Below are positions 1 through 64,000 of a DNA stretch of 64,000 nucleotides, piece after piece. Where the stretch lies: IMG/VR virus record IMGVR_UViG_3300027963_000066, positions 11,996 to 75,995 of that record. One strand, written 5' to 3'. This stretch comes from a virus. Each line of letters starts with the position of its first letter. Positions within the stretch are counted from its first letter, which is position 1. The position numbers and the translations under genes are program-made. The notes beneath the pieces were generated by a model. It was not told the origin of the DNA. It worked only from the letters and a program-made list of their open reading frames with translations, and searched no databases.

Positions 1-2069
1 GGTCCTTGTGGCCCAGTTGGTCCCTGCGCTCCCTGATTACCTTGAGAGCCAGTCGGTCCGGTGGGTCCTTGCGGCCCTTGATTACCTGGGGCATTGCTGG
101 GAGCACCAGTCGGTCCTTGTGGTCCAGTTGGCCCTTGATTACCTGGGGCATTGCTGGGTGCACCTTGTGGTCCAGTTGGTCCCTGTGGGCCACTAGCATT
201 ACTACCCGCTCCAGTTGGTCCAGTTGGTCCAGCCACATTACTGGCCGCACCTTGTGGTCCTGTCGGTCCTAGTGTATTGCTACCTGCACCAGTCGGTCCG
301 GTTGGTCCTGCCACATTACTGGCCGCACCTTGTGGTCCTGTCGGTCCAGTAGGACCGCTTGCGGTGCTTCCTGGTCCAGTCCACCCCGTAGGTCCTGTAG
401 CCCCGACGGCATTACTAGCCGCACCTGTTGGGCCCTGTGGGCCCTGTGGTCCAGTTACTCCTTGCGGCCCTGTAGGTCCAGTTACGGATCCTGCATCCAC
501 AAATCCACTGTAAGGTCCTGTGCCCGTATAGACATATAAGTGTCCGTCAGCTGTAACAATGTATGAATCACCAATTGTTGGAGTTGGTACTGTAGGAAGG
601 TTACCAGCTGTAGCAACCTGTCCTTTAATTGTAATACCTGAACCTTGTGGACCTGTCCATCCTGTAGGTCCTTGAACGCCTTGAGGTCCCTGTAATCCGG
701 TTGGACCTGTAGATCCTATTCCCTGTGGGCCAGTAGCGCCGCTAGGTCCTGTAGGGCCAGTTACACCTTGCGGCCCAGTAGCACCGGTTGGTCCCATTTC
801 AGTACTGCCCGGTCCAGTCCAGCCTGTAGGCCCAGTGACCCCTTGAGGTCCAGTCCAACCTGTAGGCCCAGTCCAACCTGTAGGCCCTGTGGGTCCTTGA
901 ACTCCAGTAGGACCAATTGGTCCACCACTAGGTCCAGTCGGCCCAGTTGATCCGGCACCTGTAGCACCTGTAGGTCCAGTTGGCCCGTCTAAACCACTAG
1001 GTCCAGTTGGTCCAATAGGTCCACCACTAGGTCCAGTTGGCCCTGTAGAACCAGTTCCTGTAGGTCCAGTTGAACCTGTAGGTCCTGTAGGTCCGGTCCA
1101 TCCGGTAGGTCCAGTTGGTCCTTGTGGCCCTGTTGGCCCCGTAGGTCCTTGTGGCCCTGTTGGCCCCTGTGGTCCTGTAGCACCTGAAGGTTGGAACAGA
1201 ACACCATTTTGATAAAGATTACCACTAAAGTAAATGTCTCCGCCTACTCCTACGCCCCCTCGAACTACTAGGGCACCAGTCGATGTGCTGTTACTAGCAG
1301 TAGTTGCAGAAACTAAAATCTTTGGAGATGTTAACAGACCAGGATTTGCTAGGAATGAAAGACTGCTATCGGCTTTTGCTCCAACATAATCGTTAGGAAA
1401 AGGAACCATGGTCAAATATTGTACTACATCAGTTGAGGTGGTAGCAGTTACATATATTTTTTGTGTTTGAGTAGCATTACCTGAAAAAATAGTTGCAGTA
1501 CTGACCCAAGTAGCAGTACTGCCATTGCTTAATAGAATATATCCGCTAGTGCCGATAGGAATAAATGCAGTGGTATCGGGCGCACTTTGGATAGGAATAC
1601 TTCCAGCCGCACCGCCTGCTATGTTGGCAGGAGTATTAGGCCCAGTGGGTCCAGTGACACCTTGATTACCCTGAGCTCCTGTAGGACCTGTGGCTCCTGT
1701 AGGACCTGTCCATCCCGTAGGTCCAGTGACACCTTGTGGGCCAGTTGCACCTCGTGGGCCAGTCCATCCTGTAGGTCCTGTAACTCCCTGTGGGCCTGTA
1801 GCACCACGCTGACCTGTAGGTCCAGTCCATCCCGTAGGACCAGTGACCCCTTGTGGGCCAGTAGGTCCTTGTTGTCCAGTCGGTCCAGTAGCACCGGTCG
1901 GTCCAGTAGGTCCAATAGGGCCAGTTGGCCCTATTGTGTTAAGTAAACTTCTAGCCTGTGGTACTGTGATATACTGGTTTACAGTAGAATCCTGAACCAC
2001 AAATAATGTTTCCCCTTCTGTAGGGTTAGTTAGTTGCGGCAGTGATGTTATATTCGGTCTTATTGTCAT
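1..2069 (-). CDS. Collagen-like (Gly-X-Y, GPT-rich) fibre protein; 3' end runs off the window
   Basis: Hand translation from ATG at 2069: [28 protein letters not shown]... then [11 protein letters not shown] repeats; missing from the ORF track because no stop lies in the window. Confidence 0.9.
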
Positions 2070-2111
2070 AATTCTGGGATATTTTTAATAGTGTATTTAT
2101 TGGAAAGTATT

Positions 2112-4484
2112 TTATCCAATTCTCCAGGCTGACCCGTCGTAATATACAGGTACTTTATAAGACCCAGTGCCTAATCCGGACACATTTGTATAGAATGTAG
2201 TGGTTGTGCAATCACTTATTGTGGCTCGCATACCTAGCACAAGATTTGTATTTGGTAACCCGGATACTGTATAGGTTGGGGGTAATAATGGCACCGCAGA
2301 CTGTACATATGTTTTATCCATCACTAGTACATTTGTTGATGATGTATAGAAAGAATATCGATAGGTACTTCTGTCAAATGTTAGATAAGAATTTTGACCC
2401 AATGACAGCAAAGGATTGCTACCATTCATTTCTAAATAATAATCATCGTCGTTGACACTTAATCGATTTACTGTGGTCCAAACAGCGCCTGTGGTTTTGC
2501 CCACAGTATTGCTTGATAGGTCAGTAGATCCACCTAATAATACCACTCCGCCTGCATTTTCAATCCCATATCCTGTATTGCCTGTTATTTTACCGCCATT
2601 AATACGGACATTATAATTGTTTATAGCCGCCCCAATTTTAATTCCACTAGCACCGCAACCTTGGATGTATGGAATGTTAAAATCAAAATCCAATCCAGCT
2701 GTAATTTCTACGCCGTAGCTAGTAGCATAATCAATTTCAATGTGATTAAATTTACCAATAGCCGGGTAAGTGGCACCGCCACTGGTATTACGAATGATTG
2801 CACCCTTGGTAGTTACTAGTCCTAGATATCCAATTTCTAAACTATGGCAGTTACCGTCCCAATCTAAACCATATTGATTATTGGCACAATCAATTACAGC
2901 AAAATTTATACGTAGAATATCTGATCTTAAAATGTCTGTTCCGTACCAAGTAATACCCTTACCGCCACAATACGCCCATAGCCAATCAACGACACAGGTA
3001 TTCGAATCCTGTATATACAATACAGAACTTGAAGTATAATTTGAACCAATATCAACGCCGTATAATTTTTTGATTGTTACCCTATCGGCATTATCAATCC
3101 TTAGCGCACATCCTGCTAGGTTTGGAGAATTAAAAGTCAAATCAACTTCTACACCTGCGCAACCACCTGTAATAGTTATTCCATTAATACTACCTGTAGG
3201 TCTTAAAACTCCAGGTCCTCCAAATCGCTGAAAAGTGTTACTTAAGATCAGCCCGGTGTTGTATTTGTAAATTTTACCTTCAGTTAATCGAACAGTTAGC
3301 CCTGAGTTTATTGCAGACTGTAGAGCAAAATAATCGTCAGCTATACCATCCCCCACTGCACCAAAATCTTCTGGTGTGACATATATGTCTTTTAATTTAG
3401 CATCAACGGTTCTTGAAGTTACGGTATTAATTTGTGTAAATGTCGACAGCCCGGTTGGTCCAGTAGGCCCGGCTGTGCCAGCACCAGTGGGTCCAATTGC
3501 ACCAGTAGGTCCTGTCACGCTAGGCCCAGTAGGACCTGTTACGCTGGGTCCAGTTGGACCTGTTGCACCCTGTACACCAGTTGGTCCTGTTGCACCGGTA
3601 TTCCCTTGTGAGCCTTGTGGCCCAGTTACACTGGGACCAGTTGGACCAGTAGAACCAAGATCGCCAGTTGGTCCTGTTGCACCGGTATTCCCTTGTGAGC
3701 CTTGTGGCCCAGTTACACTGGGACCAGTTGGACCAGTTACATTACTGGCCGCCCCAGTGGGACCTGTTACGCTAGGGCCTGTCCATCCTGTCGGACCTGT
3801 TACACTACTGGCCGCACCAGTAGGACCTGAGGGTCCAGTTGGACCAAATCCTTGTGGACCAACATTACCTTGAGCTCCTGTTGGGCCAGTAGCACCTGCA
3901 CCAGTTGGTCCAGTAGCGCCTACTCCCCCTGCACCTGTTGGACCCGTTGGACCATTAGCCGGCCCAGTTGGACCAGTAGCACCTGCGCCAGTTGGACCTG
4001 TTACACCGTTATTACCTGCAACACCTTGTGGTCCTTGTGGTCCAGTTGGTCCTCTAGTGCCTTGTGGGCCCGATCCGCTAGGGCCAGTCCATCCTGTAGG
4101 CCCAGTGGCACCTGCACCAGTTGGACCAGTCCTGCCAGTTGGTCCAGTAGCGCCAGGTTCACCTGTTAGACCTGTTGGGCCGCCCGGAGCACCTGGATTT
4201 CCTGTAGGACCTCTGACACCTTGTGGGCCTGTAGGACCAGCGCCTTGTGCGCCAGTAGGGCCTTGCGGACCCGGAGGGCCGCCGCTTGGTCCAGTTGCTC
4301 CTTGTTGACCTTGTAATCCGTCAATACCTCGAGGTCCTGTAGGGCCTGTGGCACCTTTAGATGCAGTAACCAATTGCGCCAGGGTCATTTTTTTGGTCCT
4401 AGATGCATCAGTTACATCAACTACCGGCAACACTATCTGGTTAGTTAATGTACTCACTGATGGCAAACTGGTAATAGCAGTCAT
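2112..4484 (-). CDS. Collagen-like tail fibre with C-terminal pectate-lyase-like beta-helix
   Basis: ~300 aa of GPT repeats, then [25 protein letters not shown], typical of tailspike/Pectate_lyase_3 starts. Confidence 0.85.
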
Positions 4485-4487
4485 TGT

Positions 4488-6656
4488 TTATTTCCTGGTT
4501 AATGTGACATTATCGTCGAACGTCCAAACAATATCTTCTTCCAAATATGGATCAGAAGAAATAGCGTCTCCTATGTTCTGTCGTTGTAATAATAGATATT
4601 TAGTCGTTGCACTATCCTGCGTACCTTGAATGATAATTCGATCTATTTCAAAGTCTAAAAGTTTAAAATCAAATCCGCTCAATTTAATTCTGCTGACGAT
4701 TCTTGATCCTTGACCAGGTAAAGCATAACAAATAGGCACCACTGTCATATATCCCGGGATTCGATATTCTCCTGCCTGTGGAGTCTGCATGTATAAAGGT
4801 TGATAGGAATCGTCAACGCTAATAACTGAACCGTCGGGCAATTGCAGTGCTCTTAGGCTTTTTTGCATATTTTCAATGCTTCCTGGGTAATAGGAGTCGT
4901 TATCAACATATATTACCGAATTAGCCCCGGCTTGATCATCAATCATATCGAGGTAAACTACTTCGTACAATGGTTGATTGAATGAATTTTTGGCTATGGC
5001 TATTTTAATGTCACCAAAGTAAAAACGTTTTTTATAAAAATTACGTTTTAATGCCTTTACATACTCTCTTAAAGTAAGTTTTTCTATTCCAAACTCAACA
5101 ACTAATTGAATACCTCGTTGTACTCCAAAATTATAATCGTAATACCTGTAGATTAAATTTGGATCAAAAGTAAAAGTGTTGCTGATAAATTCTCTAAATT
5201 GATCTTTCTTATCCTGAGATAAAAATGGTCTTAGACTAATACTGGTATATTCCGGTGAATCCTCACCGTTTGTCTGAACTACAAACATGCGACTAACTGA
5301 GCTTAGATCATATACATCGCCGGCGTTGATGGTAAATGTGTATGATGCGGGATTTGCATATGCCACCCTTCCATAGATACTGCCATCACTGCCCAATGTT
5401 AATCCTGGAGGCAATGTTCCGCTGGCCAAGGAATACTTGATTGAGTAATTTGAATTAATATGTTTAGCTACCACAGCCAGCTCGCTGACATGTCCAACAA
5501 ACACCTGCCCTAAATTTGAATTAGTTACCCATTGAATAGTACTTTCGACTTCTCCCTTAATGGCCAAGGTAAATGTATTAGTGGCAGTGGTTTTAGTCTG
5601 AGTAGCTGTGTCAGTTTTAGTAGCTTCTATTGTCAAGTTATAATTTTTAGTATAAGCTGGCTGATACGGCACATACCCGGACAGGTAACCTTTGTCAGGA
5701 TCTAAAGTAAGTCCTAAAGGTAAATTTGTTGCTACGGTTCCTGTATTGATTAATCTGTATTGTAATGTGCCAGAATACGGTGATGCATCATAGACTGTGA
5801 CAGGAATATCTTGACTATTATTGGCTCGAATAGTGCCAAGACTTGTGCCATTGATCCACTGCAATGGTTGCATGTAGATATTAGGTGCAGATATAGCGGG
5901 TAATACGATATCTACTGGCATGGAAGTTGTATTGTAGTTTAAAATATCTACACTGGTCACTACAATTTTAAAAAATTTTCTAGTTTCTAAAATGCCATCA
6001 GTTGCCGCTACAATAAATTGATAAATTCTAGGAACCCCGGGTATTTTACCAAAAGTAGTCGCAGAGTGATCGTATGTATATTTGTCATATGATTCTGTGT
6101 CATACCCGCCAGTAGTCGATATTTGTCCATCAACTGACACAGAATCTTGAACAAATCCGGTAATTTTTCCTAACTCAGTTAGAGTTAGCCCTGGAGGTAA
6201 TATACCACCCTTGTCTGGAATGTAGTAACGAATTTTAGCGTCACTTGGAGCTTCGGTCGGGTTGGCCTGTAGTTGAAAATCTACCCATTCGCCTGTAAAA
6301 ACATATTCTTTACCGTTGATTTTTAAGTATTGATTATTACCGGTAGTGGTAATCCATGTTGGTTGATCCGGTCCTAGGATGTCGATGCTAAATGTTCTGT
6401 CTGCTAACCCGTAGTTGTTCCTGGCTCTAATAACAAATTCGTATTTGCTTAAATTTAACGTGTTACCTGCTACACCTCTAATTAATCCTATACCATTAAG
6501 TGCAGGTGACGCCAAGCTAAGTCCTGGCGGAAGTGCTCCAGAAATCAGTGTATAACTAGTATCTGCTGTGGTAGTTCGTATGTATTCACGGACTGTATTT
6601 CCTTCGTAGGCACTGAACAAGGGTCCTGCAGGGGTAATCCAAACTGGTGAGCTCAT
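4488..6656 (-). CDS. Putative Ig-like repeat virion/baseplate structural protein
   Basis: Repeated G.LPPGL.L...G.I.G motifs (putative Ig domains); next to fibre genes. Confidence 0.7.
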   Translation of the reverse strand: MSSPVWITPAGPLFSAYEGNTVREYIRTTTADTSYTLISGALPPGLSLASPALNGIGLIRGVAGNTLNLSKYEFVIRARNNYGLADRTFSIDILGPDQPTWITTTGNNQYLKINGKEYVFTGEWVDFQLQANPTEAPSDAKIRYYIPDKGGILPPGLTLTELGKITGFVQDSVSVDGQISTTGGYDTESYDKYTYDHSATTFGKIPGVPRIYQFIVAATDGILETRKFFKIVVTSVDILNYNTTSMPVDIVLPAISAPNIYMQPLQWINGTSLGTIRANNSQDIPVTVYDASPYSGTLQYRLINTGTVATNLPLGLTLDPDKGYLSGYVPYQPAYTKNYNLTIEATKTDTATQTKTTATNTFTLAIKGEVESTIQWVTNSNLGQVFVGHVSELAVVAKHINSNYSIKYSLASGTLPPGLTLGSDGSIYGRVAYANPASYTFTINAGDVYDLSSVSRMFVVQTNGEDSPEYTSISLRPFLSQDKKDQFREFISNTFTFDPNLIYRYYDYNFGVQRGIQLVVEFGIEKLTLREYVKALKRNFYKKRFYFGDIKIAIAKNSFNQPLYEVVYLDMIDDQAGANSVIYVDNDSYYPGSIENMQKSLRALQLPDGSVISVDDSYQPLYMQTPQAGEYRIPGYMTVVPICYALPGQGSRIVSRIKLSGFDFKLLDFEIDRIIIQGTQDSATTKYLLLQRQNIGDAISSDPYLEEDIVWTFDDNVTLTRK

Positions 6657-6704
6657 ATTTTTGATAAATCCTTTACTCGGGTATTTACCAAAAATATGTA
6701 TTGA

Positions 6705-6926
6705 TTAATGCAGGGTTCTATTCCCTACATCTTCTATTCGATCGATGCCAAAAATGCTTAATATAGCCTGTATTTCTTCCGGAGGGTCTTCCATCAAATG
6801 TTCTGGATACATCATACTTTTTAGTTCACCATCTGGACCTATGATAAATCCAAAATCGTCTGGTGAATAGTCGTCGTCTCGTTCTTCTTCTATTTCTACA
6901 GCATTAGCTGGGATGTTGTTGGGCAT
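6705..6926 (-). CDS. Small acidic hypothetical protein
   Basis: ORF with upstream GGAG. Confidence 0.6.
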   Translation of the reverse strand: MPNNIPANAVEIEEERDDDYSPDDFGFIIGPDGELKSMMYPEHLMEDPPEEIQAILSIFGIDRIEDVGNRTLH

Positions 6927-6956
6927 TTTAGCACTCCAAAATTAGTTTTTGATAGA

Positions 6957-7529
6957 TTATTTTTTAAGGTTGATTCTATCGTTTATCACCGACCAGTTAA
7001 TTGCCCTCCATATATTTTTTAAGTATTTTGCCTTGTCTGCTTGGTAATCCAGAGACCAAGCATGCTCCCACCAATCTATTAACAGTATGATATCCTGTTT
7101 TACTTGATGATTTGTTATAATTTTTACTTGCCCGTTCCGAGCAAGGTATACCCACCCACTGCCTTGTATAGCCATGGCTGTTGTTTCGACAGTATTTTTT
7201 AATTCGTCAACACCGTCTTTAAAGTGTTTTTCTATAAATTCTAGACTAGCGCCGTGGGGTTGATTTCCTGAACTAGGAGATTTTAATTGCGGAAAAAAAA
7301 TGTTATGGAGAAATGCCCCTGCATGGTTAAAATCAGCATCTCCCTCGTCTCGATTGTACCGATCAACATATCCTTTGGCTAATTTTCCGTAATGATAATC
7401 TATAGTATCTTCACTCATTACTGGTGCTAGGTCTGTTCTAGCATAAGGAAGCGGCTCTAATACCAATTTGTCTTTTTTGGTATCTGCTTCAATAACCAAT
7501 CGTTTTAAATCAGATAAACTTTTTTCCAT
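6957..7529 (-). CDS. sod: Fe/Mn superoxide dismutase
   Basis: LPY..L.P..S..T..YHY.K, FLHNIFF, QGSGW and DWWEHAW motifs; start trimmed to MEKSL. Confidence 0.92.
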   Translation of the reverse strand: MEKSLSDLKRLVIEADTKKDKLVLEPLPYARTDLAPVMSEDTIDYHYGKLAKGYVDRYNRDEGDADFNHAGAFLHNIFFPQLKSPSSGNQPHGASLEFIEKHFKDGVDELKNTVETTAMAIQGSGWVYLARNGQVKIITNHQVKQDIILLIDWWEHAWSLDYQADKAKYLKNIWRAINWSVINDRINLKK

Positions 7530-7582
7530 GTAAGTATTTATGAAGGTTAAATAAAGATACAATTTTTGAAAGGAATCCTATC

Positions 7583-7945
7583 ATGGAATTAATTATTGCA
7601 GGTATTTTTGTTGTAGCAGTGGCCGCTTTCTTGATTTTTAGAAAAAAATCAGAGCCACAAGAAACTACAGCAAGTGTACCATATAAAGTAGAAACCCCCG
7701 AACCAACTCCTGTGGTTGCTGAACCAACTCCAGTAGTGGAAGTTGCTCCTATAGCAGAAGCAATCCCGGTAGTTGCTGAAGTTGCTCCAGTACAGGCAGA
7801 AGTAGTCGAAGCTCCGGCTAAGAAACCACGTAAGCCACGTACTCCTAAGGCCCAACCAGCAGTTAAAGAAAAAGCCCCGGCTAAAGCCAAGGCTCCAAAA
7901 GCTACTGCTAAAAAGCCAGCCGCAAGAACAGTTAAGAAAAAATAA
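7583..7945 (+). CDS. Single-pass membrane protein with Pro/Val/Glu linker and Lys/Ala-rich tail
   Basis: N-terminal hydrophobic helix; AAGGA RBS. Confidence 0.75.
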   Translation: MELIIAGIFVVAVAAFLIFRKKSEPQETTASVPYKVETPEPTPVVAEPTPVVEVAPIAEAIPVVAEVAPVQAEVVEAPAKKPRKPRTPKAQPAVKEKAPAKAKAPKATAKKPAARTVKKK

Positions 7946-7970
7946 ATAGTACTAACATTACAACAACACC

Positions 7971-8696
7971 ATGACTAGCATATACCCTATTATTAAAGAC
8001 CAGGACTGGATTTCTCCAGTTACATATAATCTTTTCAAAAGATTTAACTATGACGGATGTGGAATTGATTGGGCTACTGTTAGAGTGTTAGACGTTGGAT
8101 GTAATGTAGGAAATTATGTTAACTGGGCAAACAATGTTGTATCTCGGGAGAATTATGTAGGCTTAGATATAAATGAAAAATTTATTAACATTGCCCGCAT
8201 GATACATCCCGAGTATCAATTTGTACATTGTAACAAATGGCATCGTAGTTATAATCCTACAGGAATTAAGAATCTTTCAATCCGCGATTCTTTATCTGGT
8301 GAGTTTGATATTGTTGTATTGAACAGTGTATTCTCCCATGCCAATGCTGATGAAATTCGTGCAGAAATTTTAGATATTTTTACTGTATTAAAACCTGGTG
8401 GAATTTTGTTAACTACATTTTTTACAGATATTAATTTAACACCGTTCTTGGGATACATAAAAAATATATACGGAGTTGACACTGAATATTCAATTCCTGA
8501 ATATGAAACATCTGTGTATCTAATTGATTATGAGACTATTGTGGTTGATCAAGATTCTTTAAATTTAGAGACTTGCAACAGTTTCTCTAGTTTTTATAAA
8601 GAAACAAAACTTACAGAATTGTTTACAGGGGCAGAAGTGATAAACACTGCACAGCCCTTTGCTCAAGCATTGGTCAAGTTTACTAAACCGTTGTAA
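7971..8696 (+). CDS. Class I SAM-dependent methyltransferase
   Basis: VLDVGCNVG, FDIVVLNSVFSH, LKPGG. Confidence 0.85.
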   Translation: MTSIYPIIKDQDWISPVTYNLFKRFNYDGCGIDWATVRVLDVGCNVGNYVNWANNVVSRENYVGLDINEKFINIARMIHPEYQFVHCNKWHRSYNPTGIKNLSIRDSLSGEFDIVVLNSVFSHANADEIRAEILDIFTVLKPGGILLTTFFTDINLTPFLGYIKNIYGVDTEYSIPEYETSVYLIDYETIVVDQDSLNLETCNSFSSFYKETKLTELFTGAEVINTAQPFAQALVKFTKPL

Positions 8697-9708
8697 GTTT
8701 AGATTGCTCATATAGAGCAAAGCTGGCTAGATTCTTGCCTTTGGCTTCGATCATCATATCAAAGTGATCTAAGAATTGTAAGGCCCAAGCATTGACTTCG
8801 GTGTTCCACATAAAATCACTGTGGGCTCGAAGTTTTTGTTTTTTGTAGCCCGACTCTAATAGAGTAGACATTATAGGTTTAGTTGCTGTATCGTGGGCTA
8901 CTAGATAATCCTCACGGCTAACACTATAATGACAAGTTGGGCGAACACCTCGCCAGCTATCAATTACACGTTTAACTCTATCGTCGGAGGGCTGGATATA
9001 GTCTCCCGTACGGATCCAGTGATGGTGTATATCAAGTACGAGGGCGCAGTGTTTTTCGAGTTCGAGACTGCTGTCAATTCCCCAACAGTTTTCGTCATTT
9101 TCGATAGTGATACAGTTTCTTGCTTCGGGGGTAAGGCGTTGGAGGGCAGAGATAATACCTTGGGGACCTTGTTTACCCGAGATGTGTACATTGATTTTAA
9201 AGTCTTGAAAAGTCTTGCCGTATCCCATCCACCTGACCATATCTGCATGATATTCAAATTCCTCTATTGATCGTTCTACAATGCCAGGGTTCTCACTTGC
9301 CAACACAGTAAACTGCCCAGGATGCATAGACAACCTAACGTTATTCTTGCGAGCCAAAGCTCCCACGGCTCCAAATGCTCTTTCGCAATAGGCTCTAACA
9401 TCGCTACGCCGCCAAAACCCGCACCAATCCTGCTGAGTATATACAGGGAGTATATCGCTCGAGAGTCGTACCATTCTAAGATTTTCATTGAGTGAGCCTA
9501 CCTTTTCAACGAGCTTGCGAGTAGCTTCAATGTTACCTACCATTAGGTCCCACAACTTTTGTTCAGCTACTTCTTTGCTCTGTCTATTTAACCAAGCAAC
9601 GGTAGTAGAGCCTGTGTTAAAAGCCTTAGCATCGTCGGTGGGTTTAATTCCGTCCACCTGCTCTGCGTGATCAATCCACTTACAGGCAAATCCAATTCTT
9701 TTAATCAT
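8683..9708 (-). CDS. uvsE: UV damage endonuclease
   Basis: RIGFAC, RLSSD, RLSMHPGQF, IENDE, LDIHHH, AHSD, EAKGK motifs. Confidence 0.93.
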   Translation of the reverse strand: MIKRIGFACKWIDHAEQVDGIKPTDDAKAFNTGSTTVAWLNRQSKEVAEQKLWDLMVGNIEATRKLVEKVGSLNENLRMVRLSSDILPVYTQQDWCGFWRRSDVRAYCERAFGAVGALARKNNVRLSMHPGQFTVLASENPGIVERSIEEFEYHADMVRWMGYGKTFQDFKINVHISGKQGPQGIISALQRLTPEARNCITIENDENCWGIDSSLELEKHCALVLDIHHHWIRTGDYIQPSDDRVKRVIDSWRGVRPTCHYSVSREDYLVAHDTATKPIMSTLLESGYKKQKLRAHSDFMWNTEVNAWALQFLDHFDMMIEAKGKNLASFALYEQSKLTTV

Positions 9709-10312
9709 GTGATACTTTTTTTTGATACATCCAATCTAGACCATCTCGGTCTAGACCGCGACCCGCAAATTCAAAATTATATTTTTCCAAGTGTTGCTTT
9801 ACTGGTTCAGTCTGTCCGTGAAGGTTGGTGTATTCAAAACTAAGTTGATCAATATCAAATAGACTCCAATCTGTGTCAAGAATAACGTCGCCATCGACAC
9901 CTTCAATATCTAATGCTAACACATCTACATGTGAATTGCCAACAGTTTTATTGAGGAAATTGGTTAATGTTTCACAAGGTGCTTGAAATTCTACAAGATC
10001 ATCTCTTCCTGTATGATTTCTATTAACGCTGGTACATTGATAGTGAGGACCGTCACCTTTGGAATAATAAAAGGTAACTGTTTTATCTGTGTAGTAGCTA
10101 GGAATTATACCGATGTCGTAAATTTCTGCTTGAGGATAATCTTTCCAACATTCTTTTAAAAATGGAATGTTAATAGGATTTGGTTCTACTAAAATAACCC
10201 TACCAATTGTAGTAGGATCTAACGCCTTAACCATGCGAGTAAATCCATCTATAAAATTAGCACTGGGATCTCTGTCACCGGCACCGGCACCTACTTGTAT
10301 AAAAGTTTTCAT
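9701..10312 (-). CDS. FkbM-family methyltransferase
   Basis: FIQVGA, VEPNP, LALDIEG motifs. Confidence 0.85.
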   Translation of the reverse strand: MKTFIQVGAGAGDRDPSANFIDGFTRMVKALDPTTIGRVILVEPNPINIPFLKECWKDYPQAEIYDIGIIPSYYTDKTVTFYYSKGDGPHYQCTSVNRNHTGRDDLVEFQAPCETLTNFLNKTVGNSHVDVLALDIEGVDGDVILDTDWSLFDIDQLSFEYTNLHGQTEPVKQHLEKYNFEFAGRGLDRDGLDWMYQKKVSHD

Positions 10313-10470
10313 TATTCTTTCTCCATGGACCACGATCCATCTTTATTATCTGTCCATTTTAACACATCGCCTTCTTTCCATCCTTGCATTTCCAACAGCT
10401 CTGGTGGTAAAGGTAAAATAAGATCTCCGGTCTCCGGATCTTCTTCAACGGTAATAGTCCACTGTGTCAT
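10312..10470 (-). CDS. Small AbrB/MazE-like protein (52 aa)
   Basis: Hand translation MTQWTITVEEDPETGDLILPLPPELLEMQGWKEGDVLKW... Confidence 0.65.
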   Translation of the reverse strand: MTQWTITVEEDPETGDLILPLPPELLEMQGWKEGDVLKWTDNKDGSWSMEKE

Positions 10471-10472
10471 AG

Positions 10473-10721
10473 TTAATTCCTTGTAAGTGCGTGATAAACT
10501 AAAAATTCTTTAAAAGCCTTATAGACGGCGGCCGCTTCTTCTTCGTCCGCCTTGACTTTTACTCCTCGAACATAAAATCCATCTTCGGTAATTTTAAGCA
10601 TTTCTATTTGCCCACCGACAAGTGTAATATTACTTTCTGGAGGTGCCGATACAGTCAATACCGGTTCAGGCAGTGGGGTGTTAATGATAAACATTTCTTG
10701 CGCTATAATTCCGTGTGTCAT
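10473..10721 (-). CDS. Hypothetical protein
   Basis: ORF downstream of a sigma70-like promoter. Confidence 0.6.
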   Translation of the reverse strand: MTHGIIAQEMFIINTPLPEPVLTVSAPPESNITLVGGQIEMLKITEDGFYVRGVKVKADEEEAAAVYKAFKEFLVYHALTRN

Positions 10722-10751
10722 GTTATTATTATACACTGTTTGCAGGTTAAG

Positions 10752-11330
10752 TCAAATCTTATTATACCATCCAGTCAGTATATATTTTGGCTGTGTGTAA
10801 ACTGTATTGCCTCGATGCACATGGGTCATGCCTGCAGGCCAAATGACCACAGTACCTCTGGTAGGCCGAACTTTTCGATGCTGGAATAAAAACTCAGTTT
10901 CAGCTTCACCTTCGGGCATGTCATTCAAATAGATCATCCAAGTTAGTTCTCTTGAATGATAATTTATTCCGCCGTTTTCGTAATGCCAAATATGAAATCC
11001 ACCGCGTGGCGGAGTTTTCTGCAATTTCATTTCGCAGTTGTTAGTCATGTTTAAATCTTTTAATTGACTAAATTCTGCAATATATTCGGTTAGGCAATCA
11101 TGTAGATAGTACAAATATTTGCTACAGAGATCTGCTTTATTAAACACAGGATTTTGTAAGAATACAGCAATATCGGCTCTCCCTAATCCACCATTAGAAA
11201 ACTGTGTGTTATTATTAATGACATGATCTTTAAGATCCGGATTAACGATAACTGATTCAATAGTATCAATAGTTTCTTGGCAATCCTCGGAAGAGACTTT
11301 ACCAGGCCATATTCTAATAAAATCTTCCAT
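10752..11330 (-). CDS. 2OG-Fe(II) oxygenase (prolyl-hydroxylase-like)
   Basis: WHYE...MIYLND...GTVVIWPA...HVHRG...KYILTGW. Confidence 0.88.
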   Translation of the reverse strand: MEDFIRIWPGKVSSEDCQETIDTIESVIVNPDLKDHVINNNTQFSNGGLGRADIAVFLQNPVFNKADLCSKYLYYLHDCLTEYIAEFSQLKDLNMTNNCEMKLQKTPPRGGFHIWHYENGGINYHSRELTWMIYLNDMPEGEAETEFLFQHRKVRPTRGTVVIWPAGMTHVHRGNTVYTQPKYILTGWYNKI

Positions 11331-12265
11331 TATAGATGGCTTCGAAAATAATCAATAGTTTTAATTAACCCTTGCTCTAGGTTAATAGTAGGCTCCCAAT
11401 TGAGCATGGCTTTTGCTCGAGTGATATCCGGCCTGCGCTGTTTTGGATCATCCTGAGGTAAAGTTTGTTGTAATATTTGGCTCTTACTTCCGGTTAATTC
11501 AATGACCTTATGTGCTAATTCCCACATGGTAAACTCCCCAGGATTACCGATGTTAACTGGCCCAATAAAAGAGTCGTCTGGATGATTCATCATGGCTTGT
11601 ATAGCATCTAACAGATCATCAACATAGCAGAAACTGCGAGTTTGCATACCGTCTCCGTAGATAGTAATGTCGCGACCTTGCAATGCCTGTACCACAAAAT
11701 TACTAACAACTCTGCCGTCATTCTGTGCCATTCTAGGACCATATGTGTTAAAAATACGCACAATTTTGGCCTTAACATCGTGTGTGCGATAGTAGTCCAT
11801 GAACAAGGTTTCCGCGGCTCGTTTGCCTTCGTCGTAGCAACTGCGTATACCAATTGGATTTACATTGCCCCAATATTCCTCAGGTTGAGGATGAACTGTG
11901 GGATCACCGTAGCACTCACTGGTTGACGCCTGTAAGATTTTAGCACCAGTACGTTTGGCCAGTCCCAACATATTGTAAGAACCAATTACACTGGTTTTCA
12001 TCGTCTGGATTGGATCCCATTGATAATAAAATGGACTCGCTGGACAAGCAAGATTGTAGATTTCATCTACTTCTACATACAGAGGCAGGCAGATATCTTG
12101 TCGGATAACTTCAAAGTTCTTGTTATCTAACAAGTGTGCAATATTATTTTTACTGCCTGTAAAATAATTGTCTACACAAAGAACATGATGTCCTTCTTTG
12201 ACTAACCGTTCGCAGAGATGACTGCCTAAGAAACCTGCTCCGCCTGTTACTAAAATTTTTTTCAT
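11330..12265 (-). CDS. UDP-glucuronate decarboxylase (UDP-xylose synthase-like)
   Basis: [39 protein letters not shown]. Confidence 0.92.
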
Positions 12266-12412
12266 TTATCTACCTTTGCTGGCTGTATAATGCCATATTG
12301 TTTATATAACCAGCTGATAAAATTTTCAACTGGCAAACTAGGACTTACCTGCGTTTGATAAGCCCTATATGCTATACTTATTTTTTCTAACCATTCTTTA
12401 TCTGTCATTTGA

Positions 12413-12604
12413 TCACCAATGCCTTATTGTATTTGCTATAATAAAGAAGCAGGTCACTACGTGAATTATAACCCAAAAGGTTTTAAAAAATAATGCTACC
12501 CTAGCTTCTCGTAAAGTAAGAATAGGAACATCCGGACGATCGTCGTCCGTGTTCCCCATAAGATGTCCAGTTGCTCGCGCCCATACTCTCTCGATACTGT
12601 TCAT
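12413..12604 (-). CDS. Small membrane protein
   Basis: Overlaps queD stop; C-terminal hydrophobic helix. Confidence 0.65.
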   Translation of the reverse strand: MNSIERVWARATGHLMGNTDDDRPDVPILTLREARVALFFKTFWVIIHVVTCFFIIANTIRHW

Positions 12605-13053
12605 TGTGCCTCGTAAATCGCTGAATTAGCGCCATGTTCCGCACACTCAACTCTGACACAATAACAACGACCGCTAGTCTTCTCACGTATTAGTGCGTCG
12701 GCAAAGTTAAAAGCATGTTCAGCAAACTTCTCTGCACCTACACCATCAAAATATCGAATTTCAGCCAACCCCAATTCTTCTAATTCCACAAATTTGCTTA
12801 AATATGGATCTTGTCGATCCAATGCCAACTTGTGATCAAAGTGATCTTCCAACCAGGCTTTGAGAGGTTTAAGCCCGCCAAAGTCCACTGCCCAGTTCTT
12901 GTTGTCTAGGGTATCACAGCCGAATGTGAATGTGAACGCTAGACTGTAGCCATGTAGCAGGTGACAATGACTGTGATCTGCATTAGGTTGACGGAATACC
13001 GCTGACAGACCAATGTTATGTCCGTAGTGTTTTGTTGAGAAAAATTTTGCCAT
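12601..13053 (-). CDS. queD: 6-pyruvoyl/6-carboxy-tetrahydropterin synthase
   Basis: HC..LHGY, VDFGGLK, FDHKL motifs; AAGGAG RBS. Confidence 0.88.
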   Translation of the reverse strand: MAKFFSTKHYGHNIGLSAVFRQPNADHSHCHLLHGYSLAFTFTFGCDTLDNKNWAVDFGGLKPLKAWLEDHFDHKLALDRQDPYLSKFVELEELGLAEIRYFDGVGAEKFAEHAFNFADALIREKTSGRCYCVRVECAEHGANSAIYEAQ

Positions 13054-13075
13054 CTCTAGTCTCCTTTATTTAAAG

Positions 13076-13135
13076 TAGCAAGTTTGACGACATGCAGAAT
13101 TTATAAAGCGGGGTGAAAGTCGTAAAAGGCCGCTA
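13076..13135 (-). ncRNA. Structured 5' leader of queD (riboswitch candidate)
   Basis: AGCGG/CCGCT hairpin whose loop ACGAC is complementary to downstream GTCGT. Confidence 0.5.
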
Positions 13136-13140
13136 ATGAA

Positions 13141-13169
13141 ATTATATAGATATGTTTGCTATATGTCAA
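13141..13169 (-). promoter_or_regulatory. Consensus sigma70 promoter for queD
   Basis: TTGACA-17 nt-TATAAT. Confidence 0.85.
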
Positions 13170-13182
13170 TATTTATGAACAA

Positions 13183-13353
13183 TTATTTTAGTTGTTTTAT
13201 TTCTTCTTTGATGATTTTTATTTCATCTGTGATGTGGTCAAGAATTTCTATTTCATTTTGCCTTGCTGACATAAATTTATAAACTGTAAGGGCAAATAAC
13301 GCCCATCCAATAAATCCGCCTATTAATAAAGATACAATAATAAAATTTGCCAT
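13183..13353 (-). CDS. Small membrane protein
   Basis: Hydrophobic N-terminus; GGGAG RBS. Confidence 0.65.
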   Translation of the reverse strand: MANFIIVSLLIGGFIGWALFALTVYKFMSARQNEIEILDHITDEIKIIKEEIKQLK

Positions 13354-13415
13354 AATGATTCTCCCTTGAGTAGAGTATTTACAACTGCCCAAGGAAGTAT
13401 TTTACTCATAGTTAA

Positions 13416-14012
13416 TCAACGTTTTTCAATTATCTTATCACATAAGCCATAGGCCAGTGCTTCTTCGGCTGACATAAAGGTGTCACGGTCCATGTCACGT
13501 TCAAAATCGGCGTAAGATTTACCGGCAGTGTTGTGTTCAACATATAGTTTGGTTAACATTGTTTTCATCTGAGTAATTTCTTTGTATTGGATCTCAATGT
13601 CACTTTGCATGCCACGGGCGCCACCACTTGGCTGATGAATCATATGTCGAGCATGCGGTAGCATAAATCGTTTGCCGGGATGTCCTGCCTGAGCCAAAAA
13701 ACTACCCATGCTACATGCCTGGCCTAACACATAGGTACAGACATTGGGTTTAACAAACTGCATGACATCATAGATGGCCATGCCGCTGGTAATGACACCG
13801 CCTGGACTGTTGATGTAAAAGTGGATATCCTTCTCACTATCGGCACTCTCTAAATGTAAGATCTGTGCCACAATTAAATTGCTACTGTGATCATCAACTG
13901 GTCCATTAAGGAACACAATACGCTCATTAAGCAATCGACTAAAAATATCAAAGGCACGTTCGCCTTGACCGGTCTTTTCGACCACCATTGGTACTAACAT
14001 ATTAAAACTCAT
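13416..14012 (-). CDS. clpP: Clp protease proteolytic subunit
   Basis: [32 protein letters not shown] catalytic motifs. Confidence 0.96.
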
Positions 14013-14427
14013 CCTTTATTGTTTTTGTATTTGCAAGACCTGCAAGAATTTGAAACTGTTCCCAGGCTTTCTTTACTGTGATGTTACTTTCGATATCTTC
14101 TGACTGAAGCCCTGCTTCTAACCAATAGTAAGGCAACCGGCGAGGATGTGCTCCGAACTTGCGAGGCTGATGTATTTTACCCTGCTCCCATAGTTCGGTG
14201 CTAACATTGCGGAACTTGGCTTGGTCCTCTGGACTGTTAAAGTCATAATTGCTCCATTCGGGATTACTCAATCCGCCATAACAATAACCTTCCCAAATGC
14301 CCGCCCACTCATCATCGATAGTAGGATCAAAATCTGTGCGGGCAATAATCACCAACACATCGCTAATATCTACTCGACCTTCGACAATATCAAGAATACA
14401 ACGGCTATAGCTTAATCCAATTTTCAT
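14002..14427 (-). CDS. Hypothetical protein
   Basis: ORF coupled to neighbours. Confidence 0.7.
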
Positions 14428-14690
14428 TCTTCTTCCCTAAGTTGGTCACGGAATACTGCTAACTGTTCGATAAGATTTTGAACACCTGCTTTGGTCATAG
14501 TGAGGGTACTATACCCTACTTTTAAAGTCATATGCATCCCTTCAGCAGTAACACCAACACTGTATATAGTCTCTGGAGCATTTGACTCTTTTGGGGGCAC
14601 GATAGGAATTGCTCTAGTCTCTGGGAATTTAACCACATTAGAGTAATCAGGTTTCTTAAACCAATCAAACATCTTTTTTCTCCATATCAT
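14424..14690 (-). CDS. Hypothetical protein
   Basis: ORF in operon. Confidence 0.65.
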   Translation of the reverse strand: MIWRKKMFDWFKKPDYSNVVKFPETRAIPIVPPKESNAPETIYSVGVTAEGMHMTLKVGYSTLTMTKAGVQNLIEQLAVFRDQLREEE

Positions 14691-14907
14691 ACTGTTTAAC
14701 CATACGATAAAGTGGTTCCATACGTTCTTGAAATATTGATGGGCAGTTCTCAGCGGCTACTTTCATATCCCACGCACTGGGATAATGTCGCAGGCACCAA
14801 CGAGCCTGATCCTTGATTGCTTTTGGGACTCGAGGAGTATTAAGTATCTCTACTAAAAACTCCTGAGTCTTTATTACTGCACGATAACGTTCATCAGGGA
14901 GTGTCAT
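14665..14907 (-). CDS. Hypothetical phage protein
   Basis: MTLPDERYRA...LRHYP. Confidence 0.7.
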   Translation of the reverse strand: MTLPDERYRAVIKTQEFLVEILNTPRVPKAIKDQARWCLRHYPSAWDMKVAAENCPSIFQERMEPLYRMVKQYDMEKKDV

Positions 14908-15355
14908 GTGTTGGTTCGTTCATTTTATGATATTCGGCTAATTCTTGAGCTCGAGTCGCTTCTCGTTGTTCTTCGCAAGGTGTGCAAATAGTACGCACCC
15001 ATCCACCGCCGTGGGTTTCAGCTGGATTACCACAACCTTCACAAGTCACACCTGACATCGATTCTGCCATAGTAACTAAGCCGCTAATGTAGTCATCGCC
15101 ACCTGTGTAGTAAAAACGCAGTGTACCGAACTTTTCTTTAACTTGATCCAGTGTCACCTGAGGAACAACTTCGCCGTCTCGATTCTTCCAATCGATATGA
15201 TGTTGGATATTGCCCATGAGTTGATTTAGAATATTAAACCAACCGTCTCCGCATTCAAAACCCCAACACATGCAGGTTTCGGTCATAGGTAGATTACGAT
15301 TGACCATCATCTTTGGATATACCTTACACAGGTATTCGTCTAGTTCTCTTTTCAT
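14894..15355 (-). CDS. Hypothetical phage protein with Zn-binding CxxC pairs
   Basis: ECGDGW, QVKEKFGTLRFY, CEGCG, ICTPC. Confidence 0.75.
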   Translation of the reverse strand: MKRELDEYLCKVYPKMMVNRNLPMTETCMCWGFECGDGWFNILNQLMGNIQHHIDWKNRDGEVVPQVTLDQVKEKFGTLRFYYTGGDDYISGLVTMAESMSGVTCEGCGNPAETHGGGWVRTICTPCEEQREATRAQELAEYHKMNEPTHDTP

Positions 15356-15954
15356 TCTTCTTCCGATACTTCGTCGCCGAAACTATATTCTACTTTATTT
15401 TCTTTAAATTTCATTGCTCGAGCCCGAGCACCTTCTGGATCACGCTTAACTTCATCGACTAGTTCCATCAATGCATTGTTGATGTAGTCGTTGAGAGTAA
15501 TGCCTTGACGATGTGCGTTCATTGCGGCTTCCAATAACAGGTCGTCTGGCAGATCTAAAGGAACGCTGATTCGGGTATCGTAATCCTCGCCGTCTTTGAT
15601 AGCCAGGCACTTTTGAATAAAGTCATCGTCGACTTCTAAATCTATATAGTCTACATCATCCCATGCTTGATTCAAGTTGACTCCGAGTTCTTTGGCTTCT
15701 TTGGCATGCTTCTTTTGTTTGTCCTCAGCAATCATGCGATATGCACGGTCGTTGGTATAATCGCATACACTGACTTCATAGACCTTTTGTGTCTTAGTAC
15801 TGAACACAATACTAAAACTGTATCCGCCTTTGCCGTGGACACCGTTCCAACTGTCTAAGCAGTAGGCATTGTCGCCGTAGCAACTCCACCCATAATCACT
15901 GCCTTCAGTGATTTTATAGTCAACCAACTCCATCCATTCTTTCATAGTGATCAT
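15352..15954 (-). CDS. Hypothetical protein with C-terminal ribbon-helix-helix-like segment
   Basis: VPLDLPDDLL...AHRQGITLNDYI; AAGGAG RBS. Confidence 0.65.
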   Translation of the reverse strand: MITMKEWMELVDYKITEGSDYGWSCYGDNAYCLDSWNGVHGKGGYSFSIVFSTKTQKVYEVSVCDYTNDRAYRMIAEDKQKKHAKEAKELGVNLNQAWDDVDYIDLEVDDDFIQKCLAIKDGEDYDTRISVPLDLPDDLLLEAAMNAHRQGITLNDYINNALMELVDEVKRDPEGARARAMKFKENKVEYSFGDEVSEEE

Positions 15955-15982
15955 TTCAACACTCCTTTAAATATATATTATA

Positions 15983-16174
15983 CTAGATAGTAACCTTATC
16001 TGTCAATAGTTCTCGACAAATACTTTTAATCTCCGGCCTAATGTTTTGATCTGTCTGCACAGCCTCACAATCTACTTCGATGGCACTTTCATCATCTTCC
16101 TGCATTAGCCCTATAAGGAATAACAAACCTATAACAGCCAACACAGTTACAACAATATCAAAGATTTTTTTCAC
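15983..16174 (-). CDS. Small membrane protein
   Basis: N-terminal TM helix. Confidence 0.6.
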   Translation of the reverse strand: MKKIFDIVVTVLAVIGLLFLIGLMQEDDESAIEVDCEAVQTDQNIRPEIKSICRELLTDKVTI

Positions 16175-17355
16175 TTAAATACCTTCAAGATAACAATGTC
16201 CTCACTCATGCGTCCATTGCACAGAGTTTCTGTAGTCTTAATGTTTTTAACAAACCAAGTTTCAATTCGCCGCTGTGTATTCTGCTCTTTAAACTCTTTG
16301 AGTTGTTCTGCAGGTTTACGCAGAGTCTTTTGGAAACTCTTATCAGTAAATTCTGTAATGCTGGTACCTTTGACGCTTAAACCGTTTGAAGTTTTGGCAG
16401 TGTACATACCAATCTTACGAGTCTTGGTATTATAAACAACTGCCAGTTGAGCACCAATAATACCTGCTGGCGGCACTGAAGTAATACCGAGCTTGGCGTC
16501 GCTCAACATGAACTTCATTTTCTTAACCAAGTCTTCTGCTGGCTTAACTTTCTTAGCACGAGGTTTCTTAAGTACTTTCTGTTCAGCCGCAATCTGCTCA
16601 CAAGCCGCCGCAATAGCTTCATAGAAGTCGATCAATTTTTTAACATTTTTGCGGCTGACATGTTTGTAACCCTCGCGGAGTTGTTCATCAGCATTACCGC
16701 TGGCAAGCTCATGAAGTTCATCAAGGCCGCTTTGGAAGTATTGTTTAATAATACGAGCATGAGCGGCCTTGGCACCCTTGCCTTTGAGCAGATTAATGAT
16801 CTTAAATGCCTTTGGGTCAAATGCATCTGGGTCTGTGATCCAGCTGTCAATAGCATAGTCGAGTTCTTCGCCCATATCTCCGGCAGTTTCGCGCAGACGA
16901 TCTTGGATAGTAACCACCGGTGCTTGTGCAACCACTGGCTTGACTTCTGGTACTACTTCAATGTCAAACCGGCCATCTTCGATAACCTTGGCGATTTCTT
17001 TACGCAACCAATCGGCAGTGTTTTTGCCACCATTGAAATCTGTACGAACTTCGGGCATGCCTTTGATCAAACAACTAGCAACGGCGCCCATGGTTGTATT
17101 GCAACGCCAATCTTTAGTTTTCTTAAAACTTTGAATAGCATCTCGGCTGTAGCCAGCACGACCCATCCAATCAATTACCTTGGGTTTAAGATCTTTGGCC
17201 GTGGTTTCCATATTGTAATAACGCATAGCGTTACGGAAGTGTTGAGAAAATTGGTCAGCGGACCAAGAATCTGCACCATCCCACTTGGGACTGTGATCTC
17301 GTTTAGAGTTTTCTCGAATGCTTTGACCAGTAATACGTTTAGTAGCTGTTGCCAT
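16171..17355 (-). CDS. Hypothetical phage protein
   Basis: 394-aa ORF, AAGGAG RBS, consensus promoter upstream. Confidence 0.8.
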   Translation of the reverse strand: MATATKRITGQSIRENSKRDHSPKWDGADSWSADQFSQHFRNAMRYYNMETTAKDLKPKVIDWMGRAGYSRDAIQSFKKTKDWRCNTTMGAVASCLIKGMPEVRTDFNGGKNTADWLRKEIAKVIEDGRFDIEVVPEVKPVVAQAPVVTIQDRLRETAGDMGEELDYAIDSWITDPDAFDPKAFKIINLLKGKGAKAAHARIIKQYFQSGLDELHELASGNADEQLREGYKHVSRKNVKKLIDFYEAIAAACEQIAAEQKVLKKPRAKKVKPAEDLVKKMKFMLSDAKLGITSVPPAGIIGAQLAVVYNTKTRKIGMYTAKTSNGLSVKGTSITEFTDKSFQKTLRKPAEQLKEFKEQNTQRRIETWFVKNIKTTETLCNGRMSEDIVILKVFK

Positions 17356-17389
17356 GAATAGTGCTCCTTTAGTGCCTTACAATAGTTAT

Positions 17390-17418
17390 ATTATACAGGG
17401 ATCTAGGCCCTGTGTCAA
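17390..17418 (-). promoter_or_regulatory. Consensus sigma70 promoter
   Basis: TTGACA-17 nt-TATAAT. Confidence 0.85.
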
Positions 17419-17474
17419 GAGACCGGTTTTACCAAAATGTCCAATATAAATAACAGATTACCGGGAAACTTAAC

Positions 17475-18152
17475 ATGGAAAGTAATTGGGAATTAACCAA
17501 ACAAAAAAGTCAGTATCATTTTGATCCAACTATTATAGACCCTAGATGGGATTCTGTCACCCGTTTAGGCAATTTTATTCCAAATTGGGCAACAGAACTT
17601 GAAGAAATAATCCAAAGTTCCAGGCCTGCTACATGGGCAACTCGTGCAGAATTTGTAAGACCCTTAGAAGCTAGAAAAGGTAATAAAGAACTCCAAAAAG
17701 AAGAATACGATTTATTGCAGTCTGGATTATCCGCGGATCATCAAATCAGTCATTTAAGTTGGCATGTTCCTCCACTGTTTCAAAAGATGAGCGATCTGTT
17801 TGGAATGGAGGACACATGGAATCGCATGCATATCCAAAAAACTGGTGAACTTTGGAATCTGCATATTGACAAACTGGAAAAAGCCTGCCCAGAAGATCCT
17901 AGCAGAGTATTAAGAGTTTTTGTTCAACTAACTGATTGGCAACCTGGACAATTTTGGCAATATGGAAATTATAATTACTGCCAATGGCGGGCAGGCGATA
18001 TTACCACATTTGATTGGCAGAATGTTCCTCACTGTACTGCCAACGCAGGGTACCATCCAAGAGTAACATTCCAGATTACAGGATTGATCACTGACAAGAC
18101 CCGAGAATTTTTACAAGTATTAAATGCCGGATCTTACCAGGTAGATCAATAA
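17475..18152 (+). CDS. Cupin/2OG-Fe(II) oxygenase-like protein
   Basis: LHID...PHCTAN...RVTFQITG; TATAAATA upstream. Confidence 0.6.
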   Translation: MESNWELTKQKSQYHFDPTIIDPRWDSVTRLGNFIPNWATELEEIIQSSRPATWATRAEFVRPLEARKGNKELQKEEYDLLQSGLSADHQISHLSWHVPPLFQKMSDLFGMEDTWNRMHIQKTGELWNLHIDKLEKACPEDPSRVLRVFVQLTDWQPGQFWQYGNYNYCQWRAGDITTFDWQNVPHCTANAGYHPRVTFQITGLITDKTREFLQVLNAGSYQVDQ

Positions 18153-18721
18153 AAATCATCATCCCAAGGTACGGGAACCCAACCTAATTTTTTTAGATCT
18201 TCTCGAATTTCATCTGTAACTATGCCTTCTGGTACATAGTCTCGACCGACCGGATCTGGAGTAGGATCATACCCATCTAATCCGTAGCCCTTTTCTTTGT
18301 TGCCAATGCCACTACAGTACCAATCAATGTAGTCGCCCTTTTCTTGCATGTCGGCAATGATACCACCGCTATGACGCCAGCTGGCACTCCAACGTTGATC
18401 CTTGAGGATAGGCATAACATCCAATTTGATAAACTGCATGTTACACATGGCCGCATACAAGTTTTGAGCATAGTTATCACTAGCCTTTACCTTATCGCAG
18501 ATCCATTTAGTGCTACGGAGATCATACTCCATATTATCTTTTTGCCAAACAGGATCGTGAATCTTGTTAGCTTCATCGATCTTGATCTGTTCCCACATGT
18601 CAATATAATCTTGATTGAGCTCTTCACCTGCTTCTTTTGCCCGTTTGATTGCACCTTCCTTTTGGAAGGTATGACGTTCAGGACTTGATGCTACTTCTGG
18701 CTTCTTTGAATTGTTTGACAT
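18146..18721 (-). CDS. Hypothetical protein
   Basis: ORF track. Confidence 0.7.
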   Translation of the reverse strand: MSNNSKKPEVASSPERHTFQKEGAIKRAKEAGEELNQDYIDMWEQIKIDEANKIHDPVWQKDNMEYDLRSTKWICDKVKASDNYAQNLYAAMCNMQFIKLDVMPILKDQRWSASWRHSGGIIADMQEKGDYIDWYCSGIGNKEKGYGLDGYDPTPDPVGRDYVPEGIVTDEIREDLKKLGWVPVPWDDDFY

Positions 18722-19025
18722 CGGCGATTGCCTTTTTTAGTGTTTCGGAATAGTTAAGAGCCTGTTGTTCTGACATAATTAAACTGGCTTCATATTCTAC
18801 ATAACCTTTGGTCAGCAGGGTCCAAATAATTTTGAAACGATTAAGTTCCCACCATTTGGATTTTTGTTGAGTATATGTAGTTACAATAACACCAGTTTCG
18901 TCTGCTTCTACCCAAACATTGTGTTGATGTGTGGGGTCTGAACATTCGCAAGGAACCCCGTACATGACAGCGTCACCCCATTCGTTATGTTTAAAAATTC
19001 CTTCTGCTGGCAGTTGTGCTTTCAT
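18678..19025 (-). CDS. Hypothetical protein
   Basis: ORF track. Confidence 0.65.
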   Translation of the reverse strand: MKAQLPAEGIFKHNEWGDAVMYGVPCECSDPTHQHNVWVEADETGVIVTTYTQQKSKWWELNRFKIIWTLLTKGYVEYEASLIMSEQQALNYSETLKKAIADVKQFKEARSSIKS

Positions 19026-19264
19026 TGAATTTTTCTTTCTTTTGAAATACCGGCCTGTGACAGATGTTCGATAGCTTCGAGGTCTTCTTCAGTGGGGTCA
19101 TCGAAGTTAATCAATCGAGAATTTTCTTGTAGTTCACCGGATTTGATCATACGAGTGATTTCTTTAATCAACCCGTCTAGTTCTTCTTGAGAACCTTCAA
19201 AATTATCAAAGCATCCGGGAGCAAACTCGATTTTAAGTTTCTTTTCTTCAGTCATTTTTTTCAT
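19022..19264 (-). CDS. Hypothetical protein
   Basis: ORF track. Confidence 0.65.
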   Translation of the reverse strand: MKKMTEEKKLKIEFAPGCFDNFEGSQEELDGLIKEITRMIKSGELQENSRLINFDDPTEEDLEAIEHLSQAGISKERKIQ

Positions 19265-19415
19265 TTGGAGTTAGGGGACGGTTAATACAAAATTCACAAG
19301 TTGGGTCGTCACATTTGGACTCTGACCATTTATTACACTCTGCACAATAGTAAGCATCGTACTCTTTTGAGTACAATCTCTTAATATCACAACTGCAATT
19401 ATAAATTAGGTCCAT
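19248..19415 (-). CDS. Small Cys-rich protein (55 aa)
   Basis: Hand translation MDLIYNCSC...YDAYYCAECNKWSESKCDDPTCEFC...; fills the operon gap. Confidence 0.6.
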   Translation of the reverse strand: MDLIYNCSCDIKRLYSKEYDAYYCAECNKWSESKCDDPTCEFCINRPLTPNEKND

Positions 19416-20248
19416 AAGCTATCACGAGCTTTGATAAGACGGATCATCATTGCTTCGTCTTCTGCTTCGTAGGCGGCTTCGATTTCTTGTAGTAGCTGGT
19501 GTGATTTGTCACTCATTTCTTTAAGTTCGGGACTCTTATCGCCGCTGAAACTTAGCTTGCCGCCATTGGCAATACGACTTGCTTCACAGTACTCTGTCCA
19601 ACCACTGGCATCATATGGATCAGGACGATTTGGGTAGACAGTGGTCCACCAAGTATACAGTTCTTTGATCTCTCGAGCACGGATAGCTTGTCCAGTTGGC
19701 TTACCGTAGTTAGGATCACTTTCCTCTACACCCCAGTCGGAACTCATAGTCAAAGTCATTGCCCAATCAAGATGATCAAGGCCTGCTTGTGGACAACGCC
19801 ATGTACGCCAACGCCACCACCCACTGGCCCAGAATGGAGATTTGTATTTCTTACGTGCTTCTTCATCCCAGGCAATGTGACTCCATGCTTGTTCTACTTC
19901 AACAAAATCAACCAACTCATTGAATAAGCAAGGCAGAAAGCGGTTACCCACGTCGCACCATTGACCCGGTTTAATATCCCGGGGATGAGCGGTAAGACCA
20001 TGAGTACGAGTAACCCAACGGTTGTTAATGTAGTATTTGATATCATATATTTTCCTTACAGGCCAAGTGACGAAATCTTGAATGTGGCCGAGGGCTTCCT
20101 CCGCTAACCAGTAGCGAAAGTTATGCTTCATTTGGGCACGGGTAGTCCACTCGTCCCACTCTTCGGCAGTGCCTGCATCTAGCTTTTTAGTGCCACGAAG
20201 CCAATCTGCGAAAGGACTGCATGACCAGTAATTTGAATGTTGTGCCAT
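19406..20248 (-). CDS. Trp-rich hypothetical protein
   Basis: 280-aa ORF. Confidence 0.75.
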   Translation of the reverse strand: MAQHSNYWSCSPFADWLRGTKKLDAGTAEEWDEWTTRAQMKHNFRYWLAEEALGHIQDFVTWPVRKIYDIKYYINNRWVTRTHGLTAHPRDIKPGQWCDVGNRFLPCLFNELVDFVEVEQAWSHIAWDEEARKKYKSPFWASGWWRWRTWRCPQAGLDHLDWAMTLTMSSDWGVEESDPNYGKPTGQAIRAREIKELYTWWTTVYPNRPDPYDASGWTEYCEASRIANGGKLSFSGDKSPELKEMSDKSHQLLQEIEAAYEAEDEAMMIRLIKARDSLWT

Positions 20249-20685
20249 TATAGTTTCTCGTAAGTTTTTGCAAAGATATCTTTTTTAACTACACCGTAGT
20301 CGTTTTCACCGTGGCGGACAATAATGTCTACACCTTTGTTATATGCCAACTTGGCTCCGTTATATTGTAACGTAACTTCACCGTTATGATCTGCTGGCTT
20401 ACAAAGTTTTATAATCTTCTTCGGGCTAGCAGTTCCGTCACCGTTGTCACTTTTAAGTTTATTAAATGTTTCTGGACCGATAGGATATTGTTCACCGTCT
20501 GGTCCAGTCATAATATAATCACCCTTTTTATAAGGTACAGGGTTTTCAAGTGTATCGATCACACCGTCGTCTGTGGCTACCTCAAAAGGTTCACGTTTAT
20601 CGGGAATTTTAAAGGCTTCAAATGATCCGTCTTTAAACCAAGCATCGGTGATACCTTCCACAATATTGATAAATTCACGCATCAT
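20248..20685 (-). CDS. PGDYG-like protein
   Basis: TLE...KGDYIMTGPDGEQYP and a second similar repeat. Confidence 0.65.
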   Translation of the reverse strand: MMREFINIVEGITDAWFKDGSFEAFKIPDKREPFEVATDDGVIDTLENPVPYKKGDYIMTGPDGEQYPIGPETFNKLKSDNGDGTASPKKIIKLCKPADHNGEVTLQYNGAKLAYNKGVDIIVRHGENDYGVVKKDIFAKTYEKL

Positions 20686-21371
20686 TTACGATCTCCAAAA
20701 AGTTGTAACAGATTAATAAACAAGTTGATAAAGTCCATATACAGAGTTAGTGCTCCACTAACTTCGGCGGCTGGGCTGGTATCTACACTTAGTTCCTCAC
20801 GAATCTTTTGTGTATCGTAGGCAGTGAGCCCTAGGAAGATGATGATGGCTAATGCAGAGATTACCATAGCTACTGGACCGCTCTGAAGAAAGATATTAAC
20901 AATACTGGCTATAAAAATAGCAATCAAACCAACAAACATAAACTTACCAAGACTATCTAGACTCTGTTTGGTAAAGTAGCCATACACACTCATTACACCA
21001 AACAATATAGCCGCACCCATAAAGGCTGACACAATACTACCCATAGTAAACACAGCAAAAATCATAGCAAAGCTCAGTCCCATCAAGGCCGCAAAACCAT
21101 GTAAGCATAACTGTGCTATACTCTTACTTGGATTGTTGGCCAACACCATACTAACACCAAAGATTGCGGCAAGTGGCGAAAGGATCACGAGCCATTTTAC
21201 CCAACCTGTAAAAAAGAATGCCAATAACTCTGGACTGGTGCCCACAAAGTAGCTGACCATCATTGATACAATAACAGCAAGACTCATATGTCCGTAGACA
21301 CGACCCATTGCTGAATTAATTTCACTAGCAGACCGATATGATACTGCATTTTCATAAGTTGTTTCAAACAT
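20682..21371 (-). CDS. Bax inhibitor-1/YccA family membrane protein
   Basis: Multiple TM helices; GLTAYDTQ and ALTLYMDFINLF motifs. Confidence 0.92.
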   Translation of the reverse strand: MFETTYENAVSYRSASEINSAMGRVYGHMSLAVIVSMMVSYFVGTSPELLAFFFTGWVKWLVILSPLAAIFGVSMVLANNPSKSIAQLCLHGFAALMGLSFAMIFAVFTMGSIVSAFMGAAILFGVMSVYGYFTKQSLDSLGKFMFVGLIAIFIASIVNIFLQSGPVAMVISALAIIIFLGLTAYDTQKIREELSVDTSPAAEVSGALTLYMDFINLFINLLQLFGDRK

Positions 21372-21382
21372 AATTTTCTCCT

Positions 21383-21583
21383 TTAGGCTAATTTATCTAT
21401 ATTTTGACCAGGACGATTCAGAAGCCTGTTCATTTCAATTCTTTTTTGCTCGTCTACTTCGTGACGATGTTTAATGCGTTTTTCTTCTTGAATGCGATCA
21501 GTATGTCGTTGTTCTGCATGTCTGATCTCAGACCGTCTATACAATTTTGCATTGTATGCTGTAACACTGTTAATTGATGACAT
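21383..21583 (-). CDS. Hypothetical protein
   Basis: ORF track. Confidence 0.55.
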   Translation of the reverse strand: MSSINSVTAYNAKLYRRSEIRHAEQRHTDRIQEEKRIKHRHEVDEQKRIEMNRLLNRPGQNIDKLA

Positions 21584-21586
21584 ATG

Positions 21587-21955
21587 CTATTTATTTAAAA
21601 ACGGGGTCAAGTTTGGAGGCGTCCATCCTAGAGGTTTCAGGACTTTACCATCTTCACGCTTACGCACTTTTCCGGTATCTCGATCAATTTTGGCAAAATT
21701 AGTCTGCATAACTTCTTTCCATGCACCTTCGGCATCATACCCTGCACTATGGATAGCACCGACAGTTACAACAAGAATATCAATTAACGCATCTAATGTT
21801 TCTAATTGATCGTGATTGTTAATAGCTTCTTTAAGCTCTTTATATTCTTCTTCAATTAATCCAAGGTACAGTTTAAATTGAGGTTGATTAAAACCTTCAA
21901 CCGACTGGTCACAGGCCCGCATAAATTTTTCTTGATCACGAAATGGGTTTGTCAT
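21587..21955 (-). CDS. MazG-like/PRA-PH NTP pyrophosphohydrolase
   Basis: LIEEEYKEL...LDALIDILVV...REDGKVLKP. Confidence 0.85.
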   Translation of the reverse strand: MTNPFRDQEKFMRACDQSVEGFNQPQFKLYLGLIEEEYKELKEAINNHDQLETLDALIDILVVTVGAIHSAGYDAEGAWKEVMQTNFAKIDRDTGKVRKREDGKVLKPLGWTPPNLTPFLNK

Positions 21956-22364
21956 ATACTTCCTCTTGTAAATATCTTTTTAATTCTTTGTCAGTGGGAG
22001 TCACTGAATAGTTGTGTTTGAAAAATATCTCGTAACTGTCGCTACCATATTTTCCGATCCCATATAACATTGTAGCATCATCTCCATCCCAAGTCAAAAA
22101 GTCTTGACTCATTTTTACTAGACGTTTATAACGAACGTTCATCATACCTAATGGTTCAATAATACTTTTAACGAACTCCTCGTTCGACTTGAGCAAGGCA
22201 TACGGAGTAGGAAACCAATAAAGGAATTCTGGTAGGACCATCTTAACTGGCTTACGGCCAGTTTGATTAAGCATGATCACTCCGACCATATGTTGCCAAG
22301 GTCCGTCGATCTGTTGTTGTACCATTAGGTCGTCTCGTAATGGGTTGAACATATTATTCTGCAA
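21936..22364 (-). CDS. MBD4-like HhH DNA glycosylase
   Basis: PWQHMVGVIMLNQT, PLGM...R, LYGIGKYGSDSYEIF, PTDKELKRY. Confidence 0.85.
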   Translation of the reverse strand: MQNNMFNPLRDDLMVQQQIDGPWQHMVGVIMLNQTGRKPVKMVLPEFLYWFPTPYALLKSNEEFVKSIIEPLGMMNVRYKRLVKMSQDFLTWDGDDATMLYGIGKYGSDSYEIFFKHNYSVTPTDKELKRYLQEEVYDKPIS

Positions 22365-22536
22365 TCTTCAATTGTTTTTCGTTATAGATATGCAATGCAC
22401 CTGCAATCTCAGGTACAGTACATTCTACTACTACTCTACGCTCTCCGGCTAGTGTATCAAATACTGACACAACAACTCCGGGCCATTTATAGCCGCTAAC
22501 CTTTTCTACTCGATCACCTACTGCAAGTAATGCCAT
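22354..22536 (-). CDS. DfrB (R67 DHFR)-like SH3-fold protein
   Basis: GDRVEKVSG.KWPG...VVE...GALHIY resembles the R67 core GDRVRKKSGAAWQG...AVE...GSVQIY. Confidence 0.6.
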   Translation of the reverse strand: MALLAVGDRVEKVSGYKWPGVVVSVFDTLAGERRVVVECTVPEIAGALHIYNEKQLKIAE

Positions 22537-22538
22537 TT

Positions 22539-22772
22539 TTATCTCCCTGTTGATGTACGTGTTACTTTTGGGCCGGTAGTAACAAAATCCATACCGGCCA
22601 TTCTTCCCTCGTAAAGTCTACCATTCCATTTCATAGGCAACTTCACGCTTTTATTCAAGACCACTATTAATTTGTCTTTTTCTTTAAATTCAAGTATCTC
22701 CGCTGAGGCGTTCTTGCCACTATTTCCCACCTGTTGAACAATGCATGTATCTTCGTGTCTAGTAATTTCCAT
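22539..22772 (-). CDS. Hypothetical protein
   Basis: ORF track. Confidence 0.65.
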   Translation of the reverse strand: MEITRHEDTCIVQQVGNSGKNASAEILEFKEKDKLIVVLNKSVKLPMKWNGRLYEGRMAGMDFVTTGPKVTRTSTGR

Positions 22773-23376
22773 GATCTTCCTTTATGATTGAATGAAAAAT
22801 TTCCACAAGTTCTTGATCTACTGCTGTGTACAAGATTTGATTAAATGATTTCCAATAATCAAAATTCTCTTGGCTAAGGTTGTAATCTTTTACAAACCTA
22901 CCTTCAACAATATCTGCAAACTCTATATTAACACAGTTTTCAAAAGATTCAAAGTCTTCTACGACAATTTGGACATAATGTTCAGCAGGATGTTCTGGAT
23001 AAAATAATCCACGCGATTGCCACGCCCGTAAAAATCTATAGAACTTACTTTTTACTGTTTGGGTAGTAATAGAAATAACTTGATCAAAATCTGCAAGATA
23101 TTTTTTTGGAATACAGCTAGGATGGCAGTGCGAGCCTACCCAAATATCATCTCGATCGAGAATGTTCTTGATCCATTTATTTTCTAATTTGGTTTTTTGA
23201 GCCAACCATCGATCTTCGTCAAACTCTCTATAGACATGAGAATTATCGCCAATTTTAAAAACATTATGTTCTCTATTATCGACTATTTGATCTTTTATTA
23301 CAATATTAGCTTTGTTATTGAGTAAATCGCATACAAGACCGCCGGCAGTGTAGTTTGAAAAACAAACAAGATTCAT
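22759..23376 (-). CDS. Hypothetical protein (possible P-loop/sulfotransferase-like)
   Basis: N-terminal VCFSNYTAGG. Confidence 0.55.
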   Translation of the reverse strand: MNLVCFSNYTAGGLVCDLLNNKANIVIKDQIVDNREHNVFKIGDNSHVYREFDEDRWLAQKTKLENKWIKNILDRDDIWVGSHCHPSCIPKKYLADFDQVISITTQTVKSKFYRFLRAWQSRGLFYPEHPAEHYVQIVVEDFESFENCVNIEFADIVEGRFVKDYNLSQENFDYWKSFNQILYTAVDQELVEIFHSIIKEDHGNY

Positions 23377-23383
23377 TGATCAC

Positions 23384-23692
23384 CTAACTTGGGTGTCCCC
23401 ATCGAAGATAGTATTCACTTAGTTTTTTCATTTCCATTTCGGCAATGATCAAATATATGTGCCCGTATGTAAGATGATCTACATGTCGATGCCACTCCGG
23501 AGTACCATTAATTGAATTTGACATGACAAACTTTCCTGCTTCAGTCTGTTGCCATTCGTGTATAGGTTGCGCTACAAACAGGTCCGGGTCCTCAACATCA
23601 CTCATTCGGATCTTGTGAAATACTACCTTGTGAATTTCTTCAACAATTTCTTTGCCGTTTTCCTCAACAACCTGATATCTTACTGATCCCAT
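23384..23692 (-). CDS. Hypothetical protein
   Basis: ORF track. Confidence 0.7.
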   Translation of the reverse strand: MGSVRYQVVEENGKEIVEEIHKVVFHKIRMSDVEDPDLFVAQPIHEWQQTEAGKFVMSNSINGTPEWHRHVDHLTYGHIYLIIAEMEMKKLSEYYLRWGHPS

Positions 23693-24000
23693 GATAAATG
23701 AAATAGTGTAATAAATTTTTCAGCTTCTCGGCGAGATTTAAAATCCCACATGTCCCACGCCATGCGATTGCAGTTGGGCCAGTCCTTTAATTTTTCTTCT
23801 ACCCATTTAACACATTTGTCTAGAGAACCACTTGGCATAGGAGAACCCGCATCATCAACTGTTCCCCAATCTTCTACCAGTTGCAGTCGGTACCAATAGT
23901 TTGGTCCATTAGCTCTCCGATGCAATGTGGGTTTAATGGTTGAATTGGTCATCTTCGCCCACTCTTTAATCACCTTGTCTAATTCGTCAAATGCGCTCAC
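23680..24000 (-). CDS. Hypothetical protein
   Basis: ORF track. Confidence 0.7.
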   Translation of the reverse strand: MSAFDELDKVIKEWAKMTNSTIKPTLHRRANGPNYWYRLQLVEDWGTVDDAGSPMPSGSLDKCVKWVEEKLKDWPNCNRMAWDMWDFKSRREAEKFITLFHLSWDQ

Positions 24001-24509
24001 ACTTTCTTTTTCCGTGGATAATTTCGACGTTTTGGTTTATTTTCTTTAAGGTTAAGTGGTTGGTGAGTAGATGTTTGTTTGGCCCTTTCTATGGCCGCAT
24101 GTATTTGCTCGGGAGTTGGATCATTTTCATCTAGTGCATAATCATCAAACTCTTCTAGTGTAGTGTCCATGTCATCGTGCCCGTCACCCTCAAACCATTC
24201 ATCGTCAACAGTTAGTCCCATCTGAGATAGTTTTTTATTAACAGGTTCAATATCTGCCTGTGCTACCTGTTCTCTAAATGCTCCAACTGGCCCTCGGCTA
24301 TCTTGACTCATACTTTGCCAAGTTCTAACTTCTAACAATGGATCAATTTCACAAGGTATTTCAACCAAATAGTATTTTTCGTTACTGTACCCCGCATGTG
24401 TTAAATTAAAAATATGTAACACACGACCTTTGGTAAGTTTATTATTAGTTCGAGAAATACCGTAGACCCATGCTGGATCCCCTACGTTGTAAGATTTTTT
24501 AATATTCAT
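23997..24509 (-). CDS. Hypothetical protein
   Basis: ORF track. Confidence 0.7.
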   Translation of the reverse strand: MNIKKSYNVGDPAWVYGISRTNNKLTKGRVLHIFNLTHAGYSNEKYYLVEIPCEIDPLLEVRTWQSMSQDSRGPVGAFREQVAQADIEPVNKKLSQMGLTVDDEWFEGDGHDDMDTTLEEFDDYALDENDPTPEQIHAAIERAKQTSTHQPLNLKENKPKRRNYPRKKKV

Positions 24510-24516
24510 TTAACTC

Positions 24517-24684
24517 TCAAGCCGAAACTTGTTCTTTATTTTTTGTGTCTAGAAGATCTTTAACGAACTTAATGGCCTTACGATCTGTATCGTAGACATA
24601 TTCTTGATCTTCATCAGCTTCGCTTCGTAGAGTAACAATAACACCGTTACGAACTTTGCGAATTTCTATACTTTCAAACAACAT
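24517..24684 (-). CDS. Small hypothetical protein
   Basis: AAGGTGA RBS before MLFESIE. Confidence 0.65.
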   Translation of the reverse strand: MLFESIEIRKVRNGVIVTLRSEADEDQEYVYDTDRKAIKFVKDLLDTKNKEQVSA

Positions 24685-24697
24685 AGGATCACCTTTT

Positions 24698-25420
24698 TCA
24701 TTTTGGCACAGATAAATTATAATTAAAATGGAAGATACCAATGTGCGCAGTCTCGCGACTTAGCTCTTGGTCACACCAAATTTGATATCCTGCCTTCTGT
24801 GCTTGCTGGCAGAAAAATATGTCCTCCCCAATTTCTAAGTTTAGATGTGGAACATATTCTTGTAGGTAATGCGGTTGCGGAATCTTTTCGTAGACTTCTC
24901 GTTTGCACATGACCAAACCGTGTGGTAATACATCAATCAGTTCCATAGCTGGACTGTTATCTGTGGTTTGGAACTCTTGGAAAGCACCGGCACTACCACT
25001 CATGCCAGTAAAGTTTGGATTAGGAAAGCGGCGACGACGATAATTAGCACCAACAATTTCCTTATTACGTGCCAACAATCGAAGAGGAGCATCAATTGGA
25101 AATTTCATGTCACTATCTACCCAGAAGATATGAGTAAAATCACTCTTTAGGAAAATATCAACTAGATTGCGACGAGCAATGGTAATAACTGAACCAATGT
25201 TAAATGCACAATTAATTTTAATGCCATTGGCAACCATATTGGCCGCGGCCATTGCCAAGTGTTGTGCAAATTCTGCATTGACCATTTCCATGGCCGGAAC
25301 CGCAATCATTACTGACGGTGCAGTACCTCCGGGCCGAATTTGTTGTGCGGCTGGTGCTGGTTGCGGACGAGAGGCCATTGCCTGGCGGCTCGGAATGTTT
25401 AGTTTACCCTTATTTTTCAT
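24698..25420 (-). CDS. GT-A fold glycosyltransferase-like protein
   Basis: ARRNLV...THIFWVDSDM...GEDIFFC. Confidence 0.78.
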   Translation of the reverse strand: MKNKGKLNIPSRQAMASRPQPAPAAQQIRPGGTAPSVMIAVPAMEMVNAEFAQHLAMAAANMVANGIKINCAFNIGSVITIARRNLVDIFLKSDFTHIFWVDSDMKFPIDAPLRLLARNKEIVGANYRRRRFPNPNFTGMSGSAGAFQEFQTTDNSPAMELIDVLPHGLVMCKREVYEKIPQPHYLQEYVPHLNLEIGEDIFFCQQAQKAGYQIWCDQELSRETAHIGIFHFNYNLSVPK

Positions 25421-25482
25421 ATTATCCTTTAGTGTTTATTATAGTAGAGTATTGATAATTGAGCAATGATTAATTTGTCCAA

Positions 25483-26322
25483 TTACCTGGGTGCAAACTC
25501 TTGTTGGAGTTTGATGTTATCGAAGAATTCTTTTTTAGTGTTGCCATCTGTATTAAACGCACCTTTGAGTACTGTGGTCTGCGTTAAACTACTATGTGCC
25601 ATGATGCCGCGATTCTCACAGCATCCATGAACTGCCTGTACATATACAGCTACATTTTCGGAGTCTGTTGCTCGGGATATTTCCCTAGCGATATCATTAC
25701 AAAGTTCCTCCTGGAGAGTACCACGTCGGGCACACCACTGGGCGATCCGTGTATACTTTGATAGGCCAATAAGTTTATTAGCGGCAATAATACCAATATA
25801 GGCAACACCAGAAACGGGTTGGTGATGATGACTACATATAGAACGAAGCTCGCTACGCACGACCAACATACCTTCATAACGGTCTTTGCTATCATTCGGA
25901 AAAGCTGTTGCATCTGGTGCTGGATCATATCTACCTGCCATTATTTCATTAAAATACATCTTGGCAAGCCTACGGGCTGTGCCTTTACTGTTTGGATCGT
26001 TTTCACGATCAATAAGCAATCGATCCAATACTAGTTCAAATGCTTCTGTTGCTTCGTTGATTAGACGTTCTTTATCTTCTTCGCTAACATAGTCGCTAAT
26101 GTTATCACCGGCCCAAAAGCGTTTACCTTCACGCTTCATCTTGAATCGAAGATAATCTCCTATGTATTTGCCTTCTTGGTAACCACCGTCACCTGCCATG
26201 GCATCTAATGCTGTTTCTTTTTTGATGTAAACTTCTTTGCCTAGCGGCTGAAATTCGTCTTGTTTAAATTCTGGTTTAACACCGGCTTCTATTACAGGGT
26301 GTGGTTTAAATTCTGGTTTCAA
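25483..26322 (-). CDS. folE: GTP cyclohydrolase I
   Basis: SICSHHH, IGLSK, LQEEL, HGCCENRG. Confidence 0.95.
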   Translation of the reverse strand: MKPEFKPHPVIEAGVKPEFKQDEFQPLGKEVYIKKETALDAMAGDGGYQEGKYIGDYLRFKMKREGKRFWAGDNISDYVSEEDKERLINEATEAFELVLDRLLIDRENDPNSKGTARRLAKMYFNEIMAGRYDPAPDATAFPNDSKDRYEGMLVVRSELRSICSHHHQPVSGVAYIGIIAANKLIGLSKYTRIAQWCARRGTLQEELCNDIAREISRATDSENVAVYVQAVHGCCENRGIMAHSSLTQTTVLKGAFNTDGNTKKEFFDNIKLQQEFAPR

Positions 26323-26374
26323 TTATTATTCTCCGAGTTTGTGTCGAGGATGACATGATTTTTATAATACATTG

Positions 26375-27247
26375 TTATTTAGACTCTGTCAACCTGAGGA
26401 AGGTGTTTTTCCGGACAGCCGCATCTAATACCATAGGTGTTAAATTTAGTGACTCGGCAATTTTTAACAATGCACTAGTATCTTTAGGGAAACATGCACC
26501 GCCGAATCCAAATGACCCGTCTGGTCCTGGAACTTGCATATGACTGCTTCCGATTCGTTTATCGCTTGTTACCATGTGGGCAATGTCATCATAATTTAAA
26601 TTCATTGCTTGGGCCATCTGATAAAGTTCATTCATAAAAATAACTTTAGTGGCCAAAAAACTATTAATAGCGTATTTGGCAAGACTGGCTTCTCCAATGG
26701 AACAATGATGTACTGTTGTTAATTCTTTTTGGCTTAATCGAATTAATCGTTCAGCTTCATTTCTATATGCTTCAATTTTGCCTCCTATGATGGCAAATGT
26801 ACCGTTAGCATAATCTCTAACAGCATTGGCCGCGGTTAAAAATTCAGGAGCATGAACTAGGTTAGGAAATTCTTCATTTAGTTGAGTATAAACATTTGGC
26901 GGTGCTGTGCATTTACTGATAATAACACCTTGATAATTCATAGACTTTAGCTTGGCCAATACATCTTCTAAAATACTAGTGTCACATACTCCATCTTCAC
27001 CTTGCGGACTAGGTACACAGATAAAAATTCCAGCACAATCACTTAGCTCAGAGAACTGGTGAACTCCGCGAGCCGGATTGTTATCTACTAAAATTAATTT
27101 GGCTTCAAAATCGAAGGTGTGTTGAATGGCACTGCCTACAAACCCTAGTCCGACAATTCCAATCTTAGGAAGGGCTGATTTCATGGTTGTTTTGAAAAGT
27201 ATTTTGGCACCACCGATAGTGCCTGGCATGGACATATTTAAGGTCAT
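26375..27247 (-). CDS. UDP-glucose/GDP-mannose dehydrogenase family
   Basis: GIVGLGFVG, FICVPSP, PEFL, GFGGACFPKD. Confidence 0.9.
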   Translation of the reverse strand: MTLNMSMPGTIGGAKILFKTTMKSALPKIGIVGLGFVGSAIQHTFDFEAKLILVDNNPARGVHQFSELSDCAGIFICVPSPQGEDGVCDTSILEDVLAKLKSMNYQGVIISKCTAPPNVYTQLNEEFPNLVHAPEFLTAANAVRDYANGTFAIIGGKIEAYRNEAERLIRLSQKELTTVHHCSIGEASLAKYAINSFLATKVIFMNELYQMAQAMNLNYDDIAHMVTSDKRIGSSHMQVPGPDGSFGFGGACFPKDTSALLKIAESLNLTPMVLDAAVRKNTFLRLTESK

Positions 27248-27471
27248 TTAGTAAGACCCATAAAAATAAGTTCACGTTCCGTAATATTGGCCACAGGTTT
27301 AAGCCAACCGTGACGAATACATTCTAGAATGAGATCTTTGTAATTTTCCGGGCACCTTTGACTAATTTCCAATCCTGCTCGGTTAGCCTGAACTACTCCG
27401 TCGGTGATTACAAAATTAGGGTCGCCTGGTTTAAGTGTGCGAATTTGACTTTGATGTGCAGTGATATTCAT
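27244..27471 (-). CDS. Hypothetical protein
   Basis: ORF track. Confidence 0.65.
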   Translation of the reverse strand: MNITAHQSQIRTLKPGDPNFVITDGVVQANRAGLEISQRCPENYKDLILECIRHGWLKPVANITERELIFMGLTK

Positions 27472-27501
27472 ACTTTAATATAGCATGAATATGATTTTTT
27501 G

Positions 27502-28236
27502 TCAACGAATAAACCACTCTTTATTTCTATAAGGTTTGCCAAGTTCTGCATTAGGCAAATATCTAACCACCTTTTTCTTAACACGTTTAATGATTCGATG
27601 CTTGTGATCAAAATCAAATGCTTTTAGATACATGCGCCAACTGTTATGTCTACGGCGCAGTCCTCTTTGGTCTTCATTCAAATAGTTTACAACCTGTTGT
27701 CGATCATTTTGGAATTTACCCATTAGTTCACATGCTATGTTAAAACTATATGCATCGATCTCATCTGAATTTCCCAAATAACTTTGCTCTTCTCTTTGTT
27801 CTTGTTTTTCGGCAGTACTGGCATAATCCGGCAAATATTTAAATTTCCTGCGCCTATATTGTCTCATGTGCATTATTTCATGCAACAGTGTATCTGCGAT
27901 ACCCGCACACATTCTTTTGAATCTACGGGTTGACATTTTTATTTTTTCTTCAAACGGGTTGTAAGACAGCACAATCTCTATGGCAGTTTTTTTGAGCTTG
28001 TCGTCATCGCTATAGTAAGTTCCGCCAATGTACACCCACCCAAAATCAACTTTGGTGCTAGAAGTTTTGGTAACTTTGATAGGATATTGCGTTTTAAGAT
28101 GGCTGGCCAAAATTCTGTGGAATTTGGCAATGGTCATTTCTTGATTGGTTATTTTTGGAGCAATCAAGGACACGAATTCAATGATGCTATTTTTATCTAG
28201 CATTGACCAATCGAATTTATGTAGGCTCACGGGCAT
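27502..28236 (-). CDS. Putative zinc metallopeptidase-like protein
   Basis: LLHEIMH (HExxH) plus downstream EIDAY. Confidence 0.6.
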   Translation of the reverse strand: MPVSLHKFDWSMLDKNSIIEFVSLIAPKITNQEMTIAKFHRILASHLKTQYPIKVTKTSSTKVDFGWVYIGGTYYSDDDKLKKTAIEIVLSYNPFEEKIKMSTRRFKRMCAGIADTLLHEIMHMRQYRRRKFKYLPDYASTAEKQEQREEQSYLGNSDEIDAYSFNIACELMGKFQNDRQQVVNYLNEDQRGLRRRHNSWRMYLKAFDFDHKHRIIKRVKKKVVRYLPNAELGKPYRNKEWFIR

Positions 28237-28292
28237 AAACGATCCTTCTGTAGTAGTGTTATTTACACTATTTTACAGCAGAAACCGAATAT

Positions 28293-29747
28293 TTAAAATA
28301 CCTTTATTTTGTGTTTGGCTTGAAATCTTTGGGCATCTTGCCAAGTGTTTACCAACGGTTCGCCTTTTATGTTCAAACTGGTGTTCATTAGTATAGGACA
28401 TCCGGTTTTTTCATGCCAAAGTTCTAAAATTGCCCGAAATTTAGGATTATCTGAGTAGTTAACAGTCTGTACACGACTAGTACCATCTACATGGCAGACA
28501 CCCGGAAGATATACTTGATCACGACACTTGGCCACAAATTGCATGTATGGGCTGGAATCCACTGGCATTTCAAACCAGGTATTTGCATGTTCTTCTAAAA
28601 CTGCCGGTGCAAATGGGCGGAATCTTTCTCTCTTTTTAATAGAGTTCATCCGGTCTTTGGCCTTAGCCCCTCTAGGGTCGCACAACAAACTTCTATTTCC
28701 CAAGGCCCTTGGACCAAACTCTGCACGACCGTTAGCAACTGCCACAACATTGCCTTCTATCAACTCTTTGACAATTCCGTCAACATCCAGCTCCTTATCT
28801 ATGTCTGTTCCTAGATAAGGACCCTGCCAATTTAACTTTTCCTGGGTATAGGCCGCCACTGCACCGATGGCGCTTCCCGAATCACCGGGATTGGGCATGA
28901 TCCATATTTGATCATATTCTTTTGCCAGCAGACTATTTGCAACACAATTGAGAGCAACTCCTCCCATAAAAACCAAATTACGACTGGGCAATGTTGACTT
29001 CATCCATTGTGCAGTTTTAATTAGATATTCTTCCATGATGGCCTGTACACAGGCCGCAAGGTCAAACTTTGTGATACCGTCCGGAGTTGTCCACCACCGA
29101 CAGCCGTTATGTAGATTAAATCTTAATTTAAAATCTGGACAAGAGAAGTCTTTAAAAAACTCTTCTTTAAGATGATTGATCAACGAGGGTACTCGCCGAC
29201 CAATTGCGGCCATGCCCATGAGTATGTATTCTTCTTCGTTGGGCTTTAATCCCAGATACTGTGTAAATGCAGTATAAAATAGCCCCATGCTATCTGGATA
29301 GCTTTTACTCCAAATTTGATTAAGCCCCTGCTCGTCAGCATGCCATATAGTAACAGTATTCCATTCACCTATAGCATCGACCACTAAAACACTAGCGTCA
29401 TTGAATTTACTGGTGTAGAATCCCGCGGCCGCATGGCTCTCGTGATGTTTAACATAGGTAATGGGCAAATGTCCTAATTTTAAACTTTTTAATACGTCTC
29501 TGGGATTTACTAACCACGGACGCTCTCCACTATAAATTTTTCTTAGACTTTTTTGTAGAGGTTTCTCAAACCATACTATTTCTTTTGGGCTACCGTAATC
29601 ATACATTTCTTCGACCATGGCATGGTCAAGATGGCTGGTATTTTTAACTCTTGAGTACCGTTCAGAATGTCCTGCCCACAGTATATCTGGCCCGTCAATG
29701 AGAGCCATACTGGCGTCATGGTTGAGCCCATTGATTCCTAAAATCAT
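28293..29747 (-). CDS. NodU/CmcH-family carbamoyltransferase
   Basis: HDAS, ERYSRVK, HHESHAA, GGVALNCVAN, EFGPRALGNRS, LMNTSLN. Confidence 0.94.
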   Translation of the reverse strand: MILGINGLNHDASMALIDGPDILWAGHSERYSRVKNTSHLDHAMVEEMYDYGSPKEIVWFEKPLQKSLRKIYSGERPWLVNPRDVLKSLKLGHLPITYVKHHESHAAAGFYTSKFNDASVLVVDAIGEWNTVTIWHADEQGLNQIWSKSYPDSMGLFYTAFTQYLGLKPNEEEYILMGMAAIGRRVPSLINHLKEEFFKDFSCPDFKLRFNLHNGCRWWTTPDGITKFDLAACVQAIMEEYLIKTAQWMKSTLPSRNLVFMGGVALNCVANSLLAKEYDQIWIMPNPGDSGSAIGAVAAYTQEKLNWQGPYLGTDIDKELDVDGIVKELIEGNVVAVANGRAEFGPRALGNRSLLCDPRGAKAKDRMNSIKKRERFRPFAPAVLEEHANTWFEMPVDSSPYMQFVAKCRDQVYLPGVCHVDGTSRVQTVNYSDNPKFRAILELWHEKTGCPILMNTSLNIKGEPLVNTWQDAQRFQAKHKIKVF

Positions 29748-29748
29748 T

Positions 29749-29856
29749 TTAATAAATGAACGGGTCGCGTTTGCGTAATTCTTCTATACGCTTTTTAAGT
29801 GCTCGACGTTTGCGCAGATCACGTATCCAGTTGATTAGTTTTTTAAATGGGTTCAT
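29749..29856 (-). CDS. Small basic protein (35 aa)
   Basis: Hand translation MNPFKKLINWIRDLRKRRALKKRIEELRKRDPFIY. Confidence 0.55.
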   Translation of the reverse strand: MNPFKKLINWIRDLRKRRALKKRIEELRKRDPFIY

Positions 29857-29872
29857 TTTAATTTCTCAAATT

Positions 29873-29968
29873 TGGTATGGTCGGTAGGTTTCGAACCTAC
29901 AAAGGCTATGTCTAAGACTGCGCCCCGTCCTGCCTAAGCAGAGGTCTGCCAATTCCACTCACGACCAC
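29873..29968 (-). ncRNA. tRNA-like RNA with non-canonical anticodon arm
   Basis: Acceptor GTGGTCG/CGACCAT-A-CCA and T-arm GTAGG-TTCGAAA-CCTAC intact; no 7-nt anticodon loop. Confidence 0.7.
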
Positions 29969-29974
29969 ATATAT

Positions 29975-30003
29975 ATTATATATGCAATCACGTTGAAAGT
30001 CAA
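29975..30003 (-). promoter_or_regulatory. sigma70 promoter
   Basis: TTGACT-17 nt-TATAAT; predicted start at the 5' end of the tRNA-like RNA. Confidence 0.75.
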
Positions 30004-30551
30004 TAACGTTCAGTATCAAAGAAAAAAGTTTGAAACAATCGTCCGTTTTGTAGTCCATCTCCAAAGTAGTCTAGACTAGCATGGAACAGATCTCCTCGGT
30101 AAATTACCAATCGGTTATATCTGTTTCCAATTTTGTCGACCATATCCCATTTGGTATAATCGTAGGCTTCGTGATTTTCTTCACCTAGCTTCCTACATTC
30201 GCCGGTGGCCTTGTGTCGAAATAACCCTGTTCCTCCGGTGTGCGGTGCATCGGGAGTTAGATAGCATACACCTGCCCACATGTTATGGTGGTCTGCATGT
30301 ATCCAGGTTCTATCCATTGCAGTGGCAATTTGAAATGCTCCTGTGTATCCGTCGTGATCATAGCTATTTGTAATTTTACCGGCAAATTGCATATATCTTT
30401 CAATTGCGGCTTTTACATCATCTGTAAAGAAAGATTTTGTTCTAACTCCGGGATAATTTCCTCGAACACTGAACTCTTGTTGCAGGGCAAAGTTTCTAAC
30501 GGAATCCGGATCACCGTAAAAATCATCTATAATAATTAAGTTAACATTCAT
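30000..30551 (-). CDS. 2OG-Fe(II) oxygenase-like (DUF6445-type) protein
   Basis: IIDDFY.DPD.VR, NYPG.RT, WIHAD, YNRLVIY, RLFQTFFF. Confidence 0.75.
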   Translation of the reverse strand: MNVNLIIIDDFYGDPDSVRNFALQQEFSVRGNYPGVRTKSFFTDDVKAAIERYMQFAGKITNSYDHDGYTGAFQIATAMDRTWIHADHHNMWAGVCYLTPDAPHTGGTGLFRHKATGECRKLGEENHEAYDYTKWDMVDKIGNRYNRLVIYRGDLFHASLDYFGDGLQNGRLFQTFFFDTERY

Positions 30552-31615
30552 TTTAAGTACCAATCTAGGTTAGTTTTAAGTCTTTCGTTGTTGAGGTCCA
30601 TTTCTAATGCAATGGTTCCATATTCAACAGCTTTGTCTTTAAGTCCGAGATGCCATGATGACAGGGCGGCTAGGTCATAAGGGCGACTGCCCCATGCTTC
30701 TGGATCTACTGTATAGACCAATTCTTTTTCTGTAATTGACAGTGCCTGCATAGATGCATAGAAGCACTCATTCCAGAGATTTTTCATCATACAACTATTT
30801 GCAAGCCCAACCCAAGGTTCCCTAAGGTAGGGAGCTTCGAAGGTGGCCTTACGGAAAGCCATTAAGGCATCTAACCCCTTGCCTAACTCGTCGTAGCATT
30901 TTCCTTGTACCCGGCGAGCATAGGCTCTCTCATGTCCCCAGTCTACTCCTGGCATGGCCAGATACTTTTCACAAGCATCAACCGCTTGTTGCCATCGACC
31001 ATTAAAACTTAATTCTCGGGCATAATAGAATGCATTTCTCGAGTTGTGGGGATTATCTCGTACATCTGCTTCTAGTAGATCCAGATACTGCCCTCGGCTC
31101 TTGGTAGGATCAGGATGATGTACTACCATTAGCATATCAGTTTGTTCCCACTTATCTTGTACTCGGGGATCTGTGACAATTACTTCGTGACACATATTTT
31201 CCCAATGGAATCCCGACCTTGCATGGATTTTTTCGTAATAAAAAACTACACCTTCACCCCATTGATATTTGTAGCGAATTCGATTAGTTTCTCCATGCTT
31301 CCAGAGTCTTTCAATTTCTTCGCGCCATCCTGGCATCAATACTTCGTCTAGGTCGAGACTAATACAGATATCAAAATCTTTAGGAACTAGATGAAGAGAT
31401 GCGTTTCTTGCAGAATCAAATCTCCAAGGACTCACATAAATTTCATGCACCTGCATGCCGCATTGGCGAGCCAGTTCTACTGTGTTGTCTGTACTACCGG
31501 TATCTGCTAACAGCACAAGGTCTGCATCTTTGCAACTTTCGGCAAATCTTTCGACAAACATTGATTCATTTTTAGATATTGCATATACGCAAATTTTTAA
31601 TTTTTTATCTTCCAT
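30548..31615 (-). CDS. GT2 glycosyltransferase with TPR domain
   Basis: YAISKNE, DTGSTD, RFDSARN, SLDLDE followed by TPR-like helices. Confidence 0.88.
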   Translation of the reverse strand: MEDKKLKICVYAISKNESMFVERFAESCKDADLVLLADTGSTDNTVELARQCGMQVHEIYVSPWRFDSARNASLHLVPKDFDICISLDLDEVLMPGWREEIERLWKHGETNRIRYKYQWGEGVVFYYEKIHARSGFHWENMCHEVIVTDPRVQDKWEQTDMLMVVHHPDPTKSRGQYLDLLEADVRDNPHNSRNAFYYARELSFNGRWQQAVDACEKYLAMPGVDWGHERAYARRVQGKCYDELGKGLDALMAFRKATFEAPYLREPWVGLANSCMMKNLWNECFYASMQALSITEKELVYTVDPEAWGSRPYDLAALSSWHLGLKDKAVEYGTIALEMDLNNERLKTNLDWYLK

Positions 31616-31636
31616 GTTGTTATTTAAATTTTATTC

Positions 31637-31711
31637 TGGCCGGCCCTGCAGGAATTGAACCCACATCGCATGGTTCGAAGCCACGTATTCTATCCATTGA
31701 ACTAAGGGCCG
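31637..31711 (-). tRNA. tRNA-Arg(UCG)
   Basis: Cloverleaf, loop CTTCGAA, CCA; own TTGACT-17-TATAAT promoter at 31721-31749. Confidence 0.9.
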
Positions 31712-31747
31712 ATAACAATTATTATACGCTGTTAAAATAATTAAGTC

Positions 31748-31777
31748 AAAAAAATAGGACTCCGAAGAGTCCTATTT
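31748..31777 (-). terminator. Intrinsic terminator
   Basis: AAATAGGACTC-TTCG-GAGTCCTATTT followed by a T run. Confidence 0.88.
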
Positions 31778-31934
31778 AACAGGCTAGTTGTCTACTTTGA
31801 GTTTATATCGGTGTCAATATCGAAACACACCTATCTAGTTTGTCTTCAGCTATAACCTTCAAAGCCCATACAGGCTCCAGTTATAACCAACTCCCTAGCA
31901 TTCCTTTAATATTAAAGGTTGCTGAACCTAGCCT
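31778..31934 (-). ncRNA. CAGCAA-helix RNA copy 1
   Basis: AGGCTAG-GTTCAGCAA...CTAGCCT-GTT. Confidence 0.75.
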
Positions 31935-31945
31935 TATAACACTAT

Positions 31946-33337
31946 TTATAGAACGCTGTAGCGATCTACATCAACAGTGGCTAGCATGATACCGTATGGA
32001 GTCATGTCAGTACCACTTAGGATACCCTTCATAACTGCTGGACTAAACCCGCTAACCAACGCGGTACCGCGCTTGTCGAACTTAACAGGGACATTGTCCC
32101 GGCTGTTCAGGTTCCAGAATACAATGTTTGGAACTTCGTATCCTGCATCCTTGTACTTACGCTTGATCATTTGGTGAGCAGAGTCATCAAAACTTACGCA
32201 TTGATCAAACTGCATATCCGAAAGGATCAGCAAAGTCTTTGGCATGTCACTTGCGTTCACACCGCCCTTGACTGCGATGCGTAGGATTTCGTCAAACGCC
32301 GCATGTAGGTTAGTGTTCATGCCCCAGTCGCTAGAGTTCATTTGTGCCATCTTTTCAGATAGCGAACCCTTAACGACCTGTGCCTTTGGCTTAGCACTGA
32401 AAGTCAAGAATGTATCCTTGAATACACCTGTGTTCTTATCAGCACAGTACAGACCCAACGACAGGGCAATATCGATGCACATTAGGTTAGCGTTTCCGCC
32501 AACTGGGCATGACATCGAACCGCTAACGTCAACCAAAGGCATAACGCTGGCATCGCCAATGTAGTTTGGCAACGATGCCCATTGAGCATCTGCTACCACA
32601 CTGTCGCCACCATGACGCAAGGTCTTGATGACATCGTATGGGTAAACCGCACTAGCGTTTACCTTGTCAGTACCTGCAGTCAAACGAGCCTTGTAGGCAG
32701 TGTAAGACGCAGAAGCATTCTTGGCAAATGCCTTGTTGTAACGAGCACTGGCTAGACTTGGCAACTTACCGAATTCGATAGAATCCCAGTCCTTTGCACA
32801 CATCTTGCTTTCGACAACATTGGTCAACGCAACCAAACTCTTACGGTAGAACTTTGGAGTCATACCATAGAAGTTACGGATTTCAACCGCGATTGGGCCT
32901 TGACGAGGCATCCATTTGGCACACAGACCGTTGCGTTCACGCAGTGCATCACCGATTAGGGTATAGGCCATGTGTTTGAACTTTTCAGTCTTGAATACCA
33001 GCAAGTCGTCCCAACGGCCGAACTCGCTTACGAAAGGAAGAACTGCTTCCAGAGTTTCTGGATGCAACTTTTCCAGATGTACAAGTACATCACGGAACAG
33101 CTGACGTTCACCTGCGCCACCACGGACATCACGTGACCAGAACGCAATCTTCATTGCAAGGTCACTGTCTTCCTGGAAAGCCTTTTCGAAGTCTGCGGTC
33201 ACAGACTTACCACGGCTTGCACCAATCTTGTAGAACAAATCTACAAGGGCATTGCCCGAATGGGCCTTTGCCTTCATACCGTTTTCGGTACGAGCTACCT
33301 CTGGGGTAGACTTAACTGCTTCAGCGAAAGTGATCAT
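31946..33337 (-). CDS. DUF2828-like TROVE/vWA (Ro60-related) protein
   Basis: TENG, RDVRGGAGER, FGRWDDL, AKWMPR, MIDAS DVSGSM, ILSDMQFD, IVFWNL, LVSGFS. Confidence 0.85.
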   Translation of the reverse strand: MITFAEAVKSTPEVARTENGMKAKAHSGNALVDLFYKIGASRGKSVTADFEKAFQEDSDLAMKIAFWSRDVRGGAGERQLFRDVLVHLEKLHPETLEAVLPFVSEFGRWDDLLVFKTEKFKHMAYTLIGDALRERNGLCAKWMPRQGPIAVEIRNFYGMTPKFYRKSLVALTNVVESKMCAKDWDSIEFGKLPSLASARYNKAFAKNASASYTAYKARLTAGTDKVNASAVYPYDVIKTLRHGGDSVVADAQWASLPNYIGDASVMPLVDVSGSMSCPVGGNANLMCIDIALSLGLYCADKNTGVFKDTFLTFSAKPKAQVVKGSLSEKMAQMNSSDWGMNTNLHAAFDEILRIAVKGGVNASDMPKTLLILSDMQFDQCVSFDDSAHQMIKRKYKDAGYEVPNIVFWNLNSRDNVPVKFDKRGTALVSGFSPAVMKGILSGTDMTPYGIMLATVDVDRYSVL

Positions 33338-33360
33338 TTCGTTCTCCTTTCTTTAAAATG

Positions 33361-33413
33361 ACAGGATGCTTTTTTTACTATAAGAAAAGTATAAAAATTG
33401 CTGTAAGCATCCT
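33361..33413 (-). ncRNA. CAGCAA-helix RNA copy 2 (5' leader of the TROVE/vWA gene)
   Basis: AGGATGCTT-ACAGCAA...AAGCATCCT-GT. Confidence 0.75.
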
Positions 33414-33442
33414 AAAAACTTTTTGTTTCTTTCTAAGCATTA

Positions 33443-33471
33443 ATTATAGCGTATAAGTCATTGTTTGTCAA
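33443..33471 (-). promoter_or_regulatory. Consensus sigma70 promoter
   Basis: TTGACA-17 nt-TATAAT. Confidence 0.85.
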
Positions 33472-33488
33472 CAACTTTATTAGCCAAA

Positions 33489-34094
33489 TTACATTGTAGG
33501 ACCGTTCCCGGACTTAAAACCTACACTACCACCCTCTGCTTCAATGCGAGCAATAACATCTTCAAACAAGATAGGAGCAAAGTCTGGAAGTTGTTCTACG
33601 CAAACGCAGTGGTATCTAACATCAATCTCATCGCTGTACAAGACTTCTCCAGTACGGGCATCGACACCTCTCGCCTTCATAACTCTGTTGGCGTGTAAGT
33701 GTCCGTGTATATTACAACCAAACCTGCCAAGGCTTGCTTCGTGAACAGGAATATGACTTAAAATAAGTCCATTCATGACATGATACGCTCGTAATTCACG
33801 GAAGTACTGCCTGTACTCGTCATCACGGAAAATGTCGTGGTTACCACGGATCAAAACCTTGTCACCGTTTAATCGGGCCAATGTCTTTAATGCCTTTCGA
33901 TTAATAACCACATCGCCCAAATGATATATTTTATCTGTAGGCTTAACACGGTCGTTCCAAGCCTTGACCATTGCTTCGTCCATCTCATCTGCGTCATCCC
34001 ATGGCCTTAACTTTGTAACACCATCGTTACGTGTGAAGCGGCATACACCTGTGTGACCAAAGTGTGTGTCGCTGACTAAAAATACACTAGGCAT
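33489..34094 (-). CDS. Calcineurin-like metallophosphoesterase
   Basis: SDTHFGH, HLGDV, RGNHD, SHIP, IHGHLH. Confidence 0.92.
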   Translation of the reverse strand: MPSVFLVSDTHFGHTGVCRFTRNDGVTKLRPWDDADEMDEAMVKAWNDRVKPTDKIYHLGDVVINRKALKTLARLNGDKVLIRGNHDIFRDDEYRQYFRELRAYHVMNGLILSHIPVHEASLGRFGCNIHGHLHANRVMKARGVDARTGEVLYSDEIDVRYHCVCVEQLPDFAPILFEDVIARIEAEGGSVGFKSGNGPTM

Positions 34095-34104
34095 ATTCGC
34101 CCCC

Positions 34105-35130
34105 TTAAATAATGTTAACTAACGATTTTACCCACCACAAGTTTTTATCCAATGTGACCTTTGTCTTAGCTTCTATAATTATAGCATCTTTAACAATTTC
34201 TGGATAATAATTTTTATCAAAAATAATTTCTTTGGCTCTTGCTTGATTACGTATTATTTTGTCTTTAACTTTGTCATTTAGCATCTTAAGCTCACCGATG
34301 GGTGTTTGGCATAGATTCTTAAAATTTTCAATGATCATACCAAACCTTTTTTCCATATCTGGCTCTTGATCAAAACTGTAGTCAAATATTTCGTCGTATA
34401 ATTCAAACCCTAGATCTTGAATATGTCTAAAGAATCCGTGTCCAGACGCAGTTAAAAATGGTTTACCCACTAATAATGCCGTGGCAGTTTTTTCTGTTAT
34501 AAAAATATCTTTGTGAACACTTTCACTGATCAGTTGCGCAAATGATTCATGATACTGAGCGGGAATTAAGTGCTGATCAGTGTGACCAGCAAATCCATCA
34601 AGATCTAAAATTTGAGGAACAAAATATTTAAAATCATATGCAGGGTTTGGTTGTGACCACGAAACGTTGGCAAACTGTAGTAGATCATGTTTAGCAACCT
34701 GATCGATCAGATAACATCTATGCCAATGAGGTTTATGATTAAGATAAACAAAATGTTTTTTAAATTCTAAATCCGTTTTTATTTCTAATCTAGTTTTCTT
34801 TCGAATGACCAATTCGAAATATGTTTTCTTCAACCAACAAGTTGGCCAGAAATGTATTTCTACATTAGGGTGCGGCGGAGGAGCATCAACACTTGCTATT
34901 CCTGAAGTGATAACAAATAGTTTTTTGTTACTTTCAGTAAGAGCCGTTACAAGCCTATCCCAGTATTTAAAATCTTCATTGACCAATGACCAATATTGAT
35001 ATTCGTTGTGAGCAAATAAAATTACAGCATCCTTATCAGTAGTTCGGATACGATCCGGAATGGTAAGTTTAAAATCATCGGAATCCCATATATCAAAACA
35101 CAGGTATTTTAATTCTTGTGATAAAATCAT
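34105..35130 (-). CDS. Hypothetical protein (possible glycosyltransferase-like)
   Basis: LISES...FITEKT...GKPF...DYSFD. Confidence 0.6.
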   Translation of the reverse strand: MILSQELKYLCFDIWDSDDFKLTIPDRIRTTDKDAVILFAHNEYQYWSLVNEDFKYWDRLVTALTESNKKLFVITSGIASVDAPPPHPNVEIHFWPTCWLKKTYFELVIRKKTRLEIKTDLEFKKHFVYLNHKPHWHRCYLIDQVAKHDLLQFANVSWSQPNPAYDFKYFVPQILDLDGFAGHTDQHLIPAQYHESFAQLISESVHKDIFITEKTATALLVGKPFLTASGHGFFRHIQDLGFELYDEIFDYSFDQEPDMEKRFGMIIENFKNLCQTPIGELKMLNDKVKDKIIRNQARAKEIIFDKNYYPEIVKDAIIIEAKTKVTLDKNLWWVKSLVNII

Positions 35131-35150
35131 AATGATGCTATATCCTATTT

Positions 35151-35615
35151 TTATACTGCATACCAAATTTCCTTAAACCCTTCTTCTTCTGAAGGCATTT
35201 CAAAACTTGCCAGCATTCCTTCTATTACAGCATCCGGAATGTCTTTCCCAGGACGGCCGTCCAATCGACGCTTTAATTCAAGCCTTGACGGTGTTTCAAA
35301 TACCACAGCAATATGATCGTAGCCGGGCAACATGTTAAATTTACGCAGACGACTTGTTACGGTAGTACTAGTTTGATCCCAAATAATGTCTCGACCCGCT
35401 TCTCGAGCTTTAACAACATCGCCTGCCATTAGATTAACACATTCTGGCATGACCTCAGTAAAAACTTCACTGTAGGTTTTGCCCATATCTTTGGCAAATT
35501 TTTCAACATAGACATCGGTGCTGATATAGGCACAGTCGCCTGCCCAATCTTGATTAGCTACCCAGGTACTTTTACCAGAACCAGGCACTCCGACCAATTG
35601 ATAACATTTAGGCAT
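35151..35615 (-). CDS. Polynucleotide kinase-like P-loop kinase (AAA_33)
   Basis: GVPGSGKST, ISTD, IIWDQT, P..EEGF. Confidence 0.85.
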   Translation of the reverse strand: MPKCYQLVGVPGSGKSTWVANQDWAGDCAYISTDVYVEKFAKDMGKTYSEVFTEVMPECVNLMAGDVVKAREAGRDIIWDQTSTTVTSRLRKFNMLPGYDHIAVVFETPSRLELKRRLDGRPGKDIPDAVIEGMLASFEMPSEEEGFKEIWYAV

Positions 35616-35782
35616 TAATGTACCGCTTCCTTAACATTGACTTCGCACTCGATTACCCAATTGTTAAATTCGGTAAACTTGTTTACTTCTACTCCAAGTC
35701 CGACTGCTTCGTTTACAAAATGCTGTAAGAGTACATTGTACAATGCATCGGGCATTGTGTCTTTATCAAATTTAATTTTCAT
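35615..35782 (-). CDS. Small hypothetical protein (55 aa)
   Basis: Hand translation MKIKFDKDTMPDALYN...; coupled to both neighbours. Confidence 0.6.
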   Translation of the reverse strand: MKIKFDKDTMPDALYNVLLQHFVNEAVGLGVEVNKFTEFNNWVIECEVNVKEAVH

Positions 35783-36072
35783 TCTTCAACTCCAAAATGT
35801 TTTAAGATATTCTGCTCACAATGAACAGGTATGTACGTTACTGAATCTTGAACCCAATGTCGTTCTGGAGTATGCGGTAGAGTTTTAGCAACCAAAGCAC
35901 ATTCTCTCACAATCAACTCGGCGAACTTTTCGTTAAACTGTGTATGCCAACCCACGTGGCCATCTTCCCAAATCTTGCCAGGAGTCTTGCTTCTAACAGG
36001 TCCAGTATATGTTTCATTCACATAGTCACCAGCCTGTAGAGCAAGTTGTTTAATTCGTTCGTTCATTACCAA
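35779..36072 (-). CDS. Hypothetical protein
   Basis: MNERIKQLA...EKFAELIVRECA...HFGVEE. Confidence 0.7.
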   Translation of the reverse strand: MVMNERIKQLALQAGDYVNETYTGPVRSKTPGKIWEDGHVGWHTQFNEKFAELIVRECALVAKTLPHTPERHWVQDSVTYIPVHCEQNILKHFGVEE

Positions 36073-36257
36073 TTCTCCACACCAGAAATTTCAGTTTTAA
36101 ACTCGCCATCTAGTCCGTTAATGTTAGTATGTACAACTAAACTAGTAACACTACCAATTCCGCTAGAATTATCTTGCAGTAATTCGAAGCTAGTGGCATC
36201 TGGAAATTTGTCCATAGTCTCTAAAATTTTAACAACTTCTTCTCTACATAAAAACAT
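36066..36257 (-). CDS. Hypothetical protein
   Basis: ORF track. Confidence 0.65.
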   Translation of the reverse strand: MFLCREEVVKILETMDKFPDATSFELLQDNSSGIGSVTSLVVHTNINGLDGEFKTEISGVENW

Positions 36258-36820
36258 TATACATCTCCTTCTAATTTCCTACGCTCCCTGCGTTCCGCGG
36301 CCAACGTAAAAACCTTTTCGTTGTCATTAGTCCAATCAATTGCTTTTGCAGGCACAATCAAACCAGAGTCGAGCGTCACACCGTTGATGGTGTGAGGCTC
36401 GTTCTCATCATAGGTCCAACCCAAATGCCGCATCATACGATGCTTGACGCACAGATTAGGACTACGGAATACTTCGGTATCATCGAATCCCATCATGACG
36501 CCGACTTCGCAAACTGCACCACTACGGCATACACCTGCTACACAATGAACGATAACGTTCATGTGATTGTCTAGTGCATGTTGTAACAACTGTGCCAACT
36601 TGGCCGCCTGCTCATGACTACACCGCATTTCTTCGTCTAAGCATTCGTCTTTTTCTTCAATGTCCAAAAATTGGAATTGATGTACTTCTTTGAATTTGTA
36701 CAGAGGTGTTGGAAAATCACCAGGAGGATCCACAATTTGGATCAGCATGGCATTCTCGCCCGGGTTGATGTGGAACCCTTTTTTGATGTCACTCAGTGCA
36801 ACGTTTTGAATCCATGGCAT
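36257..36820 (-). CDS. Cys-dependent (PTP/DSP-like) phosphatase
   Basis: VHCVAGVCRS (CX5R). Confidence 0.85.
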   Translation of the reverse strand: MPWIQNVALSDIKKGFHINPGENAMLIQIVDPPGDFPTPLYKFKEVHQFQFLDIEEKDECLDEEMRCSHEQAAKLAQLLQHALDNHMNVIVHCVAGVCRSGAVCEVGVMMGFDDTEVFRSPNLCVKHRMMRHLGWTYDENEPHTINGVTLDSGLIVPAKAIDWTNDNEKVFTLAAERRERRKLEGDV

Positions 36821-36840
36821 ATCTTTTCTCCTTATGCACT

Positions 36841-36869
36841 ATTATACTAGGTTTTTTACCAGAAGTCAA
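36841..36869 (-). promoter_or_regulatory. sigma70 promoter
   Basis: TTGACT-17 nt-TATAAT. Confidence 0.75.
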
Positions 36870-37459
36870 CTAATTAGACTGTTGTTTCTAAACAAAAAAT
36901 TGTTTCTAGCTGTTTGATATTGTTCAACATCTAGTTCCCAAACAGTTTGATCGGTATAAAAAAGTTTTACCTTTTCCTCTAGGCATTTTACAATGCCCTG
37001 TCGTTCTAACAATTTAAACGTCCTATGGCTCTTATTCATACTGGGAATGTCTGGGTTATCCCAATTAGTTGTTACTACAAATTTAGTATACCCTACTTCT
37101 TTTGCCCAATCGATTTCTTTTGGTACATGATGTAAGAACGTTATGCTGTTCATGTGTGTTTTGGAAACCACATTTAAAAAGTTTTGATATTCTGGTATAG
37201 TGGCACCTCTAAATAATATCCTATAAACTTTTTCTCCAATTTCTGGCAATGGGTGGCATCCACTTACGGAAACAACTTGATCGTCGGCATAGGTTAAGAA
37301 AAATTGGCCACCTAGATCTAAACACCAATCTAATTTTAGTGCCTCGGCGCTGGCATTGTTTTTAAAGCCATGGGATGAGCATTTTTTAAAATATTGTTCA
37401 AGATCACACCGCAGTTGATCTCTATACTTAACAGTGGTTAGCCTTTCTGTGGGTTCCAT
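36866..37459 (-). CDS. GNAT-like acyltransferase (putative)
   Basis: VVSVSG...YRILFR.AT.PEYQ pattern. Confidence 0.5.
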   Translation of the reverse strand: MEPTERLTTVKYRDQLRCDLEQYFKKCSSHGFKNNASAEALKLDWCLDLGGQFFLTYADDQVVSVSGCHPLPEIGEKVYRILFRGATIPEYQNFLNVVSKTHMNSITFLHHVPKEIDWAKEVGYTKFVVTTNWDNPDIPSMNKSHRTFKLLERQGIVKCLEEKVKLFYTDQTVWELDVEQYQTARNNFLFRNNSLIS

Positions 37460-38175
37460 AGATCTACCTCTTTATTGGTTCGTCCAACATAATATAAAAT
37501 ATCGTTTTGTACAACAACTTGATCCTGGGTAGGGTACCATCCTTCATAAATGCAGATGTCTCCCTTGACCAGTAATTCATCATTGACTATCTTGTAGTGG
37601 CAATGTTTGTTTCTTCCCATGATAGTAGTATCGGCAGGTGCAGATTCTTTTAGATAATATACTTCATCAAGATCTTCAAATGTAATATTAATAGCAATAG
37701 GGCCTACTTCACTCATGCCCCAATTGACCATAAATTTTGCTCCCTTGGCAACAAATGCTTCTATGATATCCCAGGTCACCGGATCAGCACCGCAGGTAAT
37801 AAAAATTCCACTGAGGTCTAACTCTTGAAACCCCTTGGTTAACATAATAGCCTTGGCATGTTTGGGGGTAATGTGAGTGTGCGTGTAATTTTTAATGTCA
37901 CGTACAAAATCATATGCTGAAAAATTTACAACATCGACATGTGCTCCTACGGCCAATGCAGGCAAAGTCTGTGCCAATAGTCCACCAGCATGGGTAGTTT
38001 TGCAACAGGTATAAACTCTACTCTTTGGCCGTATGCCTTGCGCCACAGCCGCCACACGACTGCTAATGGCCAATTTGTCAGGGTTTTGAAAATAAGGTTT
38101 TGGCTCTCCGCTGGTACCACTACTATAAATGGTAATACCTTTTTCGAGAATATCTTTAAAATTAATCTGCATCAT
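37438..38175 (-). CDS. Truncated AMP-binding (adenylate-forming) enzyme
   Basis: YSSGTSGEPK, WGMSEVGP, YYVGR. Confidence 0.8.
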   Translation of the reverse strand: MMQINFKDILEKGITIYSSGTSGEPKPYFQNPDKLAISSRVAAVAQGIRPKSRVYTCCKTTHAGGLLAQTLPALAVGAHVDVVNFSAYDFVRDIKNYTHTHITPKHAKAIMLTKGFQELDLSGIFITCGADPVTWDIIEAFVAKGAKFMVNWGMSEVGPIAINITFEDLDEVYYLKESAPADTTIMGRNKHCHYKIVNDELLVKGDICIYEGWYPTQDQVVVQNDILYYVGRTNKEVDLWNPQKG

Positions 38176-38213
38176 ATAATTATAACATCTTTAAATTGGT
38201 CAATAAATACCCC

Positions 38214-38996
38214 ATGCCACAATATTTTGACTCAAATCGTTACCTTTTCATACTGGCCAACGAGGGTGCCGGAGGCCATAGGTTAGGTAGGATCATCAGC
38301 TGTCTTGACAATGTACATTGGTACTCGGATCCGGCAAACGGCCTGAATCCTTGGGATGTGTTTAACACCGACGGGGTGGCAGGGAAGAATATAAGCCCTT
38401 ACCATTATGATCGACTAGTTGACGGAAAGCATGTTCCATTATTAGGAGAACGCATTGAAAAATGGTGGGACGCATCTGACATTAGCCAATTCTATAATCA
38501 CACTTGGGCTAAGATAATTGCCCAGGAAAATTTTCAAACAATTTTAGAAACCAAATATCTGCATTGGATCCTGCATGATACTCCCGAGGTGTTGCATCGC
38601 AGATTTACACAGGCTAAATTTATTGCACTAATAGATGACGATATTGAATCAGTTGTTGATAGGTACATGGAAACCACTGCAAAATTTCCTGTTGATTTAA
38701 AATTGCCCGATGTAAGGCCTCAGTATCTCAATCGTCATGCCAAGTTAATCAAAGCATTGACCACATTGTATAAAAAACCTACAGAACAAGATCTGTGGAA
38801 AATTTACAATCAAAACTCTAAAGACACCTATCGAACTGCTATTGAAAAACGGCTGACTGCTAATAATAAACTTAGGGCCGAGTATAATTCAGACAGATAC
38901 TTAAAGGTGTCTTGGAATTCTTTTGATGCTGACCAAATCTTTAAATTCTTAGATTCAGATGACCTAGACAGTCACTGGATTAATTTAATGAAATAG
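38214..38996 (+). CDS. Hypothetical protein (sulfotransferase-like P-loop)
   Basis: EGAGGHRL; TAAATA just upstream of ATG 38214. Confidence 0.6.
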   Translation: MPQYFDSNRYLFILANEGAGGHRLGRIISCLDNVHWYSDPANGLNPWDVFNTDGVAGKNISPYHYDRLVDGKHVPLLGERIEKWWDASDISQFYNHTWAKIIAQENFQTILETKYLHWILHDTPEVLHRRFTQAKFIALIDDDIESVVDRYMETTAKFPVDLKLPDVRPQYLNRHAKLIKALTTLYKKPTEQDLWKIYNQNSKDTYRTAIEKRLTANNKLRAEYNSDRYLKVSWNSFDADQIFKFLDSDDLDSHWINLMK

Positions 38997-39341
38997 ATTC
39001 TTAAAAATAAAATAGTCGCAGATAAAGGTTAACTCTGCACCTAAGAATACTGCAACCCAATAGTTGCCAATCCACGCCCATAGTTTGCGTATCACCCACC
39101 AAGCCGCCAACACACGCAGGGTATATAATGCATCGTGCTGTAGATAATCTAACACATCAGGCAATGCTGTTGCATTGAAATAATATCCGAAGACAAAAGT
39201 ATCGTAGGCATAACTAGCCTGAGCCATAATAAAAACTGCCGCAAAAAACGGCAGGAATTTGTTTAAGAATTTAACTATAAGCCCACTGACTATGAGCCTG
39301 TAGCTAACATATATAATATTGGCAATTAGTAATTCAAACAA
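38985..39341 (-). CDS. Membrane protein
   Basis: Several hydrophobic helices. Confidence 0.7.
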   Translation of the reverse strand: MFELLIANIIYVSYRLIVSGLIVKFLNKFLPFFAAVFIMAQASYAYDTFVFGYYFNATALPDVLDYLQHDALYTLRVLAAWWVIRKLWAWIGNYWVAVFLGAELTFICDYFIFKNLFH

Positions 39342-39343
39342 TT

Positions 39344-40309
39344 TTATTCAGGCTTGATTTTTCTAGCAAATGGTTGCCATTGTTCACGTAGTCTGTGCAT
39401 GGCCGCCCGAACACCTTCTGGAGTCTGTTCTTTAGGACTAATGAATATAAATTGTTCATCATATCGTTCTTTTGTTTCTTTTGAATTAAGTACAGGAATA
39501 AAATTCTTATGATACCAATCCTGTACGTCTTCTGGGGTATTCTTTGGTAGTATTAAATTCCAGCAAGCATAAACATTTAGTCCAGGAACGTAATCTTTCA
39601 TTAGTTTGGCGTTTTCTAACCCTGGCATAGGTTGTTCCCCTGCAAGTGCAATTAATTTGATCTTTCCTGATTTGACCATCTGGGCTCCCACTGCAATAGG
39701 AAATACTCCAAATTCAACCTGTCCCGCCAATACATCAGTCATGGCCTGCGCAGGCCCTTTATACATCACAGTTTCAACAGTATCTTTGCTAGGTTTAATT
39801 TTTGTAACCATGTATTCGACTGCTAATTTATGTCCAGATCCTCCAACAGCAAAATTAATAGGACGATTACCTGCTTTAATTTCGGCAATTAATTTTTCTG
39901 GAGTATCAATATCTGATCCTAACTTGGCATAAAATCCTAATGGGCTTTTACCCATATTTGTAACAGGCGTAAAATCCATAGCATTAAATTTTACATAAGT
40001 TGGATACCAAATTTCTGCGGTAACGTATGTGCTTTGACATGCGGGGATACCAATGTGATACCCGTCATTTTTTAGGGTATTAAGATGATTCATTGCAATG
40101 GTATCGCCTGCACCTGGTTTATAATCAAATACAAATTTGACTTTTGCTTTTTCTTCCACCTGTTTAGCTAAAATTCTAAATGCAATTTCGTTGCCTGCAC
40201 CCGGTGCGTTAGGAACAACAACGGTAATAGGTGCTGTCGGCTCCCAGGCATGTGCAAATATTGTGCTAGCAGATAATAAAATTGCTGTTAAAAATTTTTT
40301 CATGTTCAT
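39344..40309 (-). CDS. Bug/TctC tripartite tricarboxylate transporter substrate-binding protein
   Basis: Signal peptide, ITVVVP.APG, KPGAG, DGY, YKG..QAMTDVLAGQV. Confidence 0.9.
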   Translation of the reverse strand: MNMKKFLTAILLSASTIFAHAWEPTAPITVVVPNAPGAGNEIAFRILAKQVEEKAKVKFVFDYKPGAGDTIAMNHLNTLKNDGYHIGIPACQSTYVTAEIWYPTYVKFNAMDFTPVTNMGKSPLGFYAKLGSDIDTPEKLIAEIKAGNRPINFAVGGSGHKLAVEYMVTKIKPSKDTVETVMYKGPAQAMTDVLAGQVEFGVFPIAVGAQMVKSGKIKLIALAGEQPMPGLENAKLMKDYVPGLNVYACWNLILPKNTPEDVQDWYHKNFIPVLNSKETKERYDEQFIFISPKEQTPEGVRAAMHRLREQWQPFARKIKPE

Positions 40310-40402
40310 GTAATCTCCTTAAATATATTTAATAAAAAATTGAAAACCAAATAAATTTTTGGTGTATCATTAAAAATATTTATCAAAAAAGGAAAAAATA
40401 CA

Positions 40403-41140
40403 ATGAATAACAAAATTTTTGCATTAATTGTGAAAAATTTAGAATTAGCCTTTAATTTACCCAAATATCAAGAAATTAGAGAAACCCTAGGTAAAGACAC
40501 AGTGATAAGTACTTTGCCCTGGACTCCGGCACGCCTTGAAAAATTTAAAGAGGCAATCAGTACTGAGTTAGACTTGCCCGTCCTTAAATTGGATGATACT
40601 CTAGAATCCATAGTCAACGATCTTGATGCAAAATACCTAGATCGATTCTTTGGTCAGATCTGGAAACCTAGTACAGATGAATTCCAATATAGTGGTTGGG
40701 CCCTAGTCGAAGAAATCAATCGACAAAATCCTCGAGCAGTATTAGACTTTGGATGTGGTTACAACCAGTTTAAAGGCAGAATTAAAAATCTAGTGGGCAT
40801 TGATCCCTACAATAATTGTGCAGACTATATGGTTGATATTTTAGAATTTAAAGTTGAACCAGAAAGTTATGATCACATACTGGTATTGGGAAGCCTTAAT
40901 TTTAACGATGAAGCACTGATCAAAGTAAGATTTGAAAGATTACTAAGTTTACTGATGTCCGGCGGCCGTATGTACTTTAGAGCCAATCCCGGGCTACCTC
41001 ATAAGACAGGACCTTATGTAGATATTTTTCCTTGGTCTTTTGAATTTGCCTACCAATTGGCTTCTGAGTATAATCTTGAATTAGAAACTTTTAAGAAAGA
41101 TTCTAAAGACCGTTTGTACTTTGTCTACAAGAAAAATTAA
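40403..41140 (+). CDS. Methyltransferase with small N-terminal helical domain
   Basis: VLDFGCG, GIDP, YDHILVLGS. Confidence 0.78.
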   Translation: MNNKIFALIVKNLELAFNLPKYQEIRETLGKDTVISTLPWTPARLEKFKEAISTELDLPVLKLDDTLESIVNDLDAKYLDRFFGQIWKPSTDEFQYSGWALVEEINRQNPRAVLDFGCGYNQFKGRIKNLVGIDPYNNCADYMVDILEFKVEPESYDHILVLGSLNFNDEALIKVRFERLLSLLMSGGRMYFRANPGLPHKTGPYVDIFPWSFEFAYQLASEYNLELETFKKDSKDRLYFVYKKN

Positions 41141-41835
41141 TCTAACAGATGACGATTGTAGATAGCAATTTCTACATCGGCTGTATGTTCGGTATGATGT
41201 AGATGCACATCGACAAATTTGCGATAGGTCTCGTCTTCAATTCTTTCCACGGTCCAATTAAATTCTTCTGCAAACCACTCTCTGGTAAATTTGTTAATTT
41301 TTACATTGCGGGCTTTGCAAAACTTTCTCATTAGAATATTGTGTTCTTGGATCATCCTATGCATGGTGTTATCGTCTTTGTAAAACGGACGATAATCCGG
41401 GTAGCTGATATCCCAACCTCCTGCACCATACCACCCTTGGGCACACTTATCATCGGGCCTGAACACCATGATGATTGGGCTAGTTGGCCAACGTTCTGCA
41501 ATAGAATCAAGATGATGACTTAAAAAATGACTCTTAACCAGTAGGCGTCCCCAACTAGGATCACGCCATTCATTAACAACCTGTTGTTCAATGTGTGAAG
41601 GATCCAAATTAGTAAAGTTATTCCAATCTTCTCCGAACCCGTGGCCTGGTCCAAAGTACACTCCAGTATGCACAATACTACGGGCTAAGGTGGTAGGTCC
41701 TACATGACGATACTCTCGTTCTGGAGTTCGATCAGTAGTATTAAAATTTAAATGCTCAATGGCCTGAAACACATTGGCAGTACCGGACCATTTAGATCCC
41801 GGAGCTCCGGTAAACCAGACAAGATTTTTATTCAT
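41137..41835 (-). CDS. Sulfotransferase-like protein
   Basis: FTGAPGSKWS...LVKSH...MVFR. Confidence 0.55.
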   Translation of the reverse strand: MNKNLVWFTGAPGSKWSGTANVFQAIEHLNFNTTDRTPEREYRHVGPTTLARSIVHTGVYFGPGHGFGEDWNNFTNLDPSHIEQQVVNEWRDPSWGRLLVKSHFLSHHLDSIAERWPTSPIIMVFRPDDKCAQGWYGAGGWDISYPDYRPFYKDDNTMHRMIQEHNILMRKFCKARNVKINKFTREWFAEEFNWTVERIEDETYRKFVDVHLHHTEHTADVEIAIYNRHLLD

Positions 41836-41838
41836 ACT

Positions 41839-42651
41839 TTATTTAAGACGCCGTTTGCAATGATCAATTAATAGTGATATCCAATCATTGGAAACTCCTA
41901 TTTCTTTTTCTAACACAGCAAGATTTTTATTATTGTAAGAGATAATTTTGTCCTGATCAATCGATATGTTAAGATGCTGTTCTATGATATATTGATTAAG
42001 TCTATTGCCGCAAATCAGTTGCCCTATATCAAAATAAAACCAGCCATCGTACTTGGTAGTAGACCATGTCTTATACCATTTGTATCTTGTTCTAATATAG
42101 TGTTCAAGATCTGCCTGCCCGTTAATCAATATTCCTAATTTGTAGGCAAGGAATTTCCAATTTTCATAAAGATCAGCATCGAGCAAGTCTGTCAGCTGGT
42201 GCGAATATTGATGCCCTGAGTATATTAGATCTTCTATTTCTTTTCGTCTTGCGGGCCAGGCCTGTGAGTCGCTGATGTTTGATTTGATCCAACTTAGACA
42301 ATAGGCACGATCGACATGTTCAGTATCCGATGAATACAATCGTATACCTTGACAGGGCAAGTTGGTCATTGAAATGTTGTTAAACCAATGTGTAGGAACA
42401 CAAAATGATTGATCACCATACGTTGATTCTAACTTGGCAACTTGTTCAGTGTTAATTGGCCATTCTTTGTTGCTGGGAAAAGTTTTTACATCTAAATTGA
42501 TGGCCGCTAAATAATTTGGAAACAGTACTCTATTAGATTCTGTAGTCGCGAGATCAGGCACGTGGTAAAAATCTTTGCCGCTTGCGTGTACAAGACTAAC
42601 AAAAAATTCACCAAACATTCCTGGTTGATAACTTACGATAATGGGCTTCAT
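41839..42651 (-). CDS. Hypothetical protein
   Basis: ORF track. Confidence 0.65.
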   Translation of the reverse strand: MKPIIVSYQPGMFGEFFVSLVHASGKDFYHVPDLATTESNRVLFPNYLAAINLDVKTFPSNKEWPINTEQVAKLESTYGDQSFCVPTHWFNNISMTNLPCQGIRLYSSDTEHVDRAYCLSWIKSNISDSQAWPARRKEIEDLIYSGHQYSHQLTDLLDADLYENWKFLAYKLGILINGQADLEHYIRTRYKWYKTWSTTKYDGWFYFDIGQLICGNRLNQYIIEQHLNISIDQDKIISYNNKNLAVLEKEIGVSNDWISLLIDHCKRRLK

Positions 42652-43251
42652 ATGATCAATTTAAAAAATTTACAATTTGATATTACTACTTATGGTCAAA
42701 ATCTAGCCTTGACATTTTCTGGAGGCTCTGATAGCTCACTGTTATTTTATTTGGCCGCACGACAAATACTAGATGAAAAATTAGATATCAATCTAAATTT
42801 ATTTGTCACAGAACGTTTTAATCAACCGGTACCCTACGCCTTTGCGGTACATAAACGAATATGTGATCTGTTGGGATGCCACCAGTTTACTTTAACAGAA
42901 ATGAAGCGTTCTGAATTACCGCAGGATGCAGTTATAGGGCCACTGGTACAATATCTAACTGATGTAAAAACTTTTGACAGTATCCTTTCTGGCAAAAACA
43001 AATATCCTGATCACATACGCCCATTCCATTTTGCCTGGTTTGAAGAAACTGAAATCCTTAGATATCCTTTTAAAGAGTATACTAAGGATACGTTAATCGA
43101 TTGTTTTTATCAGTGTGGGATAGAAGAAGTGTTATCAATGACACACTCCTGTGGTTGGCAGAGTGCAGGTTATTGTGGGAAATGTTTTAACTGTCAAGAA
43201 CGTGAGTGGGCCTATAGTCAATTGCCCCATAAATTAAACATGGGGGCATAA
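42652..43251 (+). CDS. QueC-like PP-loop protein
   Basis: FSGGSDS; THSC...CGKCFNC.ER; start probably ATG 42652. Confidence 0.75.
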   Translation: MINLKNLQFDITTYGQNLALTFSGGSDSSLLFYLAARQILDEKLDINLNLFVTERFNQPVPYAFAVHKRICDLLGCHQFTLTEMKRSELPQDAVIGPLVQYLTDVKTFDSILSGKNKYPDHIRPFHFAWFEETEILRYPFKEYTKDTLIDCFYQCGIEEVLSMTHSCGWQSAGYCGKCFNCQEREWAYSQLPHKLNMGA

Positions 43252-43796
43252 TGAAAATTTTAATCTGCGGAGATAGTTTTGCGGCCGATTGGACTGTTAA
43301 ACATAAAGGAACAGGTTGGCCAAACATGCTGGCCGATCTATATCAAGTAACCAATCTAGCTCAAGCAGGGTGCAGTGAATACAAAATTTTAAAACAAATA
43401 CAGTCGGTGGATTTGTTTGAATACGATAAAATTATTGTTTGGCATACTAGCCCTTATCGGATCTATGTTGAAGAACATCCTACGCACAATAAAGATGTTT
43501 TGCACAAAAACTGTGATTTTATCTACAGCGATGTCAAAGCTCAGCAATCAAAAGAGCTAACTCCTATAATAGATTATTTTGAAAAATATTTCAGTTTTGA
43601 ATATGCTGATTTTGTACACTCTTTAATATGTAAACAGATAGATGAACTCTTAGAGCCTGTAAAAGATAAAGTAATTCAAATACCTCAGATGATCGATTTT
43701 GATCATTTGACCAAGCCAAATCAAGGACTAAATCATTTTGACACTGATGGGAATCAAATAGTTTTCAACAAGTTAGTCAAAATTATCAACCCATAA
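43251..43796 (+). CDS. SGNH-hydrolase-like protein
   Basis: CGDSF...NLAQAGCS...NH. Confidence 0.65.
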   Translation: MKILICGDSFAADWTVKHKGTGWPNMLADLYQVTNLAQAGCSEYKILKQIQSVDLFEYDKIIVWHTSPYRIYVEEHPTHNKDVLHKNCDFIYSDVKAQQSKELTPIIDYFEKYFSFEYADFVHSLICKQIDELLEPVKDKVIQIPQMIDFDHLTKPNQGLNHFDTDGNQIVFNKLVKIINP

Positions 43797-43803
43797 ATAC
43801 AGT

Positions 43804-44553
43804 ATGAACATCAATGATCCAAAATTCCATCCAGTGTATGCGGATAGAAATACCACCCTCGAATGGTGGGGGTCAGATAACAAAAATCGGTTTAACGAAA
43901 ATTTAAAAACTAAAAAATCTGATCTCGAAAAAAACGGGTGGCTAGAAAAAGAAATTACCTATTCTATAAACAGTGAAGGATTTAGATGTCCCCAGTTTGA
44001 CAATAATGATTGTGTCATGTTCTTAGGAAAAAGCGTTTCAATAGGAATTGGTTTAGAATACGAAAGAATTTATCCTACTTTGGTATCAAAGGTATTAGGA
44101 TTAAGATGTGCAAATCTTTCTATTGCAGGCACTTCAAACGACACGTCATTTAGAATGGCATTGCACTGGATAGGCAAATTAAAACCAAAAATTCTTGTGT
44201 TTGATTCAGAGGCAAAAGATAGGGTAGAGCTGTTATCAATGGACAGTGTTATGAATTTTGTGCCATCTTTGCCCGACACACACCCTTTTTATCTAACACA
44301 TCTATCAGCAGAAGAAAATAGTGTGCTTAACTATAAGAAAAACCTGTTGGCCATTATAAAACTCTGTGATATCAACCAAACAAAATTTGTTGAAGTCTCG
44401 ACCTATAAGACCAATCTATCGAGCGACAGATGTACTTATGAATTAAAAAGACCGGATCCGGCCTCAAATCAATATGCTAGAGATTTAATTCATCCTGGTA
44501 ACTTTATTCATTTTTATAAAGCACTGGACATCCTAGATATGATAAACAAATAA
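43804..44553 (+). CDS. SGNH-hydrolase-like protein (paralogue of 50937-51635)
   Basis: NSEGFRC, FLGKS, ANL..G.SND, RDLIHPG. Confidence 0.65.
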   Translation: MNINDPKFHPVYADRNTTLEWWGSDNKNRFNENLKTKKSDLEKNGWLEKEITYSINSEGFRCPQFDNNDCVMFLGKSVSIGIGLEYERIYPTLVSKVLGLRCANLSIAGTSNDTSFRMALHWIGKLKPKILVFDSEAKDRVELLSMDSVMNFVPSLPDTHPFYLTHLSAEENSVLNYKKNLLAIIKLCDINQTKFVEVSTYKTNLSSDRCTYELKRPDPASNQYARDLIHPGNFIHFYKALDILDMINK

Positions 44554-44554
44554 C

Positions 44555-44630
44555 TGGCCTGCCCGGGAGGGATCGAACCTCCGACCCACAGCTTAGAAGG
44601 CTGTTGTTCTATCCACTGAACTACGGGCAG
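44555..44630 (-). tRNA. tRNA-Arg(UCU)
   Basis: Loop CTTCTAA, CCA. Confidence 0.92.
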
Positions 44631-44636
44631 GTAATC

Positions 44637-45431
44637 TTATTCGATGCCTAGAGATTTTCTAATCTTGGTAGCACTGATATCGGTAATTGTAGAATCAAAA
44701 GATTCTTGCTCAATTTTATACCCAACATCTCTACCATACGTGATGTTAACAATATTAGGCACTACCTGTATAGTATACTGTCCCTGGTACTTAGGGTCAA
44801 GATCTCTTCGAATAAATTTAGTAACTTTTTCAAGTTCAAACGGATTACTGCCCTGCCAGCCTTGGCAGTCTCGTATCATAATACAGACCTGTCCAGTTTT
44901 AGCGATGGCACGTTCAAATAAGGCTCGATGTCCTTCGTGCCAAGGTTGCCAACGACCCAGCATCTGTACTGTTTCTCGTTGCCAATCAAACACCGGGCGT
45001 CGACGATTGTCTAAAATGTGTGCGGCAATAAACTCGCCCCACCATTCGGCACGTTGTTCGGTGATTCTAAAGTCATAGACTTCGGGTTCTTGGAACATGG
45101 CATTGGTGTCGGCGTAACGTCCTTCACGTATTGTGTCTACCCAAACGGTCCAATCTGCTTTAAAGTTATTGCGCATCTCGGCCAAGGGTGCTACAAAATC
45201 ACAGATCACATAGTCCATATCTGACATTGCATCGGCAAGTTCACGCATACGCTTACTCTGGCGAATCCGTCCAGCTTCACTGAAATCCCAATCGTCATAC
45301 TTCTTACGTACATCGTCGGCATTGAGCCAACCAATGCGCTTGCCTTCCCGTTGAAGGTAGTCAACAACCCATTGTGCCAGTGTTGTTTTACCTGAGCCTG
45401 GCAATCCCATGATTAGTATTCGTTTAGTCAT
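44637..45431 (-). CDS. Adenylylsulfate kinase-like domain fused to HIGH nucleotidyltransferase
   Basis: GLPGSGKTT, LNADDVR, DFSEAGR; GRWQPWHEGH; start MTKRIL. Confidence 0.85.
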   Translation of the reverse strand: MTKRILIMGLPGSGKTTLAQWVVDYLQREGKRIGWLNADDVRKKYDDWDFSEAGRIRQSKRMRELADAMSDMDYVICDFVAPLAEMRNNFKADWTVWVDTIREGRYADTNAMFQEPEVYDFRITEQRAEWWGEFIAAHILDNRRRPVFDWQRETVQMLGRWQPWHEGHRALFERAIAKTGQVCIMIRDCQGWQGSNPFELEKVTKFIRRDLDPKYQGQYTIQVVPNIVNITYGRDVGYKIEQESFDSTITDISATKIRKSLGIE

Positions 45432-45447
45432 GCAGGTATTTATTTTA

Positions 45448-45524
45448 TGGTACCTCGTCTCAGATTCGAACTGAGAGCCAACAGATTTTGAATCTATCCG
45501 CACTACCAATTAGCGTAACGAGGC
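45448..45524 (-). tRNA. tRNA-Leu(CAA), short variable loop
   Basis: Loop TTCAAAA, CCA. Confidence 0.85.
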
Positions 45525-45526
45525 AA

Positions 45527-45647
45527 AACAGGTTCTCATTTTTTGTGCTACCACTACACCAACACCGCTGACCAAGCAGTGCCCAGGATTCGAACCTGGC
45601 CCGTCTTTTTTACAGAAAGATTTTAATAAGATTGCTGAAAAGAACCT
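45527..45647 (-). ncRNA. CAGCAA-helix RNA copy 3 enclosing a circularly permuted tRNA(GUA)
   Basis: AGGTTCT-TTTCAGCAA...AGAACCT-GTT around anticodon arm, T-arm, capped acceptor stem, D-arm. Confidence 0.85.
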
Positions 45648-45661
45648 AGATGGTCAAATAA

Positions 45662-45771
45662 AACAGGATGAGCTGTCATGGCCGGGAATCGAACCCTATT
45701 TCAGACAATGTCCCCAAATGGACGGCCTCGCGAAATGTGGAGCGAGTAAAATGGTTTGCTGTAATCATCCT
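45662..45771 (-). ncRNA. CAGCAA-helix RNA copy 4 with mini tRNA-like domain
   Basis: AGGATGA-TTACAGCAA...TCATCCT-GTT; internal GGG-TTCGATT-CCC T-loop. Confidence 0.75.
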
Positions 45772-45787
45772 AAAACTAAATATTTGT

Positions 45788-46288
45788 ATGAACCGACTTC
45801 TTGAATATTTGGATTTGCCTAAATTGCCTGCCGAACTGATCGAAGAAGCAAAGTTAAGCACACAGATCAATCCAAATGTTTTTATTTTTAAAGACTATTC
45901 AGCTTACAAAATCTTTGATGCTACTGAATCAATCTCAGAATACACTCGTAGTATATTTGATTTTCCGCACCATACAAAAGTACAATTGATATCAGGGGAC
46001 ATCGCCATACACATTGATTATGGTCGATCAGTAGTTTATAATTATCTAATTGACTATCCTGGAGAAATAGCTTACTCTTGCCACTATCAAACTAGCGATC
46101 CTGCTAGTTTGATCAGTAAGGAAGCATTAACACCAGACTGCTGGTCTAGATTAGATGTCAGTGTTTATCACAATCTTTTAGGAGTCAAGGTTCCGAGATT
46201 GTTTATCAGTGTTGCTCCTATAGAAAAAATATCCAAAGAAGATATTCGACGGAGCAGACAATGGTACAAAGAATTTGGAGCGGGATAG
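45788..46288 (+). CDS. Hypothetical cupin/oxygenase-like protein
   Basis: IHID...YHN...PRLFIS; TAAATA before ATG 45788. Confidence 0.6.
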   Translation: MNRLLEYLDLPKLPAELIEEAKLSTQINPNVFIFKDYSAYKIFDATESISEYTRSIFDFPHHTKVQLISGDIAIHIDYGRSVVYNYLIDYPGEIAYSCHYQTSDPASLISKEALTPDCWSRLDVSVYHNLLGVKVPRLFISVAPIEKISKEDIRRSRQWYKEFGAG

Positions 46289-46349
46289 GAGAATCGAACT
46301 CCTGACTAAACCTTGGCAAGGTTTCGTTTGACCATTAAACTAATCCCGC
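46276..46349 (-). tRNA. tRNA-Gly(GCC)
   Basis: Loop TTGCCAA, CCA. Confidence 0.92.
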
Positions 46350-46362
46350 ATGTTTTTATTTA

Positions 46363-46452
46363 TGGTCCCCCACTGAGGAATCGAACCTCATCCTGGACCT
46401 TATCTAGATTAATCGGTTATAAGCCGACCTGCTCTCCATGAGCTAGCGGGGG
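46363..46452 (-). tRNA. tRNA-Ile(UAU) with long variable region
   Basis: GTCGG-CTTATAA-CCGAT, ~21-nt variable region, CCA. Confidence 0.8.
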
Positions 46453-46465
46453 AATAAATATCGTT

Positions 46466-47332
46466 ATGATTAACATCTTAAAAGAATACACCAGTAAAGA
46501 TTTGAGTAAAAAACTGATCCTGTCATTGCATGATCAAGCCGTTGTTGAAAGTGTGATAATGCCCGAGTCTGCACTGGGACCGTCGGCACTTTGCATCAGC
46601 GTTCAGGTAGGTTGTGCAGTAGGATGTACTTTTTGCAAAACTGGTCAAGATGGTCTGAAGCGTAATTTATCCGCTGACGAAATTATCGATCAATTGACCA
46701 TCGCCGAAGAACAAAAATTTATAGATTTTATAGTGTTCATGGGCATGGGCGATTCTGCCCACAACATTGATGCTGTACTAACGGCAGTTGAAGAATTTGT
46801 TCATCGAGGAAAAAATAAAGATAAACTTCTTGTCAGTAGCATAGGCACAGATAAGTTTTTTGATAAATTAGAATCTGCAGTGGTTAAACCCAGACTAGCA
46901 GTCAGCCTGCATTCTGCAATAGATGCCACTAGAAAATCTATAATTCCCATGGCCAATTTAATGAGTGTACAAGAATTGATCGAACGCTCTCAACAGTATG
47001 CACAATTAACCAATCGAAAAATCATGTATCAATTGACCATGCTGGCTGGAGTCAATGATACCGATGAAGAGATTTCAACAGTTATAGATCAATTAACACC
47101 ATACAAACAGCATTCTATTATACAGATAATACCTTGGAATTTTATATCCGATGCAATGTTTACCTGTACACCCCAATCTAAAATTAAAGAAATAGTTGAT
47201 CGATTTAGGAATCTAGATTTTGATGTTAGGCAAAGATATTCTTTTGGACAAGATATAGGCGCGGCCTGCGGCCAACTGTCGTCACAAAATCAATTGGCTC
47301 CCCAGGGTGGGATCGAACCACCGACACCCTGA
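46466..47332 (+). CDS. RlmN/Cfr-family radical SAM RNA methyltransferase
   Basis: CISVQVGCAVGCTFCKTG, FMGMGD, AVSLHS, GVND, DIGAACGQL. Confidence 0.9.
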   Translation: MINILKEYTSKDLSKKLILSLHDQAVVESVIMPESALGPSALCISVQVGCAVGCTFCKTGQDGLKRNLSADEIIDQLTIAEEQKFIDFIVFMGMGDSAHNIDAVLTAVEEFVHRGKNKDKLLVSSIGTDKFFDKLESAVVKPRLAVSLHSAIDATRKSIIPMANLMSVQELIERSQQYAQLTNRKIMYQLTMLAGVNDTDEEISTVIDQLTPYKQHSIIQIIPWNFISDAMFTCTPQSKIKEIVDRFRNLDFDVRQRYSFGQDIGAACGQLSSQNQLAPQGGIEPPTP

Positions 47333-47370
47333 TTAACAGTCAGGTGCTTCTACCGCTGAGCTACTAGGGA
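47295..47370 (-). tRNA. tRNA-Asn(GUU)
   Basis: Loop CTGTTAA, CCA. Confidence 0.92.
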
Positions 47371-47376
47371 ATAAAA

Positions 47377-47452
47377 TGGTTGCGGGACTTGGATTCGAAC
47401 CAAGGATGGCAAAGGCTTATGAGACCTCGCTGGTGACCAGACCCTTCCCGCG
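47377..47452 (-). tRNA. tRNA-Met(CAU), initiator-like
   Basis: CGCGGGA/TCCCGCA with C1-A72 mismatch; loop CTCATAA. Confidence 0.8.
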
Positions 47453-47505
47453 ATATTCGTTTACACACTACTTATCCTATTGTACACCGTGTGTAAGGGT
47501 GACAT

Positions 47506-47582
47506 TGGTCGGAGTACAAGGATTCGAACCTTGGGCCCCTGCGTCCCAAACGCAGTGCTCTACCAGACTGAGCTACACTCCG
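47506..47582 (-). tRNA. tRNA-Pro(UGG)
   Basis: Loop TTTGGGA, CCA. Confidence 0.92.
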
Positions 47583-47589
47583 AATAAAC

Positions 47590-47664
47590 TGGTACCTCGT
47601 GACAGGGTCGAACTGCCGACATTCGCCGTGTAAAGGCGCTACTCTACCACTGAGTTAACGAGGC
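47590..47664 (-). tRNA. tRNA-Val(UAC)
   Basis: Loop TTTACAC, CCA. Confidence 0.9.
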
Positions 47665-47672
47665 AAAAACCG

Positions 47673-47906
47673 TTATCTAATTTTTTTCAAATAGTCTTTG
47701 AGAGAATAATCACCATTCTCAAATTCTTTAAGAGCAGTTACGCATGGATATACCTGATCTCTGCTTTCACTATTCTTATGTTGCCTTGCGATTTCTCTGG
47801 CTCGAGTGGCCAAGGCCAGGACCATAGAAAATCTATCATTGCCGGAATTTTTAACACATTTTTCAATATCTATCTCTGTGCCACGACTAAGTGTTTTTAC
47901 TTTCAT
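47673..47906 (-). CDS. rpoZ: RNA polymerase omega subunit-like protein
   Basis: IEKCVK...DRFSMVLALATRAREI...PCVTALKEF matches the omega NRF.LV..A.RAR....AL.E pattern; AGAGGA RBS. Confidence 0.75.
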   Translation of the reverse strand: MKVKTLSRGTEIDIEKCVKNSGNDRFSMVLALATRAREIARQHKNSESRDQVYPCVTALKEFENGDYSLKDYLKKIR

Positions 47907-47926
47907 ATTGTCCTCTTTTAAAAAAC

Positions 47927-48000
47927 TGGAGCGGGGTAAGAGAATCGAACTCTCAGCATTAGCTTGGAAGGCTAAGGTATTACCACTATACGAACCCCGC
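47927..48000 (-). tRNA. tRNA-Gly(UCC)
   Basis: Loop CTTCCAA, CCA. Confidence 0.92.
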
Positions 48001-48002
48001 AT

Positions 48003-48111
48003 ACTTTATTGAAACACATTGTTGCGGCCGCAGGATACCGAGTGATGTAGTGAGTCGGAATCAAACCTTCCCAATCTACACAGTGCTCTCCACAATGCGC
48101 TTCAATAAAGT
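48003..48111 (-). ncRNA. Long-helix-closed structured RNA (family 2)
   Basis: ACTTTATTGAAGCGCATTG...CAATGTGTTTCAATAAAGT. Confidence 0.55.
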
Positions 48112-48317
48112 GTCTAGCTACCTACACCACATAGGCCCTAGACTGAGCAGTTACTCTGTCCATAACATTTATTCTTTTGGAAAGGTGTTATACCTCACCT
48201 AATGCGTTCCCGCCACTCCTCTACAGAGTACGGATGGTCAATGCATTACACACCTGGCGCTCTCTATGGTGACTGCCCCACCCTCCTTCGCTAACGGGCA
48301 GGAGTGCCCGGGTTTTC

Positions 48318-48382
48318 AACAGGTTAATACTAGTTTAACGTCCTAGCAGACAGCCATTTTTTTTAATCGCTGTAATTAACCT
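48318..48382 (-). ncRNA. CAGCAA-helix RNA copy 5
   Basis: AGGTTAAT-TACAGCGA...ATTAACCT-GTT. Confidence 0.72.
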
Positions 48383-48387
48383 AAAAC

Positions 48388-48461
48388 TGGTGCCCCTACA
48401 CAGAATCGAACTGCAAATTGCGGATTACAAAACCGCCGTTATACCATTTAACTATAAGGGC
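48388..48461 (-). tRNA. tRNA-Thr(UGU)
   Basis: Loop TTTGTAA, CCA. Confidence 0.85.
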
Positions 48462-48467
48462 TCTAAC

Positions 48468-48561
48468 TGGCAGTGACGGAGGGATTCGAACCCTCGGACC
48501 CGGTTTATGCCGAATCGTCTTCTTAGCAGGAAGGTGGTTTAAACCGCTCACCCACGTCACT
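48468..48561 (-). tRNA. tRNA-Ser(GCU)
   Basis: Loop CTGCTAA, long variable arm, GCCA. Confidence 0.9.
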
Positions 48562-48567
48562 ATAATT

Positions 48568-48643
48568 TGGTGCCCCAGAGGAGACTCGAACTCCTAGGAT
48601 TTGGTTTCTAAGACCAACACGTATACCATTCCGTCACCGGGGC
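48568..48643 (-). tRNA. tRNA-Leu(UAG), short variable loop
   Basis: Loop CTTAGAA, CCA. Confidence 0.87.
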
Positions 48644-48746
48644 ATTATACTCTACTTATCATATAGAAACACACTTATCACTTTTCTCGACAGTGGTGTG
48701 AAGTCCTTACAACCTAAATTACATTTAGGCTAAATGTGTTTTTATA

Positions 48747-48821
48747 TGGTAGGGGCACAGAGAATCGAACTCTGATTAATAGGTTAAAAGCCTACTACTT
48801 TAGCCGTTAAGTTATACCCCC
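48747..48821 (-). tRNA. tRNA-Lys(UUU)
   Basis: Loop CTTTTAA, CCA. Confidence 0.9.
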
Positions 48822-48824
48822 ATA

Positions 48825-48899
48825 TGGTCCACGCTCTGAGAATCGAACTCAGTTAGTCCGGTTAAGAGCCGGGTACTTCGCCACTAAAGTTTAGCGTGG
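48825..48899 (-). tRNA. tRNA-Lys(CUU)
   Basis: Loop CTCTTAA, CCA. Confidence 0.87.
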
Positions 48900-48962
48900 A
48901 TGGATTCGTAATTGATTTTCTTTTACGTGCCATCCAGGACCATACGGGGGTCTAGGATGACA

Positions 48963-48983
48963 CTAACGTTTAGCACGTTTCAT
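48963..48983 (-). CDS. Micro-ORF MKRAKR
   Basis: AAGGAG RBS, ATG AAA CGT GCT AAA CGT TAG, followed by a strong hairpin. Confidence 0.45.
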   Translation of the reverse strand: MKRAKR

Positions 48984-49012
48984 GTCGTTCTCCTTTTGAA
49001 CATTAAAAAATT

Positions 49013-49087
49013 TGGCGGTCTCAAGGGGTAACGATCCCCTTCTTCAACAGTGACAGTGTTGTGTGCGTCCATGAACACTTTGAGACC
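49013..49087 (-). tRNA. tRNA-Asp(GUC)
   Basis: Loop CTGTCAC; atypical T-loop ATCGTTA. Confidence 0.85.
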
Positions 49088-49091
49088 ATTA

Positions 49092-49353
49092 ATTATATTG
49101 TCGAGTTATGGACAGTAATCGCCCTACTGTCGTTTGTCAACCGTATCATATTCTATTATGTTTAGCATAATATTATTGAAGTTCTGATACCGTCCAGGAC
49201 GCTTATTGCTAAGACCGCTAAGTCTATGATTCGTCGTCTCCGCTTCGGTTAAGGTTATAGCAGAACTAAGTTCTACAATGAGCCGGCACTCACCTATATT
49301 GCATTGAATGACACTGGGCTGGTGAACACAGCCATTTTCCTTGACAACATAAT
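49092..49353 (-). ncRNA. Unidentified ~260-nt structured RNA
   Basis: Terminal helix ATTATGTTGTCAAG/CTCGACAATATAAT; lies between tRNAs. Confidence 0.5.
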
Positions 49354-49356
49354 TAA

Positions 49357-49442
49357 TGGTACCCGAGACCGGACTCGAACCGGTACGCTTTTGAATGCGG
49401 CAGATTTTAAGTCTGCTGTGTCTACCATTCCACCACTCGGGC
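49357..49442 (-). tRNA. tRNA-Leu(UAA)
   Basis: Loop CTTAAAA, long variable arm. Confidence 0.92.
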
Positions 49443-49447
49443 AAAGT

Positions 49448-49523
49448 TGGCGTCCCGTACGAGATTCGAACTCGTGTACTCGCCGTGAAAGGGCGATATC
49501 CTAGGCCTCTAGATGAACGGGAC
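49448..49523 (-). tRNA. tRNA-Glu(UUC)
   Basis: Loop CTTTCAC, GCCA. Confidence 0.93.
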
Positions 49524-49540
49524 GTAAAAATTGCAATTAA

Positions 49541-49613
49541 TTTTTAAAGAGCTATGACAGCTATTTCTAACTGTCTAAGTATATATTGTACTGCCATTTT
49601 ACCCTTGTGTCAA
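49541..49613 (-). promoter_or_regulatory. sigma70 promoter plus rrn-like boxB/boxA
   Basis: TTGACA-17-TACAAT (49585-49613), GACAGTTA-GAAA-TAGCTGTC hairpin, GCTCTTTAAAAA. Confidence 0.75.
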
Positions 49614-49637
49614 GTCTAAAATTGCCTAAATAGTCAA

Positions 49638-50234
49638 ATGCTCTACACTGAATTTGAATCTATTGCCTTGCCCTATCTACAGTCTAAAGACCGTGTAGCA
49701 GTTATGGTCAGCGGCGGATTTGACAGTGCAGTCTTGTTGTACAGTCTGTGTCTAGTAAAGTCCTCACTCAAACTTGCTGTCAGCATCAGTACTTTTACAG
49801 TACCATTACACAATGATTCTGAACGATATTCAAGAATGGTCACCGCATGGGTGGGTAACAGATTTTGTCTAGACCTAACTCCTACAATATGTGGCGATCC
49901 CGATCTTGCACATAATCAAGTGGTCAAAAGTGGGATTGCTCATGCTGTAAGCATTTGCCCGAATATAATCATCGCCGAGACTACTAATCCGTCACATTTG
50001 ACAAATCTTAGTTCAGCTCCTGCACGTACACGAGCTCTTAAAATATTCCAACCATTTATCAATTGGACTAAAAAAGAAACTGTGAAATTATCTATTGATT
50101 TGGATCTAGACGACCTTGTGTCGCTTACACACAGTTGTACGGAAAAAACTGTGCGATGTAATCAGTGCTGGCAATGCCAAGAGCGGGCCTGGGGATACGC
50201 AGAAAACGCATACCCTGATCCGGGCTGTTATTAA
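49638..50234 (+). CDS. QueC-like PP-loop protein
   Basis: VSGGFDSA; THSC...CNQCWQC.ER. Confidence 0.78.
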   Translation: MLYTEFESIALPYLQSKDRVAVMVSGGFDSAVLLYSLCLVKSSLKLAVSISTFTVPLHNDSERYSRMVTAWVGNRFCLDLTPTICGDPDLAHNQVVKSGIAHAVSICPNIIIAETTNPSHLTNLSSAPARTRALKIFQPFINWTKKETVKLSIDLDLDDLVSLTHSCTEKTVRCNQCWQCQERAWGYAENAYPDPGCY

Positions 50235-50882
50235 TTATTTTGTAGGATAAATGTAATGCTTTTGCAGTTCTGGGCGTAACGGTTCATCCCATTTACCTGC
50301 ACGACAAATATCAACCATGCCTTTTGGCACTCCAAACTCTAGCATTTCTTCATAAGAGCTAAGTTCGTAACCTTTGGCACGAGGTTGCATCATGCAGGGC
50401 ATGCCCATGTTGGTCCACTGTCTATCGGGATCGGTCATGTCTTCGTAGTGCGTATCTCTGGTAGGAGTACGTTTGAAGATGGTCCTTCCTCGATCCGGAG
50501 TTTCAAAAATAGTATTGTTTCGATGAAAAATTTCAGCGGTGTCTTCACACTCTAGTATAGCCTGCATTCTTTGCAAATGATCTAGATAGCGACCATCCGG
50601 TCCTACGCCGTTGGTACATCGTTCTATACGTCCCGGAATTCGTTCAACAATTATGGGGTCTTCATAATTTTCTTCGTGTACACCTACAATGTCGCTGAAG
50701 TTATCACTGATCCAACGCTTCTCAACGTACCAATCGTTTTCAGTAAGCACAGTGACTTCACCTCGATAGGTTTTTTTATAACCCAGACTTCCGCCCTCAA
50801 AGGCCTCGTATTCTAAATCGTCTCCGATTTTACAAGTTAATCGTTGATTCGGTGTGTCAAAAACCCAGTCTAGTAGCATCAT
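50235..50882 (-). CDS. Hypothetical protein
   Basis: ORF with GGAG upstream. Confidence 0.7.
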   Translation of the reverse strand: MMLLDWVFDTPNQRLTCKIGDDLEYEAFEGGSLGYKKTYRGEVTVLTENDWYVEKRWISDNFSDIVGVHEENYEDPIIVERIPGRIERCTNGVGPDGRYLDHLQRMQAILECEDTAEIFHRNNTIFETPDRGRTIFKRTPTRDTHYEDMTDPDRQWTNMGMPCMMQPRAKGYELSSYEEMLEFGVPKGMVDICRAGKWDEPLRPELQKHYIYPTK

Positions 50883-50936
50883 AGTTGTTCAAACTCCATA
50901 AGTTATATGTGTGTTTATTTATTAATAAATATTTGT

Positions 50937-51635
50937 ATGGATAGACTTAATTACAATTCAATATACAAAGGATTTTCAAAAAAATCTGTAGACTGGGTTT
51001 CCGGGGACACCCAAGAAAAATACAAAGAAAATTTATTATCACACAGATCCGAACTTGAAAAGCACGGGTGGATTGATAATAAATTCAATTACTCTTTTAA
51101 TTCTGAAGGATTTAGATGTGACGAATTTTCATCAGATCCCACAGTTATGTTTTTAGGTTGTAGTTTTACTGTAGGCATCGGCATGCCTATAGAACAAACT
51201 TGGTCTTCACTGGTTGCCAAATCTCTTGATTTAAAATCAGCAAATCTTGGGCAGGGCGGCGGATCTAATGACACTGCTTTTAGATTAGGGGTTCATTGGA
51301 TCCCAAAAATTAAACCTAAGCTAGTTGTATTGTTAGTAACACCGTACCATAGGTTTGAAATAGTGTCGTCTGGAATGATACACTTGATCACGCCTCAACA
51401 CCATGCTGAACAATTTACTAATTTTATGGCCGAATGGGGATCTGATGATACTAATCCATATCATAATCGCCTTAAAAATGTATTAGCAATAAAACAGGTA
51501 TGTGCAGAAAATCAAATCAAATTTGTCAAACATGACTGTAACCTTTTTCAAAGATTGGACCTAGCCAGAGACCTGGCTCACCCTGGTGTAATGTCTAATC
51601 AAAAGTTAGCAGAAGATATATTAAAATTAATATAG
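50937..51635 (+). CDS. SGNH-hydrolase-like protein
   Basis: NSEGFRC, FLGCSFT, ANLG.GGGSND, RDLAHPG; TAAATA before ATG 50937. Confidence 0.7.
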   Translation: MDRLNYNSIYKGFSKKSVDWVSGDTQEKYKENLLSHRSELEKHGWIDNKFNYSFNSEGFRCDEFSSDPTVMFLGCSFTVGIGMPIEQTWSSLVAKSLDLKSANLGQGGGSNDTAFRLGVHWIPKIKPKLVVLLVTPYHRFEIVSSGMIHLITPQHHAEQFTNFMAEWGSDDTNPYHNRLKNVLAIKQVCAENQIKFVKHDCNLFQRLDLARDLAHPGVMSNQKLAEDILKLI

Positions 51636-51666
51636 TGGCAGGCGCATTAGGGATCGAACCTACTCC
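51636..51666 (-). pseudogene. tRNA 3' fragment (T-arm, 3' acceptor strand, CCA)
   Basis: GTAGG-TTCGATC-CCTAA-TGCGCCT-G-CCA with no 5' half. Confidence 0.7.
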
Positions 51667-51676
51667 AAATAAATAT

Positions 51677-51750
51677 TGGCAGAGGGTAATGGAATCGAAC
51701 CATTAATAGCGGAATCAAAATCCGCTGTTATACCATTTAACTAACCCCCA
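51677..51750 (-). tRNA. tRNA-Gln(UUG)
   Basis: Loop TTTTGAT, GCCA. Confidence 0.9.
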
Positions 51751-51757
51751 ACAATAA

Positions 51758-51815
51758 AACAGGTTGCTTATTTTTCAATTAAAAGTTGAATTGGTAAATT
51801 TGCTGAACGCAACCT
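51758..51815 (-). ncRNA. CAGCAA-helix RNA copy 6 with Lys(UUU)-like anticodon arm
   Basis: AGGTTGC-GTTCAGCAA...TTCAA-CTTTTAA-TTGAA...GCAACCT-GTT. Confidence 0.75.
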
Positions 51816-51820
51816 AAAAA

Positions 51821-51912
51821 TGGAGGAAGGATGGTAGAATCGAACTCCAACCGGCTCATCACCGATCCATCTGTTTTCAAGACAGTGCCGGGCCCAGCCC
51901 AGATAACCTTCC
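51821..51912 (-). tRNA. tRNA-Ser(UGA)
   Basis: Loop CTTGAAA, long variable arm. Confidence 0.85.
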
Positions 51913-51917
51913 ATGTT

Positions 51918-51993
51918 TGGTAGTGATGGTCAGACTCGAACTGACGATAATCTCCGTATGAAGGAGGCACATTAGCCGCTATGCTACATCACT
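51918..51993 (-). tRNA. tRNA-Met(CAU)
   Basis: Loop TTCATAC, CCA. Confidence 0.85.
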
Positions 51994-51999
51994 ATAATT

Positions 52000-52073
52000 T
52001 GGTGCTCTAGTCAAGAATCGAACTTGAATTTCTACTTTACCAAAGTAGTGTTCTACCATTTAACTACAAGAGC
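52000..52073 (-). tRNA. tRNA-Thr(GGU)
   Basis: Loop TTGGTAA, CCA. Confidence 0.9.
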
Positions 52074-52079
52074 AAGATA

Positions 52080-52155
52080 TGGCGTACCGCGAGAGCCTCG
52101 AACTCCCAACCCCTGGTTTTGGAGACCAGTGCTCTGCCAATTGAGCTAGCGATAC
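52080..52155 (-). tRNA. tRNA-Trp(CCA)
   Basis: Loop CTCCAAA, GCCA. Confidence 0.9.
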
Positions 52156-52161
52156 ATAACT

Positions 52162-52235
52162 TGGTAGTTCCTGAAAGAATTGAACTTTCATCTACGCCAT
52201 GTCACGGCATTGTTCTGCCATTAAACTAAGGAACT
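52162..52235 (-). tRNA. tRNA-Val(GAC)
   Basis: Loop GTGACAT, CCA. Confidence 0.85.
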
Positions 52236-52386
52236 GAATAGATTGGGCGCCCAACTATCCTCCTGGGAAGACTCGCTGGATTGTCTCGAATAGCCAAGTC
52301 TAAGACCACTCCTAACCGTTCTTGCGCTGTCACATAGCTGAGCCACTATGCTAGGTTGGGTGGGACTCTAAACTATCGTCTATCCC
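52236..52386 (-). ncRNA. Unidentified ~150-nt structured RNA
   Basis: Closed by GGATAGA/TCTATTC; internal hairpins; lies between tRNAs. Confidence 0.5.
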
Positions 52387-52391
52387 TAAAC

Positions 52392-52467
52392 TGGCACCCC
52401 CGGAAGGAATCGAACCTCCATTCCTGCGTTCGTAGCACAGTGTATGCATCCATTATACGACAGGGGT
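52392..52467 (-). tRNA. tRNA-Arg(ACG)
   Basis: Loop CTACGAA, GCCA. Confidence 0.9.
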
Positions 52468-52474
52468 AAAATAA

Positions 52475-52538
52475 AACAGGTTCCGCTTTTGAGATCAAAT
52501 TTCGAGTTTGAGTTTTTAAAGTTTGCTGTAAGGAACCT
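52475..52538 (-). ncRNA. CAGCAA-helix RNA copy 7 with Ser(CGA)-like anticodon arm
   Basis: AGGTTCC-TTACAGCAA...TCAAA-CTCGAAA-TTTGA...GGAACCT-GTT. Confidence 0.75.
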
Positions 52539-52543
52539 AAAAC

Positions 52544-52618
52544 TGGCACCGCCGACGGGAATCGAACCCGCCTAATTCTGATCGACAGTCAGGTGAACTC
52601 CCAGAGTCCTACGACGGT
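52544..52618 (-). tRNA. tRNA-Asp(GUC)
   Basis: Loop CTGTCGA, GCCA. Confidence 0.85.
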
Positions 52619-52624
52619 ATAAAT

Positions 52625-52702
52625 TGGAAGTGCGAGTCGGATTCGAACCGACGGTTTTGCGGATTTGCAATCCACTGCATTGGGCCTCTCTGCCATCGCA
52701 CT
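52625..52702 (-). tRNA. tRNA-Cys(GCA)
   Basis: Loop TTGCAAA, U73 discriminator. Confidence 0.9.
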
Positions 52703-52714
52703 ATAATTTTATTT

Positions 52715-52789
52715 TGGTGGACCAACGGGGGATCGAACCCCGACCTCCGCGGTGCAAACGCGGCGTGCTCCCATTATCACTATCAGCCC
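52715..52789 (-). tRNA. tRNA-Ala(UGC)
   Basis: Loop TTTGCAC, G3-U70. Confidence 0.92.
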
Positions 52790-52795
52790 AAAATT

Positions 52796-52869
52796 TGGTA
52801 TCGCGTACGGGGATCGAACCCGCCTACGTAAGTTGAAAGCCTACTGACCTCCCAGAAGTCCAACGCGAT
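52796..52869 (-). tRNA. tRNA-Glu(UUC)
   Basis: Loop CTTTCAA, CCA. Confidence 0.83.
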
Positions 52870-52886
52870 ATAAAAAACTTCTTAGG

Positions 52887-52957
52887 GGTGACTATCGGGG
52901 CTCGAACCCGAACTACCAGAGTCACAGTCTAGGTTGCTACCATTACAACATAGCCAC
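52887..52957 (-). tRNA. tRNA-His(GUG), no encoded CCA
   Basis: Loop CTGTGAC, C73; flanked by a 10-bp inverted repeat. Confidence 0.85.
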
Positions 52958-52973
52958 ACCTAAGAAGTCTAAA

Positions 52974-53052
52974 TGGCTCCGCATCTGGGTAACGATCCCA
53001 GCTAATCATTGATTAACAGTCAAGTCCGTGCACCATGCTCGGATTCTGCGGA
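52974..53052 (-). tRNA. tRNA-Asn(GUU)
   Basis: Loop CTGTTAA, GCCA; atypical T-loop. Confidence 0.8.
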
Positions 53053-53063
53053 ATAGAATTGAA

Positions 53064-53261
53064 TTTGTAAGTAGTTGCACCTCTGTAATCGCAACCATTC
53101 ACCCGATTCATGCAAGTCCGGACGGGAGGAGGTAAGTCACTTGGAATACTTGACATAGGTGCTCCACTGCGTTTACGGGACTTGAACCCGTCCTACTTTT
53201 GCACTAGGTTGACCTTCGAAGAATCTTCCTAGCGAGTCTTTCTCTTGCTGACACTTACAAA
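53064..53261 (-). ncRNA. Large variant CAGCAA-helix RNA (copy 8) with internal T-arm
   Basis: TTTGTAAGT-GTCAGCAA...ACTTACAAA; internal ACGGG-TTCAAGT-CCCGT. Confidence 0.6.
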
Positions 53262-53264
53262 ACT

Positions 53265-53339
53265 TGGTAGCCACGGACAATTTCGAAATGTCGACCTATC
53301 GCTTATCAAGCGAGTGCTCTTCCTCTGAGCTACGCGGCT
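53265..53339 (-). tRNA. tRNA-Ile(GAU)
   Basis: Loop TTGATAA, CCA. Confidence 0.9.
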
Positions 53340-53343
53340 AAAT

Positions 53344-53419
53344 TGGTACACCCTGTTGGAATCGAACCAACTTCCACGGCTCTTCAGGCCGCCGCTATGA
53401 CCACATCAGCTAAAGGTGC
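53344..53419 (-). tRNA. tRNA-Phe(GAA)
   Basis: Loop CTGAAGA, CCA. Confidence 0.9.
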
Positions 53420-53426
53420 ATTAAAT

Positions 53427-53504
53427 TGGTCTCCATGGTACGATTCGAACGTACAGCCTCCTGACTCCAGATCAGGCCGTCTACCAGATTGACATTACAC
53501 AGAG
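53427..53504 (-). tRNA. tRNA-Pro(UGG), atypical C33
   Basis: Loop TCTGGAG, CCA. Confidence 0.8.
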
Positions 53505-53511
53505 ATAAAAT

Positions 53512-53600
53512 TGGTGTAGCGTGATGGAATCGAACCACTTGGCAACCACCCTGCTTGACGAGGCCTACCGGGTTACAGCCGGCAACAGGGAACACACTAC
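53512..53600 (-). tRNA. D-armless tRNA-Tyr(GUA)-like RNA
   Basis: Acceptor, anticodon arm GCCGG-CTGTAAC-CCGGT, T-arm and CCA present; D region only 10 nt. Confidence 0.75.
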
Positions 53601-53605
53601 ATATT

Positions 53606-53691
53606 TGGTGGAGGCGGATGGATTCGAACCACCGCGCTTTTTAGGGGCCAGATTTACAGTCTGGTGCAATCAACCACTCTGCCACGCCTCC
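53606..53691 (-). tRNA. tRNA-Tyr(GUA)
   Basis: Loop CTGTAAA, long variable arm, ACCA. Confidence 0.93.
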
Positions 53692-53958
53692 AATTTGTTA
53701 ACACACTCTCCGCTATGCGTTTTGACACCGTCGTAAGGTGAAAGAGAATGTGTATATTAAAACATACTAATGAAATCGCACTACCCCAGTTTCACGCTGA
53801 GTTCCCAGTAGCTACAGAGGCATTGTCCTCCTGCGAATAGTATGCTTTAATATGACGAATTTTTTTATCTACAAGAAGATAAGCCATCCTCGCCACCGCC
53901 CGTTCGCCCCATGTTTATAGTGCAGGGCGTGGTCCTCGTTACCACGTATTCACACTCG

Positions 53959-53993
53959 AAAAAACAAAACCCCAGGGTTTTTAATCCTGGGGT
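53959..53993 (-). terminator. Intrinsic terminator (attenuator) upstream of the tRNA array
   Basis: ACCCCAGG-loop-CCTGGGGT-TTTGTTTTTT. Confidence 0.85.
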
Positions 53994-54020
53994 CCTTTGG
54001 AGTTATTGTGTACTTTTGCG

Positions 54021-54161
54021 TTACACTATGGTCTCCTGGGACCCCGGGCAAATCTCTGGTGTGCGATCATAACTTGACAGATTCGCAAACCAATTAGAGG
54101 GCATAAAGCCCGCCTGTTTGGCGCTTCCTTGTGTTTGTAAATGTATCGAACAGTTTTTCAT
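54021..54161 (-). CDS. Putative attenuator leader peptide (46 aa, all 20 amino acids)
   Basis: Hand translation MKNCSIHLQTQGSAKQAGFMPSNWFANLSSYDRTPEICPGSQETIV; its 3' end holds the antiterminator strand. Confidence 0.65.
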   Translation of the reverse strand: MKNCSIHLQTQGSAKQAGFMPSNWFANLSSYDRTPEICPGSQETIV

Positions 54162-54219
54162 TTGCTTTTCCAATGTTTCCTAAAATTTCATAAACGGCAT
54201 TATTGCTGTTTATGTATCT

Positions 54220-54248
54220 ATTGTACAGTTATTTAGTTCTGCTGTCAA
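54220..54248 (-). promoter_or_regulatory. sigma70 promoter of the tRNA array
   Basis: TTGACA-17 nt-TACAAT. Confidence 0.82.
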
Positions 54249-54319
54249 CCACTATTTTAAGTTTTGAACAAAAAAGTTTGGTCTACTGTGTGAACTTCTA
54301 ACTAGTCTCTAGTATAAGT

Positions 54320-55192
54320 TTATTTAGTCTCTGTGTCAACCTTGTTGTTGTAAATGTGCCACATATCTAGGAACTCCACAACATTTTTTTCAAATCCTCT
54401 TGCGATCAACCAGTCAACTAATTTCTTCTCACTAAGTTGCGGGCTTATGCTACGCTGGTGAATGCCCAGCATTCTGGTCTGATCATGGAGGGCTATCCTT
54501 GCAAGATCCATCCTATCCACTACCTGTTCGGGCGTAAAGAAGTTTTCACACATCCTACGATCGTCTTTACAGGTATCTTTGTTGAAGTATTGGTACAGGA
54601 TAAACTCACTGGGCAACACTCCCTCATAGGTAAACAATGGGATAAGATCGTAATCACTCATGCTCCTGGCATGGGCAGTGTTTATCTTAAAAGGAGGATG
54701 CGGCCTTAGAAAAAATTCAGGTCTGGGCAGTTGGGTGTTGAATTCTATCAGTCGGCAAAAGTCTTCAATCATCTCATTGAAAGGTATGTCCAGTACCTGC
54801 TTCCATGGAATTTCTGGAAGGGCAGGGAATCCGTTGCCTTCTTGTACAGCCCATTGATCCAAATCCGTAGGTTTGATAAAAAAGTTTTTGCTGTCTAGTA
54901 TTAGATACGAATCAGTATCGACTGACCAGGATACATATATTTTGGCCAACTGTTGTTGGTACCATCCGCCCATGTCATCGTTTAATCGACAGATTTCTTC
55001 TATCGAATAGAGTTTAAGTCTATGCTTTTTATAATGCGGTTTGAGATACGACCACCATTCATGCCGTGTCATTACTCTATCTTGGATAATCACAATATGC
55101 GTACATGGCTTGTCTAAAAATAATTCAAGGCTATCTGCCTGAAGTCGCATCATTTCTTTTTCTGCATGGTATGTCACTGTGACCAGAGTCAT
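54320..55192 (-). CDS. GT-A-like (DUF6492-type) protein
   Basis: GWYQQQLAK...YLILDSKNFFIKP. Confidence 0.65.
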   Translation of the reverse strand: MTLVTVTYHAEKEMMRLQADSLELFLDKPCTHIVIIQDRVMTRHEWWSYLKPHYKKHRLKLYSIEEICRLNDDMGGWYQQQLAKIYVSWSVDTDSYLILDSKNFFIKPTDLDQWAVQEGNGFPALPEIPWKQVLDIPFNEMIEDFCRLIEFNTQLPRPEFFLRPHPPFKINTAHARSMSDYDLIPLFTYEGVLPSEFILYQYFNKDTCKDDRRMCENFFTPEQVVDRMDLARIALHDQTRMLGIHQRSISPQLSEKKLVDWLIARGFEKNVVEFLDMWHIYNNKVDTETK

Positions 55193-55872
55193 TTTTCAAA
55201 TACCAATCTTATATTTCCGTTGGCTCTGCATTCATTATCGTGATAGTTTTGATCCACTATAATATAGTTAAGATCGAAATCTCGTATAACTTTATCACAA
55301 TGCATTGCGGCCTGCTCAAATGTAGTGGAATTGTTTTTGATTAACCTCGGTAAATTAAATGTAATAAACCCTCTCCCGCCGGGTTTAATTATTTTGGCAA
55401 AATCTTTTATATAGGTTTCAAATTGGGCTAGATGGTTAAAATGCAGAGAATTAATGGCCACGGCCGCATCAAATTTATTTTTGTGTTCTGTTGCCCAGTC
55501 TGTGGTAAATTCAGCCTGTTCGTCAGCTTGAGGGAATATTGGATCAATTCCATAGAGTCCGTCTATAACATGCTTGAATAAATTTTCTCCACATCCTATA
55601 TCTATTACCCTAACAGGATTTTTTTCCAATAGACGTTCGATGTAATAAAACACACTCATCGATACCGCATTCAATCGTAGCCTTGCAGTCATGTAGTGCC
55701 GTGGGTGAACATCAAATCCGTAGTCTAGGCAGAAATTTTCTTCATGTAACTTCAATGCCAACTCTGATGATCTTTTGGCGAATTCTAAAGCCCGCGGATA
55801 GAGAGGAGAGTTTGGGAATTGGGTTTCGAACTCTACTGCATTATACGGATTTAATAAAAATAAATCTTTCAT
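55189..55872 (-). CDS. Class I methyltransferase
   Basis: VIDIGCG, FDAAVAINSLHF, IKPGG. Confidence 0.82.
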   Translation of the reverse strand: MKDLFLLNPYNAVEFETQFPNSPLYPRALEFAKRSSELALKLHEENFCLDYGFDVHPRHYMTARLRLNAVSMSVFYYIERLLEKNPVRVIDIGCGENLFKHVIDGLYGIDPIFPQADEQAEFTTDWATEHKNKFDAAVAINSLHFNHLAQFETYIKDFAKIIKPGGRGFITFNLPRLIKNNSTTFEQAAMHCDKVIRDFDLNYIIVDQNYHDNECRANGNIRLVFEK

Positions 55873-55937
55873 ACAGCTACTTATCCAGTCAGAATCGTTG
55901 ACTTTAAGTTCTCAAGGTGTTTAAATAGTGCATTACT

Positions 55938-57383
55938 ATGAAAAGAAACCTACTGATTATCCTCCGAACCTGCACTCGAGTAAACATGATAAATGATACC
56001 GGAGCAGGTCGTTATATTAAAGTCCCCAAATCTCAATTGGTGAATGTATGTGTTAGTAGTCTTGTCGACAGTATCAATCATGTACAAGGTCATGACGTTG
56101 AACTAATAGTGTTAGATGACCACAGTGACGATGCCTGCGTAGCGGATATAAAAACAATATTATCGCACTGTCAATTCAAAACCTCGTTTATACCAGTAGA
56201 AGGTGGTACGGGTAATGCCTATACAATGAAGAAAGTCTTCGAACAAGTCGAAGCTAAGGCCTCAGACTTGTGGTATCATGTCGAAGACGATTACCTGCAT
56301 TATCCAGAAGCCATCCACGATATGATTGATACTGTTGATGATTTTGAAGGAAGGACTGGTAAGTATGTTGCTGTCAATCCACATGATGATGTATGGCGTT
56401 ACAAGTACGAAATTTATCCAAGTTTCTTATTACATGGTCCTTATAGACATTACAGGACAGTTAGGCATACTACCTACACCTGTTTAGCCAGCAAGGCTAT
56501 ATATGACAAATACCGAAATCACTTTCAAGATGTTGTTACTCTAACTGATCAAAAGGCAGACTATGTGGAAAATAAAAGTATCAACTTAGTCTGGAACAAA
56601 GAAGATGTTGCCTTGTTCAGTCCCATACCCGGCCTGGCATTTCACGTTATGGACGAGTCAGGAAAAGATCCCTATATTGACATTGATGAGTTATGGGACA
56701 GCGTACCTCAGTTATGGAAAGATAGTAACAAACCTAAAATGGCCATTGTTAGTATCTTTAACGAGAAGCATGCCGACCTTGCTGAACTAACATGGTATAA
56801 CAACAAAGTCAAGTACGCTGAAAAACATGGGTACCTGGCTGAGGCTAAAACAGATAACTTTAGTCCAGAACAAGTTCACTTTGACAAGTTTGTACACATA
56901 CTGGATATAATGAAAAATAATCCCGATGTTGACTGGGTATGGTGGTTAGACAATGACGCCATGATCACTAACTTTGATATCAAGGTAGAAGATCTAGTAG
57001 ACAACGATTATCATGTTGTTATGCCCACTGACATTGCGGCCTTGAACACAGGCAGTTTTATTGTGCGTAACAGTGCTCAAGGACGTGAATGGTTAGAGTT
57101 TTTACTGAGCAAAAAGAAAGAATACAAGGATGACAAGAAATGGTTTGAACAGCAGGCCGTTATTGACTTTTATCCCAAGTTCCAAGATCTATTTAAAATT
57201 ATTCCACAACAATGGTTGAACTCCTACGACTATAAAATGTATAATGTAGAAGGAATAGATCTGTTGGGGCAAGATGGTCAGTGGTATCCCGGAGACTTTG
57301 TTATACACTGGCCCGGACTACCTAACCCCGCAAGGGTACAATTGGCACAACAATGCCAACAATTTATACAGGACACAAGATGA
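55938..57383 (+). CDS. Bifunctional glycosyltransferase (GT2-like plus GT34-like)
   Basis: VLDDHS, VEDDYLH; YAEKHGY, WVWWLDNDA, LNTGSF, FEQ, GDFVIHWPG. Confidence 0.85.
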   Translation: MKRNLLIILRTCTRVNMINDTGAGRYIKVPKSQLVNVCVSSLVDSINHVQGHDVELIVLDDHSDDACVADIKTILSHCQFKTSFIPVEGGTGNAYTMKKVFEQVEAKASDLWYHVEDDYLHYPEAIHDMIDTVDDFEGRTGKYVAVNPHDDVWRYKYEIYPSFLLHGPYRHYRTVRHTTYTCLASKAIYDKYRNHFQDVVTLTDQKADYVENKSINLVWNKEDVALFSPIPGLAFHVMDESGKDPYIDIDELWDSVPQLWKDSNKPKMAIVSIFNEKHADLAELTWYNNKVKYAEKHGYLAEAKTDNFSPEQVHFDKFVHILDIMKNNPDVDWVWWLDNDAMITNFDIKVEDLVDNDYHVVMPTDIAALNTGSFIVRNSAQGREWLEFLLSKKKEYKDDKKWFEQQAVIDFYPKFQDLFKIIPQQWLNSYDYKMYNVEGIDLLGQDGQWYPGDFVIHWPGLPNPARVQLAQQCQQFIQDTR

Positions 57384-58219
57384 AAGTTTATGATTGTTTC
57401 CCGTTCTTCAATGAACTGGATGTTTTAGAAATTAGATTACAAGAACTATGGGATGTTGTTGACGTATTTGTCCTAGCAGAATCCAATATGAGTCACAGTG
57501 GCAAGCCCAAGGAATATATCTTTGAAAACAACAAAGAACGCTTTGCCAAGTACGCTAGTAAGATTCGCAGAGTACAAGTGGATGACATGCCAGACACTCC
57601 GGATAGTTGGGTACGTGAAAAATATCAGCGTTGGTCATGTACTAAAGGATTGACTGATGTTGCGGCCGATGACATCATTATTACCAGCGACCTTGATGAA
57701 ATTCCACGTGCCGATGCTATTGCTATGATCAAAGAAGATGAGAACAATTGGGATCGTTATATTTTAACCATTCCTATGTTCCAATACAAGATCAATTACA
57801 TGAAGATCCATGAGCTGATCAAACAACCTAATATCATGGTAACTCGTGCCAGATGTTACACCCATGCACAGCAAGAGCGTGAATATACTTTCCCCTGGGT
57901 ACAAAAACCAAATGATCTAGTATTCATCGATCATGCAGGGTGGCATTTTACCTACTTTGGTGATAATGATCATGCTATCACCAAAATTCAAAATTTTGCT
58001 CACACTGAAACTGACACTCCGGAAATGATTGCCAAACACGATGTCGAGTGGTTTGTAAAAAACAAGTGCGGGCACCATGGACCCAGTAATCCTGAACGCT
58101 TTGAATATGTGATAGTAGATGATTACTTCCCAGAATGCATTACACAAAATCTAGACAAGTGGCAACATATGATTGTTCCGGACGCGGCATTTCACGTAAC
58201 TGACCTGTACCGAGACTAA
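57380..58219 (+). CDS. GT17-family glycosyltransferase
   Basis: YDCFPFFNELDVLEIRL, SDLDEIP, GWHFTY. Confidence 0.9.
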   Translation: MKVYDCFPFFNELDVLEIRLQELWDVVDVFVLAESNMSHSGKPKEYIFENNKERFAKYASKIRRVQVDDMPDTPDSWVREKYQRWSCTKGLTDVAADDIIITSDLDEIPRADAIAMIKEDENNWDRYILTIPMFQYKINYMKIHELIKQPNIMVTRARCYTHAQQEREYTFPWVQKPNDLVFIDHAGWHFTYFGDNDHAITKIQNFAHTETDTPEMIAKHDVEWFVKNKCGHHGPSNPERFEYVIVDDYFPECITQNLDKWQHMIVPDAAFHVTDLYRD

Positions 58220-58935
58220 TGTTAACAAATAATTTAATTAAACAATGCACCTGTGGAAACGACAGTGATTTCTCGGTGTCGACTGTTAATCAACTAGAGG
58301 TTGTTACTTGTGAAAAATGCAATGTTATTCACCAACATCTAAAAGATTGGACACCTGAAAAGTATCTCAATTTTTATAAAAATGATTACCATTTGGTCTA
58401 TCAAAAAAATAGAGGTACAATGACATATCAGGAACGATACGATCATGATTGCAGAGTATCTGATTTGAGATTAGATGCTTACAAGTTGCCCTCGTTCTCT
58501 ATAGGATTGGATATTGGAAGTAGTAATAGTGCATTTGTCCATCAGGCTAGACGTAGAGGCCTTAGCTGTATAGGACTTGAACCAGGGTTAGACATAGGCG
58601 ATGACGATGTTACTATCCGAGGAACACTGGATAATACATATTTTAATCCTGAACATTTTGATTTTATAACCATGCATGACAGCGTTGAACACATGGTTGA
58701 CGTTAACGATGCTCTACAAAAAGTTCACACCATATTAAAAGTAGGCGGGCAGGCTATTATAGATCTTCCGGATTACTTTGCTCCGCAGGGGCAACATCAT
58801 TGGAAGCACATCGAACATCTTTGGTTTTTCACAGAAGCACAGTTTATTGATGTACTGAATAAAAATAGTTTTGAAATATCAAAGGTCACTAGGCCTATAC
58901 CCGGTAAGTTAGTTTTTTATGCAAGGAAAGTATGA
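58219..58935 (+). CDS. Methyltransferase with N-terminal Zn ribbon
   Basis: CTCG, CEKC, LDIGS, FDFITMHDSVEH. Confidence 0.85.
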   Translation: MLTNNLIKQCTCGNDSDFSVSTVNQLEVVTCEKCNVIHQHLKDWTPEKYLNFYKNDYHLVYQKNRGTMTYQERYDHDCRVSDLRLDAYKLPSFSIGLDIGSSNSAFVHQARRRGLSCIGLEPGLDIGDDDVTIRGTLDNTYFNPEHFDFITMHDSVEHMVDVNDALQKVHTILKVGGQAIIDLPDYFAPQGQHHWKHIEHLWFFTEAQFIDVLNKNSFEISKVTRPIPGKLVFYARKV

Positions 58936-59714
58936 AAACGTTTAGCCATTCAGGAACCACCGGAGACACCTTTAGCAGTTGTGTTGCTGTCAAGATACTA
59001 GGCGGTGGTGAATTTTATTTAAGATTGCATAACCTAGAAAATATGTTACATGAAAAACTAGGGTGGGGACTAACTCCAGGCAGTAGGCACAGTGGTCGCA
59101 TGACTGAACATGATTATGAGATTATGCGTGAGTTCATGTTGCATCAAAAGTACATCACAGATTTCAAACCGTGGAAGGGCGAGCATATCGACCATGAGTT
59201 AGAAAATGCGGCTCTAAATTTAGAAACAAATCGATTTCCACGCAATTTTCCAAATCAACATGCTCTAGCTCAAGGTATTGACATGGACTTGCACTACAGA
59301 GAATTACAGGTAGAGCCTTATATGGAATGTCGCGAAGTGCGTAAGTTTCCAGGACGACCTATTGTAATTGCCAGAGGCCCACATTATCAAGATGGTAATC
59401 AATTGGACAGTCCCGTTTGGCGGGATATGATTGATAGAGGGTTATGTGACCAAGCAGTATATGTTGGTTTAGAAAGCGAACATGCTTGGTTTGAAGATTG
59501 CTTTAAGGTCCGGGTACCGCATTACCGTACACCGGACTTTATGGAACTTGCTCGTGTTATACAAGGCAGTGAATTATTTGTCTGTAGTATGAGCGCACCT
59601 TGTGCTGTAGCATTAGCACTGGGAAAAACGATGTGGGTAGAGACACGTAAGAACGAACCGTTTGAACGTTTAGAAATTAATTACCCCGGAAGAATGAACA
59701 TTAGGTACTTTTAA
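58932..59714 (+). CDS. GT9-like glycosyltransferase (putative)
   Basis: HSGTTGD...LARVIQGSELFV...SAP..VALALGK. Confidence 0.6.
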   Translation: MKTFSHSGTTGDTFSSCVAVKILGGGEFYLRLHNLENMLHEKLGWGLTPGSRHSGRMTEHDYEIMREFMLHQKYITDFKPWKGEHIDHELENAALNLETNRFPRNFPNQHALAQGIDMDLHYRELQVEPYMECREVRKFPGRPIVIARGPHYQDGNQLDSPVWRDMIDRGLCDQAVYVGLESEHAWFEDCFKVRVPHYRTPDFMELARVIQGSELFVCSMSAPCAVALALGKTMWVETRKNEPFERLEINYPGRMNIRYF

Positions 59715-59716
59715 AT

Positions 59717-60286
59717 ATGGAACACTTTTACGAAAATATTGATGGATGGTTTAGTTACGATTATCTTTATAAAGATGCAGTAGCACGAGCAGAGGATGGT
59801 GCAGTCTTTGTTGAGATCGGAAGTTTCAAAGGACGAAGCACTGCCTACATGGCGGTAGAAATTGCCAACAGCGGTAAAAAAATCAACTTTAATTGTGTTG
59901 ATCCGCAAGAACTATTATCGCACTATGCAGAGTCTGCCAAAGAACAGCCCGCAGTGTTTGAAGGTTATAGTGAAACAGACTTTCACAAGAGACTGGAACC
60001 CGTTAAAGGTTATTACAATCTTATCAAAGAGAAAAGTAGTACCGCTGTACATCAATTCCAAGATAGGACTATTGATTTTTTAATGGTCGACGGCGATCAT
60101 ACATATGAAGCTGTTAAAGAAGACATCCTAAACTTTTTACCTAAAATGAAAGTTGGTGGAGTCATTACAGGTGATGATGCTTTTGCCGAAGATGTTCGAA
60201 GAGCGGCATTCGATGCTGTTGAAGGCACGGGATTGGAAGTACATATAATTGATGGCATACATTTTTGGATTGAAATTACAGAATGA
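59717..60286 (+). CDS. Methyltransferase (Methyltransf_24-like)
   Basis: VEIGSFKGRS, VDGDHTYE, KVGG...GDD. Confidence 0.88.
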   Translation: MEHFYENIDGWFSYDYLYKDAVARAEDGAVFVEIGSFKGRSTAYMAVEIANSGKKINFNCVDPQELLSHYAESAKEQPAVFEGYSETDFHKRLEPVKGYYNLIKEKSSTAVHQFQDRTIDFLMVDGDHTYEAVKEDILNFLPKMKVGGVITGDDAFAEDVRRAAFDAVEGTGLEVHIIDGIHFWIEITE

Positions 60287-61041
60287 GAGTTGCCCTGATC
60301 GCCGGCGGACAGCCTAGATTTACCCACGAATTTTTAGTCTTGCTCTCACAACTGCAGGGGTTTGACCAAGCAGATTTGTATTTTAGCTTTTGGAATATTG
60401 GGTGGACCAATGATGTCTATGAAGGTGCTAGAAGGATACAAACAATTCTGCCTGAAAAATATAGGCTAGCTAAGTTACAAATTATTGATCAACCACAGTA
60501 TGATCTTCCTCCGCACAGGTTAAATCACCCTCCGGAGTATTATCCTAATGTTCACTGGGCATATAAGAGACGATTAGGCATGTGGCAGTCGACTCAAATG
60601 GCATTCAATTTAATTGATCAACAATACGATGCAATTATAAAGGTACGACCCGACGGAATGCTTGAAAAAAATTTACATGTTGATCAGTTAGATCTAGTAA
60701 ATAATGAACTAGTGTTTCCTTTGGGACCTGTGCATGGTATACCGGGACATGAAGTATGTGATCAATTTGTTGTAGGCACACACGATGGAATAAAATTTTA
60801 TTCTGAGATGGCAGACAACTTTGGCAAATATGTTCCAGAAGTATGTCCTCAATGGGAAGAAGATATTCACTCATGGGCATCGGAACATATACTAGGATAT
60901 CATTTGGCAGTTAACGGAAAAAAACAAACTCGCGGAGATTTTTATCATATATTGGCCGGGACTTCACCGGCTGTTACCAAAGGTAGATCTCAGTATACCG
61001 ATAACCACTATCATCATCCTGTAGTGGCAGGAATAATTTAA
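60283..61041 (+). CDS. Putative glycosyltransferase-like protein
   Basis: VALIAGGQPR, YDAIIKVRPD, CDQF. Confidence 0.6.
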   Translation: MRVALIAGGQPRFTHEFLVLLSQLQGFDQADLYFSFWNIGWTNDVYEGARRIQTILPEKYRLAKLQIIDQPQYDLPPHRLNHPPEYYPNVHWAYKRRLGMWQSTQMAFNLIDQQYDAIIKVRPDGMLEKNLHVDQLDLVNNELVFPLGPVHGIPGHEVCDQFVVGTHDGIKFYSEMADNFGKYVPEVCPQWEEDIHSWASEHILGYHLAVNGKKQTRGDFYHILAGTSPAVTKGRSQYTDNHYHHPVVAGII

Positions 61042-61063
61042 GTTAAAAATAAAGGAAATATGT

Positions 61064-61681
61064 ATGAGATGGGTTCAAGACTTAACACACGACATTAGAA
61101 CACACAGCGGGTTTGACGACTCTGATTTTGAACACGGAAGGATACAAACACCAGCGGGATGGACATATCCTTCTATTGAAGTTTCTTCCGATAACTGTGC
61201 CGCATTAAAAGAGCGGTTATTACGTGTTAGAGATAAGTGTCAGGCAATATTAGAAATTGGTGTTAACCGAGAATCTAACAAAGAAACAACTACCAGTGTT
61301 ATCTTGGATAATAAACACCCTGATACAATTTATATAGGTATAGACGTATTGGACAAGTCTTACCTTAATGATCCTTCTAAAAATATTTACACAATACAAG
61401 CGTCAAGTATGGAAGTAGAAAGTAACCTTGCTAAAATTAAAGAATTCGGTGTTACAAATTTTGGGTTTATTTTTATCGATGGCTGGCACAGTATTAATGC
61501 TGTATTGACAGAATGGGATTATACTCAATTGTTGACTCAAGATGGAATCGTTGGGTGGCACGATACAACTCAGCACCCTGGCCCGCACTATTTTGTCAAA
61601 GCATTAAACAGAGACAAGTGGCATGTGGAAGAAAATGTATGCCCAAATGACTGGGGAATAGGGTTTGCTTGGCGAAAATAA
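61064..61681 (+). CDS. Methyltransferase (Methyltransf_24-like)
   Basis: ILEIGV, IFIDGWHS, GIVGWHD. Confidence 0.82.
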   Translation: MRWVQDLTHDIRTHSGFDDSDFEHGRIQTPAGWTYPSIEVSSDNCAALKERLLRVRDKCQAILEIGVNRESNKETTTSVILDNKHPDTIYIGIDVLDKSYLNDPSKNIYTIQASSMEVESNLAKIKEFGVTNFGFIFIDGWHSINAVLTEWDYTQLLTQDGIVGWHDTTQHPGPHYFVKALNRDKWHVEENVCPNDWGIGFAWRK

Positions 61682-61699
61682 TATTTGTGCAATGTGAAA

Positions 61700-62479
61700 A
61701 TGATTAAAATTTTTATATTGACTTATGCCAGCCCCAGCGACCTGGATCAAAACTTAACCAGTTTGTTTAACAGTTATGTTGATCCCAGAGAGATTGATGT
61801 ACATATAATTAATAATCATTCAACTAAATTCGAGTTGAATGACCGATTTAAAGACAAAGTTACGGTACACCATCAATCTTTACGGGCAGATTGGGGATGC
61901 GGCAGTCCAGGCCGAGATTGGAATCAGGCCTTGGTATTGGGGTTTAAAGATCTTAAAGATCCTGCCTGCGAACAAATTATTCTTTGTCAGGACGACTGTG
62001 TGTGGCATCAGGACTGGAGACCAAAGCTTCGAGAGGTACACAAAAAATATACCCTTTATCAGTGTAGCTGGGGTGATTGTTTCTTAAGCATACTGCCCGA
62101 TGCCATTAAGACTATAGGGCTGTTTGATGAAAGTATGTGTTCTCTAGGATATTACGAAGCTGATTTCTTATTAAGAGCATGGTTGTTTAATAGGGATAAA
62201 ACTACCATTAATGATTTTTATCATTATCGAATGTTAAACATTACCACTACAGTGGCCACTAGGATTGATCGTAAACCGGGCGATGCTAGAGGTTATAGAT
62301 ATCAAGATCACAGCGCCAAAGTATTCTCTACCAAATGGCCCGGCGTCGAAGCCAATGGATGGTATCATAGTTTGTTCAGGAATCCGCCAACTGGACCTGC
62401 TACGCCTGTGTTTATGAATTATCCATATTTTGAATATGATGTAGAAGATTTAGAAAAGAAAGGATTTGTAGTAAGATGA
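61700..62479 (+). CDS. GT2-like glycosyltransferase
   Basis: IINNHS, ILCQDD, IGLFDE, YEADF. Confidence 0.72.
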   Translation: MIKIFILTYASPSDLDQNLTSLFNSYVDPREIDVHIINNHSTKFELNDRFKDKVTVHHQSLRADWGCGSPGRDWNQALVLGFKDLKDPACEQIILCQDDCVWHQDWRPKLREVHKKYTLYQCSWGDCFLSILPDAIKTIGLFDESMCSLGYYEADFLLRAWLFNRDKTTINDFYHYRMLNITTTVATRIDRKPGDARGYRYQDHSAKVFSTKWPGVEANGWYHSLFRNPPTGPATPVFMNYPYFEYDVEDLEKKGFVVR

Positions 62480-62940
62480 AATTAATTGCACACCGAGGGC
62501 TAATAAATGGCCCAGACCAAAAATTAGAAAACTTACCCAGTCAAATTATATTGGCATTACATAACGGGTATGATTGCGAAATTGACCTAAGGGTCATTGA
62601 CGGCAAGTTTTATCTAGGACATGATAATCCTGACTACCAAGTAGAAGAAGAATTCATACAAAGACCGGGGCTATGGATTCACGCTAAAAATCTAACCGCA
62701 CTACACTATCTATCTACTACAGACCTTGCTTATTTTTGGCATCAGAATGACGATTGTGTTATTACCAGCAACGGTTACATTTGGACATACCCAGAAAAAG
62801 AATTAACTGATCGTAGCATCAGACTAATGCCAGAATGGAAAGATCCAGAACTTAAAACAGTTTTAGGGCACCAGTGTTATGCTATCTGTAGTGATTACAT
62901 AGAAGCTATCAAAGAGATTATTGCCAGCGCCCAAAGTTAG
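62476..62940 (+). CDS. GDPD/PLC-like phosphodiesterase
   Basis: IAHRG, EN, CEID, LGHD, ICSDY. Confidence 0.8.
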   Translation: MKLIAHRGLINGPDQKLENLPSQIILALHNGYDCEIDLRVIDGKFYLGHDNPDYQVEEEFIQRPGLWIHAKNLTALHYLSTTDLAYFWHQNDDCVITSNGYIWTYPEKELTDRSIRLMPEWKDPELKTVLGHQCYAICSDYIEAIKEIIASAQS

Positions 62941-63745
62941 AATGGTACTCACATTGTACCCAGTCGGGCGATTCAGTTGATTTAAATGTTTGGCCAGTGG
63001 TTCGATTATGCCAAAGGCCAAACCATCGAAACTCTATACCAAAGTTATAAGATCCGTAATTTAAACCGTTATGCCTTAGATGATGAGCTAACATAGTTTC
63101 AGGATGAAACTTGCAACCGCGAGCATGATGATCTAATGCCTGATTGTAGATATCTGTGTATATGGTCATGTTCTTCGATGACCCCATACCAAACAAGTCG
63201 CATATAGCAACTCCATAACCGCATAGATGATCCCGTGGCATCAATACCAGATTAGGCTGTGTATCCAGCAATTGCTTAACCGATGGTAAATGTATTTGAT
63301 CGTTTAACGCAACATCTGGCCGTGTTCTGATCACAAGATCATACTCAAACCCCATAGCTTGTTCATGAGCCACTCTTAGCTCATTAGCTTTGAATTGGCT
63401 GTACCACATTTTCCAAACATTAGGCTGTTGGCTTTCACTTGCATAATTGATTAATATAGGGGGCCAGGATAAATGTTTTTGCTCTGCTAGTGTAAACCCT
63501 ACCACAGTATGGTTGGCGGGCAGATTACTTTGAAGCTTGTTTAACGCCCATACAGGATCGGGCTGTTGCCAGGCCGGCGCTATAACTCTATGCCCGCTAC
63601 CGTTGACTAAAAATGAGGTAGTATCGTTATCACCCCATAGATAACAGAACCAATCTACTTGATCATAACCGGATAATTTTTCCAAAAAATGATCAAATTC
63701 TAAACAAAACCTCGGGTCACCTTGCAGTAAAACAGCTATTTTCAT
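62918..63745 (-). CDS. Putative glycosyltransferase-like protein (paralogue of 60283-61041)
   Basis: IAVLLQGDPRF, YDLVIRTRPD, CDLF; start MKIAV. Confidence 0.62.
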   Translation of the reverse strand: MKIAVLLQGDPRFCLEFDHFLEKLSGYDQVDWFCYLWGDNDTTSFLVNGSGHRVIAPAWQQPDPVWALNKLQSNLPANHTVVGFTLAEQKHLSWPPILINYASESQQPNVWKMWYSQFKANELRVAHEQAMGFEYDLVIRTRPDVALNDQIHLPSVKQLLDTQPNLVLMPRDHLCGYGVAICDLFGMGSSKNMTIYTDIYNQALDHHARGCKFHPETMLAHHLRHNGLNYGSYNFGIEFRWFGLWHNRTTGQTFKSTESPDWVQCEYHSNFGRWQ

Positions 63746-63760
63746 TATTATTTTATAAGT

Positions 63761-63835
63761 TGGTCCAACTAGCAGGAATCGAACCTGCATTTACTCTTTA
63801 GGAGAGAGCCGTTCTATCCATTGAACTACAGTCGG
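63761..63835 (-). tRNA. tRNA-Arg(CCU)
   Basis: Loop CTCCTAA, CCA; TTGACA-18-TACAAT upstream. Confidence 0.9.
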
Positions 63836-63933
63836 ATTATACATTGTACACTTATTTAATCCGGCATGTCAAGTTAACTGCGTATATTTTTTCTATTAAC
63901 TATACAGTAAATAACAGTACACTGGAGCAAAAA

Positions 63934-64000
63934 ATGGGAGACTTTTTCAAATTAGTAGCAGAGTTAGGATTTCCTATAGCCGGAGCCTGTGCGGCTGGAT
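63934..64000 (+). CDS. Membrane protein N-terminus (runs off the window)
   Basis: GGAG RBS, MGDFFKLVAELGFPIAGACAAG. Confidence 0.6.
   Translation, partial: MGDFFKLVAELGFPIAGACAAG

What the first reader, a model, noticed from the sequence alone, without database searches (positions are those of the whole stretch)
45527..45647. Complete circularly permuted tRNA(GUA) nested inside a CAGCAA-helix RNA
The minus strand reads TCTTT-CTGTAAA-AAAGA (anticodon arm, GUA = Tyr), CGGG, CCAGG-TTCGAAT-CCTGG (T-arm), GCACTGC-TTGGTCA-GCGGTGT (7-bp acceptor stem capped by a loop, no CCA), TG, GTGT-AGTGGTA-GCAC (D-arm). All four tRNA arms are present, opened between the D and anticodon arms. Established: bacterial YrlA Y RNAs have permuted T-acceptor-D domains, but there the Ro-binding stem replaces the anticodon arm; here the anticodon arm is retained. 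Inference: an unchargeable tRNA-Tyr mimic (decoy for tRNA nucleases or synthetase), or a permuted tRNA precursor. Standard tRNA finders would probably miss it.
Basis: seen in the sequence. Interest (0 to 1): 0.87.

Follow-up and report, generated by a model that had tools for sequence, protein, structure and literature searches.

The report
Phage Y-like RNA with permuted tRNA
This 125-nt stretch encodes a small phage RNA that holds all four arms of a tRNA in rearranged order inside a conserved "handle"; it is most likely a partner RNA of a Ro60-like ring protein encoded 12 kb away. It is not a working or precursor tyrosine tRNA.

Summary
On the minus strand at 45525-45651 lie an anticodon-like hairpin, a T arm, a loop-sealed 7-bp acceptor stem and a D arm. 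A 7-bp outer helix followed by CAGCAA encloses them. In 13 relatives, 92% of cells pair, against 42-52% for slid controls, and 16 of 28 pairs change on both sides.

The "Tyr" reading fails. The GUA triplet sits in the most variable columns of the RNA, with 10 different triplets in 13 relatives. The variable loop is 4 nt, and the acceptor end is closed by a conserved UUGGUC loop with no CCA.

The handle recurs seven times in this window, always on the minus strand, with cargos from a bare hairpin to this full tRNA body. Two copies flank ORF 31946-33337 (DUF2828+DUF7788) within one promoter-to-terminator unit. That protein's model matches Ro60 (TM 0.65). In 80 loci fetched with this protein, all 130 model hits lie on the gene's strand, and 27 end within 100 nt upstream of the start codon.

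I read it as a divergent YrlA-type Y RNA with CAGCAA in place of GNCGAA. It is absent from Rfam and from the papers searched. This scan has already noted the family on other DNA (268 notes, at least 186 genomes). It also occurs in E. coli phage Bas63, whose Ro60-like gp130 is reported to counter the Ppl defence.

The parts
45641..45647 (-). Handle, 5' strand of the outer helix (AGGUUCU)
   Evidence: It pairs with 45536-45530. Four of the 7 pairs change on both sides in relatives, and 96.7% of cells pair.
45632..45637 (-). Conserved CAGCAA motif, 3 nt after the outer helix
   Evidence: Invariant in A1. It reads 73-74 of 74 at each of the first five positions of A3, though A3 comes from loci selected on this motif. 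It is also present in hits from loci selected on the protein alone.
45604..45620 (-). Anticodon-arm-like hairpin: 5 bp with the 7-nt loop CUGUAAA
   Evidence: Three of 5 pairs covary. Loop positions 2, 6 and 7 are conserved (U, A, A), while the triplet columns are the most variable in the RNA. The family-wide geometry test supports the hairpin.
45600..45603 (-). 4-nt variable loop (CGGG)
   Evidence: Sequence reading. The spacing is 4-5 nt in most family members.
45583..45599 (-). T arm (5 bp, loop UUCGAAU)
   Evidence: 100% of cells pair and 2 pairs covary.
45562..45582 (-). Acceptor-like stem (7 bp) sealed by the loop UUGGUCA, with no CCA
   Evidence: Six of 7 pairs change on both sides. A natural variant carries double compensatory changes at 45576/45568 and 45578/45566. 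The loop UUGGUC is conserved in the subfamily.
45545..45559 (-). D arm (4 bp, loop AGUGGUA with GG)
   Evidence: 98% of cells pair.
45525..45544 (-). A-rich linker, 3' strand of the outer helix (AGAACCU, 45536-45530), then the GUUUU tail. tRNA-Leu begins at 45524.
   Evidence: The G after the helix is present in 69/74 family members.
45660..45775 (-). Tandem second handle RNA with a different, T-loop-bearing cargo
   Evidence: R1 scores 25.3 bits. The motif scan finds 45771-45664.
52473..52542 (-). Handle-only family member
   Evidence: R1 scores 34 bits; also found.
51756..51819 (-). Handle-only family member
   Evidence: R1 scores 32.3 bits; also found.
48316..48386 (-). Handle-only family member (CAGCGA variant)
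   Evidence: R1 scores 29 bits; also found.
33358..33417 (-). Handle RNA in the leader of the Ro60-like gene. It lies between a TTGACA-17-TATAAT promoter (33471-33443) and the ribosome-binding site.
   Evidence: R1 scores 33.4 bits; sequence reading.
31946..33337 (-). Ro60-like protein gene, 463 aa (DUF2828 + DUF7788/vWA)
   Evidence: Pfam. PHROG 850 'RNA-binding protein'. The AF2 model has pLDDT 90. The 13 best Foldseek matches in PDB are all Ro60/TROVE, with TMq up to 0.66.
31780..31934 (-). Handle RNA directly after the Ro60-like gene (AGGCUAG...CUAGCCU-G), followed by an intrinsic terminator at about 31776-31747
   Evidence: Motif scan and sequence reading. R1 gives only a weak partial hit.

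Best explanation
The element is a stable non-coding RNA of a large, modular phage family. It is cut out of the co-transcribed tRNA cluster.

Each member has a constant handle and a variable cargo. The handle is a 7-bp helix formed by the two ends (usually AGGNNNN/NNNNCCU), then 3 nt, the invariant CAGCAA, an A-rich strand opposite, and G-UU after the helix. The cargo here is a complete tRNA body opened at position 26, with its acceptor end sealed.

Inferred mechanism: the handle is the docking site for the phage's Ro60-like ring protein (ORF 31946-33337). This would parallel the stem plus GNCGAA/CGAA internal loop of Y RNAs docking on Ro60. The tRNA-shaped module would then be the effector end of the ribonucleoprotein. 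It would offer a folded tRNA elbow and an exposed anticodon loop to proteins that recognise tRNAs, either as a tether or adaptor for tRNA-handling enzymes or as a decoy for tRNA-directed host defences.

Shown here: the fold, the family, the genomic linkage and the protein's Ro60-like fold. Inferred: binding of the RNA by the protein, and the biological role.
For: - Structure: covariation in all five helices, plus compensatory changes in a natural variant.
- Modular family: 74 hits in 100 sources, with cargos from none to a full tRNA body.
- In the window: seven handles, all on the minus strand, against about 1 expected over both strands from shuffles.
- Linkage within the window: one unit reads promoter, handle RNA, Ro60-like gene, handle RNA, terminator.
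- Linkage elsewhere: in 80 viral loci fetched with the protein alone, all 130 hits are on the gene's strand, 53 loci have a hit, and 27 have one ending within 100 nt upstream of the start codon, against about 1 expected if hits were spread evenly. The same layout is seen in the cultured phages BUCT-ZZ01, garuso and Bas63 and KVP40.
- Controls: T4 and T5 lack both the protein and the RNA.
- Protein: the AF2 model (pLDDT 90) matches Ro60 over its full length.
- Likeness to YrlA: other family members score 31-49 bits on Rfam YrlA. Accepted Y RNAs beside the TROVE gene of CcrColossus score 30-42 bits.
- Function lead: Bas63 gp130, the same protein family, is reported to counter the Ppl defence (bioRxiv 10.1101/2024.10.10.617714).
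Against: - No experiment shows that the protein binds the handle.
- This copy lies 12.2 kb from the gene, not beside it.
- The window copy gets no Rfam YrlA hit, even at E<=10.
- The Y RNA motif GNCGAA is absent.
- Pfam TROVE does not hit the protein.
- Co-orientation partly reflects the one-directional layout of phage tRNA regions.
- Expression evidence is weak. Metatranscriptome contigs cover the element, but they come from related phages and could derive from DNA.
- The leader copy could be a cis autoregulatory site and not a free RNA.
Confidence: 0.68

Rival explanations
1. A circularly permuted tRNA gene. In this reading the transcript is opened in the acceptor loop, its outer ends are joined, and a working tRNA-Tyr results.
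For: All four arms are present, and ARAGORN calls the re-permuted sequence a tRNA. About 6 of 53 other family members carry NCCA right after the 3' acceptor strand. Chen et al. 2014 has a section on RNase P cleavage of M. smegmatis YrlA and CCA addition (heading seen, text not read).
Against: There is no CCA here, and the acceptor loop UUGGUC is conserved instead. The anticodon triplet is the least conserved part of the RNA. The class I variable loop does not fit a bacterial tRNA-Tyr. Handles occur without any tRNA cargo. No bulge-helix-bulge motif is seen, and no RNA ligase was found in the 76-kb record (though the record is only 21% complete). The window already holds a normal tRNA-Tyr.
Confidence: 0.04
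2. A free-standing tRNA decoy or processing element of the tRNA-cluster transcript that works without the Ro60-like protein. It might act as an RNase P or RNase E punctuation signal, or as bait for an anticodon nuclease. In this reading the handle only provides stability.
For: It sits between tRNA genes and abuts tRNA-Leu. The anticodon-loop signature (U at loop position 2, A at positions 6 and 7) is kept while the triplet varies.
Against: It does not explain the invariant CAGCAA, the handle-only copies, or their tight position in front of and behind the Ro60-like gene in many unrelated phages.
Confidence: 0.15
3. Decayed remains of two neighbouring tRNA genes (the 3' half of one, then the 5' half of the next), with no function of their own.
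For: A tandem tRNA junction in T4 gives a weak R1 hit of the same layout (23.8 bits).
Against: In that T4 hit the acceptor strands do not pair. Here they pair 7/7 and covary in relatives and in a natural variant. The element is conserved from freshwater phages to E. coli phages.
Confidence: 0.01

Closest known systems
YrlA-type bacterial and phage Y RNAs bound by Ro60/Rsr (Rfam RF02553; Chen et al. 2014, PMC4201824)
   Same: The ends pair into a closing stem next to a conserved single-stranded motif. The order of arms is the same: hairpin ('V'), T arm, loop-closed acceptor-like stem, D arm. The genes lie on the same strand as, and often beside, a Ro60-fold protein gene, among phage tRNA genes. 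Relatives of this RNA score 31-49 bits on RF02553, like the accepted Y RNAs of CcrColossus.
   Different: The motif is CAGCAA, not GNCGAAN0-1G. The partner is the DUF2828/DUF7788 branch, which Pfam TROVE does not detect. The window copy gets no RF02553 hit. The hairpin has full anticodon-arm geometry, and the tRNA body is opened at position 26, not in the anticodon stem. The family also includes many cargo-free and partial-cargo members.
Thermus phage phiLo Ro60 with Yrl1/Yrl2 (PMC12135203; PDB 9KOP, 9L5Y)
   Same: A phage Ro60-fold protein with small RNAs encoded just upstream of its gene. Those RNAs have a 5'-3' stem beside an internal loop that carries a short conserved motif. 9KOP is the best Foldseek match to the window protein.
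   Different: The phiLo RNAs carry the CGAA motif, and no tRNA-like cargo is described for them.
Circularly permuted tRNA genes of red and green algae (known from the literature; background only)
   Same: The 3' half of the tRNA is encoded upstream of the 5' half.
   Different: Those genes mature into real tRNAs through a circular intermediate and keep a fixed anticodon. Here the acceptor end is sealed by a conserved loop and the triplet drifts freely.

Membership tests
YrlA / bacterial Y RNA (RF02553) | The 5' and 3' ends pair into a closing stem | tested here: met
   The 7-bp helix 45647-45641 / 45536-45530 has 4 pairs with changes on both sides.
YrlA / bacterial Y RNA (RF02553) | GNCGAAN0-1G motif near the 5' end (Chen 2014) | tested here: not met
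   The sequence has UUU-CAGCAA at that place, and CAGCAA is invariant in the family.
YrlA / bacterial Y RNA (RF02553) | tRNA-like domain in the order T arm, closed acceptor-like stem, D arm, with an optional hairpin before the T arm | tested here: met
YrlA / bacterial Y RNA (RF02553) | Reaches Rfam's gathering score (69 bits) | tested here: not met
   The window copy gets no hit at E<=10. Relatives score 31-49 bits. Accepted phage Y RNAs of CcrColossus also fall short, at 30-42 bits.
YrlA / bacterial Y RNA (RF02553) | Encoded within about 4 kb of a Ro60 (TROVE) gene and on the same strand | tested here: inconclusive
   This copy is on the same strand but 12.2 kb away. Two sister handle RNAs flank the gene directly. 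The protein has the Ro60 fold but no Pfam TROVE hit.
YrlA / bacterial Y RNA (RF02553) | Bound by the Ro60 protein; carries tRNA modifications (pseudouridine 55, dihydrouridine) | not testable with these tools
   This needs RIP or EMSA and modification mapping.
Functional or permuted-precursor tRNA-Tyr | Four cloverleaf arms | tested here: met
   with the caveat on ARAGORN.
Functional or permuted-precursor tRNA-Tyr | A free or releasable acceptor end with a discriminator base and CCA | tested here: not met
   The acceptor stem is closed by the conserved loop UUGGUC(A), with no CCA.
Functional or permuted-precursor tRNA-Tyr | Anticodon conserved among orthologues | tested here: not met
   There are 10 different triplets in 13 relatives, and position 35 is the least conserved unpaired column. 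A variant reads GCA.
Functional or permuted-precursor tRNA-Tyr | Long variable arm of bacterial tRNA-Tyr (class II) | tested here: not met
   The variable loop is 4 nt. The phage's own tRNA-Tyr is 86 nt long.
Ro60 / TROVE protein family (the proposed partner) | HEAT-repeat ring plus a C-terminal vWA domain | tested here: met
   The AF2 model (pLDDT 90, pTM 0.88) has Ro60 or TROVE entries as its 13 best PDB matches, with E 8e-9 to 5e-5 and TMq 0.37-0.66.
Ro60 / TROVE protein family (the proposed partner) | Match to Pfam TROVE (PF05731) | tested here: not met
   The 76-kb record has no match. The protein matches DUF2828 + DUF7788 instead.

The most novel reading that the evidence does not exclude
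The CAGCAA RNAs and the Ro60-like protein form a modular phage counter-defence particle. In this reading one ring protein carries a set of handle RNAs whose interchangeable cargos (whole tRNA bodies, anticodon-plus-T arms, bare hairpins) display anticodon loops with fast-changing triplets. These would act as baits or adaptors against host systems that attack or sense tRNAs. The reported anti-Ppl activity of Bas63 gp130 would then depend on these RNAs.
Probability: 0.25. Interest if true: 0.85.

Novelty: new variant of a known kind. Interest (0 to 1): 0.7.

Why it matters
It has been unclear since 2014 what the tRNA-like domain of bacterial Y RNAs does. This family offers hundreds of natural variants of that domain, with whole, partial or absent tRNA cargo on one constant handle.

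The family also occurs in tractable E. coli phages: Felix O1 relatives, including Bas63 of the BASEL collection. The partner protein in Bas63 already has a reported phenotype, countering the Ppl defence. Binding, processing and function can therefore be tested directly.

There are practical consequences for annotation. These RNAs are unannotated in GenBank records. In Bas63 a short antisense 'hypothetical protein' is annotated over one of them. The partner protein is present in 710 cultured phage genomes.

Tried and rejected
- **T4 species 1 and 2 RNAs (rnaC, rnaD) as relatives.** Their sequences were read and searched with R1. rnaC matches only at its T arm, and neither has a handle, so they are not members.
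- **ARAGORN on re-permuted family members as a test of the anticodon arm.** Controls with the anticodon 17-mer shuffled were called as often (49 of 53 in both sets), so this test was dropped in favour of the geometry and covariation tests.
- **An RNA-repair cassette beside the Ro60-like gene.** The 353-aa ORF 34105-35166 was modelled and looks like a GT-B glycosyltransferase, not an RNA ligase. No RtcB, Rnl2 or Rnl1 family hit was found in the 76-kb record. The Rnl1 search also found nothing in any control genome, so it says nothing either way. The record is only 21% complete.
- **MFE folding of the single sequence.** z = -0.34, uninformative, and it did not recover the arms.
- **Expression.** Two metatranscriptome runs hold contigs over 45527-45667 and 45660-45743. 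These contigs continue into unlike sequence, so they come from related phages. They could also derive from DNA, and they give no RNA ends. I treat this as a weak hint only.
- **A local sigma-70 promoter for the element.** None was found on the minus strand.
- **Literature.** Searches for 'permuted tRNA' + phage, CAGCAA + tRNA-like, DUF2828, and TROVE + RNA repair found no description of this RNA family. Subscription journals are not covered.

Full report
**1. The observation**

The window is part of a 76-kb IMG/VR phage record that CheckV rates 21% complete. It carries 33 tRNA genes, all on the minus strand.
- a 5-bp hairpin with the 7-nt loop CUGUAAA (45620-45604)
- a 4-nt spacer
- a canonical T arm (45599-45583)
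- a 7-nt strand (45582-45576) that pairs 7/7 with 45568-45562 across the loop UUGGUCA
- UG, then a D arm with the GG dinucleotide (45559-45545)

The whole is enclosed by a 7-bp helix, 45647-45641 with 45536-45530. The 5' strand of that helix is followed by UUU-CAGCAA. Its 3' strand is preceded by an A-rich linker and followed by GUUUU, after which tRNA-Leu starts.

Neither ARAGORN nor Rfam reports the element. After in-silico re-permutation, ARAGORN calls it tRNA-Tyr(gta). I later found this test does not discriminate for the anticodon arm. In family members with the anticodon 17-mer shuffled, ARAGORN made calls equally often (49 of 53 in both sets).

**2. Is it more than chance?**

A distant BLAST against cultured phages gave one hit. 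It covered exactly the element, in an unannotated spacer of the tRNA cluster of Synechococcus phage BUCT-ZZ01. A pattern scan of IMG/VR then returned many loci with the same architecture.

Thirteen close relatives were aligned (A1) and the five helices were scored:
- 92.3% of cells form standard pairs, against 42-52% when the 3' partners are slid by 1-3 columns.
- 16 of 28 pairs have changes on both sides.
- 0 of 500 shuffles reach the observed covariation.
- In the acceptor-like stem, 6 of 7 pairs change on both sides.

A DNA contig from an unrelated study is 97% identical over 682 nt. It carries two double compensatory changes in that stem (45576 with 45568, and 45578 with 45566) and one G-U to A-U change. 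The structure is therefore under selection.

**3. Anticodon arm or variable arm, and is it "Tyr"?**

The hairpin has anticodon-arm geometry: a 5-bp stem, a 7-nt loop, and a 4-nt spacer before the T stem.

I tested 61 family members that have a T arm:
- A hairpin of this geometry, 3-6 nt before the T stem, is present with at least 4 pairs in 72%, against 28% of shuffles.
- It is present with 5 pairs in 34%, against 3.7% of shuffles.
- Loop position 2 is U in 73%, position 6 is a purine in 89%, and position 7 is A in 84%. This is the U33/R37/A38 signature of anticodon loops.

The triplet itself is free to vary. The 13 close relatives show 10 different triplets. Column 35 is the least conserved unpaired column of the whole RNA (pairwise identity 0.21), while U33 and A37 stand at 0.85. 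The 97%-identical variant reads GCA, and the nearest IMG/VR relative reads GAA.

With the 4-nt variable loop, and with the phage's own 86-nt tRNA-Tyr elsewhere in the window, a tyrosine identity is not supported.

The acceptor end is closed by a loop, UUGGUC, that is itself conserved in the subfamily, and there is no CCA.

**4. The family and its handle**

A covariance model, R1, was built from A1. It finds 74 members in 100 sources. The alignment shows a constant handle and a modular cargo.
- Handle: UUUU-AGGNNNN-UU(A/U)-CAGCAA ... A-rich ... NNNNCCU-G-UU.
- Cargo: nothing but a short hairpin (RNAs of 60-70 nt), or an anticodon-like hairpin plus T arm, or a full permuted tRNA body. A T arm plus a closed acceptor stem was found in 53 of the 74.
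- About six of those 53 do carry NCCA after the 3' acceptor strand. The window copy does not.

Within the window, R1 and an independent motif scan agree on seven handle RNAs, all on the minus strand:
- 52473-52542
- 51756-51819
- 48316-48386
- 45660-45775 (in tandem with the finding)
- 45525-45651 (the finding)
- 33358-33417
- 31780-31934

The motif scan also returned an eighth candidate inside the phosphoesterase ORF, which lacks the AGG...CCUGUU form and which I take to be chance. Shuffled sequence gives about one hit on both strands together.

**5. The link to a Ro60-like protein**

ORF 31946-33337 (463 aa) matches Pfam DUF2828 plus DUF7788 and PHROG 850 'RNA-binding protein'. Pfam TROVE finds nothing in the record.

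I modelled the protein from a 66-sequence alignment (pLDDT 90, pTM 0.88). The 13 best Foldseek matches in the PDB are all Ro60 or TROVE entries. They include Xenopus Ro60 (TMq 0.64-0.66), Deinococcus Rsr and Thermus phage phiLo Ro60.

Read on the minus strand, the gene sits in a compact unit:
- a TTGACA-17-TATAAT promoter (33471-33443)
- a handle RNA (33417-33358)
- the ribosome-binding site and the gene
- a second handle RNA (31934-31780)
- an intrinsic terminator (about 31776-31747)

I then fetched 80 viral loci with the protein alone and searched them with R1:
- All 130 hits are on the gene's strand.
- 53 loci have at least one hit.
- 27 loci have a hit ending within 100 nt upstream of the start codon. 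About 1 would be expected if hits were spread evenly. Some of these loci are near-duplicates.

Conversely, 16 of the 118 pattern-selected loci (1-15 kb each) contain the gene.

Whole cultured genomes agree:

| Phage | Ro60-like protein | R1 hits |
|---|---|---|
| BUCT-ZZ01 | DUF2828 type | handle RNAs upstream and downstream of the gene; ortholog of the finding about 9 kb away |
| garuso, Bas63 (E. coli) | DUF2828 type | one handle-only RNA and one permuted-tRNA RNA in the tRNA cluster just downstream of the gene |
| KVP40 | DUF2828 type | two hits |
| T4, T5 | none | none |
| Bxz1, CcrColossus | canonical TROVE | hits directly upstream of the TROVE gene, matching the tRNA-like domain without CAGCAA |

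**6. Comparison with what is known**

Chen et al. 2014 (PMC4201824) define YrlA-type Y RNAs by four features:
- a closing stem
- a GNCGAAN0-1G motif near the 5' end
- an optional 'V' hairpin
- T, acceptor-like and D stem-loops

They find these RNAs within 4 kb of a TROVE gene and on the same strand, including in 22 phages. The phiLo study describes phage Y-like RNAs just upstream of the Ro60 gene, with a stem beside an internal loop holding CGAA (PMC12135203).

The element here has the same architecture and the same kind of genomic linkage. It differs in its motif, CAGCAA, and in its partner clade.

By Rfam's YrlA model the window copy scores nothing. Other family members score 31-49 bits over the full model. 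That is the range of the accepted Y RNAs next to the CcrColossus TROVE gene, 30-42 bits.

One of those CcrColossus RNAs also has a 5-bp hairpin with a 7-nt loop (CUGUUAA) before its T arm.

In the window copy the strand after the D arm cannot pair with the strand before the variable loop. The tRNA body is thus opened at position 26, not within the anticodon stem as in the YrlA model alignment.

**7. Mechanism**

Shown: a conserved fold, a modular family, tight linkage to a Ro60-fold protein gene, and tRNA elbow elements (T loop UUCGAAU and the D-loop GG).

Inferred: the handle docks the ring protein, and the tRNA-shaped cargo is the effector module.

Two roles fit established Ro60/Y RNA biology, in which Y RNAs act as gates and tethers (background summarised in PMC12135203):
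- The cargo tethers the particle to enzymes that recognise tRNA shape.
- The cargo displays an anticodon loop as bait for tRNA-directed host defences.

The free variation of positions 34-35 next to conserved flanks is compatible with diversifying selection. It is equally compatible with simple lack of constraint, and I could not separate the two.

A functional lead comes from a preprint (10.1101/2024.10.10.617714). Bas63 gp130 is structurally Ro60-like, lies just upstream of the tRNA genes, and counters the Ppl defence. The authors guessed that some 'tRNA genes' might be Y RNAs. I verified that bas63_0130 belongs to the protein family studied here. I also verified that two R1 hits lie 0.5 and 1.0 kb downstream of it, one of them under an antisense 'hypothetical protein' annotation.

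**8. Rivals**

- A maturing permuted tRNA. Against it: the sealed, conserved acceptor loop, the drifting triplet, the cargo-free handles, and the lack of any ligase or splicing motif found here.
- Decayed tandem tRNA genes. The covariation excludes this.
- A protein-independent role, such as a processing signal or a free decoy. This remains possible, but it does not explain the invariant CAGCAA or the placement of handles around the Ro60-like gene.

**9. Novelty and prior notes**

The RNA family is not in Rfam 15. I found no description of it in the searchable literature. The protein is already annotated as 'Ro-like RNA binding protein' in mycobacteriophages and is present in 710 cultured phage genomes.

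Earlier notes of this scan report the same family in other genomes: 268 notes in at least 186 genomes. They gave me the lead to look for a Ro60-shaped protein.

I class it as a new variant of a known kind: a Y RNA/Ro60-type particle.

Noticed in passing
window 45660-45775 (-): The tandem handle RNA just upstream carries a different cargo. A 4-bp GGCC/GGCC stem encloses a D-arm-like hairpin, a linker and a 3-bp T-like arm (GGG-UUCGAUU-CCC). It looks like a small tRNA-like fold in normal order without an anticodon stem. The plus-strand ORF 45668-46288 overlaps it antisense and probably starts later, near 45788.
   Followed up: partly
window 31745-33475 (-): A self-contained unit: a near-consensus sigma-70 promoter, a handle RNA, the Ro60-like gene, a 155-nt handle RNA and an intrinsic terminator. 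The leader copy could also serve as an autoregulatory site.
   Followed up: partly
window 33489-35615 (-): Just upstream of the Ro60-like unit lie a calcineurin-like phosphoesterase (33489-34094), a GT-B glycosyltransferase-like protein (34105-35166) and an AAA_33 / polynucleotide-kinase-like P-loop kinase (35151-35615). The kinase and phosphoesterase could heal RNA ends. No ligase was found.
   Followed up: partly
   Followed up: no
window 44637-45434 (-): The ORF right after tRNA-Leu combines an APS-kinase/KTI12-like P-loop domain with a weak cytidylyltransferase-like C-terminal part.
   Followed up: no
L206 (Bas63, MZ501086) 2759-2893 and 2217-2283: E. coli phage Bas63 has a permuted-tRNA handle RNA and a handle-only RNA 1.0 and 0.5 kb downstream of bas63_0130. 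The annotated antisense CDS bas63_0137 (51 aa) lies over the first and is probably spurious.
   Followed up: partly
loci L021, L048, L057, L064, L080, L083: A minority of family members encode a discriminator base plus CCA directly after the 3' acceptor strand, inside the closing loop. This suggests recent descent from real tRNA genes, or possibly processing in those copies.
   Followed up: no
window 53431-53503 (-): Rfam's tRNA model gives a borderline hit (31.5 bits) that ARAGORN does not call.
   Followed up: no
window 45527 and 45658-45667: Contigs from related phages match the element exactly and then diverge at its borders. The modules therefore seem to move between genomic contexts as cassettes.
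   Followed up: partly

What the first reader, a model, noticed from the sequence alone, without database searches (positions are those of the whole stretch)
51758..52538. Minimal CAGCAA RNAs displaying bare anticodon stem-loops
Copy 6 encloses TTCAA-CTTTTAA-TTGAA and copy 7 encloses TCAAA-CTCGAAA-TTTGA. Each is an exact 5-bp stem with a 7-nt CU-NNN-AA loop, the geometry of tRNA-Lys(UUU) and tRNA-Ser(CGA) anticodon arms. Copy 3 shows the same pattern with GUA. Established: tRNA-Lys(UUU) is the PrrC target. Inference: protein-protected anticodon decoys that titrate host anticodon nucleases. Copies 2 and 5 lack such loops, and AT-rich stems can arise by chance.
Basis: partly seen in the sequence, partly recalled or inferred. 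Interest (0 to 1): 0.78.

Follow-up and report, generated by a model that had tools for sequence, protein, structure and literature searches.

The report
Anticodon-arm mimics on Ro60-partner RNAs
Two ~60-base RNA genes inside a lake phage's tRNA cluster show a hairpin shaped like a tRNA anticodon arm on a conserved "handle" that travels with a Ro60-like phage protein, so they are probably that protein's partner RNAs; their proposed role as bait for tRNA-cutting defence enzymes is untested.

Summary
On the minus strand, copy 6 (51815-51758) and copy 7 (52538-52475) each have a 7-bp terminal helix (AGGNNNN/NNNNCCU), an unpaired UNCAGCAA box and an exact 5-bp stem with a 7-nt C-U-NNN-A-A loop.

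This exceeds chance. Such a hairpin arises in 0.8% and 0.3% of shuffles of the two interiors. Among relatives, 29 of 61 distinct minimal elements carry one (about 7 of 18 clusters against 1 expected). Both helices covary.

The elements belong to a large RNA family linked, on the same strand, to a DUF2828/DUF7788 gene (31946-33337). That protein's model matches Ro60/TROVE-vWA structures. Mid-size paralogues add T, acceptor and D arms after the hairpin and hit Rfam YrlA below threshold. I read the family as a Y-RNA-like branch with a different handle, absent from Rfam and from the papers I could search.

The decoy idea is untested and weakened. Twenty-two different triplets occur, they change between close relatives, and the loops match same-anticodon tRNAs no better than the generic frame predicts. 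The handle also resembles Dictyostelium Class I RNAs (RF01414, 26-33 bits, below threshold).

This scan has found the same system many times on other DNA.

The parts
51758..51815 (-). Copy 6: 55-nt CAGCAA-handle RNA plus GUU tail. Helix 51815-51809 / 51767-51761; box GUUCAGCAA 51808-51800; anticodon-arm-like hairpin 51790-51774 (loop CUUUUAA 51785-51779).
   Evidence: Sequence; model R1 71.0 bits; RF01414 30.7 bits, below threshold.
52475..52538 (-). Copy 7: 61-nt CAGCAA-handle RNA plus GUU tail. Helix 52538-52532 / 52484-52478; box UUACAGCAA 52531-52523; hairpin 52511-52495 (loop CUCGAAA 52506-52500).
   Evidence: Sequence; model R1 56.1 bits; RF01414 26.2 bits.
31946..33337 (-). Gene for the Ro60-like protein (Pfam DUF2828 + DUF7788; TROVE-like HEAT ring plus vWA domain), the presumed partner of the RNA family.
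   Evidence: Pfam; PHROG 850 'RNA-binding protein'; AF2 model pLDDT 78.8; top 13 Foldseek PDB hits are all Ro60/TROVE, E 1.5e-8 to 3e-4.
31778..31934 (-). Copy 1: 154-nt family member directly downstream of the Ro-like gene.
33360..33413 (-). Copy 2: minimal member in the 5' leader of the Ro-like gene.
   Evidence: R1 50.2 bits; RF01414 31.5 bits.
45527..45647 (-). Copy 3: mid-size member. Handle, then anticodon arm (CUGUAAA), T arm, closed acceptor hairpin and D arm (a permuted tRNA-like body).
   Evidence: R1 40.0 bits.
45662..45771 (-). Copy 4: mid-size member with T-arm-like piece.
   Evidence: R1 29.0 bits.
48318..48382 (-). Copy 5: minimal member (CAGCGA variant) with a 6-bp stem and 9-nt loop, placed right after tRNA-Thr(UGU).
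   Evidence: R1 30.9 bits; fold z -3.46.
51677..53691 (-). tRNA block that embeds copies 6 and 7. Copy 6 lies between a tRNA-Ser(UGA)-like gene and tRNA-Gln; copy 7 lies between tRNA-Asp and tRNA-Arg(ACG). Spacers are CCA-GUUUU-AGG and CCU-GUUUUAUU.
   Evidence: ARAGORN and Rfam.
54220..54339 (-). Two strong sigma-70-like promoters (54339-54311 and 54248-54220, 11 of 12 matches each) upstream of the block. No comparable promoter or terminator lies next to copies 6 and 7, so co-transcription with the tRNAs is likely.
   Evidence: consensus scan only.
33489..36820 (-). Neighbouring genes upstream of the Ro-like gene: metallophosphoesterase (33489-34094), unknown 353-aa protein (34105-35166), AAA_33 P-loop kinase (35151-35615), DSP/PTP-like phosphatase (36257-36820). 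These are candidate RNA end-healing enzymes.
   Evidence: Pfam; homologues found in 35, 25 and 27 of 73 related loci respectively.

Best explanation
Copies 6 and 7 are genes for small (about 55-61 nt) partner RNAs of the phage's Ro60-like protein, that is, Y-RNA analogues of a branch with its own handle. Shown: each has a 7-bp helix joining its ends, an unpaired UNCAGCAA box next to the 5' strand, a GU(U) tail and a variable interior. Shown: the helix and the interior hairpin covary, and the family sits on the same strand as, and mostly within 500 nt of, DUF2828/DUF7788 genes in phages of many bacterial phyla. Shown: that protein is predicted to fold as a Ro60-type TROVE ring plus vWA domain. 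Inferred: the RNAs are transcribed with the tRNA operon from promoters near 54.3 kb and are cut out in the U-rich spacers (GU/UUU resembles an RNase E site). Inferred: the helix plus CAGCAA box docks on the Ro-like protein as the Y-RNA stem docks on Ro60. Inferred: the interior hairpin, which has the generic frame of a tRNA anticodon arm (5 bp, C32-U33-NNN-A37-A38), is displayed. Most likely role (inference, about 40%): the displayed tRNA part brings a tRNA-anticodon-binding factor (nuclease, modification or repair enzyme) to the Ro-like particle, or holds it there, within a tRNA damage, repair or counter-defence module. The triplet itself seems to matter little. The minimal members look like reduced versions of the mid-size, YrlA-like members that carry nearly whole, uncharged tRNA bodies.
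For: The sequence anatomy is. The family is real: 151 distinct AGG-N7-CAGCAA sites, 125 closed by a complementary N4+CCUG against 1.2 with permuted N4, and 96 pattern hits in 28 related records against 5 control hits, nearly all on one strand per record. Covariation: terminal helix 99.4% paired, hairpin 85.9% paired, covariation score 0.507 against 0.114 in shuffles (0 of 500), slid controls 33-43% paired. Protein linkage: about 130 elements sit beside the gene in 73 IMG/VR loci. In 80 loci from genome assemblies with proteins only 33-58% identical, 52 of 53 model hits lie on the gene's strand, most just upstream. Cultured phages also carry them: E. coli Felixounavirus mio, Listeria List-36, mycobacteriophage LeBron. 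The Ro60 fold is supported. Y-RNA likeness: Rfam YrlA aligns full length to mid-size members at 31.8-43.8 bits. The hairpin is followed by a T arm in mid-size paralogues. Context: kinase and phosphatase neighbours, RtcB-type ligase near the gene in Listeria phage, Rnl2-type ligase in a relative. A Ro60-like gp130 upstream of the tRNA genes of phage Bas63 counters the Ppl defence (PMC11482910); that gp130 is the same gene family is my inference. 31 of 61 minimal members follow a tRNA CCA end by 3-7 nt.
Against: There are no binding or expression data. RNA-library contigs cover a copy-6-like element in three lake metatranscriptomes, but contigs cannot show a discrete RNA and DNA carry-over is possible. 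Copies 6 and 7 lie 18-19 kb from the protein gene. Their folds are not more stable than shuffles (z -1.15 and -0.60; copy 7's hairpin is absent from the centroid). The handle (CAGCAA) differs from the GNCGAAN0-1G / GGUCCGA Ro60-binding motif (PMC4201824), and Pfam TROVE and sequence searches of the PDB do not detect the protein. All Rfam hits are below gathering scores. Some members lack the 7-nt loop hairpin (copy 5, L031-type, E. coli phage mio). A quarter of the loops have A32, which real tRNAs of these phages almost never have. The model-fitted alignment leans towards the modelled structure.
Confidence: 0.72

Rival explanations
1. One reading: the hairpins are specific decoys of tRNA-Lys(UUU) and tRNA-Ser(CGA) that titrate host anticodon nucleases such as PrrC, RloC or PARIS.
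For: The loops have anticodon-loop geometry, and copy 6's loop equals the phage's own tRNA-Lys(UUU) loop. UUU, UGU and CAU are the commonest triplets. The elements lie in a tRNA array beside candidate RNA-healing enzymes. A Ro60-like phage protein is a counter-defence factor in Bas63. Isolated anticodon stem-loops are substrates of some anticodon nucleases (my own knowledge, not checked here).
Against: Twenty-two triplets occur and they switch between close relatives on an unchanged stem. There is no excess identity to same-anticodon tRNA loops (20 against 18.5 expected). Copy 7's loop differs from the clade's tRNA-Ser(CGA) loops. A32 is frequent. The stems are A/U only. Known nucleases of this kind depend on base modifications that a mimic may lack (my own knowledge). 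The defence countered in Bas63 (Ppl) is not known to cut tRNA.
Confidence: 0.15
2. Only the handle matters. The interior hairpin is a spacer or stabiliser, and its resemblance to an anticodon arm is inherited from a tRNA-derived ancestor without present function.
For: The triplet is free to vary. Some members lack the hairpin. The stems are weak. Mid-size members show descent from tRNA-like bodies.
Against: U33 (50 of 57) and A37 (52 of 57) are kept well above background (T 0.28, A 0.47). A 7-nt loop is strongly preferred, and stems change by compensatory pairs across clades, for example CUGUCAC on TTCAC/GTGAA, TTCAT/ATGAA and CAAAA/TTTTG in gut-type phages.
Confidence: 0.2
3. They are cis-acting elements of the tRNA operon or of the Ro-like mRNA (processing sites, attenuators or an autoregulatory leader), not free RNAs.
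For: One member always sits in the 5' leader of the protein gene, about 25 nt before the start. Members are flanked by U-rich spacers after tRNA CCA ends.
Against: Up to nine dispersed copies occur per genome fragment, with variable cargo that includes whole tRNA-like bodies. Tandem arrays of five occur upstream of the gene in gut-type phages. The architecture parallels the processed YrlA/YrlB pair (PMC4201824).
Confidence: 0.1
4. They are degenerate or armless tRNAs (functional minimal tRNAs or pseudogenes).
For: They have a 7-bp end-joining helix plus an anticodon-like arm and lie in a tRNA array.
Against: They have no CCA (tail GUU), although all but one of the phage's listed tRNAs encode CCA. 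D and T arms are absent, and ARAGORN and the tRNA model give no hit. The conserved CAGCAA box has no tRNA counterpart. In mid-size members the acceptor stem is closed by a loop.
Confidence: 0.03

Closest known systems
Ro60 (Rsr) with Y RNAs of the YrlA/YrlB type in bacteria and phages (Chen et al. 2014, PMC4201824; Rfam RF02553), and Thermus phage phiLo Ro60 with Yrl1/Yrl2 (PMC12135203; PDB 9KOP, 9L5Y)
   Same: A ring-shaped TROVE+vWA protein gene has several small RNAs on the same strand nearby. The RNA ends pair in a helix with a conserved motif on the 5' side, and the variable module mimics tRNA. A larger tRNA-like RNA comes with a smaller companion. The system is associated with RNA-repair genes and tRNAs.
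   Different: The protein is the DUF2828/DUF7788 branch, which Pfam TROVE and sequence searches of the PDB do not detect. The handle is UNCAGCAA rather than GNCGAAN0-1G or CGAA. There are up to nine or more copies per genome, many inside tRNA arrays. The minimal members display only an anticodon-arm-like hairpin, a part that YrlA lacks. Rfam YrlA scores stay below threshold.
Class I RNAs of dictyostelid social amoebae (Rfam RF01414; Kjellin et al. 2021, PMC7919456)
   Same: Both are 42-65 nt long with a short covarying helix joining the ends. Both have an 11-nt motif next to the 5' strand; copy 7 carries CCUUACAGCAA, identical to the Rfam consensus. Both have a variable A/U-rich interior, a start of A(A/G)G and an end of CUGU. 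RF01414 aligns full length at 26-33 bits to at least nine phage elements.
   Different: All scores are below the gathering score of 41.5. There is no DUSE promoter. These are phage genes inside bacterial-type tRNA operons. The known direct binder in Dictyostelium is the RRM protein Rnp1A. Gut-type phage members give no RF01414 hit, so part of the score comes from A/U-rich interiors. Homology is not established.
Phage-encoded tRNAs that replace or evade cleavage by host anticodon nucleases (van den Berg et al. 2023, eLife e85183, seen only as a reference in PMC11482910)
   Same: These are phage tRNA-array products thought to answer tRNA-targeting defences.
   Different: Those are chargeable tRNAs that restore decoding. 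The present RNAs cannot be charged and would act only by binding.

Membership tests
Ro60/Y-RNA particle (YrlA/YrlB type) | A Ro60-type protein (TROVE HEAT ring plus vWA) is encoded in the genome | tested here: met
   The AF2 model's top 13 PDB matches are all Ro60/TROVE over the full length. Pfam names it DUF2828+DUF7788, not TROVE.
Ro60/Y-RNA particle (YrlA/YrlB type) | RNA genes lie on the same strand within a few kb of the protein gene | tested here: met
   Met for the family. Copies 6 and 7 themselves lie 18.4 and 19.1 kb away on the same strand; copies 1 and 2 flank the gene.
Ro60/Y-RNA particle (YrlA/YrlB type) | Conserved Ro60-binding motif GNCGAAN0-1G / GGUCCGA in the terminal stem | tested here: not met
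   The motif is UNCAGCAA next to a 7-bp helix. The YrlA alignment places AUGC of both RNAs at the same spot, but the CGAA motif is absent.
Ro60/Y-RNA particle (YrlA/YrlB type) | tRNA-like domain with T and D arms (YrlA), and score above Rfam RF02553 gathering (69 bits) | tested here: not met
   Copies 6 and 7 have only the anticodon-arm-like hairpin. Mid-size paralogues have T, acceptor and D arms but score 31.8-43.8 bits.
Ro60/Y-RNA particle (YrlA/YrlB type) | Physical binding of the RNA to the protein | not testable with these tools
   Needs immunoprecipitation or gel-shift assays.
Dictyostelium Class I RNA (RF01414) | 42-65 nt with a short helix joining the 5' and 3' ends | tested here: met
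   55 and 61 nt with a 7-bp helix that covaries.
Dictyostelium Class I RNA (RF01414) | 11-nt motif next to the 5' strand (T3, C6, C9, A10, A11 near-invariant) | tested here: met
   Copy 7 has CCTTACAGCAA. Copy 6 has GCGTTCAGCAA, which keeps C6, C9, A10 and A11; T3 is kept only with the one-base gap of the Rfam alignment. Motif positions are from PMC7919456.
Dictyostelium Class I RNA (RF01414) | Rfam gathering score 41.5 bits | tested here: not met
   30.7 and 26.2 bits here; the best in relatives is 33.3 bits.
Dictyostelium Class I RNA (RF01414) | DUSE promoter about 60 nt upstream; dictyostelid genome | tested here: not met
   This is a phage record with bacterial-type tRNAs and promoters. 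No search for the DUSE motif itself was run; the positions 60 nt upstream fall inside tRNA genes.
tRNA (including armless tRNAs) | Acceptor stem with discriminator and CCA, plus recognition by tRNA models | tested here: not met
   The tail is GUU, and neither ARAGORN nor RF00005 hits them, even at E up to 5.
Anticodon-nuclease decoy (proposed function, no curated family) | Isoacceptor-specific copy of a target tRNA's anticodon loop | tested here: inconclusive
   20 of 31 loops equal a same-anticodon phage tRNA loop against 18.5 expected from the generic frame. Host tRNAs are unknown.
Anticodon-nuclease decoy (proposed function, no curated family) | Recognition or inhibition of an anticodon nuclease | not testable with these tools
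   Needs cleavage and competition assays.

The most novel reading that the evidence does not exclude
The CAGCAA handle is the universal docking signal of DUF2828-type Ro60 paralogues. These proteins also exist in plants and fungi. On this reading the unexplained Class I RNAs of dictyostelid amoebae are eukaryotic members of the same RNA family, that is, Y-like RNAs of a DUF2828 protein. That would give Class I RNAs a partner and a function, and would predict undiscovered handle RNAs in other eukaryotes.
Probability: 0.12. Interest if true: 0.9.

Novelty: new variant of a known kind. Interest (0 to 1): 0.68.

Why it matters
Ro60/Y-RNA particles are known from animals, bacteria and a few phages, but what their tRNA-like modules do is still open. 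Here a second, apparently undescribed handle class partners a Ro60-like protein that 711 cultured phage records encode, including Felix O1-type coliphages, Listeria P100-type phages and mycobacteriophages. Its smallest members reduce the cargo to an anticodon-arm look-alike. That gives a very small, mutable test object in tractable phage-host pairs for asking which tRNA-binding factor the particle engages. It also lets one ask whether these particles act in tRNA repair or in counter-defence, as the Bas63 gp130 phenotype suggests.

Tried and rejected
- Megablast of 6 kb against cultured phages gave only a 59-bp hit, so there is no close cultured relative.
- Sequence and profile searches of the protein against PDB sequences found nothing. 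Only the fold comparison found Ro60.
- Fold energies of copies 6 and 7 are not better than shuffles. I rejected thermodynamics as support.
- The test for isoacceptor-specific mimicry was negative.
- The 353-aa neighbour is not an RNA ligase: no Pfam hit even at E up to 10, and the Atlas gives weak glycosyltransferase-like leads only.
- RtcB and T4 Rnl1 families were not found in five genome fragments. All are fragments, and the Rnl1 control rang nowhere, so this says little.
- Crude clustering of the A-rich interiors at identity 0.55-0.65 collapsed them into 1-6 clusters and is uninformative.
- Metatranscriptome contigs laid on 51000-53400 mostly come from relatives' tRNAs. The bin holding copy 7 has depth of at most 6, and contigs cannot show RNA ends.
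- A plus-strand promoter (MotA-box-like) reading of GGTTGCTTA in copy 6 was rejected on spacing, by eye.
- I could not check whether Dictyostelium encodes a DUF2828 protein. The Avesson 2011 paper is not held and the near-length homologue list is saturated by phage proteins.
Full report
**Setting.** The window is part of a 76-kb IMG/VR virus record estimated to be about 21% complete, that is, a jumbo-phage fragment. It comes from freshwater and lake metagenomes. It holds at least 33 minus-strand tRNA genes, all but one with an encoded CCA. It also encodes collagen-like proteins, glycosyltransferases, QueC-like and radical-SAM genes. The finding lies inside the tRNA block 51677-53691.

**Observation.** Read on the minus strand, copy 6 (51815-51758) and copy 7 (52538-52475) share one anatomy:
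- a U-rich spacer and AGGNNNN;
- an unpaired (N)UNCAGCAA box and an A/U-rich linker;
- an exact 5-bp stem with a 7-nt loop (TTCAA-CTTTTAA-TTGAA and TCAAA-CTCGAAA-TTTGA);
- an A-rich linker, then NNNNCCT pairing with the start, then GTT.

The two helices differ by a compensatory G-C to C-G change. Copy 6 sits between a tRNA-Ser(UGA)-like gene and tRNA-Gln. Copy 7 sits between tRNA-Asp and tRNA-Arg(ACG).

**More than chance?** Yes, on comparative grounds.
- Dinucleotide shuffles of each interior give a 5-bp WC / 7-nt YU-NNN-RA hairpin in 0.8% (copy 6) and 0.3% (copy 7) of trials.
- I collected relatives through the linked protein (73 IMG/VR loci) and from larger stretches of their records. A simple pattern found 116 distinct elements with a bimodal size distribution: 61 of 37-68 nt and 55 of 91-249 nt.
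- Of the 61 minimal interiors, 29 hold a hairpin of at least 4 bp with a 7-nt loop, U at loop position 2 and a purine at position 6. At cluster level this is 6.8 of 18 against 1.0 +/- 0.96 in shuffles (an earlier set gave 10 of 22 against 1.3).
- Loop sizes peak at 7 and at 9. The 9-nt loops can be read as 7-nt loops plus a mismatched closing pair.
- A covariance model built on 30 minimal members found 121 matches in the phage loci. On that alignment the terminal helix is 99.4% paired and the hairpin 85.9% paired. All five hairpin pairs change on both sides. The covariation score is 0.507 against 0.114 in shuffles (0 of 500), and slid controls reach 33-43% paired. The alignment is fitted to the model, which favours it.
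- Among 57 distinct 7-nt loops, C32 occurs 34 times, U33 50, A37 52 and A38 42. Positions 34-36 give 22 different triplets. Background in the interiors is T 0.28 and A 0.47.
- Energetically the two RNAs are unremarkable (z -1.15 and -0.60).

**The family and its protein.**
- Motif-only sites (AGG-N7-CAGCAA) number 151. Of these, 125 are closed by a complementary N4+CCTG within 260 nt, against 1.2 with permuted N4.
- In 28 related records the motif occurs 96 times, almost always on one strand per record, against 5 control hits.
- The elements cluster around a DUF2828+DUF7788 gene (window 31946-33337). One minimal member ends about 25 nt before the start codon and a roughly 155-nt member follows the stop.
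- The protein's AlphaFold model (27-sequence alignment, pLDDT 78.8, pTM 0.72) finds only Ro60/TROVE structures as its 13 best PDB matches. These include Thermus phage phiLo Ro60, Xenopus and human Ro60 and Deinococcus Rsr (E 1.5e-8 to 3e-4, TM 0.5-0.6 for most, full length). Sequence searches miss them.
- The linkage is old and broad. In 80 loci from bacterial and archaeal assemblies whose proteins are 33-58% identical, 52 of 53 model hits are on the gene's strand, mostly just upstream.
- In gut-type Clostridia-associated loci, five handle RNAs stand in tandem before the gene.
- tblastn finds the protein in 711 cultured phage records. Handle RNAs lie in the tRNA array next to it in E. coli Felixounavirus mio. 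They lie upstream of it in Listeria phage List-36 and downstream of the 'Ro-like RNA binding protein' of mycobacteriophage LeBron.

**Is the hairpin an anticodon arm?**
- In mid-size members (91-137 nt) the hairpin at the same position after the handle is followed by a short variable stretch, a canonical T arm (5 bp, TTCGANT loop), an acceptor-like hairpin closed by a loop, and a D arm. Window copy 3 is one example.
- Rfam's YrlA model aligns full length to such members at 31.8 bits in L118 and 38-44 bits in gut-type loci, against a gathering score of 69.
- The minimal members therefore look like reduced forms that keep only the anticodon-arm equivalent.
- In gut-type phages the minimal member before the gene carries the tRNA-Asp-type loop CUGUCAC on three different stems (TTCAC/GTGAA, TTCAT/ATGAA, CAAAA/TTTTG).

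**Is it a specific decoy?** The evidence goes against specificity.
- The same TTCAA/TTGAA stem carries CUUUUAA, CUUGUAA, CUGUUAA or AUGAUAA in different phages.
- The copy 3 orthologue in a 93%-identical relative has GAA instead of GUA. The copy 7-like element of L015 has CUUCAAC.
- Against 662 distinct tRNAs of the same phage clade, 20 of 31 mimic loops equal a loop of a same-anticodon tRNA, but 18.5 are expected from the common CU..AA frame alone. A32 is frequent in mimics and nearly absent from tRNAs.
- What is conserved is therefore the generic anticodon-loop frame (U-turn U33, A37), not an isoacceptor identity.

**Context and function.**
- No promoter or terminator of note lies next to copies 6 and 7. 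Two 11-of-12 promoters lie at 54339-54220, so co-transcription with the tRNAs is likely.
- The spacers (CCA-GUUUU-AGG and CCU-GUUUUA) resemble RNase E sites. That is inference from my own knowledge of the RN/WUU consensus.
- Upstream of the Ro-like gene lie a metallophosphoesterase, an AAA_33 P-loop kinase and a DSP/PTP-like phosphatase. Homologues of these appear in 25-35 of the 73 related loci.
- The Listeria phage has an RtcB-type ligase 1.3 kb from the gene, and one relative has an Rnl2-type ligase.
- Published work places TROVE proteins of jumbo phages in RNA repair (PMC7824862). It also shows that a Ro60-like gp130 upstream of the tRNA genes of phage Bas63 counters the Ppl defence (PMC11482910). 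That gp130 belongs to this family is my inference.
- This supports a tRNA damage, repair or counter-defence setting. It does not separate bait, tether and scaffold roles.

**Known families.**
- The closest known kind is the Ro60/Y-RNA particle of the YrlA/YrlB type (PMC4201824, PMC12135203).
- The present RNAs differ in the handle: CAGCAA against GNCGAAN0-1G or CGAA, and the word CAGCAA does not occur in PMC4201824.
- They also differ in the protein branch, in copy number and placement, and in the anticodon-arm-only cargo.
- No Rfam family reaches its gathering score on them.
- Unexpectedly, Rfam RF01414 (Dictyostelium Class I RNA) aligns full length to copies 2, 6 and 7 (31.5, 30.7 and 26.2 bits) and to six more elements in relatives (27-33 bits). 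The gathering score is 41.5.
- Copy 7 contains the exact consensus CCUUACAGCAA. Length, end-joining helix, start and CUGU end also fit the published definition (PMC7919456).
- Gut-type members give no such hit, so interior composition contributes to the score. I treat this as a resemblance, not membership.
- DUF2828+DUF7788 proteins do occur in plants and fungi. I could not test Dictyostelium.

**Earlier notes.** This scan's notes show the same protein-RNA system on many other genomes, with the same closest-known family and the same Class I resemblance. One later check put a bold reading of an earlier report at 6 in 100, which made me lower the odds of the Class I homology. My verdicts rest on the tests above.

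**Verdict.** Novelty: a new variant of a known kind.

Noticed in passing
window 51825-51912 (-): A type-II tRNA-like gene with loop CUUGAAA (anticodon UGA, Ser) and an encoded CCA. ARAGORN misses it, and only the tRNA-Sec model hits it, at 45 bits against a gathering score of 47.
   Followed up: partly
window 52236-52391 (-): A 156-nt stretch without a tRNA lies between tRNA-Arg(ACG) and tRNA-Val(GAC). It starts GUUUAGGGAUAG after the CCA end, has no Rfam hit and no CAGCAA box. It may be another structured RNA.
   Followed up: no
window 52958-53264 (-): A 307-nt gap holds the 'looser' copy (GTAAGTG-TCAGCAAG ... ACTTAC) with a T-arm-like GGACGGGTTCAAGTCCCGT. Contigs of three lake RNA libraries cover 53131-53244 at word depth 194-241.
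   Followed up: partly
window 53431-53503 and 53515-53601 (-): Two atypical tRNA-like genes that ARAGORN misses: RF00005 at 31.5 bits and the tRNA-Sec model at 26.6 bits.
   Followed up: no
window 52885-52957 (-): tRNA-His is the only tRNA of the block without an encoded CCA (its 3' end reads ACCCC).
   Followed up: no
L119:4052-4480 (-): A relative (G013) carries a GOLLD RNA (RF02032, 196.6 bits, above gathering score) inside its tRNA / handle-RNA region.
   Followed up: no
L066:8057-8320 (+): A group I intron (RF00028, 57.2 bits) lies in the tRNA cluster of a distant relative.
   Followed up: no
alignment A4, loop column 36: Forty of 57 distinct mimic loops have U at position 36 (triplets UGU, UUU, CAU, GAU and others). 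Together with A37-A38 this is the frame of ANN-decoding tRNAs, which carry t6A37 by my own knowledge. The background frequency of T is 0.28.
   Followed up: partly
L213 (Listeria phage List-36) 2662-2809, 3001-4521, 5852-7063: Two handle RNAs lie just upstream of the DUF2828 gene. An annotated 'tRNA splicing ligase' (RtcB type) and a metal-dependent phosphohydrolase follow within 2.5 kb.
   Followed up: partly
L211 (Escherichia phage mio) 5716-5785, 5883-5939, 6299-6369: The unannotated gaps of the Felix O1-type tRNA array, right after the 'vWFA protein' gene, hold handle RNAs (R1 scores 19-22 bits). This is a tractable system for experiments.
   Followed up: partly
window 39344-40309 (-): A TctC-family periplasmic receptor gene sits in the phage. 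By my own knowledge this family is expanded in Burkholderiales, which may hint at the host.
   Followed up: no

Follow-up and report, generated by a model that had tools for sequence, protein, structure and literature searches.

The secondary structure of all known cytoplasmic elongator tRNAs is, to our knowledge, depicted as a cloverleaf. Bacterial tyrosyl-tRNA synthetase (TyrRS) identifies its substrate by the anticodon GUA, the discriminator A73, and a long variable arm. In D-armless mitochondrial tRNAs, such as the nematode mt-tRNA-Ser, the arm gives way to a short, flexible connector and the whole molecule is reduced in size. Irregular tRNAs from phages and bacteria have extended this picture: tRNAs with an 8/4 branch can function in E. 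coli translation and several allo-tRNAs are translation-competent, whereas some irregular tRNAs are charged yet unused in translation; that survey includes no Tyr species and no pseudoknot between the D and variable regions (Mukai et al. 2017, PMC5389517). In tRNA-Sec, nucleotides 16 and 59 are in contact as C16:C59 in E. coli and U16:U59 in eukaryotes (PMC7609411). tRNA-Tyr is also a target in phage defence. Retron-Eco7 PtuAB cuts E. coli tRNA-Tyr in the variable loop, a phage tRNA-Tyr whose variable loop differs is resistant, and overexpression of tRNA-Tyr neutralises PtuAB toxicity (PMC12673091).

Here we analyse an 89-nt tRNA-like gene of a giant phage whose D helix is built with the loop of the variable arm. 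No tRNA was so described in the literature searched, subscription-only papers aside. The design is a tRNA without a cloverleaf, for which we found no published description and which is conserved in more than 100 phage and bacterial sequences.

Results

A tRNA-Tyr(GUA)-like gene with a crossing D helix

The gene lies in an IMG/VR virus contig of 75,995 bp that CheckV places at 21% completeness, and the record is therefore a fragment of a giant phage. The window, the 64,000-nucleotide stretch of this record that was analysed, is matched by DNA in freshwater and lake metagenomes. ARAGORN called 33 tRNA genes in the window, all on the minus strand and most of them in an array at ~44.5-53.7 kb. The element (53600..53512, minus strand) is near the upstream end of this array. 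Next to it, 5 nt away on the upstream side, is a canonical class II tRNA-Tyr(GUA) (53691..53606, minus strand; 61.4 bits with the Rfam tRNA model), the adjoining gene that a preliminary description of the locus had pointed out. RNA position p corresponds to window coordinate 53601-p, and all parts given below are on the minus strand.

The acceptor stem pairs perfectly over 8 bp between nt 1-8 (53593..53600) and nt 78-85, the latter followed by the discriminator A86 (standard position 73) and an encoded CCA (together 53512..53523). The T arm (53524..53538) consists of a 4-bp stem (nt 63-66:74-77) and the loop UUCGAUU. The acceptor/T split is thus 8/4 and not the canonical 7 bp and 5 bp, the would-be fifth T pair being A.C. 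The anticodon arm (53566..53584) has a 6-bp stem (nt 17-22:30-35) and the loop CUGUAAC, with the anticodon GUA at 53574-53576. The 7-nt anticodon loop, U33, the purine at 37, and a T loop of the form UUCRANY are all those of a canonical tRNA.

Between the acceptor and anticodon stems there are 8 nt and no hairpin, which bears out the earlier description of a D-armless tRNA-Tyr with the anticodon GUA. With 8 bp in the acceptor stem and 4 bp in the T stem, only U9-U10 (53591..53592; UU in 121 of 129 sequences) is left as an unpaired linker. The other six nucleotides, nt 11-16 (CCCUGU, 53585..53590), pair with nt 47-52 (GCAGGG, 53549..53554), and these are followed by U53-G54-G55 (53546..53548). 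The variable-arm stem joins nt 36-38 (53563..53565) to nt 58-60 (53541..53543). Since nt 47-52 are within the loop closed by this stem, the D-like helix crosses it, which makes the core a pseudoknot. Nt 11-16, the 5′ strand of the D-like helix, run straight into the anticodon stem and so stand in for the 3′ D-stem strand of a canonical tRNA, while nt 47-52 and the U-G-G after them are, in chain direction, the counterpart of the 5′ D strand and of the D loop with G18-G19. Family members have 6-8 nt ahead of the D-like 3′ strand and 4-6 nt behind it, and the two crossing helices would form simultaneously.

Standard tRNA finders pass over the element

ARAGORN did not call the element in the window scan, and the Rfam tRNA model RF00005 (gathering threshold 29 bits) gave no match on 53512-53600 at E values up to 10. 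Its sole Rfam match was to tRNA-Sec (RF01852), at a sub-threshold 26.6 bits against a gathering score of 47. BLAST searches of GenBank phages gave no match to the 89-nt element, and with the 501-nt neighbourhood as query ordinary tRNAs alone were matched. Folding of the single sequence was not exceptional (z = -1.37), its minimum-free-energy fold containing the D-like helix and only fragments of the remainder, so homologues were needed to settle the structure. A covariance model of the family, R1, was built for genome and window searches. In the window, the element was its only strong match (104.6 bits); the next was the canonical tRNA-Tyr at 24.9 bits, with which the element shares little sequence outside the T loop.

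The family is found in phages and bacteria

An exact 23-mer of the element was contained in 19 IMG/VR contigs. When the anticodon arm and T loop were fixed and the D region and variable loop left free, 71 IMG/VR phage loci were found. Bacterial genome contigs scanned with the phage-type anticodon stem gave no match, and a looser pattern led to three contigs of bacterial metagenome-assembled genomes (MAGs) and at least 119 metagenome contigs. The distinct relatives numbered 56 among phage contigs and bacterial MAGs, which make up alignment A2, and 133 once metagenome contigs were included; a wider set of 129 sequences, also with metagenome contigs, was used for comparison. Of the 151 Planctomycetota genomes sampled, 6 had members that scored strongly with R1 (67-94 bits), including some at positions 1.17 Mb and 3.99 Mb on large contigs. 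The diversity sampled is narrowed by the fact that some search patterns fixed the anticodon loop, the GGG, and the T loop. A pattern of the same architecture with a free anticodon returned no member with any other anticodon. Its extra matches, L073-L113, had no T arm behind them and were rejected as a paralogous family with other anticodons; they are chance matches.

A member in a cultured phage was read from crAss001 (MH675552). In the unannotated 171-nt gap between its tRNA-Lys and tRNA-Phe, CAUCA...UGAUG flanks a GUA arm and crosses a variable-arm stem, CUCC/GGAG (element L279 4141-4238). This member has a 7/5 branch, and because R1 gave it only 14.6 bits its structure was read by eye. No tRNA-Tyr is annotated in the first 50 kb of the record, which hold the tRNA cluster. 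On this reading of the sequence, the gap contains a divergent pseudoknotted tRNA-Tyr(GUA) member.

Five helices are held by compensatory changes

The preliminary description had named covariation in homologues as one check of its proposal. Five helices covary, namely the acceptor stem (8 bp), T stem (4 bp), anticodon stem (6 bp), variable-arm stem (3-4 bp), and D-like helix (6 bp), and no simple decay was seen. Across these helices in the 56 sequences, 99.6% of cells pair, compared with 86.1% (sd 0.5) in shuffles, which ignore phylogeny, and at most 51.8% when partners were slid. Double compensatory changes occur at 14 of 27 pairs, and the covariation score is 0.406 against 0.135. RNAalifold independently returned the same nested helices.

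The individual stems show how these changes are distributed. Five of the 8 acceptor pairs have double changes in the 56 sequences; the eighth pair is G-C in all 56 and A-U, U-A, or U.G in metagenome members. Two pairs of the T stem have double changes, 65:77 and 66:76 covarying. The covarying pairs of the anticodon stem are 17:35 (U-A 44, C-G 9, G-U 3 in the 56 sequences), 19:33, 20:32, and 22:30. At the middle pair of the variable-arm stem, five pair types were counted: G-C 26, C-G 19, A-U 4, U-A 4, and U-G 3.

The D-like helix, 11-16:47-52, is 100% paired in the 56 sequences. Pair 14:49 is U-A in 29 and C-G in 27; 15:48 is A-U in 28, G-C in 25, U-A in two, and G-U in one; and 16:47 is U.G in 53 and C-G in three. 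In the set of 129, six standard pair types are seen at 14:49, six at 15:48, and five at 16:47, with few cells unpaired. Pair 13:50 is U-A in one Planctomycetota member, others have G-C at 14:49 and 16:47, and 11:52 and 12:51 do not vary. The proposed pairing between the D and variable regions is therefore real and well beyond chance, as covariation in both the 56 and the 129 sequences attests. Its proposed length of 7 bp is not: the helix is the 6-bp CCCUGU:GCAGGG, because U17 pairs with A35 in the anticodon stem, where 17:35 covaries. The idea that the function of the D arm is rebuilt from the variable region is likewise supported by covariation.

The nucleotides after the D-like 3′ strand were also followed. 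The TGG noted previously as resembling a D loop corresponds to a UGG whose GG is invariant and whose first nucleotide, nt 53, covaries with T-loop nt 59 (UU 113, CC 9, UC 5, CU 2; Fisher p = 5e-9, phylogeny ignored). The nine C:C cases occur in diverse stems and sequence backgrounds. By these patterns, the U-G-G after nt 47-52 behaves like a D loop, and the 53:59 covariation points to a docked, L-shaped fold, although it gives no more than a hint of it.

Tyrosine identity and the Tyr slot of phage arrays

GUA is invariant among all members; of the 129 sequences, 128 have A73 and 113 encode the CCA. U33 and A37 occur in nearly all members, C33 being found in two Planctomycetota members. The first acceptor pair is G1-C72 in all 56 sequences of alignment A2 and A1-U72 in two further Planctomycetota members. 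With GUA, A73, and a variable region of 25-30 nt that contains a covarying stem, the family carries the identity set of bacterial TyrRS.

Phage arrays indicate the same amino acid, and the tRNA complements are the strongest argument for the function. In one large related phage genome, G001 (383,411 bp), ARAGORN called 41 tRNAs for 19 amino acids and none for Tyr, the 40 matches of the Rfam tRNA model all lie away from the element, and the element is the sole tRNA-like gene with GUA; this genome is recorded as linear without end repeats, and its completeness of 100% is the estimate of CheckV only. Among the 71 phage loci, nine have tRNAs for at least 17 amino-acid types but no canonical tRNA-Tyr, and in seven of them ordinary tRNAs cover 19 amino acids, leaving out Tyr alone. 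A Melioribacteraceae MAG contig has a tRNA array with the same Tyr-only gap. A canonical tRNA-Tyr is also present in 23 of the 71 phage loci and in this window, so the element is not always needed for Tyr. A Planctomycetota genome, G006, likewise contains both the element and a housekeeping Thr-Tyr-Gly-Thr cluster.

The TyrRS family model PF00579 had no match in five large related phage records, so charging, if any, would be by the host enzyme. An orthogonal pair of phage synthetase and tRNA was considered and is unsupported by this search.

Contigs of 72-153 nt from four lake metatranscriptome libraries, belonging to four studies, cover the element at 90% identity or more and include a compensated replacement of G-C by A-U in the variable stem (53564 with 53542). 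These contigs come from relatives and not from this exact phage, DNA carry-over is possible, and RNA ends, strand, and level are invisible in them; they fit expression of relatives without proving it. Such contigs also lie on other tRNAs of the array, and there was no cover over 54020-55200, which counts as no evidence.

Other unusual tRNAs in the window and around family members

Several other genes of the window depart from ordinary tRNAs. The stretch at ~45528-45647 (minus strand) combines, in unusual order, a UCUUU-CUGUAAA-AAAGA arm with a T arm and a GUGU-AGUGGUA-GCAC hairpin that resembles a D arm; this is the third of the GUA-bearing RNAs counted in the preliminary description, possibly a tRNA-like element in permuted form. 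In bacteria, tRNA-Leu normally belongs to class II. In the window, tRNA-Leu(CAA) at 45448-45524 (minus strand, 77 nt) and tRNA-Leu(UAG) at 48568-48643 (minus strand, 76 nt) have a short variable loop of the class I type, together with A73. At 51821-51912 (minus strand), a gene without an ARAGORN call combines the Ser anticodon UGA with a tRNA-Sec-like body, scoring 45 bits with the Rfam tRNA-Sec model (gathering score 47), and resembles the (8/4) tRNA-Ser of phages (Mukai et al. 2017, PMC5389517). All three kinds of long-arm tRNA are hence remodelled in the window, as rewired Tyr, 8/4 Ser, and short-variable-loop Leu. A 90-nt tRNA at 46363-46452 (minus strand), with the anticodon UAU, a long variable arm, and relatives of 88-95 nt, recalls the allo-tRNA(UAU) group, a group of unclear amino-acid identity (Mukai et al., PMC5389517). 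A further tRNA without an ARAGORN call, at 53430-53504 (minus strand), has 42.5 bits with the Rfam tRNA model, the anticodon UGG (Pro), and C33 for the usual U.

In G006, the element is part of a small cluster at ~1.168 Mb of contig 1 (L144 17692-18324 and 18396-19178) with the order Leu(CAG), element, Leu(GAG), Ser(GCU), Cys, Ser(CGA). This cluster is between topoisomerase I and a gene of the R2K-clade ATP-grasp family, 5.5 kb upstream of the Thr-Tyr-Gly-Thr cluster. The flanking genes, isocitrate dehydrogenase, RuvX, and topoisomerase I among them, are housekeeping genes. The order Leu-element-Leu-Ser/Cys recurs across other Planctomycetota, in which short Leu tRNAs of a kind similar to those of the window flank the element. 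Related giant phages also have tmRNA genes that are permuted into two pieces and specify tag peptides of their own (L050 10997-11327, L051 8548-8982, G001 375530-375935), and arrays of related phages include a tRNA with the anticodon UUA, which would read the ochre stop codon (L021 1311-1383, L028 8492-8564).

Discussion

We consider it likely that the element is a working elongator tRNA-Tyr(GUA) with a non-cloverleaf, pseudoknotted core. In such an RNA, the 6-bp D-like helix would stack on the anticodon stem in the manner of a tRNA-Sec-type D stem, and the GG would dock on the T loop to complete the L shape. A bacterial-type TyrRS of the host would charge it through GUA, A73, and the protruding variable arm, EF-Tu would accept the 12-bp branch, and the RNA would read UAY codons for the phage. 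As for its origin, the ancestor was probably a class II tRNA-Tyr whose D stem was invaded by the loop of the variable arm and which then lost its first 5′ D strand.

The closeness of a canonical tRNA-Tyr could indicate a decaying duplicate that lost its D arm and has its complementarity by chance, and the ordinary z value of the single-sequence fold (-1.37) would agree with this. We give that reading almost no credence, since more than 130 distinct homologues hold every helix by compensatory changes, none is visibly decayed, and the two neighbours have little sequence in common outside the T loop; covariation excludes a decayed duplicate. It is quite improbable that the crossing helices are alternative conformations between which the RNA switches, from a variable-arm hairpin form to a D-like helix form. 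Covariation does show that each helix forms and not that both form together, and the minimum-free-energy fold of the single sequence has the D-like helix with fragments, but both helices are paired in 56 of 56 sequences, the loop lengths allow them to coexist, and the 53:59 covariation implies a docked, tRNA-like tertiary fold.

Other readings accept the fold and place it outside translation. The element might be a tRNA-Tyr mimic that serves as a decoy, sponge, or inhibitor of a host defence factor, such as an anticodon- or variable-loop nuclease, or another regulatory tRNA-like RNA. A canonical tRNA-Tyr only 5 nt away makes it redundant in decoding in this window, and both forms occur together in 23 of the 71 phage loci; moreover, tRNA-Tyr is a known defence target whose overexpression counters PtuAB toxicity (PMC12673091), and irregular tRNAs that are charged but do not translate are known (Mukai et al. 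2017, PMC5389517). A decoy would need no 12-bp branch, A73, CCA, or GG-docked T loop, however, and all of these are conserved or covarying, while the element fills exactly the lone amino-acid gap in G001 and in seven further phage loci. Such a mimic is unlikely in our estimation, and the decoy put forward in the preliminary description is disfavoured by the conservation of these features and of U33, A37, and GUA, together with the Tyr-only gaps. We find it very doubtful that the RNA serves to carry an aminoacyl group for a reaction off the ribosome, such as that of a tRNA-dependent transferase or ligase, at least in bacteria. The Planctomycetota clusters, with their unusually short Leu tRNAs, Ser and Cys tRNAs, and the adjacent R2K-clade ATP-grasp gene, could suggest such a role, and G006 at least also has a normal tRNA-Tyr. 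Against it, the phage arrays are ordinary full decoding sets with the element in the Tyr slot, no gene for a tRNA-dependent enzyme was identified beside the element, and its neighbours in G006 are housekeeping genes.

Returning to a translating tRNA-Tyr, one can ask why its rewired core is kept. Speculatively, the rewiring may persist because it alters the variable-arm/D surface that is seen by tRNA-Tyr-directed defence nucleases. Escape from nucleases directed at the variable arm, in line with the nuclease evasion suggested in the preliminary description, would be a reasonable hypothesis, given that PtuAB cuts the variable loop of tRNA-Tyr (PMC12673091). We propose, tentatively, a natural translating tRNA with a pseudoknot core, in which the variable-arm loop of a class II tRNA-Tyr came to supply both the 5′ strand and the loop of the D arm, and which phages might keep and spread as one resistant, through its remodelled surface, to host nucleases that cut tRNA-Tyr, for example of the PtuAB type; as a whole, this proposal is possible rather than probable. 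The remodelled Leu and Ser tRNAs in the window would fit a common pressure on tRNAs with long variable arms.

A natural translating tRNA with a pseudoknot core would, if true, break the universal cloverleaf, and a D helix built by a pseudoknot in a conserved tRNA would show that another chain topology also leads to the L shape. Because standard finders miss the element, phage and some bacterial genomes would be wrongly reported as having no tRNA-Tyr. Since tRNA-Tyr is a known target of anti-phage nucleases, a rewired phage tRNA-Tyr is an obvious candidate for counter-defence. A TyrRS substrate with a novel core is also a possible scaffold for orthogonal tRNAs, and the divergent member in the cultured phage crAss001 makes the design directly testable.

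The element combines features of several described kinds of tRNA. With canonical class II tRNA-Tyr(GUA) it shares GUA in a 7-nt loop, U33, A37, A73, nearly always G1-C72, the encoded CCA, a UUCRAYU T loop, a long variable region, the 12-bp branch, and the setting in tRNA arrays. Unlike that tRNA, it has no D hairpin and takes the 5′ strand of its D helix from the variable-arm loop, and its branch is divided 8/4 instead of 7/5 and its anticodon stem has 6 bp. It resembles tRNA-Sec (RF01852) in its long helices, with 6 bp in both the D-type helix and the anticodon stem, in an extended acceptor stem combined with 4 bp in the T stem, and in the length of the variable arm. The U:U or C:C combination between the nucleotide ahead of GG and T-loop nt 59 matches the 16:59 pair of tRNA-Sec (PMC7609411). 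The element differs from tRNA-Sec in having GUA and not UCA, a branch of 12 and not 13 bp, a D helix that is no hairpin, and a score of 26.6 bits, below the 47 of that family.

The (8/4) and (9/3) allo-tRNAs and the phage (8/4) tRNA-Ser and tRNA-His also have tRNA-Sec-like long stems and a long variable arm, with the 8/4 split of a 12-bp branch in the 8/4 kinds, and allo-tRNAs are found, as is the element, in the tRNA clusters of phages and in groups of irregular tRNA genes in bacteria (PMC5389517). Allo-tRNAs keep a D stem-loop with a long stem and a tetraloop and are mostly of Ser identity (PMC5389517), whereas the element has no such stem-loop at the normal position, since the anticodon arm, together with half of the variable arm, intervenes between the strands of its D-like helix. 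Like D-armless mitochondrial tRNAs, the element has no D hairpin between the acceptor and anticodon stems; unlike them, it rebuilds the D helix and a D-loop mimic with GG, and it retains the full length of a class II tRNA.
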